A program made the position numbers and the translations under genes. The notes beneath the pieces are model-generated. The model was not told the origin of the DNA and did not search any database. It saw nothing but the letters and a program-made list of their open reading frames with translations. From Anaerolineae bacterium (lineage in GTDB: Bacteria > Chloroflexota > Anaerolineae > Promineifilales > Promineifilaceae), in NCBI GenBank assembly GCA_032260445.1, contig JAVVFG010000002.1, forward strand, positions 1 to 43,084: a DNA stretch of 43,084 bases, read 5' to 3'. Shown here piece by piece: positions 1 to 43,084 of this stretch. Position 1 is the first letter of the stretch. Each line of letters starts with the position of its first letter.

Positions 1-947
1 GCTTCGCCGCGGCCGAGGGCATTGAGGAGGCGGGCGAGATAGGCCATGCGCAGGGCGCCAGTCTCGCGGACGGCGCCGCCACGATGGGGGCTGAGGACGA
101 CGTTGTCGAGGGTGTGGAACGGGAAGCCGGCGGGCGGTGTGTTGGCGCGGGCGGCCTCGTCTTCGGGGTAGTTGTACCAGACGTCAAGTCCGGCGCCGGC
201 TAGATGGCCGCTCTGCAGCGCCACGAACAGGGCTTCCTGGTCGACGATGGAGCCGCGCCCCACGTTGACGAGGACGGCGCCGGGGGGCAAGCGGCCGAGC
301 GCGGCGCCGTCGATCAGACCTTCAGTCTCCTCAGTGAGCGGTAGAGTGATGATCAGCACGTGGGCGCGCGGCAGCAGCTCGTCCAGGCGGTCACCAGGGT
401 AGATGACGACGCCTATTTCATCGACGGTTGCCCCAGGGATGGAACGCCGCGTTGCCAGGACCTCCATGCCGAGGGCGCGGCAGGCACGGGCAACGCGGCG
501 CCCGATGGCGCCGTAACCGAGGATGAGTGCCGTCTTGCCGTCGAGCAACACGGAGGGATTGGGCTGGTAGCGCGGGCGCCAGTCGTGCTGGCGCAGGGCG
601 CGATCGAGGGGCACGATGAACTTGGCCGCCGCGAGCAGCAGCGCGAGCGTGAGTTCGGCTACCGGGGCAGCATTGTGGTGCAGGTTATGCACGCGTATCT
701 GCGGAAAGCCGCGCATGAGCTCCCGTGTCTCTGCAGGGATGCCTGCCCAGGGAATGATTAGCGTGTGCAGGTCAGCGCTGGCGGCGAGCTGCTCGCGCGT
801 GGGGCGGCCCGCGACAAGAACCTGGTAAGCGGCGGGCTCGGGCTGCTCGGGGCCGAGGAGCAGGTTGACGCCAGGATCGAGCTGCTGGCGCAGGAGCGCT
901 GCCTCGCTTTCTTGTGGCGGGTGAGGCAAGAAGACACGCAAGATCAT
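1..947 (-). CDS. D-isomer-specific 2-hydroxyacid dehydrogenase family protein. The C-terminus is cut by the window edge, and it is absent from the supplied ORF track because it has no in-window stop.
   Basis: Own minus-strand translation from the ATG at 947-945 gives MILRVFLPHPPQESEAALLRQQLDPGVNLLLG... It contains the NAD-binding motif GKTALILGYGAIGRRVARA (about 485-540) and the VNVGRGSIVD and SPHRGG motifs. The frame is open to position 1. The start overlaps the stop of the upstream hydratase gene as ATGA (944-947). Confidence 0.8.
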   Translation of the reverse strand, partial: MILRVFLPHPPQESEAALLRQQLDPGVNLLLGPEQPEPAAYQVLVAGRPTREQLAASADLHTLIIPWAGIPAETRELMRGFPQIRVHNLHHNAAPVAELTLALLLAAAKFIVPLDRALRQHDWRPRYQPNPSVLLDGKTALILGYGAIGRRVARACRALGMEVLATRRSIPGATVDEIGVVIYPGDRLDELLPRAHVLIITLPLTEETEGLIDGAALGRLPPGAVLVNVGRGSIVDQEALFVALQSGHLAGAGLDVWYNYPEDEAARANTPPAGFPFHTLDNVVLSPHRGGAVRETGALRMAYLARLLNALGRGE

Positions 948-1717
948 CTTCCCTGCCAGCTGGCGCGCCGCTTGTTAATGAACGCGTCCATACCTTCTTT
1001 CTGATCTTCGGTGCTGAAGAGCATGTAGAAGAGGCGGCGCTCGTGGGCGAGACCGGCCTGGAGCGACGTCTCAAAAGCTGCGTTGATCGCTTCTTTGGCC
1101 ATGCGCACGGCGACGGGGGCCTGAGCAGCGATTGGGGCGGCAAAGCGGACGGCTTCTTCGAGATAGCTCTCGACGGGCACGATCTTATTGGCGAGGCCGT
1201 GCTGGACGGCTTCCCCAGCGGTGAGGCGGCGATCAGCGAGAATGATCTCCATGGCGAGGGCTTTGCCGACGGCACGTGTCAGTCGCTGGGTGCCGCCGGC
1301 TCCTGGGATGACCCCCAGGTTGATCTCCGGCTGGCCAAACTGGGCGCTTTCGCTGGCGATGATCATATCGCAGGCCATGGCAAATTCGCAGCCGCCGCCG
1401 AGAGCGTAGCCGGAGACGGCAGCGACGAGGGGTTTGCCGAGCCGGCGCAGGCGATCCCAATAGTCGATGAACGGGTTGTTGAGCATGTCGACCGGCGTGG
1501 CGTGGGCCATCTCTTTGATATCCGCGCCAGCGGCGAAGGCTCGTTCGTTACCGGTGACGAGCAAGCAGCCAATCTCTGGGTCGGCGTCAAACCGCTCGAG
1601 CGCATCCAGGGTTTCGGCCATCATTTCCCGGTTCAGCGCGTTGAGGGCTTGCGGCCGGTTGAACTGGACAATGCCGACGCCCTGCTCAGAACGGACCAGA
1701 ATGTTTTCGTATTCCAT
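944..1717 (-). CDS. enoyl-CoA hydratase/isomerase (crotonase) family protein
   Basis: 257-aa ORF with crotonase hallmarks FAAGADIKEM, GYALGGGCEFAMACD and FGQPEINLGVIPGAGGTQRL. A GGAGG RBS lies 5 nt upstream of the ATG. Confidence 0.9.
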   Translation of the reverse strand: MEYENILVRSEQGVGIVQFNRPQALNALNREMMAETLDALERFDADPEIGCLLVTGNERAFAAGADIKEMAHATPVDMLNNPFIDYWDRLRRLGKPLVAAVSGYALGGGCEFAMACDMIIASESAQFGQPEINLGVIPGAGGTQRLTRAVGKALAMEIILADRRLTAGEAVQHGLANKIVPVESYLEEAVRFAAPIAAQAPVAVRMAKEAINAAFETSLQAGLAHERRLFYMLFSTEDQKEGMDAFINKRRASWQGR

Positions 1718-1803
1718 GGAAACCTCCGTGTAATAGAAATCTCGATTGCGCGGACGGCTGACTCACCTGCGGCGCGCCGCGAAGCCGGGCCGCGAAGGAA
1801 CTA

Positions 1804-2571
1804 CTAAATGCGATAATCCTCTTCGGTTTTCGGCCAGAGCCGCCAGATGAGCATCAGGTAAAGGGTGGCGCTGATGAGGTAGAGCGGGTGTAGCTCCTGG
1901 CGCGTTGGCTCGACGCCTGGCAGCAGAATGTACCATGCTGTCAGGCTATGCATCGCCTGGATGATGACGGTTCCGAGGAAACTTCCGGTGCGCAGGCGGA
2001 TCAAGCCGTACAGCACGCCCCAGACGAGGAAGTACATGACGCTGACGGTCGTCTCAATGTAAGCCTCTTCAAAGAATTGGGAGGCGATGGCGCCAAATAG
2101 AATGCCGCAGGTAACGGCAGCCGTCAGTGGCCCACGCCAGTTGGCCAGCTCCCGGAAGAGAAAACCGAAGGTCCACAACTGCAAAGCGAATGCTTCGAAC
2201 AGCAGCAGATAGATAAAGGCGCGGCCAAAGTCGGGTGCGACGACGACGTTGGTATTACTGGGAACAAGAAGGCGGGCGGCTAAGAAGATGAGCCAGGCCA
2301 CGGTGGCGAAGCCGATGCTGGCATACAGAGGGCGTCCACCGCGCAGGCCGAGGTCATCGAAGCCATACCAGCGAACGCCAAAGATAAGGCTGGTGATTCC
2401 TAGGCCACCAAGAATGAGGGTGGTGCTGGCACGCCCGGACGGGTCGCGCGCGTCGGGGCCGCCGACGAGAAGAGCGACGACCACACCCAGGAGGACGGCG
2501 CCAAAGAGCGGAGCAACAAAAGCAATGAGGGCACGAATCGCAGGGGGGACGGGGCGGCTTTGTTCTTGCAT
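1804..2571 (-). CDS. polytopic membrane protein of unknown function (possible degenerate CPBP/Abi-like fold)
   Basis: 255-aa ORF with about 7-8 hydrophobic segments. The CPBP-type motifs are not intact (FEAFALQ instead of EExxxR; a single AMHSL His motif). Confidence 0.55.
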   Translation of the reverse strand: MQEQSRPVPPAIRALIAFVAPLFGAVLLGVVVALLVGGPDARDPSGRASTTLILGGLGITSLIFGVRWYGFDDLGLRGGRPLYASIGFATVAWLIFLAARLLVPSNTNVVVAPDFGRAFIYLLLFEAFALQLWTFGFLFRELANWRGPLTAAVTCGILFGAIASQFFEEAYIETTVSVMYFLVWGVLYGLIRLRTGSFLGTVIIQAMHSLTAWYILLPGVEPTRQELHPLYLISATLYLMLIWRLWPKTEEDYRI

Positions 2572-2659
2572 CGTGGCGTCATTGTAGCACCATCTGGTTG
2601 CCGCGACAGGGGGGCTCTGCGGCGTGCATTAAACGATCCTCACTCCTTTGCCGCCCTGG

Positions 2660-2688
2660 TCGACAGACGTTGAGGGATCCGCTATACT
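2660..2688 (+). promoter_or_regulatory. candidate sigma70-type promoter of greA (TCGACA - 17 nt - TATACT)
   Basis: Hexamers read directly: -35 at 2660-2665 and -10 at 2683-2688. It lies about 90 nt upstream of the greA ATG. Confidence 0.4.
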
Positions 2689-2701
2689 CACCGCGAGCAA
2701 T

Positions 2702-2729
2702 AACCCCGCAGGCGGCGGGGTTGTTTGTT
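2702..2729 (+). terminator. terminator-like hairpin in the greA 5' leader (AACCCCGC-aggcg-GCGGGGTT followed by GTTTGTT)
   Basis: 8-bp GC-rich stem at 2702-2709/2715-2722 with a T-rich tail. It lies about 10 nt downstream of the predicted TSS and 50 nt upstream of the greA start. Confidence 0.4.
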
Positions 2730-2778
2730 AACAGAATGGGGGCCGCAGCGCGCGGCCACGGAAAAGACAGGGTGAACG

Positions 2779-3252
2779 ATGGCCGAAAAAGACGTGATTT
2801 ACATAACGGAAGAGGGGCTACAGGCCCTCCAAGCCGAGCTAGAGCACCTGACGACTGTCAAGCGACTTGAGTTGTCGGATCGCCTGCAGAAAGCCATCGG
2901 ACAGGGCGACCTGTCTGAGAACGCCGATTATCACGATGCGAAGCAGGAGCAGGGCTTTCTCGAAGGCAGGATTCTGGAGTTGCAAAATGCGCTGCGCCGG
3001 GCTCAGGTGATTGAGGACCATGGTCTGACCGACCGTGTCCGCGTGGGGAGTACTGTGACGGTCATCGCAGATGGCGAAGCGACGGAAGAGACGTACCGGA
3101 TCGTCGGCGTGCACGAGGCCGCACCGGGTAACGGGTTGATCTCCAACGAGTCTCCCTTTGGCCGTGCGCTGTTGGGCGCAAAGGTAGGAGATACGGTACG
3201 TGTGACCACGCCGGGCGGGGGCATTGATCTCAAAGTGAAGGCAATATCCTGA
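2779..3252 (+). CDS. greA: transcription elongation factor GreA
   Basis: 157 aa. The N-terminal coiled-coil reads ...LEHLTTVKRLELSDRLQKAIGQGDLSENADYHDAKQEQGFLEGRILELQ..., and a C-terminal globular domain follows. Confidence 0.95.
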   Translation: MAEKDVIYITEEGLQALQAELEHLTTVKRLELSDRLQKAIGQGDLSENADYHDAKQEQGFLEGRILELQNALRRAQVIEDHGLTDRVRVGSTVTVIADGEATEETYRIVGVHEAAPGNGLISNESPFGRALLGAKVGDTVRVTTPGGGIDLKVKAIS

Positions 3253-3284
3253 CTGCTGTGGCGGGAGTGGCTGCTGGCGGGCGG

Positions 3285-5381
3285 TTATTCGGGCTCGTAG
3301 GCGGCTTCGCCGCGCGGATCGCCGAGTAAGCAGCGGCGGAGCTGGGATGCATCGCCGCGGCGCAGGAACGTCGTCACCTGGTCGCCAACGCGCAGCCGAG
3401 TGTCGCCGTGGGGAATCAGCAGGTTCCCCTGGCGGCGAATGGCGACGATCACACAATCCTGGGGAAGCAGGGGGCTTAAGCCAACAAGCGACTTGCCGAC
3501 GGCCGGGCTACCGGCCGGGAGCTCGACTTCGAGGAACTCGGCCTGATCGCTGGCGGTGAGGCGAACGGAGGTGGGTGCGCCAGGATGGCTCGTACGGCGC
3601 GCCAGGGCGATGTTGTAGGCTTTGATGATGTCACGACGCCGGATAACGCCGACGACTCTTCCCGGATCCTCACGGGAGACGACGGGTAGCTTGTTGACAT
3701 CGCGTACGGCGAGGCGGGCCAGGGCATCGCCCATCGGTTCATCTTCGTAGGCAACCAGGAGCTGGGTCGTCGTGGCAATGTCACGCGCGACGCGGCCGTC
3801 GAGCAATCCCCCTTCGCCGATCGCGCGCTCATAGTCAGTGATGCTCACCACGCCCGCAAGATGGTGGTTCTTGTCGACCATGGGGAAACTGTGAGAATGG
3901 GTTCGTTCGAAGAAGCGGCCCAGCTCAGGAAGCGGCATGTCTTCTTCTACGACGTAGACATCGCGGGTCATCGCTTCGCGAACGAACAGCCCTTGCATGA
4001 TATCGACGTCGCGACCGCGCTGGAGGGTGATGCCCTTCAGACGTAGCTTGAGCGTGTAGATCGATTCGCGGAAGAGGTGTTCGGCCAGCAACGTGGAGAG
4101 AACCGTCGCCAACATCAGGGGGAGAATGAGCTGGTAGTCGTTGGACATTTCGAAGACGATGAGTACGGCGGTGATCGGGGCGCGTGCTGCCCCAGAGAAG
4201 ACCGCCGCCATGCCGACGATGGCGTAGGCGCCCGGGTTGACGGCGACGGACGGCCACCAGGCGTTGGCCAGGTTACCGATGATGCCGCCTAACATGGCGC
4301 CCACGAAGAGACTGGGGGCAAAGACGCCGCCGGAGTTGCCGCTGCCCAGGGTAAAAGTCGTGGCGATGATCTTCAGGAGGAGCATGGCGAGCATGAGCTG
4401 CAGAGACATGTCGAAGTCAAAGGCGATGGCGTTGCCGATGAAGGCCATGCCGGAGCCGAGGACTTCGCGGCCGGGCAAGAGCAGCCCAACGAGCGCGGTG
4501 AGAATCATGCCGAGGGCAGCCTTAAAGGAGGGCGGCACACGCCACTGGTCGAAGAGGCTCTCGGCGCGGTAGAGGACACGGATAAAGAGGACAGCGATCA
4601 GCGCGGCAAGAAGGCCGAGCGTGATGTAGACGGGCAGCTCGCCGAGGCTATTGAGGGGATAAGCAGGCACGGCGAAGGCGGGCTCATTGCCCAGGAAGGA
4701 GCGGCCGACGATCGCCGCAGAAACGGCGCTGATAACGACGGCGCCAAAGTAGCGGACGGTGAAACGGCCAAGGATGACCTCCAGGGCGAAGATGCTGCCG
4801 GCGATAGGGGCGTTGAAGGTGGCGGCAATACCGGCAGCGGCGCCGCAGGCGACCAGAGTGCGCACACGTTCGGCGGAGAAGTGGAGCAGCTGGCCGATGG
4901 TCGAGCCGAGGGCGGAGCCAACCTGGACAATGGGGCCTTCGCGCCCGGCGGAGCCACCGGCGCCGATGGTGAGCGAGGAGGCGAGGACTTTGAGGGCGGC
5001 GATGCGCGGGCGGATACGGCCGGCGCGTAGGGCGACGGCTTCCATGACCTCTGGTACGCCGTGCCCTTTGGCTTCGCGCGCCCAGTGGTCGACGATGAAG
5101 CCGACGAGGAGGCCGGCGAGGGCCATGACGGCAATGAGGCCGAGCGCAGTGCCCAGGAGGTCCTGCACGGAGCGGGCGATCGCGCCGATTTCGGCGAGGA
5201 GCCAGATGAAGGCAACGGCGCCGAGGCCAGTGCCAGTACCGGTGACCACAGCAGTCAGGACGAGGACGAGGGAGTCGGGGGGCTGGACACGGTCGAGATA
5301 CTGGCGCAATTTCTGGCTTTTGGCGGCGAGCCAAGGAGGTGACGGTAGCTCGGCGGCGGTAGGGACATTCGCCTCTTTCAC
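3285..5381 (-). CDS. ClC-family chloride channel / H+-Cl- antiporter with C-terminal CBS pair and TrkA-C (RCK_C)-like domain
   Basis: 698 aa with ClC selectivity motifs GSAGREGPIVQVGS and GSGNSGGVFAPSLF. It has a tandem CBS-like region and a C-terminal VAIRRQGNLLIPHGDTRLRVGDQV segment. GTG start with an AAGGTG RBS. Confidence 0.9.
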   Translation of the reverse strand: MKEANVPTAAELPSPPWLAAKSQKLRQYLDRVQPPDSLVLVLTAVVTGTGTGLGAVAFIWLLAEIGAIARSVQDLLGTALGLIAVMALAGLLVGFIVDHWAREAKGHGVPEVMEAVALRAGRIRPRIAALKVLASSLTIGAGGSAGREGPIVQVGSALGSTIGQLLHFSAERVRTLVACGAAAGIAATFNAPIAGSIFALEVILGRFTVRYFGAVVISAVSAAIVGRSFLGNEPAFAVPAYPLNSLGELPVYITLGLLAALIAVLFIRVLYRAESLFDQWRVPPSFKAALGMILTALVGLLLPGREVLGSGMAFIGNAIAFDFDMSLQLMLAMLLLKIIATTFTLGSGNSGGVFAPSLFVGAMLGGIIGNLANAWWPSVAVNPGAYAIVGMAAVFSGAARAPITAVLIVFEMSNDYQLILPLMLATVLSTLLAEHLFRESIYTLKLRLKGITLQRGRDVDIMQGLFVREAMTRDVYVVEEDMPLPELGRFFERTHSHSFPMVDKNHHLAGVVSITDYERAIGEGGLLDGRVARDIATTTQLLVAYEDEPMGDALARLAVRDVNKLPVVSREDPGRVVGVIRRRDIIKAYNIALARRTSHPGAPTSVRLTASDQAEFLEVELPAGSPAVGKSLVGLSPLLPQDCVIVAIRRQGNLLIPHGDTRLRVGDQVTTFLRRGDASQLRRCLLGDPRGEAAYEPE

Positions 5382-5393
5382 GTCTTTTTCACC

Positions 5394-7370
5394 TTATGGA
5401 AATTGTGGTTTGGGCAGCGGCAGGACGTCGCCGTTGCCGGGAATGGGTACGCGCGCGCCGGTATCAGGGTGATAGAGGCCGCTTTGCAGCGCGGCGATGG
5501 CGGAGGTGTCGACGGCAAGCTCGTGGCGCTGGAGGATGAGGTCGCCGGGCTGCCAGTAGGCGGCGGGGGCGCCAAGGTCGTCGCCGGCGGTGATGACCTG
5601 ACCCTGGTCGTCGAGGGCGTGGAGGAAGATGCGGCGCAGCTCGCCGGGGGGCTGCAGGACGCGCCAGTAGGTGATGACCTGGCAGGGCTGACCGCTGGCG
5701 GGCTGGCAGCTGGGACCATCGAACGAGTGGCCGAGGAAGAGGAGCTCATCGCCAAAGGGGACGGAGGCGGGGAAGCCGGGGGTGGGCTGCAGCTGGCGGC
5801 TGAGCTGGTACTGGGCAAAGCGGCCGTGAACGGTGCGCTGCACGCCCCACTCTGCCAGCTCGGCGGCGAGGACGGGATGCACCGGCAGGACCGCCGGCAG
5901 GAGCAGGCGGGCGGGCTGCTGCGGCGTGGCCTCGGCCGGTAGGATGACGGCGCGCAGCGGGTGGAAGTGGCGCAGGGTGAGATCTTCGCGCTGCAGGTAG
6001 AGAGCCATGGTGGGCGCGTCCATGGATTCGGGCGACCACCCACCGATGGCGACGGCGCCGGCAGAGTCAGCGCTGATAGTTGCGAGGGCGCGGGCGTCGA
6101 GGTAGTGGGCGGCGTCGCGCAGGGCGGTCTGCCAGGTGAATTCCACGTCGTCGGCGTCGCCGGGCCAGGTGATGAGGATGTCTCTGGCAGTGAACACGGC
6201 GGTGAAGAGAATGATGGCGAGGAAGACAGCTGAAATAAACCACACCCTAAGCGTTTCTGTGGATAACCGGCCGGTTTCTGTGGATAACTTGCCCCAACTG
6301 TGCATAACTATGGCCGGTAAGGTGGTGAGAACCGGCAAGATATTGATCATACGTATCGTGCTAGGCGCATCTATAGTCATTACACTAGGAATAAACGCCG
6401 TAAATATCCACAGGAGAAGGAAACCATAGCGGGCATCCTTCACGCGCCAGAAGCTGTAGAGCAGACATCCGTAAAAGAAGATCGCTAGCAGTGGATGGAA
6501 AACCGTGCGGAAGGGTACGCCCTGGCGCCAAAGCGGGTCACCACGGAGGCCAAAGCCGGCAAGAATATCCACAGTGTTATCCACAACCGGCCGGAAGTTG
6601 CCTTTGAACATATCGCGCATCGGCTCGTTGACTTCGTAGACGCGCACCTCGGCTTCGGGGTTGAGCTGGAGATAGGCGACCAAGGGCACCGCGACGACAG
6701 CGAACAGTAGCCAGAAGAAGAGGATGCCACGCCAGCGCCGGCGAAAGGCTTTCCAGTGCAACAGCAGCAGGTAGAGGGTGAACGCGGCGTAGAAGATGGG
6801 GACGGTGCGCGCAGCCATATAGGTGTAGAGGCTGAGCCCGGCGACGAGCCCGGCAAGTAGGAAGTCGCGGGTACTGCGGGCTGGTGGCGCATTTTCCCGA
6901 TGGCCCCAGGCGCGCCACCAGATGTAGGCGGAGGCACCAGAAAGCAGGGGCAGGCTGATGGCGCGCAGTGCCTGGCGGCTGTAGAAGACGGACCAGAAGA
7001 GCACGGCGAGCAGGGCAGCGGCGAGCAAGGCGACGTTACGGCCAAAGAGGCGGCGGTTGAGGGCGTAGGTCACGGAGATACCCAGCAGGCCGGCAAAGGC
7101 CGACGGCAACCGCAGGGCGAGGGCGTTATCGCCGATCAGGCCGGCGAAAATGGCCTGGACGTAGTGAAAGAGGGCTTCGTGACCGTAAGCGTAGGGGAAA
7201 TAGATGCTGTGCTCGCCGTTGAAGATGCGGCGGACGATGAGCCAGTTGGCCACCTCGTCGTGCGAAAGGCCGGGCGGGGAGAGCTCGAACAGGCCATAGA
7301 GGCGGAGGGCAGCCGCAAGCAAGAGGACGGGAACAAGCCAGGCAAGCGCGCGGCGTCGGGTTAGCTGCAT
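5394..7370 (-). CDS. GT-C fold glycosyltransferase, family 39 / ArnT-PMT_2-like, with extracytoplasmic C-terminal domain
   Basis: 658 aa. The N-terminus LRLYGLFELSPPGLSHDEVANW... is followed by more than 10 TM segments, as is typical of PMT_2/ArnT-like enzymes. The start ATG lies 1 nt after the stop of the upstream YfhO-flippase gene. Confidence 0.85.
   Translation of the reverse strand: MQLTRRRALAWLVPVLLLAAALRLYGLFELSPPGLSHDEVANWLIVRRIFNGEHSIYFPYAYGHEALFHYVQAIFAGLIGDNALALRLPSAFAGLLGISVTYALNRRLFGRNVALLAAALLAVLFWSVFYSRQALRAISLPLLSGASAYIWWRAWGHRENAPPARSTRDFLLAGLVAGLSLYTYMAARTVPIFYAAFTLYLLLLHWKAFRRRWRGILFFWLLFAVVAVPLVAYLQLNPEAEVRVYEVNEPMRDMFKGNFRPVVDNTVDILAGFGLRGDPLWRQGVPFRTVFHPLLAIFFYGCLLYSFWRVKDARYGFLLLWIFTAFIPSVMTIDAPSTIRMINILPVLTTLPAIVMHSWGKLSTETGRLSTETLRVWFISAVFLAIILFTAVFTARDILITWPGDADDVEFTWQTALRDAAHYLDARALATISADSAGAVAIGGWSPESMDAPTMALYLQREDLTLRHFHPLRAVILPAEATPQQPARLLLPAVLPVHPVLAAELAEWGVQRTVHGRFAQYQLSRQLQPTPGFPASVPFGDELLFLGHSFDGPSCQPASGQPCQVITYWRVLQPPGELRRIFLHALDDQGQVITAGDDLGAPAAYWQPGDLILQRHELAVDTSAIAALQSGLYHPDTGARVPIPGNGDVLPLPKPQFP
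6252..6293. repeat. 21-bp tandem duplication inside the GT39 CDS (18/21 identical)
   Basis: The units are cgtttctgtggataaccggcc (6252-6272) and ggtttctgtggataacttgcc (6273-6293). The protein reads ...KLSTETGRLSTETLR... Confidence 0.9.
6258..6585. promoter_or_regulatory. cluster of DnaA-box consensus 9-mers (TTATCCACA) within a low-GC patch; function unproven
   Basis: Perfect boxes lie at 6258-6266 (-), 6279-6287 (-) and 6577-6585 (+). 8/9 boxes (ATATCCACA) lie at 6404-6412 (+) and 6565-6573 (+). Confidence 0.5.
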
Positions 7371-7371
7371 G

Positions 7372-10300
7372 TCAGGTCAGGCGGAGGCGGGCGGCGACAG
7401 GGGCGGGCAAGAGGGTGCGGAGCACCATCCGCTCCTCTTCGCCGAGGGCGCCGAGCATCCACAGGGCGACGGGATAGACGGGCAGAGCAGCCAGCAGGCC
7501 GAGGACGGGCGAGAGCAGGGCGCCGGCAAAGAAGGCAGCAGCCATGAGCGAGGTAGCGAGCGCAGGGCGCCAGAGGAGCCGGAACCAGCGCACGCCGGGC
7601 ATGCGGCGCTGAAGATAGACGTTGAAGATAGCCAGCAAGACAACTTCAGAGAGGATGGTGGTCAAGGCGGCGGCACGGTAGCTGTAGAGCGGCAGCAGGA
7701 GGAGGTTGGCGACGAAATTGAAGGTGACGCCGGCAATAAAGGCGCGTACCTGGACGCGTTCGAGGCCAAGGGCAATCAGGGTGTAGTTGGTGACGCTGTT
7801 GATCCAGCCGATAGGGATCGACCAGATGACGATGCGCAGGGCGATGGCGCCGTGCGGCAGGAACTCGGCGCCGCCGAGAACGCCGATAAAGAAGGGCGCG
7901 AGGACGGTTGTCACCAGGGCGATGGGCAGGGAAATGAGGGCCATCAGCTTGATTGCCATGCGGAAGCTGCGGCGGGCATCGTCGAGGTTATCGTGGATCT
8001 GCCGGGAGATGACGGGGAAGAGGGCCATGGTAAAGAAGCTGGGGATGACGTTGATAGCCATGACCCATTTGTAGGCGCTGTTGTACCAGCCGACCGCCTC
8101 GTCGCCGTTGAAGCGCTGCATGAGCGGGACGTCGACGAAGAAGAAAATCTGGGCGAGCAGGTGGTTGATCATGAGCGGGGCGCTCTGGCTGAGCATCCGC
8201 CGCTGCAGGCCGAAGTCGAGGCGCCAGGGGCCGGTGAGGCGGACACGACGGCGGGTGGCGGCGACGAGAATGAAGAGAGTAATGACGTTGACGATAACGG
8301 AGACGGCAGCCATGCCGACGTAGCTATAGCCAAGCAGCAGCGCGCCGACACCAAAGGCTACCTTGAGAATGGTGGTGATCGTGGCGATGGCCGCGGGCGT
8401 CTCGGCGGTCTCGTAGGCGTAGAAGAGGCCGGAGAAGCTTTGCCCGGCGCCGCTGAAGAGCATGCCGGCAATGAGGAAGAGGATGGCGAGGACAGCATCG
8501 CGGCTGAGGGCGTTGGTGCCGCGGGTGGCAACCCAGAGATAAAGCAAGATAGGGAGCAGCGCTAGGGCACTGGTCGCCAGGCGGAGGGCGATGGTGTTGA
8601 TCAGGTAGCGGCTGCCTTCACGGCGATCGCGGGAGACTTCGCGGATGACCAGCGTGTTGAGGCCGAAGTTCGCCAGGATTTCGTACCACATGGCGATGGC
8701 GATGGCGGTGGCAAAGGCGCCGGCGTCGGCAGGGCCGAGGACTCGCAGGTAGAAGGCGGCGTAGAGGAAGTCGATCGCCTTGTTGAACAGGTTGAGAATG
8801 GTGGGAACGATGCTGTTCTTGGCGACGCTGCGGGTGTCTGTGAGTTCGGCCTCGGGGTTGTAGAAACGGCGCCAGCCCCAGACACCGACGGCAAAGAGCA
8901 GGATGACGCCGGCCATGGCGCTGGTGAGACCGCCAAGCTTGAAGCTCATCGGACTGTAGCGAAAACGGACGGACCAGTCGCCCGGCGGCAGGAGAACGCC
9001 GCGGAAGTTGCCGTTGACAGGATAGATGGTCAGTTCCTGCTCGTCCGCCCCGGGATCGTGCGCCGGCTGCAGGAAGGCTTTCCAGCCGGGGAAATAGCTG
9101 TCGTTGAGCACGAGCCAGGATGGTGTGGCGGCGGAGGCGGCGACGATAACCTCGACGTTGCCGTAGTCGGTGATCGTCGCAGGGATGGGCTGCGCGGCGA
9201 CGGGCGAGGATGGCGCGGGCGCGGGCTCGTCCCAGGCCGCTGCTTCGACAAGCACGTGTTGGCGCGGGTCAAGCCGGTTCAGCTCGGCGACGGGATCAGC
9301 GACCGGCGCGGTCGCCGTCTGCGGCAGCAGGTAGGCACGCGGCATAGCAGCGAGATTCTCGTAGACGCGAACGCCCTCGCCTTCCCAGACCAGCTTGTAT
9401 TTGGGGAGGTCGATGGTCGCCGTGGTGAGGACATACTTCGCGCCGAGGACGTCGAGCAGGGGGGAGTTGAGCGCCTGCCAGTCGCGAATGGGCTGGATGC
9501 GATTGAACAGGAGTTCAGACTGGGGTTCAACCGCTTCCATGAAGCGTACATAGCGGCGGGGAATGACCGAATCGTAGCCGCGCACGTCCTCGAGACCATA
9601 GAGCCAGGCAGCGTTGGCGTTGAGCGGCTTGTCGCCGTGCGGGGCGAAGGTAGTGAGGCGCCACTCGCCGGGCTGCTGCTGCAACCATTGGACAACCTCG
9701 GGCTCATAGTCGAGCAGGGCGGGGACAGCGGCGGTGTGGAAGCCGGCGTTGGCGACGAGGAGATCCACGCCGACGACAAGGGGAGCGAGCCAGGGCCAGA
9801 GCTGGCACCAGCGAAAGCGCGTGCAGCAGCTGGCGCGCAGGACGAGGCCGGTGGCGAGGAGCGCGGCTGCGAGGATGAGGAGGTTGCGGAACTGGTAGCT
9901 GTAGAAGGCACGCGTGTCGGGGAAGGCGTCCGGGGCGCGCTTGAGGCCGAGGAAGAGGCGCTCCACAAACGGTTCGAGCGCGCCGTAGCTGAAGCGGGAG
10001 AGGAGCAGGCCGAACAGGAGCAACAAGCCTCCCCAGAAGGCGACGCCGGCCAGTGTGGTGACCGCCGACGGGCGGCTCCAGAGGAAAACGGGTCGGAGCC
10101 AGCGAGCGTCGTGGAGCCGTGTGGCGCTGATGCGTGGCCCGCGCGGCACCGGCGCGCGCTGTCGCGCCAGGAAATCCATGCCATAGCCGGCAAGGGCGGC
10201 GACGGCGAGGGCAAGCGGAAATACCCAACGAAAGGGGGAGTGGAGCTGGTTGATACCGGGTAGGCCGTAGTAGAGGAGCGCATAGAGCGGCGTCCCAAAA

Positions 10301-11562
10301 ATGAAGGCGAGGGAAAAGAGAGAGAGAACGACGAAGAAGAGGATGGCGGAGCGCGAGCCGCGGGTGCGCGTAGGCCAGGAGCGAAGGCCGAGCAGGGCCA
10401 GAAAGAGCGGCAGGATGCCGAGGTAGATGCCGCCTTCGACGTAGTTCTTGATGCCCCAGTCGCTGCTGTAGGCGCCCCAGGGGTTAACCTCGCCGTAGTA
10501 GTTAGTGTTGAAGGCGACTTCTTCGCCGGAGAAGACGTCTGGATAGCTATGGTGGGCGGGATTGCCAAAGAAGTTGGGCAGAAAAAGGGTCAAGGCGCGG
10601 CGCGGCGGAAAGGCCCAGCCGCGCACCTCGGCGAGGGAGGCAGAACCTTCGCGAAAGTTAGCCTGGCCAACTTCGTAGAACGGAATGAACTGGATGGCGC
10701 CGATCATCATACCGAGCACGACGAGGGCGAGGAGCCAGAAGGCGGGCTTGGCCATGGCGCGCAGGGTGCCGGTGCGCTGTTCGGCCGGGGGCAGGTCCTG
10801 GCGCTGCTGCCAGACCCGGGAGAGGAGACGCCAGACAGCGTAGGCAGCCATGACGAGGAGAGTATAGTAGGTGATCTCGATGTGGCCGGCAAGCACCTGG
10901 GCGCCGAGGGCGAGGGCGCCGAGGACGACCCAGGGGAGAGTCTTGCCGGCGCCGCGCAGGGTGCTGCTGGCGCGGATGACCATTTCGACGAGCGCCAGCA
11001 GGAGCGGCAGCCAGGCGGCGGCGCCGATAATCATGGGGAAGACAGCGGCGCTAACGAGCATGAAGCCGGAGCCCTGGAAGACAAGGGCGGCGACGGCGGC
11101 GCTGGCACGGCGCATGCGCAGCACGCGGGCGAAGAGGTACATGGCGATGCCGGCGAGCCACAATTGGCTGACGGTGTACCAGCCATAGGCAGCCGGCAAG
11201 GGCAGAAGGAGGAAGAAGATGCTGAAGGGGTAGTAGGCGGCGTTCTGGCCCGTGGCGAGGAAGGGAGAGCCGGCAAAGAGGTGCGGACTCCACAGGGGCA
11301 GCTCGCCCTGGCTCAGACTGTCACGGATGAACTGCTTCCAGACGTAGTTCTCGAGGATGAGGTCGCTGAGGAGGCTGTTGTGCGGGGTGGCAACGCCGAG
11401 CTCGGCGGCGGCGCTGGCCCAGGGGGCCCATTGGAAGAGGTTGTCGGCGGGGATCATGGTGCGCCCGCCGAGGGTGACATCGGCAAATAGGAGCAGCGGC
11501 AAGGCGAGCAGCCCGAGTACGATGAGGATGTCGGCCCCGTAGAGGCGGATGAGGCGTTTCAT
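7372..11562 (-). CDS. fusion protein: N-terminal YfhO-family GT-C membrane glycosyltransferase (about aa 1-900) plus C-terminal MOP/Wzx-type polysaccharide flippase (last about 486 aa, nt about 7375-8832)
   Basis: A single uninterrupted 1396-aa ORF. The N-terminal part has PADNLFQWAPW...LWSPHLFAGSPFLATGQNAAYYPF and YFPGWKAF...VNGNFRGVLLPPGDWSVRFRYSP (YfhO-like). The C-terminal part runs RSVAKNSIVPTILNLFNKAIDFLYAAFYLRVLG...APLMINHLL...WYNSAYKW... with 12-14 TM segments (Polysacc_synt-like). Confidence 0.85.
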   Translation of the reverse strand: MKRLIRLYGADILIVLGLLALPLLLFADVTLGGRTMIPADNLFQWAPWASAAAELGVATPHNSLLSDLILENYVWKQFIRDSLSQGELPLWSPHLFAGSPFLATGQNAAYYPFSIFFLLLPLPAAYGWYTVSQLWLAGIAMYLFARVLRMRRASAAVAALVFQGSGFMLVSAAVFPMIIGAAAWLPLLLALVEMVIRASSTLRGAGKTLPWVVLGALALGAQVLAGHIEITYYTLLVMAAYAVWRLLSRVWQQRQDLPPAEQRTGTLRAMAKPAFWLLALVVLGMMIGAIQFIPFYEVGQANFREGSASLAEVRGWAFPPRRALTLFLPNFFGNPAHHSYPDVFSGEEVAFNTNYYGEVNPWGAYSSDWGIKNYVEGGIYLGILPLFLALLGLRSWPTRTRGSRSAILFFVVLSLFSLAFIFGTPLYALLYYGLPGINQLHSPFRWVFPLALAVAALAGYGMDFLARQRAPVPRGPRISATRLHDARWLRPVFLWSRPSAVTTLAGVAFWGGLLLLFGLLLSRFSYGALEPFVERLFLGLKRAPDAFPDTRAFYSYQFRNLLILAAALLATGLVLRASCCTRFRWCQLWPWLAPLVVGVDLLVANAGFHTAAVPALLDYEPEVVQWLQQQPGEWRLTTFAPHGDKPLNANAAWLYGLEDVRGYDSVIPRRYVRFMEAVEPQSELLFNRIQPIRDWQALNSPLLDVLGAKYVLTTATIDLPKYKLVWEGEGVRVYENLAAMPRAYLLPQTATAPVADPVAELNRLDPRQHVLVEAAAWDEPAPAPSSPVAAQPIPATITDYGNVEVIVAASAATPSWLVLNDSYFPGWKAFLQPAHDPGADEQELTIYPVNGNFRGVLLPPGDWSVRFRYSPMSFKLGGLTSAMAGVILLFAVGVWGWRRFYNPEAELTDTRSVAKNSIVPTILNLFNKAIDFLYAAFYLRVLGPADAGAFATAIAIAMWYEILANFGLNTLVIREVSRDRREGSRYLINTIALRLATSALALLPILLYLWVATRGTNALSRDAVLAILFLIAGMLFSGAGQSFSGLFYAYETAETPAAIATITTILKVAFGVGALLLGYSYVGMAAVSVIVNVITLFILVAATRRRVRLTGPWRLDFGLQRRMLSQSAPLMINHLLAQIFFFVDVPLMQRFNGDEAVGWYNSAYKWVMAINVIPSFFTMALFPVISRQIHDNLDDARRSFRMAIKLMALISLPIALVTTVLAPFFIGVLGGAEFLPHGAIALRIVIWSIPIGWINSVTNYTLIALGLERVQVRAFIAGVTFNFVANLLLLPLYSYRAAALTTILSEVVLLAIFNVYLQRRMPGVRWFRLLWRPALATSLMAAAFFAGALLSPVLGLLAALPVYPVALWMLGALGEEERMVLRTLLPAPVAARLRLT

Positions 11563-11583
11563 GCCAGCCGCGGTGTCCTCTCC

Positions 11584-11613
11584 AAGAAACGAAAATCAGG
11601 GCTCGGAGCCCTG
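11584..11613 (-). terminator. intrinsic terminator / attenuator hairpin (CAGGGCT-ccg-AGCCCTG followed by ATTTTCGTTTCTT)
   Basis: The stem is at 11597-11613, and the U-tract on the minus strand corresponds to 11584-11596. It lies downstream of the response-regulator gene and only about 22 nt upstream of the YfhO-flippase ATG. Confidence 0.6.
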
Positions 11614-11701
11614 ACCGCACAGTGAACCGGATACGGAACGGACCGCACCGACCGCCTATTCTAGCAAATCAGCAAGGTAACGCCACCCCCTTCACGGGCT
11701 G

Positions 11702-12610
11702 CTAATCACCAAAATGGACGCCGAGTGCGGTACCAAGGGCAGCAAGCGAGGAAACGGGTTGACCGGCGGCGGTGTGGCAGGCGAGCCGCAGGGAGAGACG
11801 CGCTGCCGGCGGCAACGATTCGACGCGGGCCTGATCGGCCGCAGAGTAGAAGTAGGGAATGGCCGGCTCCACGCGCTGGCGGCAACGCTCCAGGAGGCGG
11901 GGGCAGTGGGCGGCGCTGGTAATGAGCAGGAAGGCTGCGTTGCCGGCGTGGGCGATAAAGGGCGCTTCGCCAGTCTCCAGTTCGTCGAGCAACCGAACCA
12001 GGATGAGGCCGACGGCGCGGGTGACATCATCGGCAGCGACAAAGCCGTATTGGTCGCGAAAGTGATCGAGCCCGCGCAGCTCTACGAGCACGACGCCCCA
12101 ATCGGGGGTGGCGAGCATTGCCTCGAGCCGGGCAAGGAGCAGAGGGCCCTCGGGAAGGCCGGTGAGGGCGTTGTGAGCGGGGCGCAGCTCGCCGCGGCGC
12201 AGGGCATTGCCGATGCGGAGGCCCAGTTCGTGGATATCGAACGGTTTGTTGATGTAGTCAACGGCACCCAGCTCTAACCCGGCGAGGCGGTCTTCGCGCT
12301 CGTTGCGCTCGGTGAGGAAGATGACGGGGAGATGGTTGGTGCGGCGGTCGCGGCGCAGGCGGCGGTACACTTCGTAGCCGTCGATGTCGGGGAGGTGGAT
12401 GTCGAGCACGACAACGTCGGGCATTGCCTCGTGAATAAGGCCGACAGCCTCTTCGCCCCAGGCGCTGCGGGTGACGGCAAAGCCCTGTTCGCCGAAGTAG
12501 GTGCAGAGCATTTCTGCCACCTCGTCGTCGTCTTCGACAAAAAAGATCTGCTTGTCGCGGCTATCAGTCACGGTATATAGCTCCGTCGTCCAGCGATTAC
12601 CTGGCACCAA
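11702..12610 (-). CDS. response regulator: REC receiver domain plus degenerate GGDEF domain
   Basis: REC motifs are FFVEDDDEV, VVVLDIHLPDIDGYEV and DYINKPF. The C-terminal half has the GGDEF-fold pattern (LTGLPEG..., LDHFRDQYGF), but the signature position reads HAGNAAF instead of GGDEF. The start is TTG (or GTG at 12607), preceded by a GGAG RBS. Confidence 0.85.
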   Translation of the reverse strand: MVPGNRWTTELYTVTDSRDKQIFFVEDDDEVAEMLCTYFGEQGFAVTRSAWGEEAVGLIHEAMPDVVVLDIHLPDIDGYEVYRRLRRDRRTNHLPVIFLTERNEREDRLAGLELGAVDYINKPFDIHELGLRIGNALRRGELRPAHNALTGLPEGPLLLARLEAMLATPDWGVVLVELRGLDHFRDQYGFVAADDVTRAVGLILVRLLDELETGEAPFIAHAGNAAFLLITSAAHCPRLLERCRQRVEPAIPYFYSAADQARVESLPPAARLSLRLACHTAAGQPVSSLAALGTALGVHFGD

Positions 12611-12630
12611 CTACGGCTCCCCAGCAGGGT

Positions 12631-13281
12631 CTAATGAATTGGCTCTTTGTCGATGCGGAAGACACCGGATTGCGCTCCCTGGCAGATGCACTCGATTTCT
12701 TCGACACGGAATTCAAGGCCGCCGCTGACCCAGCGCAATGACTCTTGCAGGATGCCGACGGCGATGAAGCCGACAGGCCGGTCGCATTGGTTGCGCCCCC
12801 AGCACATGGAGCAGCGATCGATGTAGTAGAGGAAGTGATCGCCGTGGTCCTCGACGCGGCTGTTCTGGTCGCTGAACTGGGTGAAGATGCGGGCAACGGC
12901 GGGTACGCCGATACGCAGCTTGGTGCGCAATGGCAGGACCTTAAAGGCGAGGTCGCCAACGCCGGCGAGGGCGCCAAAGGATTTAAGACCGCGGGCGAAA
13001 ATGGCCCGCCCCCCGCGCAGCGCCAGGCCGCGCCCGCCACGCGGGCCGTAAATCTCCTCTAGCCCGCGATTGAGGTTGGTGATATGGGCAAAGTCAAAGG
13101 CACGTTCGAGGTTGTCGGGGGGCAGCTCGTGGATGTAAGTGCGGAGATCGATGAGGTTGAGCAGGGCGTTGAGCCCGTTGCGCCCCATGACCTCCTCGAG
13201 CGCAAAGAGAAAGATACGTCCCATCTTGTTGGGGTAGTAGTAGCCACTGAGGGGAACCAAATCTTTCACCAGAACCTCCAA
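12631..13281 (-). CDS. V4R (4-vinyl reductase-type) domain protein, probable small-molecule-binding sensor
   Basis: 216 aa. The C-terminal CSMCWGRNQCDRPVGFIAVGILQESLRWVSGGLEFRVEEIECICQGAQSGVFRI matches the Cys-rich V4R pattern as I remember it. It lies 20 nt upstream of the response-regulator gene on the same strand. Confidence 0.6.
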   Translation of the reverse strand: MEVLVKDLVPLSGYYYPNKMGRIFLFALEEVMGRNGLNALLNLIDLRTYIHELPPDNLERAFDFAHITNLNRGLEEIYGPRGGRGLALRGGRAIFARGLKSFGALAGVGDLAFKVLPLRTKLRIGVPAVARIFTQFSDQNSRVEDHGDHFLYYIDRCSMCWGRNQCDRPVGFIAVGILQESLRWVSGGLEFRVEEIECICQGAQSGVFRIDKEPIH

Positions 13282-13393
13282 ACAGACTGGAATTCGCGGG
13301 ACTTACGGGCACGCCGGGATTGACCCGCAGGAGCGAACTCCGTCGATGGTACCAGTATAGCCCAGGCACAGTCGCGATCAATGGACCAAGAGT

Positions 13394-13421
13394 ATTATAG
13401 GGGATGCGCACGGTGTGGCAA
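13394..13421 (-). promoter_or_regulatory. candidate promoter for the V4R/response-regulator operon (TTGCCA - 16 nt - TATAAT)
   Basis: Hexamers read on the minus strand: -35 at 13416-13421 and -10 at 13394-13399. A second candidate, TTGATC-16-TATACT, lies about 35 nt downstream. Confidence 0.4.
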
Positions 13422-13584
13422 TGGTACGAGGGGCTGAGCATGAGTTGTCATCGGGAGGGCAGGCATTTTGCCGAGGCGAGCAGGATGCTCGCGGTCCGGG
13501 CGTCGTGGTCCGGGTTCCGTGGAGGTGCTACGCGCTGGTTGGGGTCAATGATACAATAGCTCTCCAAAAGATAGGGGAATTGTG

Positions 13585-14943
13585 ATGGCGCAGGCAACGA
13601 TGTTTTTTCCCAGAGATTTTTTGTGGGGAACGGCAACGGCCGCCCACCAGGTCGAAGGGAACAACACGAACAACGATTGGTGGCAGTGGGAGCAGCAGGA
13701 AGGGACGATCCTGGACAGCTCCCGTTCAGGGCTGGCGAGCAACTGGTGGGAGAATGCGGAGCAGGATCTGGACGCGGCGGCGCGCATGGGGACGAATGCT
13801 CATCGCCTGTCACTGGAGTGGAGCCGGATCGAGCCGGAGCCGAGCGCGTTTGACGAGGCAGCACTGGGGCGCTACCGGGAGATTCTCGAAGGGCTGCACG
13901 AGCGGGGCATGCAGCCGATGGTGACGCTGCACCACTTTTCGAACCCGCTGTGGCTGGTGGAGAAAGGGGATTTCGCGGCGGAGATCGTCGTCGATTATTT
14001 CCGGCGCTATGTGGAGCACGTGGTAGAGAGCCTGGGGGATCTAGTGGCGCAGTGGGTGACGATCAACGAGCCAATGGTCTACCTGCTGGCGCGTTACCTG
14101 GAGGGCAGCTTCCCGGCGCCGGCACGGCGGGGGTGGCGTGTGCTGCCGGGGGTGTTTGCCAACCTCCTGCGCTGTCACGCAGCAGCTTATGAGGCGATCA
14201 AGGCGCACTATCCGGCGGCGCCGGTGGGCGTGGCCAAGAATATGATCGTGTTCGAGCCGCCGCCGCAAGGAAACCGGCTCGACGCGTGGTGGGCGGCACG
14301 GATCAGCAGCCTGTTTAACGAGCGGTGGATGGAGGCGATGGCCACGGGGCGGCTGCGACGGCCGTTAGGCAGCGGTCGCATTCGCGGGCTGGAAGATAGC
14401 TTCGACTTCGTGGGGATCAATTACTACACACGGTTCTACACGCGCTTCGGCCGGCTGTACGAGCGGGAGTGGGGGCCAGATGCGGTGGTCAGTGATGGGA
14501 ATTATGGTGAGGTCTATCCGGCAGGGCTGTTTACGGTGATCAAGCGGTCCCTGCGCTATCAGAAGCCGATCTTCATCACGGAGAACGGGGTACCGGACGC
14601 GGCGGACCGGCTGCGGCCCGGCTTCCTGCTCACCCACCTGCGGGAGGTATGGCGGGCGATCAGCTTCAATTGGCCGGTGATGGGGTATTATCATTGGAGC
14701 CTCGTCGATAATTTCGAGTGGGAGCGGGGCTGGACGCAGCGCTTTGGATTGCTGGCGCTTGACCCGGACAGCCAGGAGCGGACGTGGCGGCAGAGCGCGC
14801 ACCTGTACCGCGAGATCTGCACGAGCAACAGCATCAGCAGCGAGATGGCTGAGCGCTATGCACCCGAGGTGATGCCGGTGTTGTTCCCCGGCTCGCCGCC
14901 GGGGGAAGCACAGGATGCACCCGTGGCGGCGCCTGCCGGCTAA
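13585..14943 (+). CDS. GH1 family beta-glucosidase
   Basis: Motifs are FPRDFLWGTATAAHQVEG, the acid/base motif TINEP and the nucleophile motif ITENG. The ATG at 13585 is preferred over the GTG at 13582. Confidence 0.92.
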   Translation: MAQATMFFPRDFLWGTATAAHQVEGNNTNNDWWQWEQQEGTILDSSRSGLASNWWENAEQDLDAAARMGTNAHRLSLEWSRIEPEPSAFDEAALGRYREILEGLHERGMQPMVTLHHFSNPLWLVEKGDFAAEIVVDYFRRYVEHVVESLGDLVAQWVTINEPMVYLLARYLEGSFPAPARRGWRVLPGVFANLLRCHAAAYEAIKAHYPAAPVGVAKNMIVFEPPPQGNRLDAWWAARISSLFNERWMEAMATGRLRRPLGSGRIRGLEDSFDFVGINYYTRFYTRFGRLYEREWGPDAVVSDGNYGEVYPAGLFTVIKRSLRYQKPIFITENGVPDAADRLRPGFLLTHLREVWRAISFNWPVMGYYHWSLVDNFEWERGWTQRFGLLALDPDSQERTWRQSAHLYREICTSNSISSEMAERYAPEVMPVLFPGSPPGEAQDAPVAAPAG

Positions 14944-15113
14944 GCAGCCGCTTATCTGCAGGAGTGCTGATTGTGCTATAATGGGCGGGTCCTGAATGAG
15001 GGCGATTACCTCTGGAAGGGGGGCTTTAGCATAGACTAATAGGGGCGACTGGAAAAGTCACTTTACAGGAATCTGGTGGTGACGAAAGAGCTAGCTGTAT
15101 TGGGAGAGTAGGA

Positions 15114-15863
15114 ATGTCTGGACATTCAAAATGGTCGACGATTAAACACAAGAAGGCGGCGGCCGACGCGAAGCGCGGCAAGCTGTTTACACAGTTGACC
15201 AAAGAGCTAACGATTGCCGCGCGCGAAGGCGGCGATCCGGATTTCAACGCGCGGCTGCGTCTGGCGATCGACAAAGCGAAAGAAGCGAACATGCCGAAGG
15301 AGAACATCGAGCGGGCGATTAAGCGCGGCACAGGCGAGCTCGAAGGGCAAGAGCTGCAGGAAATTGTCTATGAAGGGTACGCACCGCACGGCGTGGGCGT
15401 GCTCATCGAGGTGGTGACCGACAACCGCAACCGGGCTGTGGCCGAGCTGCGGCATGCGCTGACACGCAATGCGGGCTCGATGGCGGAAGCGGGCGCAGTC
15501 GCGTGGCAGTTCGAGCGCAAGGGCTATCTGACGCTGAAGAGGACGGTCGAGGATGAAGACGAGTTCTTTCTCCTCGCGGCGGACGCCGGGGCCGAGGATG
15601 TCAGCTTCGAAGACGGCGAAGTAGAAATCTACACGGAGCTGGAAGCGTTCGGCGACGTCCGTAACACGCTTGAAAAGCAGGGCTACCAGCTTGACGAAGC
15701 ACGCATGATCTATATGCCGAAGAATCCCATTACGCTGGACCGGACGGAAGCGGTACAGGTGTTGAAGGTACTGGATCAGCTTGAGGATCTGGACGACGTA
15801 CAACACATCTATTCGGCGTTGGAGATTACAGACGAGGCGCTGGCGGAAATGGAAGCGGCCTGA
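15114..15863 (+). CDS. yebC: YebC/PmpR family DNA-binding transcriptional regulator
   Basis: 249 aa beginning MSGHSKWSTIKHKKAAADAKRGKLFTQLTKE... Confidence 0.95.
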   Translation: MSGHSKWSTIKHKKAAADAKRGKLFTQLTKELTIAAREGGDPDFNARLRLAIDKAKEANMPKENIERAIKRGTGELEGQELQEIVYEGYAPHGVGVLIEVVTDNRNRAVAELRHALTRNAGSMAEAGAVAWQFERKGYLTLKRTVEDEDEFFLLAADAGAEDVSFEDGEVEIYTELEAFGDVRNTLEKQGYQLDEARMIYMPKNPITLDRTEAVQVLKVLDQLEDLDDVQHIYSALEITDEALAEMEAA

Positions 15864-16351
15864 TGCGCATTTTGGGGCTGGACCCGGGGACGGCGAGCAC
15901 GGGATACGGCATCATTGACGTGGTGGAAGGGGAGCCGCAGCTCGTTACGTACGGGGTGATCCGAACGGACGCGCAACAGGGGATGCCGCAGCGGCTACAG
16001 TTGATCTTTGAAGCGATGGGGGCCCTGCTGGCGGAGTATGAGCCAGACGCGGCGGCGATCGAAGAGGTCTTTTTCGGACGTAACATTACGACGGCGATTA
16101 CGGTCGGGCAGGCGCGGGGAGTTCTCATCCTAGCGCTGGCGAATGCCGGCGTGCCAATTGAGGAGTACTCGCCGCCGAAAATCAAGGATGCGGTAACAGG
16201 CTATGGTAAGGCGGACAAGCACCAGGTGCAGCTCATGGTGCGCAACCTGCTGCATCTCGACGAGACGCCACGGCCGGATGACGCCGCCGACGGGCTGGCA
16301 GTGGCGCTTACCCATTACCAGCATTACCGGTATTCTTCGCTGATATCGTGA
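15863..16351 (+). CDS. ruvC: crossover junction endodeoxyribonuclease RuvC
   Basis: 162 aa beginning MRILGLDPGTASTGYGII..., with ...EEVFF... and DAADGLAVAL acidic catalytic motifs. The start overlaps the yebC stop (TGATG). Confidence 0.95.
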   Translation: MRILGLDPGTASTGYGIIDVVEGEPQLVTYGVIRTDAQQGMPQRLQLIFEAMGALLAEYEPDAAAIEEVFFGRNITTAITVGQARGVLILALANAGVPIEEYSPPKIKDAVTGYGKADKHQVQLMVRNLLHLDETPRPDDAADGLAVALTHYQHYRYSSLIS

Positions 16352-16377
16352 AGTAAGCCAGCAAACCAGGAAAAGCG

Positions 16378-17328
16378 ATGCCAACAACAAAGACGGACCA
16401 GCCTGGCAGTGTTGAGTTCTGGCACAATATTTTCTCGCGCATCCAGAATCAACTGAACTATGATCCCGACGATAAGGAGGCGGAGTTTGATCCGGCGACG
16501 CTGTCGACGCTGCGGCTGATGCGGGATCCAGATCTGCCGGTGCCGCTGCGAGCGCTGAACCAGTTGTCGCCAGGGGCAAAGAAACGGCTGTACCGCCCAC
16601 TGCTACCGCCGGAGCTACTCGAGCGGTTTGCCATCGACCCGATTACGTGGCGCGGGCCGAATGGCGACGGGCACGTGAAGCTGGTGGCGCCGCCGGAGAA
16701 GGGACTGGTGAAGCTGGAGGCGTACCACCGGCTGGAGGCGCGCGATCCATTCGCCTACCTAGAGCTGGTAGATAACAATTTTAACGGGATTAACGTCGTT
16801 CTGTTCGTGATCAACGATCCGGAAAGCCCGCGGTTCGACACGGACGTCACGAGCACAGGGGAGCGGACGCTGTTCGGCACGGTGAACCGCAACCTGGAAG
16901 CGGAGGAAGCGGCCATGGCGGCGGGATTGGCGCCGGGGCAGGTACGGACCGGCCTGCGGGCGTCGCCGCTCGCCGTGCAGCATATGGAGGCGTTCCTGCA
17001 GCTGATGGGGCATGAGTCGTTCGCCGCCGAGCCGCTGACGTACGTGGCGGCGGTGCTCTTTGAGCGGCGGGGGTTTTCTTATATGTCGGGGCGGCGGCTG
17101 ATGGCGGAGATCGACCGGGAGTTCCGGGCGGGTGGACGGTTACGCGCGGCGCTGGACGGAAACAGCCCGTTCCGGCAGCCAGGCCAGGCGGATAGTATTC
17201 GCGGGCGCGCTTGGGCGATTCACGATGGCATTCTCGAGGTGATCGGGAAGAGTTGGAATAATGTGCGCATGGTGAAGCAGCTAGGCCGTGATGCGGGGAT
17301 TAACACGTTTCCTGACGGTCCGTATTAG
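16378..17328 (+). CDS. hypothetical protein, no recognisable domain
   Basis: 316-aa ORF with GC-rich third-position codon usage like its neighbours. An AGGAAAA RBS-like stretch precedes the ATG, 26 nt after ruvC. Confidence 0.6.
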   Translation: MPTTKTDQPGSVEFWHNIFSRIQNQLNYDPDDKEAEFDPATLSTLRLMRDPDLPVPLRALNQLSPGAKKRLYRPLLPPELLERFAIDPITWRGPNGDGHVKLVAPPEKGLVKLEAYHRLEARDPFAYLELVDNNFNGINVVLFVINDPESPRFDTDVTSTGERTLFGTVNRNLEAEEAAMAAGLAPGQVRTGLRASPLAVQHMEAFLQLMGHESFAAEPLTYVAAVLFERRGFSYMSGRRLMAEIDREFRAGGRLRAALDGNSPFRQPGQADSIRGRAWAIHDGILEVIGKSWNNVRMVKQLGRDAGINTFPDGPY

Positions 17329-17358
17329 GTGATGGTGGGGACAGCCTGCATGAGAAGG

Positions 17359-17391
17359 GGTGACGGTTGTCACCATAACCATTGTCACCAT
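17359..17391. repeat. inverted repeat GGTGAC-ggtt-GTCACC plus two direct copies of TTGTCACCAT spaced 15 bp, just upstream of the gcv promoter
   Basis: The IR is at 17359-17374. The direct repeats are at 17367-17376 and 17382-17391. The -35 element of the gcv promoter begins at 17411. Confidence 0.7.
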
Positions 17392-17410
17392 GACGATCCT
17401 CACCAGTGTC

Positions 17411-17439
17411 TTGCACCGCAACCTGCGCGGATATACAAT
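17411..17439 (+). promoter_or_regulatory. candidate promoter of the glycine-riboswitch/gcvHP transcript (TTGCAC - 17 nt - TACAAT)
   Basis: -35 at 17411-17416 and -10 at 17434-17439. The riboswitch aptamer starts about 30 nt downstream. Confidence 0.55.
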
Positions 17440-17473
17440 TTTCGCACGAACTGAAATTCCTATGCCTAGCGGC

Positions 17474-17658
17474 TGTCCGGGAGAGGGTGTGGCTGGTGAA
17501 GCGACGAGCGCACACCGCCGAAGGGGCAAGCCTGGTGTGCTGGCTGCAGCGCCGGGTGAAACTCTCAGGCAAAAGGACCGGGCAGGCGGGCACTTCTGGA
17601 AAGCCTGGCAGCATGAGGCCGGTGGAGACCGGCGCCACTCTCAGGTAAGTGACAGAGG
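17474..17658 (+). promoter_or_regulatory. glycine riboswitch: canonical first aptamer (about 17474-17584) followed by a truncated/degenerate second aptamer (about 17592-17658)
   Basis: Aptamer 1 has P1 UGUCCGG/CCGGGCA, GAGAG, ACCGCCGAAGGGGCAA and CUCUCAGGCAAAAGGAC. The second unit has CUUCUG-GAAAG ... CUCUCAGGUAAGUGAC-AGAGG but lacks the GAAGGGGCAA/P3 segment. The element lies directly upstream of gcvH. Confidence 0.85.
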
Positions 17659-17697
17659 ACGGCAGCAATGCGTGTGATTGCCAGCCGTTCTTTTTTT
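17659..17697 (+). terminator. riboswitch expression-platform intrinsic terminator
   Basis: ACGGC-a-GCAAT gcgtgtg ATTGC-ca-GCCGT is followed by TCTTTTTTT, about 50 nt upstream of the gcvH ATG. Confidence 0.75.
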
Positions 17698-17745
17698 GTC
17701 TCAGGTTGAGCAAAGAAAACTTTATCCTACAGGAGGAAACAGACG

Positions 17746-18135
17746 ATGACGAAGATAGTTGATGACCTGCTTTATACGCGCGACGATGAGTGGCTCCGCG
17801 TGGAGGGTGACGAAGCCACTATCGGGATTAGCGATTATGCCCAGGATTCGCTCTCCGATATTGTTTATCTGGAGTTCCCAGGTGTGGGTGAATCGTTTGG
17901 GCAGGGGGACACGTTCGGCGTGGTGGAGTCGGTGAAAGCGGCGGCGGACTTGTATATGCCGGTGAGCGGCGAGGTGATCGCGGTGAACGAAGCGCTGCTG
18001 GATCAGCCAGAGCTGGTGAACGAAGATCCGTACGGCGAGGCGTGGATGGTGAAGGTACGGCTGGACGACAAGAGTGAGCTTGACGAGTTGATGGACGCCG
18101 CCGCGTACCGTACGTATTGCGAGGAACGCGAATAG
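17746..18135 (+). CDS. gcvH: glycine cleavage system protein H
   Basis: 129 aa with the lipoyl-lysine motif [11 protein letters not shown] and an AGGAGG RBS. Confidence 0.95.
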
Positions 18136-18148
18136 GCCTGGAGCTTTT

Positions 18149-21082
<2,934 letters not shown>

Positions 21083-21106
21083 GCGGGCCCTTACGTGGAG
21101 AATCAC

Positions 21107-21140
21107 AAAGTGCCGGGCGCTTGAGAGGCCCGGCACTTTT
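21107..21140. terminator. bidirectional intrinsic terminator between convergent gcvP and tyrS
   Basis: AAA-GTGCCGGGC-gcttgagag-GCCCGGCAC-TTTT, a 9-bp GC-rich stem flanked by A and T tracts. Confidence 0.8.
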
Positions 21141-21148
21141 GTTAGCGA

Positions 21149-22435
21149 TCAGCTGACCACGCGAATCAGGTGGTAGCGTTTCTTGCCTTTACGCAGGACG
21201 AGGAATTGGCCGTCGATGGCGTCGGCGAGGGTGACAGTCTGGCCTAATTCGTCGACGCGGCGGTTGTTGACGTAGATGCCGCCGCCCTGTACGTCGCGCT
21301 TGGCCTGGCCGCGGCTGCCGGCAAGGCCACTGCCGGCAACGAGATCGACGACGAGTGTGCCGCCATTCTGGAGGGAGGCGCCAGGAACCTCGCTGGAGGG
21401 CACGTCGGCGAAGATGTCGGCGATGTCGCGCGCGTTCAACCCTTCGAGGTCGCCGCCGAAGAGGACGGCGGAAGCGGTCTCGGCGCGGGCGAGCTCGGTG
21501 GGGCCGTGGACGAGGCGCGTCATCTCCTCGGCGAGGCTACGCTGCGCAGCGCGCGCTTCGGGCTGTGTGGCCACTTTTTCTGCTAGCGCTTCAGCCTCCT
21601 CCCGGTCAAGGAAGGTGAAGAACTTGAGGTAGTCGACGACCTTCTCGTCTTCGGTGTTCAACCAGAACTGGTAGAAGCGGTACGGCGAGGTCTTCTGGGG
21701 ATCGAGCCAGACGGAATCGCCGGTGGCAGTCTTGCCGAACTTGCTGCCATCGGGCCGCGTGATGAGCGGGTAGACAAGGCCGGCGACCTTTTCGCCGCGC
21801 ATGCGCCGGATGAGCTCGACGCCGGCGACGATGTTGCCCCACTGGTCGCTGCCACCGGTCTGTAGCCGGCAGCCGTAACGATCGAAGAGGGTCAGGTAGT
21901 CGTACGCCTGCAGCAGCATGTAGCTGAACTCGGTGTAGCTAATGCCCGTCTCGCGGTCGAGCCGGCCCTGGACGGAATCCTTGGCGAGCATGTAGTTGAC
22001 GGTGAAGTTCTTACCGACGTCACGCAGGAACTGCATCATGCCCACGTGCTGTAGCCAGTCGTAGTTGTCCACGAGGCGCGCCGGGTTGCGGCGGGTGTCG
22101 AAGTCCAGGAAGTGGGAGAGCTGTTCTTTGATCTTGGCGACGTTGGCCTCGACCTGCTCGCGCGACATCAGGATGCGTTCCTCTGACTTGCCGCTGGGAT
22201 CGCCGACCATGCCGGTTCCGCCGCCGGCGACGGCAATCGTCGAGTGGCCAAACCGCTGGAAGCGGGCCAGGTTGATCAAGGGGACAAGATGGCCTACGTG
22301 CAGGCTGTCGCCGGTAGGATCGAAGCCGTTGTAGAGGGTGAGCGGCTCCGGGCCGGTTACCAGCTCGCGAATGCCGTCGGTGGCGTCGTAGATGAGACCA
22401 CGCCACTTGAGCTCGTCGTGAATATTGTCTGCCAC
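21149..22435 (-). CDS. tyrS: tyrosine--tRNA ligase (with C-terminal S4 domain)
   Basis: 428 aa with the HIGH-type motif LHVGHL and the KMSKS-type motif KFGKT. GTG start preceded by a GGAG RBS. Confidence 0.95.
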
Positions 22436-22467
22436 AGTCGTCGTCTCCTACAGGTATTTGTTCATCG

Positions 22468-22496
22468 ATCGTATGCGTCCGGCCGGGCGCTGTCAA
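22468..22496 (-). promoter_or_regulatory. candidate tyrS promoter (TTGACA - 17 nt - TACGAT)
   Basis: -35 at 22491-22496 and -10 at 22468-22473 on the minus strand, about 30 nt upstream of the tyrS start. Confidence 0.5.
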
Positions 22497-22502
22497 AAGG
22501 AA

Positions 22503-22538
22503 CCCAAAAAGAAAGACGCGGACCATGCCGCGTCTCTT
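22503..22538 (-). terminator. intrinsic terminator (AGACGCGG-cauggu-CCGCGUCU followed by UUCUUUUUGGG)
   Basis: 8-bp stem at 22514-22535. The minus-strand U-tract corresponds to 22503-22513. Confidence 0.7.
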
Positions 22539-22655
22539 TGGGGTTCTGGTTTCTGCTGACCTGTTGCTTACTTACGCAGGGGCAGACCTCCCATGCCGGT
22601 GCGGCAGTGGTGGTGCGTGGCAATAGAGGTAAGCGAAGGTCAGGTTCAACATCGT
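22539..22655 (-). ncRNA. candidate structured RNA (orphan sRNA, 3'UTR element or non-T-box leader) bounded by a promoter-like element and the terminator at 22503-22538
   Basis: An imperfect hairpin of about 88 nt spans 22556-22643 (CUGACC/GGUCAG, GCUUAC/GUAAGC, ACGCA/UGCGU). No family was recognised. Confidence 0.3.
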
Positions 22656-22661
22656 GGCGCC

Positions 22662-22691
22662 ACTATAGCACGAAATGCGAGCATGGGTCAA
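22662..22691 (-). promoter_or_regulatory. candidate promoter (TTGACC - 18 nt - TATAGT) reading into the structured region
   Basis: -35 at 22686-22691 and -10 at 22662-22667. The palindrome GTGGCGCCAC (22654-22663) overlaps the -10/+1 region. Confidence 0.35.
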
Positions 22692-22717
22692 GATGGTGTT
22701 GACATAATCACAAGGGT

Positions 22718-24106
22718 CTAGCCCCCCGCTAAGAGACGATCGACCGCGGCGGAGAGCTGGGCGAGGTTACGCACGGGGTAGACGGCGTCGCAGAGCGGGG
22801 CATAATCGATCATGTCGCTGTCGCCGGTGCCCCACTGCCGTTCGTGCTCTGGGTTGAGCCAGATGAGGCGGCGGGCGCGGCGCTGCAGCATTTTGATCAG
22901 GTCCAGGCGCGGCGCGTTGAAGTTGTTGCGCCCATCGCCGAGGATGATCACCGTCGAACGGCTGCTGACGGTGCTGAGATGCTGCTGGCAGAAGGCGTCA
23001 AGGCAGAAGCCGAGGTCGGTGCCGTAGGGACGGTAGGGCAAGAGGCGGCGGATGATGTCGAACGCGGCGTCGGGCTGGCGGTCGCCGATGAGCTGCAGGA
23101 CCTCGGGCGGGAGCTCGAGCAGCTGATCGTAGAAGGCAAAGGCACGCACCTTGGAGACCTGGTCGTGGAGCTGCTGCGCGAGATGAAGCATGAACTCGAC
23201 GACGTTCTCGGTGGAGCGGGAGACGTCGCAGATGAGGACGAGGCTCGGCTTGAGCTTCTTCTTCTTGAGCTTCATCTCGAAGGGGACGCCACCGTAGCGC
23301 TGATTGGCGCGGATGGTGCCCTTGGCATCGAATTTGCCCTGTTTGCCGCGTTTGCGGCGCAGGGCGGCGCGGCTGCGCAACTGGGTAACGAGCCGCTGCA
23401 CTTCGCGGCGCAGGCGCTCGGCTTCTTCCTCGGTGAGGGCATCGAACGGCTTGTGCATCAGGTCGCTGGTGTAGATGTCGTCCGGCCGGTTGGCGCGGTC
23501 CTGAGCGATCTGCAAGCCGATCTGCTGGGCAACCTGCTCGGCAAGCGCCTCACGGTTGGCCTCGACGACGCCGAGCAGCTTCTCGATGGCGTCCTGGCTC
23601 ATGCCCATCTCTTGCAGCTTTTGCACGAGCTGCTGGAGCTGCTCTTCGAGATGTTCGAAGCCCATCTGGCGCAACATGCGGCGGGTGACCCATTTGCCGG
23701 CTTCGGGGTTGTCGGCCCACTGGGCGCCGGCGCGGCGGGCCAGCTCTTCGAGCTCTTCTTTGGTGGGCCCTTCGCCGCTGGTCAGCCAGTCCATCAGCTT
23801 CTGTAGGCGGCCACTGAGGGCGGAGAGCGCCGCTTCAAGCATTTCCTGCTCGTCAGGCATCATGTCCTCGAGGGCATTCTGTAGAGGTGGGCCGCCGCTG
23901 CCGAAGTAGAGCGGGAAGAGCTCATTGAAGACGGGGAAGTCATTCGACTCCTTGACCAAGGTGGTACGCAGGCTCTCGCGGAAGTGACCCTTATCGGCGA
24001 CGCCGAGGGTTTCAACCGCCTTGAGGGCATCAATGGATTCGGCGAGGCTGATGCGCACGCCAGCGGCGCGCAGGCCACGGACGAACTCAACGATCCGACT
24101 GTCCAT
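22718..24106 (-). CDS. VWA domain protein, CoxE-like
   Basis: The N-terminus MDSRIVEFVRGLRAAGVRISLAESIDALKAV... is typical of the CoxE family. The VWA MIDAS motif is LICDVSRST. The ATG at 24106 has a GGAGG RBS 5 nt upstream, so it is preferred over the track start at 24163. Confidence 0.85.
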   Translation of the reverse strand: MDSRIVEFVRGLRAAGVRISLAESIDALKAVETLGVADKGHFRESLRTTLVKESNDFPVFNELFPLYFGSGGPPLQNALEDMMPDEQEMLEAALSALSGRLQKLMDWLTSGEGPTKEELEELARRAGAQWADNPEAGKWVTRRMLRQMGFEHLEEQLQQLVQKLQEMGMSQDAIEKLLGVVEANREALAEQVAQQIGLQIAQDRANRPDDIYTSDLMHKPFDALTEEEAERLRREVQRLVTQLRSRAALRRKRGKQGKFDAKGTIRANQRYGGVPFEMKLKKKKLKPSLVLICDVSRSTENVVEFMLHLAQQLHDQVSKVRAFAFYDQLLELPPEVLQLIGDRQPDAAFDIIRRLLPYRPYGTDLGFCLDAFCQQHLSTVSSRSTVIILGDGRNNFNAPRLDLIKMLQRRARRLIWLNPEHERQWGTGDSDMIDYAPLCDAVYPVRNLAQLSAAVDRLLAGG

Positions 24107-25028
24107 AACGTCCTCCAGGACGGTGGCTGCCTCCGTTGCCCAGCAGGCGCCGTGCCTTAGCAACGTCGGCTTCGTATTTGAGCAAGACGGTCAACGTGTT
24201 GCGCAACGTCTCTTCGTCGATTTCGGTGGCGTTGAGGGCGACGAGGGCGCGGGCCCAGTCGAGGGTTTCGCTGATGCTGGGCACTTTCCGCAGATCCATG
24301 TTGCGGAGCTGCTGGACGACGGCGACGGCCTGGCGGGCGAGTTCTTCACCAAGCGCGGGCACCTTGAGGCGCACGATGTCGAGCTCGGCGTCGCGCGTGG
24401 GGTAATCGACAAAAAGGTAGAGGCAGCGCCGCTTGAGCGCTTCGCTCAGCTCGCGGGTGTTGTTGCTGGTGAGGAGGACCATCGGCTGGTGGCGAGCCGA
24501 GATCGTGCCTAATTCGGGGATACTGACCTGGAAGTCGCTGAGCACTTCGAGGAGGAAGGCTTCAAACTCGACGTCGGCGCGGTCGATTTCATCGATGAGG
24601 AGGACGACAGGTTGCTCGGAGGTCAGGGCGGTGAGCAGAGGGCGCGGCAGGAGGAAGTTTTCGGAGAAGAAGACGTCTTCTTCTTGGGAGAGGCGGTTAG
24701 CGGCTTCGGCGAGGCTGGTAGCGTCGCCGAGGAAGTCGTGCAGGGTGTCGCGCAGGAGCTGCGTGTAGAGCATCTGCTTGGCGTACTCCCACTCGTAGAG
24801 CGCCTTGCTCTCGTCCAGCCCTTCGTAACATTGCAGGCGCACGAGGCGGTGCTCCAGGGCGCCAGCCCATGCTTTTGCCAGCTCTGTCTTGCCAACGCCA
24901 GCGGGTCCTTCGGCGAGAATGGGCTTGCACAACGATTGGGCCAGGTAGACGACGGTGCCGATTTCCTCGGATGCGATGTATTGCTGTTGGCTTAGCCGCT
25001 GGCGGACATCATCAATATCTCGGAACAT
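24087..25028 (-). CDS. MoxR/CoxD-like AAA+ ATPase
   Basis: Walker A is EGPAGVGKT and Walker B is VVLLIDEIDRA. The preferred start is MFRDIDD at 25028, with GGAGG 4 nt upstream. The track start at 25256 would cover the promoter and the aroE start. The 3' end overlaps the VWA gene by 20 nt. Confidence 0.85.
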   Translation of the reverse strand: MFRDIDDVRQRLSQQQYIASEEIGTVVYLAQSLCKPILAEGPAGVGKTELAKAWAGALEHRLVRLQCYEGLDESKALYEWEYAKQMLYTQLLRDTLHDFLGDATSLAEAANRLSQEEDVFFSENFLLPRPLLTALTSEQPVVLLIDEIDRADVEFEAFLLEVLSDFQVSIPELGTISARHQPMVLLTSNNTRELSEALKRRCLYLFVDYPTRDAELDIVRLKVPALGEELARQAVAVVQQLRNMDLRKVPSISETLDWARALVALNATEIDEETLRNTLTVLLKYEADVAKARRLLGNGGSHRPGGRYGQSDR

Positions 25029-25079
25029 ACTGCCTCCATTGTTAACTATCCGTCCTCCACCTTCCCCTAATGGGTTTTG

Positions 25080-25108
25080 ATTGTAGGACATAGTGGAAGC
25101 ATTGTAAA
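25080..25108 (-). promoter_or_regulatory. candidate promoter of the moxR-VWA operon (TTTACA - 17 nt - TACAAT)
   Basis: -35 at 25103-25108 and -10 at 25080-25085 on the minus strand, about 50 nt upstream of the ATG at 25028. Confidence 0.55.
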
Positions 25109-25176
25109 CTAGACGAACGGGCAGGCTAAGGTGACGGTCATACGCAGCCGGCCGGCAGTGTGGAAAAGGAGCAGTG

Positions 25177-26052
25177 ATGTTGATTCGCGGGACGACGCGT
25201 GTGGTGGGGTTGCTTGGCTGGCCGGTGAGCCACAGCCTAAGCCCGGCGATGCACAATGCAGCGGCGCAGACGCTGGGGCTAGACCTCGTCTATGTAGCGC
25301 TGCCGGTCGCGCCGGAGGCCATGGGCGCGGCGGTGCGCGGGCTGGCTGCGCTGGGTTTCCTCGGCGCGAATGTGACAGTGCCCCACAAACAAGCGGTGCT
25401 CCCTTTTCTGGACGAGCTCGACGCAACAGCGCGGGCAATCGGGGCGGTGAATACGATCGTGGTGGCGCAGGAAGGCGCCCCAACGCTGCACGGCACGAAC
25501 ACGGATGGCGCGGGGCTGGTTGCCGACCTGGTGGAACAGGGCGTGGCGATCGCGGAGCGGGCGTGCATCATCCTGGGAGCAGGCGGCGCGGCGCGGGCGG
25601 CAGCGTTTGCCCTGGCGCAGCAGGGCGGGCACGTTCACCTGCTGGCGCGCCGGAGGGAACAGGCGATTGAGGTAGCCAACGGGCTGCAGCCGCATCTCGG
25701 CGGGGCAGAGGTAGTCGCACACCAGTGGGATGAGGCAGCGGGGCTGCTGGCGCGCGTCGAGCGACCGCTTATCGTCAACGCGACGCCGGTAGGCATGGCG
25801 CCGCACAACAGCGGCTCGCCGTGGCCAGCAGGCCTGCCGTTCCCGGACGGAACCTTTGTCTATGACATGGTGTATGAACCGCGCGAGACGAAACTGCTGC
25901 GGGCGGCGCGGGCCGCAGGCCGGCCTGGTGCCAACGGGCTGGGGATGCTGCTGCAGCAGGGGGCGCTGGCGTTCGAGCTGTGGACGGGACTGAGGCCGGA
26001 TGTGGCCGTGATGCGGCAGGCGCTGGAAACAGAAGAAGCCCGCCGCAAGTAA
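25177..26052 (+). CDS. aroE: shikimate dehydrogenase
   Basis: Contains GLLGWPVSHSLSPAMHNAA..., NVTVPHK and NTD motifs, plus the Rossmann motif GAGGAARA. The ATG at 25177 is preceded by a GGAG RBS. Confidence 0.92.
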   Translation: MLIRGTTRVVGLLGWPVSHSLSPAMHNAAAQTLGLDLVYVALPVAPEAMGAAVRGLAALGFLGANVTVPHKQAVLPFLDELDATARAIGAVNTIVVAQEGAPTLHGTNTDGAGLVADLVEQGVAIAERACIILGAGGAARAAAFALAQQGGHVHLLARRREQAIEVANGLQPHLGGAEVVAHQWDEAAGLLARVERPLIVNATPVGMAPHNSGSPWPAGLPFPDGTFVYDMVYEPRETKLLRAARAAGRPGANGLGMLLQQGALAFELWTGLRPDVAVMRQALETEEARRK

Positions 26053-26066
26053 GGGCAGGCTTCTTC
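26032..26066. terminator. possible hairpin between convergent aroE and clpC (GAAGAAGCC - 17 nt - GGCTTCTTC)
   Basis: 9-bp stem that includes the aroE stop codon. The loop is large and the T-tracts are weak on both sides. Confidence 0.25.
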
Positions 26067-26091
26067 TTCACACCCGCTGGGCCTTAGCCAA

Positions 26092-28563
26092 CTAGGCGCT
26101 GATTTCCTCGTTTTCTTCCACCGGAACCGGCTCGGCCGGCTCTAACCGGGTAAAGCTCAGCTCGTTGCCGTCGACGTCGATCAGGATGTGGTCGCCCTTC
26201 TCGAAGTCGCCCTTAAGCAGGCGGACGGAGAGCGGGCTTTCGACGAAACGCTGCAGGGCACGCTTGAGCGGCCGGGCGCCGAAGTCTTCGTCGAAGCCTT
26301 CGTCTGCCAGCCATTCTTTCGCCGCCTGGGTGAGCTGGATGCGCAGACCGTGTTCGCCAAGGCGCGCGCCTACTTCTGTCATCTGGAGGTCGACAATGGC
26401 AATAACATCTTCACGGCTGAGCGGCTCGAAGATGATGATCTCGTCGATGCGGTTGATGAACTCGGGCCGGAAGGTCTTCTTCAGTTCTTCCTCGATGCGC
26501 TTACGGCTCTCTTCTTCCTCCGAGTCACGCAGGCCGGCGAAACCAAGGCCAGCGGTGCGGTGGACGAAGCTGGTGCCGACGTTGCTGGTCATGACGATGA
26601 CGGCGTTGCGGAAGTTGACCGTGCGGCCCTGGCCGTCGGTGAGGCGCCCGTCGTCGAGGATTTGCAGCAAGGCATTCCAGACGTCGGGGTGTGCCTTTTC
26701 GATCTCGTCGAAGAGCACCAGGCTGTAGGGACGGCGCCGCACCTGTTCGGTGAGCTGCCCGCCCTGGTCGTAACCGACATAACCGGGCGGCGCGCCGAAG
26801 AGGCGGCTAACGGTATGCTGTTCGCGGTATTCGCTCATGTCGACGCGAATGAGGGCGTCCTCGTCGTCGAACAGAAACTGGGCCAAGGCGCGGGCCAACT
26901 CGGTCTTTCCGACGCCGCTGCTGCCGAGGAAGATGAAGGAACCAATCGGCCGGCGCGGGTCGCTGAGGCCGGAGCGGCTACGGCGGATGGCATCGGCCAG
27001 GGCGGCGATCGCCTTGTCCTGCCCGACGATGCGCTCGTGCAGCCGCTGCTCCATGTCGAGCAGCTTGGCGGCTTCGGTCTCCATCATCTGTGTAACCGGG
27101 ATGCCGGTCCAGGAGGCGACAACCTCGGCGATGTCATCTTCGTCGACGATTTCGTCGAGCTTCTGCTCGGAGCGCCACTGATCGCGCGCGGAGGAAAACT
27201 CGGCGTCGAGGCGCATGCGCTCGGCGCGCATGTTAGCGGCGCGCTCGTAGTCGCGCACGGTGTGAGCTTCTTCCTCCTCGGCGGCGATCTGGTCGAGCTG
27301 AATCTTGGCCTCTTTCAGATCCGCGGGTAGGGTGTGCAGGGCCACGCGCAGCTTAGCCGCAGCCTCGTCCATGAGGTCGATGGCCTTGTCGGGAAGCTGG
27401 CGGTCGGTGACGTAGCGCGCGGAGAGCCGGGCTGCGGCTTCCAGGGCAGCGTCCGAGTAGTGGACGCGGTGGTGGGCCTCGTAACGCTCGCGCAGGCCGT
27501 GCAGCATGTCGATGGTCTCTTCGACGGTTGGCTCGTCGACGAAGACGGGTGCGAACCGGCGCTCGAGGGCGCTGTCGCGCTCGATGTGCTGGCGGTACTC
27601 ATCCAGGGTGGTCGCGCCGACGCACTGCAGCTCGCCGCGGGCGAGGGCCGGCTTGAGCATGTTGCTGGCATCCATCGCGCCCTGGGCGGCGCCGGCGCCG
27701 ACGACGGTATGGAGCTCGTCGATGAAGAGAATGATCTCGCCCTGGGCGCTCTCAATCTCTTCCATGACGGCCTTGAGGCGCTCTTCGAACTCACCGCGGA
27801 AGCGGCTGCCGGCAATCATCGCGCCCAGATCGAGCGAGATGACGCGGCGGTTGAGAAGGTTCTCGGGCACATCGTTGTCGATGATCTTCTGCGCCAGCCC
27901 TTCGACGATGGCCGTCTTGCCAACGCCGGCTTCGCCGATGAGCACCGGGTTGTTCTTGGTACGGCGGCTGAGCACCTGGATAAGGCGCATGATTTCGCCA
28001 TCACGGCCGATGACCGGGTCGAGCTTGCCATCGCGGGCCAGCCTGGTGAGGTCGCGGCTGTATTTGTCGAGCGTGCGGTAGCGGCTTTCGGCCTGGCGGT
28101 CGGTGACGCGCTTGCCGCCGCGCAGGTAAAGGATGGCGTCCATGACGCGCTCGCGCGTGATACCAAACTCCTGCAAAATGCGTGCGGACGGCGTGTTACG
28201 CTCGCTCAGAATGGCGAGGAAGATATGTTCGGTGGAAATGAATTCGTCCTTGAGGCGGCTGGCTTCGCCCTGGGCCAACTCGAGGACGGTACGGATACGC
28301 GGCGTGTAGAAGATCTGGCCAACCCCGCCGCCGTAGACGGAAACCTTAGGGCTGCCCCGCAGCTCTTCGTCGAGACGCGCTTCCAGCTGCGGCTCGTCAA
28401 CGCTGACATTGTCCAGAATCTGGGATACGACGCCGTCTCTCTGCTCAAGCAGGGCCAGGAACATATGCTCGGTATCTACCTGCGTATGCCCGTAGCGCTG
28501 CACGATGTCATAGGCTCGTGCGGCGGCATCCTGGGCCCGCTCTGTGAATCTGTCGAATCGCAT
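26092..28563 (-). CDS. clpC: ATP-dependent Clp protease ATP-binding subunit ClpC (class I Hsp100)
   Basis: Clp_N repeats ([11 protein letters not shown]...), two AAA+ modules ([16 protein letters not shown]) and a short UVR-like linker ([19 protein letters not shown]) rather than the long ClpB M-domain. A GLGF loop is compatible with ClpP docking. The start at 28563 has a GAGGG RBS. Confidence 0.88.
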
Positions 28564-28708
28564 CTTTATCCCTCGTTTTTGCGGCAAGCGCCTGAGCGCA
28601 GCCGTTTCATGGCAAAGAAGAAAGGGATTGCCGAAGAGAGACCGCGACACCGGCCGCAGCCCTGAGCCTCATCCAATCGTCTTTCTCATCTTACTACGTT
28701 TCTTGAAC

Positions 28709-28725
28709 TAATCATAGTGATTATA
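28709..28725 (-). promoter_or_regulatory. TATAAT -10 element overlapped by the palindrome TAATCA-cta-TGATTA upstream of clpC (candidate operator)
   Basis: The minus strand reads cgtcTATAATCACTATGATTAgtt. The -10 is at 28720-28725 and the inverted repeat is at 28709-28723. No good -35 was seen. Confidence 0.3.
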
Positions 28726-28770
28726 GACGAGAGAGGTAGGATTCCTGTAAGAAGTCAGGCTAAGGGTAGA

Positions 28771-29193
28771 TTAGAGGACGCGGATGCCTTCATCGTCAAA
28801 ACCATCGCCCCAGGCGAGAATGCGCTGCGGGGTTACTTCGACGAGACGCCAGTCCATGGTATCGTCGTAGCGAAAGTCCCATTCGTACTTGTTGTAGAAG
28901 TACTCGGCCAACTCTTCGGTACGCGCACGGCCGACACTGTGCGCTTCACCCTCAACGACGAGGACACTACCGGTGTCGGGCAAGGCGAGGGAAACGTTCT
29001 GGTTGTGGTGGAGGTTGAGGAATTTACGGGTCTCGCTGCCGGTGGCGAAGTAGAGTCTGTCGTCGAGCCAGACGAACCAGACGGGCGTGAGGTGGGGACG
29101 GCCATCGGGCCGCACGGTAGCGATCCAGATAGTGAGCTCGCGGCCGAGACGTGCTGTAATGGCCCGCCAGCGCTCGTTATTGCGTCGCCTCAC
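28771..29193 (-). CDS. pyridoxamine 5'-phosphate oxidase-like FMN/F420-binding family protein
   Basis: 140 aa containing ...IWIATVRPDGRPHLTPVWFVWLDDRLYFATGSETRKFLNL... GTG start with a GGAGGG RBS. Confidence 0.75.
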   Translation of the reverse strand: MRRRNNERWRAITARLGRELTIWIATVRPDGRPHLTPVWFVWLDDRLYFATGSETRKFLNLHHNQNVSLALPDTGSVLVVEGEAHSVGRARTEELAEYFYNKYEWDFRYDDTMDWRLVEVTPQRILAWGDGFDDEGIRVL

Positions 29194-29214
29194 GGATAAC
29201 CCTCCTGCGGCGGA

Positions 29215-30075
29215 TTATACTGTATCGGGGGAGGCGATGGTAGCCGCCGGAGCAGCGGAGAGCGCGCCGCCATGCCAATGGACGCCGCGTACGGCAACGG
29301 GCTGGTCGAGGAGGCGGGCGGCGAGGCGGGCGAAGCGCACCGGGTCGCCGCTGGTAAGCATCATCAGCCGGCCGCGCCCGGCACGCGCGGTTGCCAGGCG
29401 GTGGTGGAGAAGGAGCCACTGCGCCTGCCTGGCCACGGCGGGGGCGGGGTCGATGAGGGTCACATCGGGGCCCGCGAGGCGGGCAATGAGGGGGAGGATG
29501 AAGGGGTAGTGGGTGCAACCCAGGACGATAGTATCGACGCCCGCGGCGAGCATGGGAGCGAGGCAGCTGCGGACGAGCGTTTCGGTCTCGTCGTCGTCGA
29601 GCCGGCCGGCCTCGACGAGGGGGACGAGGCCGCGGCACGGATCTTCGTAGAGGTGGACGTCGCTGGTGTAGCGGGCCATGAGATCAGCGTAGCGCTGGCT
29701 CTCAAAGGTGCCGGCGGTGGCCAGCACGCCAACGCGACCGGTGCGTGTCTCGCGAGCGCCGGGCTTGACTGCGGGCTCCATGCCGACGAAAGGAACCTGC
29801 GGGAAGGTCTCGCGCAGCGTGGTGAGCGCGGCGGCGGTGGCGGTATTGCAGGCGACGACGATCAGCCGGGCACCCTGGGCGAGGAAGAAGCGGGTGATGC
29901 CTTCAGCGAAGGCGCGCACCTCGCGGGCCGGGCGCGGGCCGTAGGGGACGTGTGCCTGGTCGGCGAGGTAGAGGAGGTTTTCGCGCGGCAGACGCATGGC
30001 GATGTGGCACAAGACGGAAAGGCCGCCGACGCCAGAGTCGAAGATAGCGATAGGGCCGTTAGCAGGGCGGTCCAT
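29215..30075 (-). CDS. murI: glutamate racemase
   Basis: Motifs are IAIFDSGVGGLSV, VVACNTATA and LGCTHYPF. The ATG at 30075 (MDRPANGPIAIF) lies 5 nt after the upstream stop and is preferred over the track start at 30162. Confidence 0.9.
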   Translation of the reverse strand: MDRPANGPIAIFDSGVGGLSVLCHIAMRLPRENLLYLADQAHVPYGPRPAREVRAFAEGITRFFLAQGARLIVVACNTATAAALTTLRETFPQVPFVGMEPAVKPGARETRTGRVGVLATAGTFESQRYADLMARYTSDVHLYEDPCRGLVPLVEAGRLDDDETETLVRSCLAPMLAAGVDTIVLGCTHYPFILPLIARLAGPDVTLIDPAPAVARQAQWLLLHHRLATARAGRGRLMMLTSGDPVRFARLAARLLDQPVAVRGVHWHGGALSAAPAATIASPDTV

Positions 30076-30080
30076 TCCAG

Positions 30081-30821
30081 TCAGCCGCCCGCCGCCTGGA
30101 CGAAGCCGCGGAACAGGCGGCGCATGAGCGGGACGCGCTCGAGCATTGCTTCGGGGTGCCATTGCACGGCGAGGGCAAAGGGATGGTCGCGCAACTCGAC
30201 AGCCTCGATCAGGCCATCGGGGGCGGTGGCGACGGTGGTCAGGCCGGTGGCGAGTCGGCGGATGCCCTGGTGGTGGAGGCTATTAACAGGGATCGGGTCG
30301 CTGGTCTGGAGGACGCCGGCGAGGCAGGAACCGGGCGCGACGGTGACGTCGTGGGCCAGGTAGTCGCGCTCGTTGCGGCTGTTGTAGTCATGGACGATGG
30401 CGCCAGGCATTGATTGGTAGATGTCCTCCCAGAGGGAGCCGCCGAGGGCGACGTTGACGACCTGGATGCCGCGGCAGATGGCGAGCAGGGGGACGTCGTT
30501 GGCAGCGGCGTAGCGGGCGAGCCAGAGCTCCAGGGCGTCACGGTCGGGGTCGATGCTGCGCACTGTCTGGTCACTTTCGTCGCCGCCGTACTCGGCAGGG
30601 GCGATGTCGCCGCCGCCGGGGAGCAAGATGCCGTCGAGGCGCTGCACGAGGGCGAGGAGCTCGTCTGCGGTGAGGCCGAGCGGAATGAGCATGGGGAGCC
30701 CACCTGCCGCCCCGACTGCTTCGGTGTAAGTGGACATCAGGCCGAACATGTCGATGGGCTGCGTATCACCGAGAGTGCGGCGATAGGTCGAGCAGCCGAT
30801 GAGGGGACGTGTGCGCGTCAT
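30081..30821 (-). CDS. class I glutamine amidotransferase-like, peptidase C26 (gamma-glutamyl-GABA hydrolase PuuD-like) family
   Basis: Catalytic Cys motif LAICRGIQVVNVALGG and His motif LHHQGI. The start at 30821 (MTRTRPLIG) is preferred because the longer start would run into the rplS terminator. Confidence 0.8.
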   Translation of the reverse strand: MTRTRPLIGCSTYRRTLGDTQPIDMFGLMSTYTEAVGAAGGLPMLIPLGLTADELLALVQRLDGILLPGGGDIAPAEYGGDESDQTVRSIDPDRDALELWLARYAAANDVPLLAICRGIQVVNVALGGSLWEDIYQSMPGAIVHDYNSRNERDYLAHDVTVAPGSCLAGVLQTSDPIPVNSLHHQGIRRLATGLTTVATAPDGLIEAVELRDHPFALAVQWHPEAMLERVPLMRRLFRGFVQAAGG

Positions 30822-30870
30822 GCAACTCTCCACTGCAGGATGTGGTGGGCCGGATGATAACGAGGCCAGC

Positions 30871-30912
30871 AGCAAACAGCAAAAAGCAAGCAGCGCGTGC
30901 TTCGCTGCTTGC
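30871..30912 (-). terminator. intrinsic terminator downstream of rplS
   Basis: On the minus strand, GCAAGCAGCG-aagcacg-CGCTGCTTGC is followed by TTTTTGCTGTTTGC. Confidence 0.8.
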
Positions 30913-30980
30913 TCGTGCAGAACGTGGTTATCTCTAGCGCGGCGCGGCGATAAAGGAGGACCCCGGCCGGCGAATGGCGA

Positions 30981-31331
30981 TTAGTAGCGCTTTTCGCGCA
31001 GGCGCGCAGCCTTGCCGGTACGCTCGCGCAGGTAGTAGAGCTTGGCGCGGCGCACGTGGGCGTGGCGGTGCACTTCGATCTTGTCGATGAGCGGCGATCG
31101 GATGAGGAAGCTGCGCTCGACCCCAATGCCGTTGGCGGCGATACGGCGCACGGTGAAGCTTTTCTGGTTGCCACTGCCCTGCGTGCGGATGACAGTGCCG
31201 CGCACGAGCTGGACGCGCTGGCGGTTGCCTTCAACAATACGCAGATGGACGGTGATGTCATCGCCGGTGCGCAGGTCGGGGACATTCTCGTTGTCAGGCG
31301 CGTCGAATGCCTTCAGCAATAAATCGGACAT
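30981..31331 (-). CDS. rplS: 50S ribosomal protein L19
   Basis: 116 aa from MSDLLLKAF..., containing GDDITVHLRIVEGNRQRVQLVRGTVIRTQGSGNQKSFTVRRI...GVERSF. A GGAGGG RBS precedes the start. Confidence 0.93.
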   Translation of the reverse strand: MSDLLLKAFDAPDNENVPDLRTGDDITVHLRIVEGNRQRVQLVRGTVIRTQGSGNQKSFTVRRIAANGIGVERSFLIRSPLIDKIEVHRHAHVRRAKLYYLRERTGKAARLREKRY

Positions 31332-31413
31332 GAGGAGACCCTCCGCATTGTAAAGCGAGACATTCAAATGCAAGGAAGCGTAGGCGCGGCATTCGAATGC
31401 CCGAAATCCAAGT

Positions 31414-31442
31414 ACAAAAAGATAGCCCGCACGGCAGCGGGC
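31414..31442 (-). terminator. terminator-like hairpin at the 5' end of the rplS leader (GCCCGC-ugccgu-GCGGGC followed by UAUCUUUUUGU)
   Basis: The stem is at 31425-31442, and the U-tract corresponds to 31414-31424. It begins a few nt after the predicted TSS. Confidence 0.45.
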
Positions 31443-31451
31443 CAGAGAAGG

Positions 31452-31480
31452 ACTATAGCACAGTTACCGGCGGGTCGCAA
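31452..31480 (-). promoter_or_regulatory. candidate rplS promoter (TTGCGA - 17 nt - TGcTATAGT extended -10)
   Basis: -35 at 31475-31480 and -10 at 31452-31457 on the minus strand. Confidence 0.5.
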
Positions 31481-31525
31481 CTTAGAATTCCAGCCGTGTG
31501 CGCGCCTCTAAGGTAAAATACAGGC

Positions 31526-33826
31526 ATGGCAGCAGATTACGAGAGCCAGATCAGCGGCTCGGTCGAACGTGTCACCTATTATAACGCGGAGAATGGCTAC
31601 TCGGTCCTCCGGTTGAAGCCGGATTCGCGCGGTATGCTGCGCTTCCCGTACGCGTCGGGGCGGGAAGCGTTGATCACGGTGGTGGGGAATCTGCCGGAGG
31701 TTAATCCAGGGGAGTGGCTGCGCTTGCGCGGGCGCTGGACGAGCCATAGCGAGTATGGGCGGCAGTTTCAGGTGGAGCATTGCGAGCAAACGCTGCCGGC
31801 GACGGTGGAGGGGATCAAGCGGTATCTGGGCTCGGGGATGATCCGCGGTGTGGGCAAGGTGATGGCCGAGCGCATCGTGGACCGGTTTGGCCAGGAGACG
31901 CTAGAGGTGATCGACGAGGATCCGGACCAGCTGCGCAAGATTATCGGCATTGGCCCGAAGCGAATCGGCGGCATCAAGAAGGCATGGCAGGAGCAGAAGG
32001 CGATCAAGGATGTGATGATCTTCCTGCAGTCGCATGGTGTCTCGACAGCGCTGGCGATCAAGATTTACAAGCGGTATGGCGATGAGGCGCTGCAGGTGGT
32101 GCGGACGGAGCCGTACCGGTTGGTGCAGGATGTATATGGCATTGGCTTTAAGACGGCGGACCAGATCGCGAAGGCGCTGGGGCTGGCGCATGATGACCCG
32201 GGCCGGATCGAGGCGGGGATTGCCTATACGTTGAACCGCATGGCGCAAGAGGGGCACGTCTATGTGCCGCAGGAGCAACTGGAGCCGGAAGCGGCGGAGA
32301 TACTGGGCGTGCCGGCAGAGAAGGTAACCGCGCTGCTGGAGACGTTGGAGAGCGAGGCGTTCATCAAGCGGGACACGATCCGGCGCGAGGGGGTACGCTA
32401 TGAGATTGGGCAGGAGCCCAAGCGGAAGCCCCAAGAGAGCCCGGCGCCGGAGACGGCGGTGCACGAGGAGCGCGCCGTCTATCTGACTCCCTTTTACTAC
32501 TCTGAGCTCGGGGTAACCAACCGGGTGCTGCGCATGGTGGAACATCCGACGAGCCGGCTGCAGCCGCTGCAGCAACGGCTGCGCCGGCAGAAGTGGCAGC
32601 CGGCAGCGCGGCCGGGGGTGAGCCTGGTGCCGCAGCAGGTGGAGGCGATCCACACGGCGGTGTTGAACAAGGTAACGATCCTCACCGGCGGGCCGGGTAC
32701 GGGGAAGACGACGACGCTGCGGGCGCTCCTGGATCTGCTTGACGAGGGCCGTCACACCTACGTGCTGGCGGCGCCGACCGGGCGGGCGGCGAAACGGTTG
32801 GCAGAGGCGAGCGGGCGCGAGGCGAAGACGATCCACCGGCTGCTGGAGTTCAAGCCGGCCGAGGGGTTTGGGCGCAACGAGCATAACCCGGTCGACGCCG
32901 ACCTGGTGATCATCGACGAGGCGTCAATGCTCGACCTGGTACTGGCGAATACGCTGCTAAAGGCAATTGGGGCGAATAGCCACCTGCTGCTGGTGGGCGA
33001 CGTGGACCAGCTGCCGTCTGTGGGTGCCGGGGACGTGCTGCGTGACCTGATTGCCAGCGGAGTGACGGCGGTGGTAAGGCTGCAGACGATTTTCCGGCAG
33101 GCGGCGAACAGCCTGATCGTGCAAAATGCGCACCGCATTAACCAGGGGCAGATGCCGCTGACGCCACGGGACGCGCGGGATTTTTTTCTGTTCGTAAAGC
33201 CGGACCCGGGTGAGCTGGCCGATTTGCTCGTAGACGTGGTGAAGAACCGCATCCCGCACAAATTCCGGCTGAACGCCGTGAATGACGTACAGGTGCTGAG
33301 CCCGATGTACCGGGGGCGGACGGGGGTGAACAGCCTCAACGAGCAGCTGCAGGCGGCACTTAATCCGCCGCGATCGGGTAAGGCAGAGCGGCGGTTGGCC
33401 GGGCGTGTCTTCCGCGTGGGCGACAAGGTGATGCAGACGGTTAATAACTACGATAAGAATGTCTACAATGGCGACATCGGCCGGATCACGACGATGGATC
33501 TGGTGGCGCAGACGATGACGGTGAGTATCGACGGGGAGCCGGTCGTCTATGATTTCCTGGAGACCGACGAACTGGAGCTAGCGTATGCGATCAGCGTGCA
33601 CAAGAGCCAGGGTGCAGAGTACCCGTGCGTGGTGATGCCGGTGATCACCCAGCATTACATGATGCTGCAGCGCAACTTGCTGTACACGGCGGTGACGCGG
33701 GCGAAGCAGCTTGTGGTATTGTTAGGTACGCGGCGTGCCCTGGGCATCGCGGTGCGTAATAATCGCATTTCTGAGCGACACACGGCGCTGGATTGGCGTC
33801 TGCAGGAGGAGAGATGGCAGAACTGA
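31526..33826 (+). CDS. recD2: RecD2-type SF1 ATP-dependent DNA helicase
   Basis: 766 aa. The N-terminal OB/HhH region ([21 protein letters not shown]) is followed by Walker [10 protein letters not shown], Walker [10 protein letters not shown] and the C-terminal [13 protein letters not shown]. Confidence 0.9.
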
Positions 33827-34398
33827 AGATCGTGGGGTTGGGCGGCTCGCTGCGGGCGAATTCGACCAGCCTGGGCGCGCTGAAGGTGGCGCTAGCGGGG
33901 GCAGCATCGTGCGGGGCGGCGACCGAGCTGCTAGACGTGCGCGCGCTTGACCTGCCGACGTACGTGCCGGGGATGAACGAGCGGCCAGCTATCGTGCAGC
34001 AGCTCAACGATACGATCTACGCCGCCGATGGCCTCATCTGGAGCAGCCCGCTGTACCACGGCACGGTCAGTGGCTCGTTTAAGAACGCGCTTGACTGGCT
34101 CAATCCACTGGGCAAGCGCGACCCGGCTTATCTGACAGGGAAAGTGGTCGGGTTGATCAGCACGGCAGGGGGCACGCAAGGGCTACAGGCAGTGAACACG
34201 ATGGAGTTCGTGGTACGGGCGCTGCGCGGTTGGGCGGTTCCGCTGGTCTTGCCGATCCCGCGGGCGGCCCGCTCATTTGACGACGAGGGCAACGTGAGCG
34301 ACGAGCAAGTGGAAGCGCAGCTGCTGACTTTAGGGCGTGAGGTTGCGCGGGCAGCCGGACAGATTGCCCACTCTGAGACATGTGATTACGCGGATTAG
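33814..34398 (+). CDS. NADPH-dependent FMN reductase family protein
   Basis: Contains [19 protein letters not shown]... and SSPLYHGTVSGSFKNALDW. The ATG at 33814 has a GGAGGAGAG RBS and overlaps the recD2 3' end by 13 nt. Confidence 0.85.
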   Translation: MAELKIVGLGGSLRANSTSLGALKVALAGAASCGAATELLDVRALDLPTYVPGMNERPAIVQQLNDTIYAADGLIWSSPLYHGTVSGSFKNALDWLNPLGKRDPAYLTGKVVGLISTAGGTQGLQAVNTMEFVVRALRGWAVPLVLPIPRAARSFDDEGNVSDEQVEAQLLTLGREVARAAGQIAHSETCDYAD

Positions 34399-34403
34399 CG
34401 AAG

Positions 34404-35117
34404 ATGGAAGTTCGTTTCGCCGTCGCCAAAATCAGCAAATATGCCACGCGCGAGAGCGGGGACACAGTTGAGATGATCGAACGGCCCCACGGGGGTCTCT
34501 CGTTGGTGATGGTAGATGGGCAGCGCAGCGGGCGCTCGGCGAAACGGATCAGCAACCTCGTAGCGCGCAAGGCGATCCAGCTATTGGCAGAAGGGGTGCG
34601 CGATGGGGCAGCAGCGCGCGCCGCGCATGACTATCTCTTCACCTACCGCGGCGGGAAGGTAAGCGCCACGCTGAACATTGTCAGCGTCGATGCCGTCACG
34701 CGGACGGTCGTCATCTCACGAAATAACCCGGCGTCTGTGCTCGTGCATACGCCGCAGCGAGGGCTTTTCTGCCTCGACGAGCCATCCGAATCGATCGGTG
34801 TCCGGCGCAACACGAAGCCGATTATCACCGAGATTCCCAGCGAAGTAGGGCCGCTCGTGGTGGCCTATACGGACGGCCTGCGGCACGCGGGCGGCTGGCA
34901 CAGCGAGGAGCAACTGGATCCATATCAGGTGACGAAGGGGCTGCTGGCGGAGGGGATTGCCGAGCCGCAGGAGATCGCCGACCGGTTACTGGCGCTTGCG
35001 GTGGAGTTGGACGACGGGCGACCGCGCGATGACATCACGGTACTTGTGATTGCGGTGATGGAACGGCGGCCCGGGAACGACGAGGTGCGGCGTCTCAGCG
35101 GGCGCTTTCCGCTCTAA
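34404..35117 (+). CDS. stand-alone SpoIIE/PP2C (PPM)-type protein phosphatase domain protein
   Basis: 237 aa with motifs RESGDTVE, AYTDGL and DDITVLVIAV, typical of SpoIIE/RsbU-like phosphatases. Confidence 0.75.
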   Translation: MEVRFAVAKISKYATRESGDTVEMIERPHGGLSLVMVDGQRSGRSAKRISNLVARKAIQLLAEGVRDGAAARAAHDYLFTYRGGKVSATLNIVSVDAVTRTVVISRNNPASVLVHTPQRGLFCLDEPSESIGVRRNTKPIITEIPSEVGPLVVAYTDGLRHAGGWHSEEQLDPYQVTKGLLAEGIAEPQEIADRLLALAVELDDGRPRDDITVLVIAVMERRPGNDEVRRLSGRFPL

Positions 35118-35120
35118 GCG

Positions 35121-35489
35121 ATGGACAAGGATCGATTACGTATTGCCGTCGTGGGGCCGTGTATGTCGGGGAAGAGCGAGCTGGTCAATGCCCTGCGCGC
35201 GGCCGGGTACACCGCGCACCACGTGGCGCAGGAACATTCCTACGTGGCGCATATGTGGCAGCATATGACGCAGCCGGACGTCTTAATCTATCTGGACGTG
35301 GACTATGAGGCGGTGCGGGCACGCCGGCCGCAGATCAGCTGGGGCCCGGAACGTTTGGTGGAGCAGGCGGGGCGCCTGGCGCATGCGCGCGCCCACTGCG
35401 ATCTGTATATCGACACAAGCGGGCTGAGTATCGAGGCGGTGCGGGCACAGGCGCTGCAGTTCCTGGTAGAACGAGAAGCGGCGGGTTAG
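35121..35489 (+). CDS. small P-loop NTPase (nucleotide-kinase-like), function unknown
   Basis: 122 aa with Walker A VVGPCMSGKS and a possible Walker B VLIYLDVD. The start lies 3 nt after the PP2C stop. Confidence 0.65.
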   Translation: MDKDRLRIAVVGPCMSGKSELVNALRAAGYTAHHVAQEHSYVAHMWQHMTQPDVLIYLDVDYEAVRARRPQISWGPERLVEQAGRLAHARAHCDLYIDTSGLSIEAVRAQALQFLVEREAAG

Positions 35490-36301
35490 TTGCTGAACAG
35501 ACGGCCGAGGAAGTTGCCGCGATCTTCCCGTTCGTCCAGGGACTGCTGCAGGGCCTGGGCCTCGGCGAGCGTGGCGTCGAGCGCGAGCGCATGCTCGTTG
35601 GCTTTGCGCGCTTCTTCCCAGTCTCCCCCTTCGGCATAGAGCTGGGCAACGCGGTACCAGAGCCAGGCGTTGTCCGGGTCGAAGTGGACTGCCTGGCGGT
35701 AGCTGTGCAGGGCGGCTTCGCGATCGCCGCGCTCTGCATGGAGGTCGGCCATGATGCTGCGCACGCGCAGCCGCTGCGGTACGGTTTCGGCGATGGAAGT
35801 GGCCTTTTCAGACCAGCTAAGAGCCTGATCAAGGTCGCCGCGAGCGCGCCAGTAGTCAATTTCGGCGCGGTGGAGATAGTAGTGCTCGTCGTCCTGCTGC
35901 TGTAAATAGTCGAGGACCAGGCGGGCATCGTCAAGGCGCTGCCCATATATGTAGATGAAGCTTTCGACAACGTTGATGTCGACGTTATCGGGAACGAGCT
36001 CCTGCGCTTGCTCGAGCCAGGTGAGGGCGGCGTCCAACCCCTGCGGGGCATAAGAGCCATCGTCTTCGCGCGCGGCGGCGAGCAGCGCGAGGGCAATGCC
36101 CGTGTATTCGTAGGGAAGTGAGTCTGCGGTCTGGAACATGCGCAGCGCGTCACCGAGGGTACGGGGATCCCCACGATAGCCGTCTATGCGGTCGCGGCCC
36201 ACTTCGAAGACGGTATACCCGACCGGCGTGAGGGCGTTGTTGCCGGAGAACTTCATCTTCTCCAGGGCGGGCAGCAACTGAGCGAGTAGCTTTTGTCCCA
36301 T
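35486..36301 (-). CDS. TPR repeat protein
   Basis: 271 aa with repeated A-x-x-x-Y/A-L-x-L-D-P-type helical repeats (ALHSYRQAVHFDPDNAWLWYRVAQLY...). Its stop overlaps the stop of the convergent P-loop gene (TTAG). Confidence 0.75.
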   Translation of the reverse strand: MGQKLLAQLLPALEKMKFSGNNALTPVGYTVFEVGRDRIDGYRGDPRTLGDALRMFQTADSLPYEYTGIALALLAAAREDDGSYAPQGLDAALTWLEQAQELVPDNVDINVVESFIYIYGQRLDDARLVLDYLQQQDDEHYYLHRAEIDYWRARGDLDQALSWSEKATSIAETVPQRLRVRSIMADLHAERGDREAALHSYRQAVHFDPDNAWLWYRVAQLYAEGGDWEEARKANEHALALDATLAEAQALQQSLDEREDRGNFLGRLFSN

Positions 36302-36390
36302 ACGTGCTTTTCCCCAATGACCGGGCCGTCGCGGGCAACGGCCGGTCGTCTGCCCCCGGGTCTGCGGGCGCGATGCTGTTAGTGTACAGA

Positions 36391-36431
36391 AAGGAAAGAA
36401 AAAAGAAAAGGCCCCTCGTGCGAGGGGCCTT
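36391..36431 (-). terminator. intrinsic terminator downstream of groEL
   Basis: On the minus strand, GGCCCCTC-gcac-GAGGGGCC is followed by TTTTCTTTTTTCTTTCC. Confidence 0.85.
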
Positions 36432-36463
36432 GACGTGAAGCGTGGGGGAGTAGAATCCCAGGA

Positions 36464-38116
<1,653 letters not shown>

Positions 38117-38160
38117 GATATGGTTTCTCCTTTAGTGAACTCTTCGTGGGAGTAGTCGTC

Positions 38161-38454
38161 TTAGCTGTTGTCGACGATTGCCAAAACGTCTGATTCTTTG
38201 AGGATGAGCAGTTTGTCGCCTTCAACCTTGATCTCGGTCCCGGCATACTTGGCGTAAAGAACGACATCGCCAACAGCAACATCCATCTCGATGCGATCGC
38301 CGTCTTCGTCACGACGACCAGGGCCGGCGGCCAAGACTTCCCCTTGCTGCGGCTTTTCTTTGGCCGTCTCAGGCAGAATGATTCCGGAAGCAGTGGTCTC
38401 TTCAGTCTCCCGCGGTTTGATAACCAATCGATCACCAAGAGGCTTGAGCTTCAT
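38161..38454 (-). CDS. groS: co-chaperonin GroES
   Basis: 97 aa reading [40 protein letters not shown]... Confidence 0.97.
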
Positions 38455-38502
38455 CTGTGCTACTCTCCTTTGAACTGTTCGTTTGAGTTTTGAAGCAACA
38501 TT

Positions 38503-38529
38503 TTAGCACTCTTAAGCCAAGAGTGCTAA
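38503..38529. promoter_or_regulatory. CIRCE element (HrcA operator), perfect: TTAGCACTC-N9-GAGTGCTAA
   Basis: An exact match to the consensus inverted repeat, located in the groES 5'UTR. Confidence 0.9.
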
Positions 38530-38540
38530 TCGCTAGTGAG

Positions 38541-38568
38541 ATTGTAGCACAGTTTACCCCGCTGTCAA
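38541..38568 (-). promoter_or_regulatory. groESL promoter (TTGACA - 16 nt - TGcTACAAT extended -10)
   Basis: -35 at 38563-38568 and -10 at 38541-38546 on the minus strand, between the two CIRCE-like elements. Confidence 0.65.
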
Positions 38569-38575
38569 GAAGATT

Positions 38576-38602
38576 CTAGCAACTAAAGGGGGAGAGTGCT
38601 AA
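38576..38602. promoter_or_regulatory. second, half-degenerate CIRCE-like element: CTAGCAACT-N9-GAGTGCTAA
   Basis: The right arm is perfect and the left arm matches 5/9 positions (better with a 1-nt shift). It lies just upstream of the -35. Confidence 0.5.
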
Positions 38603-38633
38603 CCGAAATAGAGGAGGCGGCGGTGCCGGCGGC

Positions 38634-39845
38634 TCAGGGCACCGCACCGAGCTGCTGCTGGCGGCAGAGCTCGTGATATTCTTGCGCCCGCTCGACGGCG
38701 AAGGAATCGGGGTTGGCTTGGATAACGCGCTCAAACAGGGGCGTCGCTTCCGGGCAGCGATTCTGGTAGTAGTATGCCTGGCCGAGCATGTTGAAGTAGG
38801 TGGCATTTGCCGTGGAAATCTGTTCGTAGGCAGTTACGGCGATCTCCAGCTCTTCAATGGCCGTGTCATACTTCGACTGCTGGAAGTAGGCGGCGCCCAA
38901 ATGGGCGTGGGCGCGGGTCATATCGGGATCGAGCTGGACGGCCTGGTAGGCGTTCTCTTCGGCACGGGGATATTGGCCGAGTACGAAGTAGAAGTAGCCG
39001 AGGCCATCGTAGGCGGCGGCGTTAGCCGGATCGAGCTCGAGCACCTCTTGCAGAGTGAGGATGCCCTGCTGCTGCCGGCCGGTGAAGAAGTAGAGATAAG
39101 CAAGGTCGACGCGCATGTCGACGAGGGAGGGATTGGCATCGAGGGCAACGAGGTACTCCTCGATGGCGTTGTCATAGAAGCCGTGTAGCTCGTAAAGGCG
39201 GGCCATAGCGCGGCGGGTCACGGGGCTATCGGGCGCCAGCTCGATGCCCAGGGACGCGTACTCCATTGCTTCGGCGTAACGCTCGGGCCCGAGCCGGGCC
39301 AACGCCTGCGCCTTGTAAGCATACGCATCGGGGGTGTTGGGGTCGAGCCCGACTGCCTCATCGGCGGCATTAATGGCTTGCTGGTACTGCAGCCCGGCGC
39401 CGGCGGGGTCGCCGGTTTCAAACAGACGGTTGGCATTGGCCAGATGAGCCGAGGAAACGGCGGCCCAGACCTGCGGCACTTCTGGGGCTAACACCTTGGC
39501 CTGTTCCGCACGGTCAAGCGCCTCTTCGGGCTGGCCGGCAACGTTGAGGAGGTCGATGAGATCGAGGTAGTAGCGGACGTTGGCGGGATCAAGGGTGATC
39601 GCCTTGCCATAGGCTTCGATGGCGGCGTCGTACTCGGCATCGCGCCGGTAGAGGGCGGCGCTGGTCGCATACTCGGCAGCGGAGCGGGTTGGCTGTGGGG
39701 TGGGCGTGGGCACGATGGCCGTGCGCACTTCCTCGCGGTTGATGATCAGGTAGACGAGCACGACTAGGGCAGCGGCCACCACCAGCATCAAGGTGCAGGA
39801 TGGGCCGCGGCGCGGGTATCGAGGCGGGCGTCGTTCGACGATCAT
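38634..39845 (-). CDS. membrane-anchored TPR repeat protein
   Basis: 403 aa with an N-terminal TM segment (LMLVVAAALVVLVYLI) followed by about 9 TPR-like repeats (AIEAYGKAITLDPANVRYY..., AIEEYLVALDANPSLV...). Confidence 0.8.
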   Translation of the reverse strand: MIVERRPPRYPRRGPSCTLMLVVAAALVVLVYLIINREEVRTAIVPTPTPQPTRSAAEYATSAALYRRDAEYDAAIEAYGKAITLDPANVRYYLDLIDLLNVAGQPEEALDRAEQAKVLAPEVPQVWAAVSSAHLANANRLFETGDPAGAGLQYQQAINAADEAVGLDPNTPDAYAYKAQALARLGPERYAEAMEYASLGIELAPDSPVTRRAMARLYELHGFYDNAIEEYLVALDANPSLVDMRVDLAYLYFFTGRQQQGILTLQEVLELDPANAAAYDGLGYFYFVLGQYPRAEENAYQAVQLDPDMTRAHAHLGAAYFQQSKYDTAIEELEIAVTAYEQISTANATYFNMLGQAYYYQNRCPEATPLFERVIQANPDSFAVERAQEYHELCRQQQLGAVP

Positions 39846-39978
39846 GATTGTCTTTAGTCGCTAAGGCGATCAGTGGTTCACCGGGATCGATGGTGCTGTA
39901 AGCTAACCACAACGATGGACGGCATCGGAAGCGATCTTAGCCGGGCACGGCGCGAATGCCACAAACACTAAGGGCCGG

Positions 39979-40929
39979 CTAACGGTGGCGCAAGCGCCAC
40001 CAGGTTCCGGCCGGATAGCCGAGCATTTTGGCGATGTCGCCGGCGAAACGGATAACGGGAATGAGGGCAAAGGCGCGCAGGCGCGCAGGCGGGCGCCAAC
40101 CCCAGGTGGCCGACCAGAGACGGCGGGCCGGACGGTAGCTGTAGGCGGCAACGCCGGCCAGTAGACCGAGCCAGCCGCGCCAGCGCCCGTGCCAGATTTC
40201 GCGCAGCAGGGCAGGCAGCACGACGAGATAGGTGAGGTAGCGGATAGCGTGGCGCACGGGCCAGAGATTGGCCTTGCCGTCGCCGCGGGCGTAGCGATAG
40301 TACTGGCGGAAGAAGCTGCGCAGGCTGTGGCGCGGGCGGAAGTAGGCGACAGCGCGCGGGGCGAAGGCGAATTGACCGTAACGCTCACGCAAGGCTAGAT
40401 CGAAGACCAGATCTTCGCTGTAGTCGAGCCATTCGGGGTAACCGCCGGCAGCTTCCCAGGCCGATTTCAGGAAGGCCACGGAGCGGCTCGAGGGCAGGAA
40501 ACGGCCGGCCCGGATCTCGGCGAGGGAGGGCAACACAGTGGCCCCCAAGACGACTTCGAAATCGGTGTAGGGATCGGCTTCGAACCAGCCGGCGACGACC
40601 GGAACGCTATCCTGCTCGATGGGGCGGACGAGCTCTTCGAGCCAGAGCGGGGAGAGGACGACACCGGCATCGGTAGCGGCGATAATGGGGCCGGCGGCGG
40701 CGGCTATCGCCTGGTTGCGACCCGCGCTGATGTTCGCGCCGGGCGCCGAGCGGATCTTGAGGGGCAGCCACCGCGCGTATTCGTGGAAGATGGCCAGCGT
40801 ATCGTCGGTGGAGCCGCCGTCGACGACGATAACCTCGTCGGGCTGGCGCGTCTGCTGGAGCAGGGCATCGAGCAAGGGGCGCACGGCTTGCCCTTCATTC
40901 TTGACGGTGGTGATCACAGATACTTGCAT
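39979..40929 (-). CDS. family 2 glycosyltransferase with C-terminal membrane-associated region
   Basis: 316 aa beginning MQVSVITTVKNEGQAVRPLLDALLQQTRQPDEVIVVDGGSTDDT, with a TDAG (DxD-like) motif. Confidence 0.85.
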   Translation of the reverse strand: MQVSVITTVKNEGQAVRPLLDALLQQTRQPDEVIVVDGGSTDDTLAIFHEYARWLPLKIRSAPGANISAGRNQAIAAAAGPIIAATDAGVVLSPLWLEELVRPIEQDSVPVVAGWFEADPYTDFEVVLGATVLPSLAEIRAGRFLPSSRSVAFLKSAWEAAGGYPEWLDYSEDLVFDLALRERYGQFAFAPRAVAYFRPRHSLRSFFRQYYRYARGDGKANLWPVRHAIRYLTYLVVLPALLREIWHGRWRGWLGLLAGVAAYSYRPARRLWSATWGWRPPARLRAFALIPVIRFAGDIAKMLGYPAGTWWRLRHR

Positions 40930-41051
40930 GTAGTCGTCTCTACATTAGCCGCGGAACAACATCTGGCTGCGCCGTGCCAGAATCGTACACGCGGTGGAGA
41001 ATCTGTGCCACGATTACCGGCCGGGGAGCTGTGGACTTCCGAGAAACACGT

Positions 41052-41080
41052 TTGAGCAATCGGCCGGTTGGGATTAAGAT
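41052..41080 (+). promoter_or_regulatory. candidate promoter for the DUF3253/GT2 genes (TTGAGC - 17 nt - TAAGAT)
   Basis: -35 at 41052-41057 and -10 at 41075-41080, about 50 nt upstream of the ATG at 41132. Confidence 0.35.
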
Positions 41081-41131
41081 GCGGGGAATGGAGACACGTA
41101 CGAACGCAATTACTCTCTGGCAATTGAGGAG

Positions 41132-41446
41132 ATGATGGCACAATCCGAGGTTGAGAAAAAGCCTAGACGGGTGAGCGACGAGGAGATCCGTGAAACGCTA
41201 TTGACGCTGTGCCGCGCGGCGGGGCCGGCGGGGCGGGTGCGCCCAGAGGACATCGCCATAGCTATCCTGCCGGATCATTGGCAGACGCTGACGAAGCGGA
41301 TTCGTCTGATCGGCCGGCAACTAGCGCATGCGGGCAAAGTGGTGATTCTGCGTAAAGGCGAGCCGGTCGATCCCGACGATTTCCGGGGCGTCTACCGGCT
41401 GCAGATCACGGAGGCGGGCATGGAAGCGGAAGGGGAGGAGGGCTGA
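41132..41446 (+). CDS. DUF3253-like small protein
   Basis: 104 aa. The pattern ...IRETLLTLCRAAGPAGRVRPEDIAIAI...WQTLTKRIRLIGRQLAHAGKVVILRKGEPVDPDDFRGVYRL matches my recollection of DUF3253. Confidence 0.6.
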   Translation: MMAQSEVEKKPRRVSDEEIRETLLTLCRAAGPAGRVRPEDIAIAILPDHWQTLTKRIRLIGRQLAHAGKVVILRKGEPVDPDDFRGVYRLQITEAGMEAEGEEG

Positions 41447-41495
41447 GCACGGTGCGCCTTGCGGCTGGCTCCTGTGAAGATTAGAATCACCCGGT

Positions 41496-42563
41496 ATGTG
41501 GCAACAGGAGAGGGACCCGGCAATCGATCTAAGCCTCGTCATCCCGGTATATAACGAGGTTGACAATCTGCGCCCGCTGCTTGAGGAGATCAGAGCGGCA
41601 CTGGATGGTCAAGAGCGGAGCTACGAGGTGATCTTTGTCGACGACGGCAGCAGCGACGGCAGCAGCGAGCTGCTCGCGCAGCTGGCGCAAGAGAACGAGC
41701 ACGTCGCCGCCATTCGCTTCCGGCGCAATTTTGGACAGACGGCAGCCTTTGCGGCGGGTTTTCGCCATGCGGCGGGCGAGGTCATCGTGACGATGGATGC
41801 GGACCGGCAGAATGATCCGGCCGACATCCCCGCGCTGCTGGCCAAACTGGACGAGGGTTATGATGTGGTCAACGGCTGGCGGGTGGAGCGCAAGGATCCT
41901 TTTCTCTTGCGCACGCTGCCGTCGCGGCTGGCAAACGGGCTGATCGCGCGCAGCAGTGGTGTGCGGCTCCACGATCGCGGCTGTTCGCTGCGCGCCTTTC
42001 GTGCCCCCGTCGTCGCCGAGATCCACCTCTACGGCGAGATGCATCGCTTTATTCCGGAGATGATCAGTTTTGCCGGGTTTGGCATGGCCGAAGTGCCGGT
42101 GGCGCATCGCGCGCGGGTGGCAGGCGACTCCAAGTACGGGTTGTCGCGCACCTTTCGCGTCATCCTCGATTTGTTTACGGTTCTGTTTCTGCGCCGCTAT
42201 AGTGACCGCCCAATGCACCTGTTCGGGGGCATCGGCATCATTGCCGGTGGGCTGGGCGGGTTGATTGCCCTGTACCTGACGCTGCTCAAGGTGGCCGGCG
42301 GGATCCGCGGCGGCTGGGAAGGGTTCCATGCCGTGCAGATCGGCGACCGGCCGCTGTTGCTCCTCGCCGTGCTCCTGCTCCTGATCGGCATCCAATTCCT
42401 CGTAATGGGCTTGCTGGCCGAGCTGGTCGTGCGCACCTATTACGAGAGCCAGGGGAAGCCCGTTTACTATATTCGCGACATCGTGTCGCAGCGCCGGCGG
42501 GCGCGGCGGGAGGATGCGCCGGATGCAGACCCGGTTCGCGAGCAATCCGTAACTTCCCCCTAG
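41496..42563 (+). CDS. GT2 polyprenyl-phosphate glycosyltransferase (GtrB/ArnC/Dpm1-like) with two C-terminal TM helices
   Basis: Contains LSLVIPVYNEVDNLRPLLEEI...YEVIFVDDGSSDGS...MDADRQNDPADIP. The C-terminal helices are GGIGIIAGGLGGLIALYL and LLLLAVLLLLIGIQFLVMGLLAELV. Confidence 0.88.
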   Translation: MWQQERDPAIDLSLVIPVYNEVDNLRPLLEEIRAALDGQERSYEVIFVDDGSSDGSSELLAQLAQENEHVAAIRFRRNFGQTAAFAAGFRHAAGEVIVTMDADRQNDPADIPALLAKLDEGYDVVNGWRVERKDPFLLRTLPSRLANGLIARSSGVRLHDRGCSLRAFRAPVVAEIHLYGEMHRFIPEMISFAGFGMAEVPVAHRARVAGDSKYGLSRTFRVILDLFTVLFLRRYSDRPMHLFGGIGIIAGGLGGLIALYLTLLKVAGGIRGGWEGFHAVQIGDRPLLLLAVLLLLIGIQFLVMGLLAELVVRTYYESQGKPVYYIRDIVSQRRRARREDAPDADPVREQSVTSP

Positions 42564-42608
42564 GCGGCAGGCGTGGCGGCACACGGGGGCAACGCCACGC
42601 GTGAGGGC

Positions 42609-43084
42609 ATGAACGACCAGATCACTCCCGCCAGCAATGAGCGCCCGCCAGCAAGGAATTGGCTGGCACTTGCCATTCTGCTGGCAGGCGTGCTGCTGGC
42701 GTTGCAGCCGCTTCTGGCGGGCCACCTACCCTGGCGCGCCGATGGTCTCCTGCATGTCTATCGACTCGTCGAGCTGGAACGGGCGGTCAGGCACGGCGAA
42801 CTGTTTCCGCGCTGGCTGCCAGACCTCGGCTACGGCTTCGGTTTTCCCCTCTTCAATTATTACGCGCCGCTGAGCTACTATCTCCTGCTGGCGCTGCGCG
42901 CGTTGGGCTTGCCGCTGATTGCCGCGCTGCAGGCGGGCTATGCGCTGGCGTTACTCGCCCTGTGTTTCGGCGTTTATCTATGGGCGCGCGCGCTGTTTGG
43001 GGAAGTGGCGGGGTTGGTCGCGGGGTTTGCCGCAGCGTATGCGCCGTACTTCCTCTACGACACGCTGCATCGCGGGGTGCTGGC
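42609..43084 (+). CDS. GT-C-like polytopic membrane protein (PTPS-related/COG5617-like), 3' end beyond the window (not in ORF track)
   Basis: Own translation from the ATG at 42609 gives MNDQITPASNERPPARNWLALAILLAGVLLALQPLLAGHLPWRADGLLHVYRLVELERAVRHGELFPRWLPDLGYGFGFPLFNYYAPLSYYLLLAL... The frame is open to the window end, 45 nt downstream of the GT2 gene. Confidence 0.65.
   Translation, partial: MNDQITPASNERPPARNWLALAILLAGVLLALQPLLAGHLPWRADGLLHVYRLVELERAVRHGELFPRWLPDLGYGFGFPLFNYYAPLSYYLLLALRALGLPLIAALQAGYALALLALCFGVYLWARALFGEVAGLVAGFAAAYAPYFLYDTLHRGVL

Follow-up and report, generated by a model that had tools for sequence, protein, structure and literature searches.

What is a cluster of DnaA boxes doing inside a gene for a membrane glycosyltransferase? 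The window, that is, the whole stretch of 43,084 nt from an Anaerolineae bacterium that we analysed, contains three perfect TTATCCACA 9-mers and three 8/9 copies at 6258-6585, and all six fall inside a single 658-aa open reading frame (Table 1). An earlier note on this DNA had listed five of these boxes. Its positions for the three perfect boxes and for the two copies of ATATCCACA are exact, and so are its spacings (21 bp between the minus-strand copies and 3 bp from the copy at 6565 to the perfect box), but the sixth box, TTATGCACA, had been overlooked. Outside the cluster it had seen one other 8/9 match in the window, at 37995; there are three, at 20983, 25159 and 37995.

Table 1. Positions of the host gene and of the elements of the array in the window
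Feature	Position	Strand	Remarks
Host gene, 658-aa GT39/PMT_2 (ArnT-like) membrane glycosyltransferase	5394-7370	-	ORF list and Pfam
Core box A, TTATGCACA (also written TTATNCACA)	6299-6307	-	8/9 match
Core box B, TTATCCACA	6279-6287	-	perfect; encodes L362-S363-T364; start-to-start distance from box A, 20 bp
Core box C, TTATCCACA	6258-6266	-	perfect; encodes L369-S370-T371; start-to-start distance from box B, 21 bp
Inverted double DnaA box, aATATCCACAgtgTTATCCACAa: ATATCCACA, 3-bp gap (gtg), TTATCCACA	6565-6585	+	subclade-specific; ATATCCACA at 6565-6573, perfect TTATCCACA at 6577-6585
Single inverted 8/9 box, ATATCCACA	6404-6412	+	gene strand cTG TGG ATA Ttt (L320-W321-I322)
AT-rich spacer, centre of the low-GC patch	6306-6416		lowest 40 bp have 32.5% GC (6368-6407)

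Boxes A, B and C form a core trio that lies 1.06 kb into the gene and is always found on the coding strand. They are arranged head-to-tail with gaps of 11-12 bp and, since the start-to-start spacing of 20 or 21 bp is about two helical turns, the three boxes lie on one face of the DNA. The trio falls into the DNA for a short, otherwise variable loop that is flanked by two hydrophobic segments. Note that box A is read as xTT ATG CAC Axx (V355-M356-H357-S358) and is thus out of frame with respect to boxes B and C. On the gene strand, the double box reads GTT GTG GAT AAC nnT GTG GAT ATy (V262-I269). The codons of the AT-rich spacer are conserved as AT-ending ones, for example ACT ATA GAT or ATA CGT ATG ATC AAT ATC.

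The 658-aa protein belongs to GT39/PMT_2, as its PMT_2 and PMT domains exceed the gathering scores of Pfam (PF13231, 1.8e-13, 51.4 bits against a cut-off of 26.1; PF02366, 4e-6, 27.0 against 22.7). We found 616 homologues, of which the nearest named ones come from Promineifilaceae or Anaerolineae. Across the loci, the gene order is conserved as flippase-fusion, GT39, (ClC) and greA. In the window, the GT39 gene follows a 1396-aa flippase-like gene with a gap of 1 nt, and the neighbours of the array are ordinary housekeeping genes. A response-regulator gene lies near the array, at 11702-12610, and the sole Rfam match in the window at the gathering threshold is a glycine riboswitch away from the array. 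For comparison we used 83 orthologous loci from Promineifilaceae/Ardenticatenaceae MAGs with 44-66% GC, reading +/-10 kb on each contig; 80 species-level loci were counted, and the codon alignment comprises 81 genes.

Are the boxes more than chance 9-mers in AT-rich coding DNA, or did they arrive with a horizontally acquired low-GC mosaic, as the earlier note had considered? The composition does change locally. The patch has 52% GC against 63.4% in the window, a fall of about 12 GC points, and GC3 drops from about 0.9 to 0.43-0.7 over aa 251-385; the GC counts per line made by hand before (32, 28, 26 and 31) hold exactly on recount, and the 658-aa GT39 frame indeed runs unbroken through the patch. 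On the other hand, such composition does not account for the boxes. Under a mononucleotide model, 0.11 perfect boxes are expected by chance in the window (the former estimate was about 0.1), with a Poisson P(>=3) of 2e-4, and in the patch, at its own composition, only 0.002 are expected (P ~2e-9). Counting matches with at most one mismatch, we find 9 in the window compared to 3.3 +/- 1.8 in shuffles, and 6 of these 9 lie within 330 bp. Moreover, boxes are kept in 80 of the 81 orthologues of the codon alignment. As for the mosaic, we determined, against all loci, how the patch and the rest of the gene score in nucleotide, amino-acid and synonymous identity. The nearest neighbours of both parts are identical (L001, L002, L003 and others), and the identity of the patch is higher than that of the rest, not anomalous. 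We therefore reject the mosaic, and we consider an explanation by mosaic or chance to be next to impossible.

The conservation of the trio is best seen at the level of codons. At least one perfect TTATCCACA is present at the homologous place in 77 of the 80 species-level loci, over the whole range of 44-66% GC. In total, the GT39 genes contain 156 perfect boxes where 0.7 are expected, compared to 10 in 1.18 Mb of flanking DNA where 5.8 are expected. Boxes B and C always read Leu-Ser-Thr, and nearly always as TTA-TCC-ACA: at the two sites, Leu is TTA in 71/74 and 73/75 sequences, Ser is TCC in 80/81 and 81/81 (the latter at box C) and Thr is ACA in 73/78 and 71/72. Among the 142 conserved columns with at least 4-fold degeneracy, these six codons occupy ranks 1-6, with a top-codon fraction of 0.94-1.00, while the median of the other columns is 0.49 and none of them exceeds 0.85. 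Over aa 351-380, synonymous codon identity rises to a peak of 0.75-0.89, compared to 0.3-0.45 elsewhere. Around the core 9-mers there is no other conserved sequence. An antisense ORF at 6136-6429 (+), with the pattern VSVDN...VSVDN, was set aside, as there is no conservation between the 9-mers. The alignment of GT39 orthologues that had been proposed as a check thus finds the boxes conserved at synonymous sites.

Could the constraint act on the protein or on its translation instead, either through a functional LST...LST loop or through rare TTA and ACA codons that cause pausing during membrane insertion? In the protein alignment, L-S-T shows little or no variation, and TTA is rare in a gene with a GC3 of about 0.8. 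However, the departures at the boxes retain the nucleotides and not the residue: TTA is replaced by TTT (Leu to Phe), and ACA by CCA (Thr to Pro). The same 9-mer is also found outside this frame: box A has it in a second one, the opposite strand has it within VVDN/VDI, and it occurs in non-coding DNA as well. The codon choice remains unchanged from 44% to 66% GC. A natural control is provided by the paralogue L046, which lies on the same contig as the box-bearing L038 and retains L-S-T, but as CTT-TCG-ACG, without boxes. We find a protein-level or translational cause hardly credible. The LST-x4-LST footprint is a mark of the orthologue group and hardly extends beyond it. Of the 34 top cluster representatives, 20 have it (of the 14 without it, some are fragments), and among 116 more distant representatives it was seen a single time, in P0250, a fragment of 306 aa with 46% identity.

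Judged from the codon alignment, the core array is a DNA element under purifying selection at the nucleotide level. The invariant Leu-Ser-Thr...Leu-Ser-Thr of the loop is then a by-product of the selection on the nucleotides of the boxes. Since the array is kept, one base as the next, in at least 80 related species of Chloroflexota, a DNA motif sets part of the sequence of a protein.

Which protein would bind to such an element? DnaA is a putative ligand, proposed from the motif. Box A lies in a different reading frame. Its base counts in the 81 genes are T78 T80 A78 T81 N(T28/G23/C16/A14) C76 A81 C79 A72, so that position 5 has 0.05 bit and the other eight positions have 1.4-2.0 bits; the free position is the N of the relaxed DnaA consensus TTWTNCACA. 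This relaxed consensus is fitted by box A in 64/81 genes, by box B in 71/81 (65/81 for the strict consensus) and by box C in 68/81 (strict, 64/81). Over the 81 orthologues, the mean match out of 9 positions is 7.9 for box A, 8.75 for box B and 8.77 for box C, compared to 2.3 in the background. Among the variants of box B, TTTTCCACA is the commonest; in box C it ranks second, after TTATCCCCA. We see the features that define the sequence of a DnaA box, namely the match to the consensus, the tolerance at position 5 (N) and A or T at position 3, while the remaining positions are fixed. A further box with a match of at least 7/9 lies one helical turn before box C in 17 of the 81 genes.

A different DNA-binding protein, such as a response regulator on direct repeats phased by 21 bp, might occupy the sites, and the resemblance to DnaA boxes would then be a coincidence. 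Regulators of the OmpR/PhoB type typically have direct repeats spaced by multiples of 10-11 bp, there is the response-regulator gene mentioned above, and it is from the motif that DnaA is proposed. Nevertheless, the DnaA consensus is matched at all nine positions, and the sole free position is the canonical N. In addition, the inverted pair of the subclade has the double-box layout with a 3-bp gap that has been described for DnaA (PMC11317965), and arrays with gaps of 1-2 bp in other lineages (L005, L007, L015) resemble DnaA oligomerisation arrays. We regard another ligand as improbable.

These additional boxes have a narrower distribution than the trio. In the 81-gene alignment, 10 members of the subclade, down to about 52% amino-acid identity, have the double box without a single nucleotide difference, as do the closer relatives L082-L084. 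The wider family lacks it and reads PVLENxLKI here. The box at 6404-6412 is retained by the closest relatives only: it is present in the window, L001, L002, L083 and L084 and missing in L082 and L003, and at aa 322 most members of the family have Leu. A GC3 dip at aa 300-350 is restricted to the subclade of the window, and in the AT-rich spacer the synonymous codon identity is 0.53-0.60 compared to about 0.44 elsewhere. Going by these alignments, the cluster has grown in the subclade by an inverted double box, one further box in inverted orientation and an AT-rich spacer whose synonymous sites are constrained, and these additions together make up the low-GC patch. Thus, the boxes, five of which had been treated as equals, differ in age: the minus-strand trio forms the ancient core, and those on the plus strand were added later and are specific to the subclade. 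In L005, L007 and L015 the arrays with gaps of 1-2 bp are situated just past the stop codon, in the convergent spacer between GT39 and greA. Boxes in both orientations and non-coding arrays in a convergent spacer point to the recognition of double-stranded DNA and speak against the control of a promoter.

The arrangement in the subclade also brings to mind an origin of replication. In this reading, the opposed groups of boxes would flank an AT-rich unwinding region of a chromosomal or secondary origin inside the gene, and a cryptic origin had been among the suggestions of the earlier note. Like bacterial origins, the array in the window's subclade has multiple boxes in two orientations, six of them in 330 bp, around a conserved AT-rich stretch (minimum 32.5% GC), and no other box cluster is as strong in the roughly 1.35 Mb of family DNA that were sampled. 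However, an oriC would be expected to show a skew switch, dnaA or dnaN nearby, a DnaA-trio and an unwinding element throughout the family, and the array differs from it in all of these. GC skew is +0.11 to +0.23 in each kb leftward of the array and positive across the 36 kb rightward, regardless of the strand of the genes, which places the site within one replichore. Among 43 fully flanked loci, 29 have the same sign of the skew on both sides, and the other 14 are split 7 and 7. A tblastn search detected no dnaA in the window or in the 81 loci, neither dnaN nor another origin-proximal linkage is found at the array, and a scan of the array gave no DnaA-trio repeats. The AT-rich spacer and the inverted boxes are missing from most of the family, and there is no family-wide unwinding element. 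All in all, an origin seems very unlikely to us. In L061 the gene is found 9-11 kb into a record of 3.76 Mb; as there is no dnaA in the first 20.8 kb, this position is uninformative with regard to oriC.

Another question is whether the array serves transcription. DnaA on the intragenic array could act as a roadblock or attenuator for RNA polymerase in the GT39 gene, and envelope glycosylation or polysaccharide export would in this way be tied to the replication cycle. This explanation requires the same boxes, and the evidence from conservation applies to it equally. It also fits that the array is always on the coding strand and is situated 1.06 kb inside a gene which is separated from the flippase-like gene by 1 nt. 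DnaA is known to act as a transcription factor, and some of its sites are intragenic, as in guaB. On the other hand, the isolated perfect box inside guaB of E. coli gave no detectable binding in vivo (PMC11317965). Within 5300-7500 of the window we found no promoter-like or terminator-like sites, and only the 9-mers themselves are conserved. The gene downstream of GT39 is not conserved either (ClC in the window and in L083, a convergent greA elsewhere), and the lineage-specific extra arrays sit in a convergent spacer without a promoter. Transcriptional control is a possibility that we take seriously but doubt.

How does the array compare to known DnaA-binding systems? In E. coli, B. subtilis and Streptomyces, initiation is held back by clusters outside oriC (PMC5742627; PMC3245932). 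The closest likeness to datA (the DnaA-inactivating DDAH locus) of E. coli is a cluster of high-affinity-type boxes outside oriC, in one direction, within a few hundred bp and once per chromosome. The essential boxes of datA share one direction (PMC5742627), and the shared direction in datA and in the array implies head-to-tail oligomers of DnaA. However, datA lies in non-coding DNA and depends on an IHF site located between the boxes, whereas our array is intragenic and shapes a protein. A single 12/13 match to the IHF motif WATCAANNNNTTR is present at 6336-6348 (-), but it does not persist beyond the closest relatives and is not conserved in L084, L002 and L003, so that direction and position outside oriC agree with datA while the IHF site and the non-coding location do not.

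With the DBCs of B. subtilis and the oriC-proximal cluster of Streptomyces coelicolor, the array has in common that consensus boxes are clustered away from the origin (here 3-6 boxes in 50-330 bp) and that the number of boxes turns over between lineages. Clusters of the DBC type bind DnaA stably and jointly restrain initiation (PMC3245932). The six DBCs of B. subtilis are intergenic, several of them control adjacent promoters, and in other Bacillus they are found upstream of different genes (PMC3245932). In contrast, our array is intragenic, has no promoter-like site at 5300-7500 and is fixed in position to the codon in at least 80 species. The cores of E. coli DARS1 and DARS2 likewise consist of exactly three DnaA boxes (PMC6868365). 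Their boxes I and II are head-to-head with a gap of about 5 bp, and this orientation is essential for the release of ADP (PMC6868365); the trio is strictly head-to-tail with gaps of 11-12 bp and lacks that orientation.

Finally, the subclade pair aATATCCACAgtgTTATCCACAa resembles the double DnaA boxes of E. coli (Stringer, Fitzgerald & Wade 2024, PMC11317965) in that a weaker box is followed, after a 3-bp gap, by a consensus box downstream. In E. coli, this layout occurs at polA, purH and datA, and pairs with gaps of 2-3 bp are bound by DnaA in vivo (PMC11317965). The E. coli sites are mostly upstream of regulated genes, whereas the pair described here is 0.8 kb inside an ORF and occurs in one subclade. 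The core boxes, with gaps of 11-12 bp, differ from the 2-3 bp preferred in vivo in E. coli (PMC11317965). The known regulatory clusters of DnaA boxes are non-coding, unlike the array. For datA and the DBCs, how far they lie from oriC is of importance through dosage. In the literature searched, which was a limited collection, we found no precedent for a DnaA-box cluster that is intragenic or from Chloroflexi.

Taken together, the array is an ancient, positionally fixed non-origin cluster of DnaA boxes within the GT39 reading frame of Promineifilales-type Chloroflexota, and it probably acts as a DnaA-binding control locus similar to datA or the DBCs. The suggestion of the earlier note that a DnaA-titration or DnaA-regulated site is embedded in coding DNA gains strong support at the level of sequence, from the selection, the degeneracy of position 5 and the extra arrays. 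In such a locus, DnaA would occupy the three strong core boxes, and ATP-DnaA may fill the weaker sequence between them, which would give a short head-to-tail oligomer. With one copy per genome, the locus could act as a chromosomal sink or modulator of the initiator, like datA or the clusters of B. subtilis and Streptomyces, and help to time initiation. Transcription and translation through the site could, speculatively, modulate its occupancy.

A more far-reaching interpretation, which we put forward tentatively, is that of a true replication-control locus, a functional analogue of datA and the DBCs that has been dual-coded since the common ancestor of an order-level lineage of Chloroflexota. 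As the array is part of an expressed operon for envelope biogenesis, RNA polymerase with coupled ribosomes would periodically strip DnaA from it, and the pool of free initiator, and with it the timing of initiation, would thereby be linked to the growth-dependent expression of the operon.

Non-origin clusters that tune initiation are known experimentally from a few model bacteria, where they are non-coding and poorly conserved in position. In contrast, the array described here keeps its place to the codon in at least 80 species, from a phylum that has been little studied and is for the most part uncultured, and it is strong enough to dictate six residues of a membrane protein. It is a clean natural example from bacteria of a protein-binding DNA code that overrides the protein code. 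For annotation and the study of protein motifs this calls for some caution, as the LST-x4-LST of the GT39 family is probably no feature of the protein. For the Chloroflexota, it is the first concrete candidate for a DnaA regulatory locus.

The earlier note had described, from the sequence alone, three perfect TTATCCACA and two ATATCCACA copies in a low-GC patch (about 6225-6600) of the GT39 gene. A sequence scan returned all five at exactly the same positions, and a recount gave the same GC counts per 60 nt (32, 28, 26 and 31). A sixth box on the minus strand, the 8/9 copy TTATGCACA that we call box A, had been overlooked, and elsewhere in the window we found three 8/9 matches and not just one. 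A mononucleotide model predicts 0.11 perfect boxes in the window, in line with the earlier estimate of about 0.1, and 0.002 in the patch. The family-wide core trio (boxes A, B and C) is arranged head-to-tail with starts 20 and 21 bp apart, that is, about two helical turns.

Features of the box region and of its surroundings in the window
Feature	Position	Strand	Remarks
Box C, perfect TTATCCACA	6258-6266	-	reads TTA-TCC-ACA, aa 369-371 Leu-Ser-Thr
Box B, perfect TTATCCACA	6279-6287	-	reads TTA-TCC-ACA, aa 362-364 Leu-Ser-Thr
Box A, 8/9 copy TTATGCACA	6299-6307	-	reads xTT-ATG-CAC-Axx, aa 355-358
AT-rich spacer	6306-6416		depressed GC3, raised synonymous identity (window's subclade)
Inverted 8/9 box ATATCCACA	6404-6412	+	gene strand cTG-TGG-ATA-Ttt, aa 320-322
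Inverted pair ATATCCACA-gtg-TTATCCACA	6565-6573 and 6577-6585	+	gene strand GTT-GTG-GAT-AAC...GTG-GAT-ATT, aa 262-269
Host ORF, PMT_2/GT39	5394-7370	-	658 aa, ArnT-like membrane glycosyltransferase
ClC chloride-channel gene	3285-5381	-	CBS and TrkA_C domains; between GT39 and greA
1396-aa fusion gene	7372-11562	-	YfhO-like N-terminal, Polysacc_synt/MatE flippase-like C-terminal part
Glycine riboswitch aptamer RF00504	17468-17590	+	60 bits
tRNA-Lys(CTT), 87 nt	878-964	+	ARAGORN

For comparison we fetched 80 orthologous loci, all on MAG contigs, with one genome per species and a GC range of 44-66%. They are labelled Promineifilaceae, Ardenticatenaceae, Promineifilum, Ca. Trichofilum or Ca. Leptovillus (NCBI lineage Chloroflexota; Ardenticatenia; Promineifilales). 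Four further loci were added through exact protein-sequence look-ups, and the codon alignment comprises 81 genes. Two of the loci with the orthologue and its boxes, L010 and L023, come from MAGs deposited under Zixiibacteriota and Patescibacteria; misbinning of Chloroflexota contigs is the probable cause.

In 77 of the 80 loci the homologous position holds one or more perfect TTATCCACA copies, typically as a pair 21 bp apart, occasionally joined by a third one 20 bp upstream. The GT39 genes contain 156 perfect boxes against 0.7 expected, while 1.18 Mb of flanks contain 10 against 5.8; the sequences share phylogeny, so that such locus counts are not independent. Relaxed-consensus boxes were present at A, B and C in 64, 71 and 68 of the 81 genes, respectively, and 17 of 81 have an extra box of at least 7/9 one turn before box C.

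The alignment of orthologous GT39 genes, which the earlier note had suggested as a check, finds the boxes conserved at synonymous sites. The TTA codon is used for Leu362 in 71/74 and for Leu369 in 73/75 sequences, TCC for Ser363 in 80/81 and for Ser370 in 81/81, and ACA for Thr364 in 73/78 and for Thr371 in 71/72. When the 142 columns whose conserved residue has 4-fold or higher degeneracy are ranked by top-codon fraction, these six come first (0.94-1.00), and the others reach 0.85 at most (median 0.49). The nearby invariant residues A335, P336, R340 and L345 are encoded by three to six codons each. Synonymous codon identity peaks at 0.75-0.89 at aa 351-380, compared with 0.3-0.45 elsewhere, a background that shows silent sites to be otherwise near saturation.

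Several observations indicate that it is the DNA that is constrained, and that the motif is a DnaA box. The departures that do occur spare nucleotides and not the residue (TTA>TTT, Leu>Phe; ACA>CCA, Thr>Pro). Box A lies in another reading frame than boxes B and C; across the family it reads T-T-A-T-N-C-A-C-A, with position 5 alone free (T28/G23/C16/A14, 0.05 bit, against 1.4-2.0 bits at the remaining positions), a pattern which corresponds to the relaxed DnaA consensus TTWTNCACA. Judged by their sequences, two GT39 paralogues on contig CAWAPO010000001.1 provide a natural control for DNA-level selection: L038 has the boxes, and L046, which lacks them, still encodes L-S-T, as CTT-TCG-ACG. Between or beside the 9-mers, no conservation beyond the protein requirement was seen in the 81 genes.

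In the protein, boxes A-C fall in a short loop of hydrophilic character, which is flanked by hydrophobic segments (aa 338-356 and about 375-402). When 18 orthologues with identities as low as 49% are aligned, this loop varies apart from the invariant LST...LST. Of the top 34 cluster representatives (50% identity), 20 show the LST-x4-LST footprint (F/L and T/P allowed), and the 14 that do not include some fragments without the loop. Of the 116 more distant listed homologues only one has it (P0250, a fragment of 306 aa, 46% identity), so the array is characteristic of a single orthologue group within one order-level lineage.

Within the window's subclade (the window, L001-L003, L005-L007, L011, L015, L078 and L082-L084), opposite-strand copies of the 9-mer are selected as well. 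The inverted pair is nucleotide-identical in every member, and the inverted 8/9 box is retained in the closest relatives. With its weaker box upstream, its consensus box downstream and a 3-bp gap, the pair has the layout of the E. coli 'double DnaA box', which is preferred in vivo by E. coli DnaA (PMC11317965). Three members (L005, L007 and L015) have arrays of reverse-oriented boxes with 1-2-bp gaps in non-coding DNA directly past the GT39 stop codon, in the convergent GT39/greA spacer; one example is TGTGGGTAAccTGTGGATAActTGTGGATAG in L005, and the array of L007 lies at L007:12020-12100. The window itself has no post-stop box array. That recognition occurs in either orientation points to a protein binding double-stranded DNA and away from an RNA signal, and from the motif we infer that DnaA is the ligand. 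No Rfam family and no promoter-like or terminator-like site was found in the box region.

The cluster also varies locally. A 21-bp tandem duplication in the window (6253-6293, GTTTCTGTGGATAACCGGCC / GTTTCTGTGGATAACTTGCC, 90% identical) contains boxes B and C and encodes KLSTETG/RLSTETL; in most relatives the similarity between the two repeats stops at the 9-mer. At box C, eight loci of low to mid GC (47-58%; L010, L020, L021, L023, L026, L044, L067 and L071) have TTATCCCCA (Thr>Pro) in common, and six of them share an insertion of 3 aa ahead of box A. In some of the eight, e.g. L044, a box-like GTTTCCACA lies one turn upstream, and this may reflect site turnover inside the cluster.

The GC content of the patch is 52%, against 63.4% for the window. 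Host-gene GC3 drops from about 0.9 to 0.43-0.7 across aa 251-385, and GC1 is also lower; in orthologues outside the window's subclade, GC3 dips at the boxes only. Three things add up to the low-GC patch: the AT-rich boxes, the constrained spacer and a conserved stretch of protein with much Ile, Phe, Met and Thr. A horizontally derived mosaic, as the earlier note had considered, is rejected, because the patch and the rest of the gene share their nearest relatives, with higher identity in the patch.

The cryptic origin proposed there fared no better. GC skew does not switch at the site (+0.11 to +0.23 per kb on the left, positive for 36 kb on the right) and its sign there is independent of gene strand; no DnaA-trios were found at the site and no dnaA in any locus examined. 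Of 43 loci with full flanks, 29 keep one skew sign across the site, and the other 14 divide equally (7 and 7). Since the GT39 strand relative to skew varies among genomes, the gene has no fixed orientation to the replication fork. Over the whole window the skew is unusually strong and uniformly positive (mean about +0.15) on either gene strand; it is much weaker in most relatives.

The neighbourhood is ordinary and syntenic: ruvC, yebC, GH1, V4R-like, response regulator, the YfhO/flippase fusion, GT39, (ClC), convergent greA, Rce1-like and ECH. ClC is found only in some genomes; its presence in the window and L083 and absence from L081, L082 and L084 indicate a lineage-specific insertion into otherwise conserved synteny. 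The fusion-gene stop lies 1 nt from the GT39 start, an arrangement kept in relatives. The riboswitch aptamer lies upstream of glycine-cleavage genes (gcvP at 18149-21082), as expected. The tRNA-Lys call, of unusual length and overlapping with its 3' end the end of an enoyl-CoA hydratase ORF (944-1717, minus strand), may be spurious.

At the level of sequence comparison, we could show a selected consensus DnaA-box cluster, one per genome, fixed in position and with lineage-specific gains. In the literature searched we were not able to find a description of an intragenic, codon-constraining DnaA-box cluster, nor of a DnaA-box cluster of any sort in Chloroflexota. As in datA, whose essential boxes all share one direction (PMC5742627), the core boxes share one direction; the head-to-head boxes I and II of DARS (PMC6868365) exclude that identity for the head-to-tail trio. 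B. subtilis DBCs are intergenic, and the genes downstream of them differ in other Bacillus species (PMC3245932), whereas the position of this cluster is fixed to the codon.

DnaA would occupy three strong sites, all on one helix face, and ATP-DnaA may bridge them via the weaker sequence in between. In that case the locus would act on DnaA as datA or the DBCs do, as a sink or modulator. On the other hand, the bound array could be a roadblock inside the operon, a real rival that we consider rather unlikely. Control of a promoter is disfavoured relative to a role as sink or modulator, because the added arrays lie in a promoterless convergent spacer and no one gene is kept downstream.
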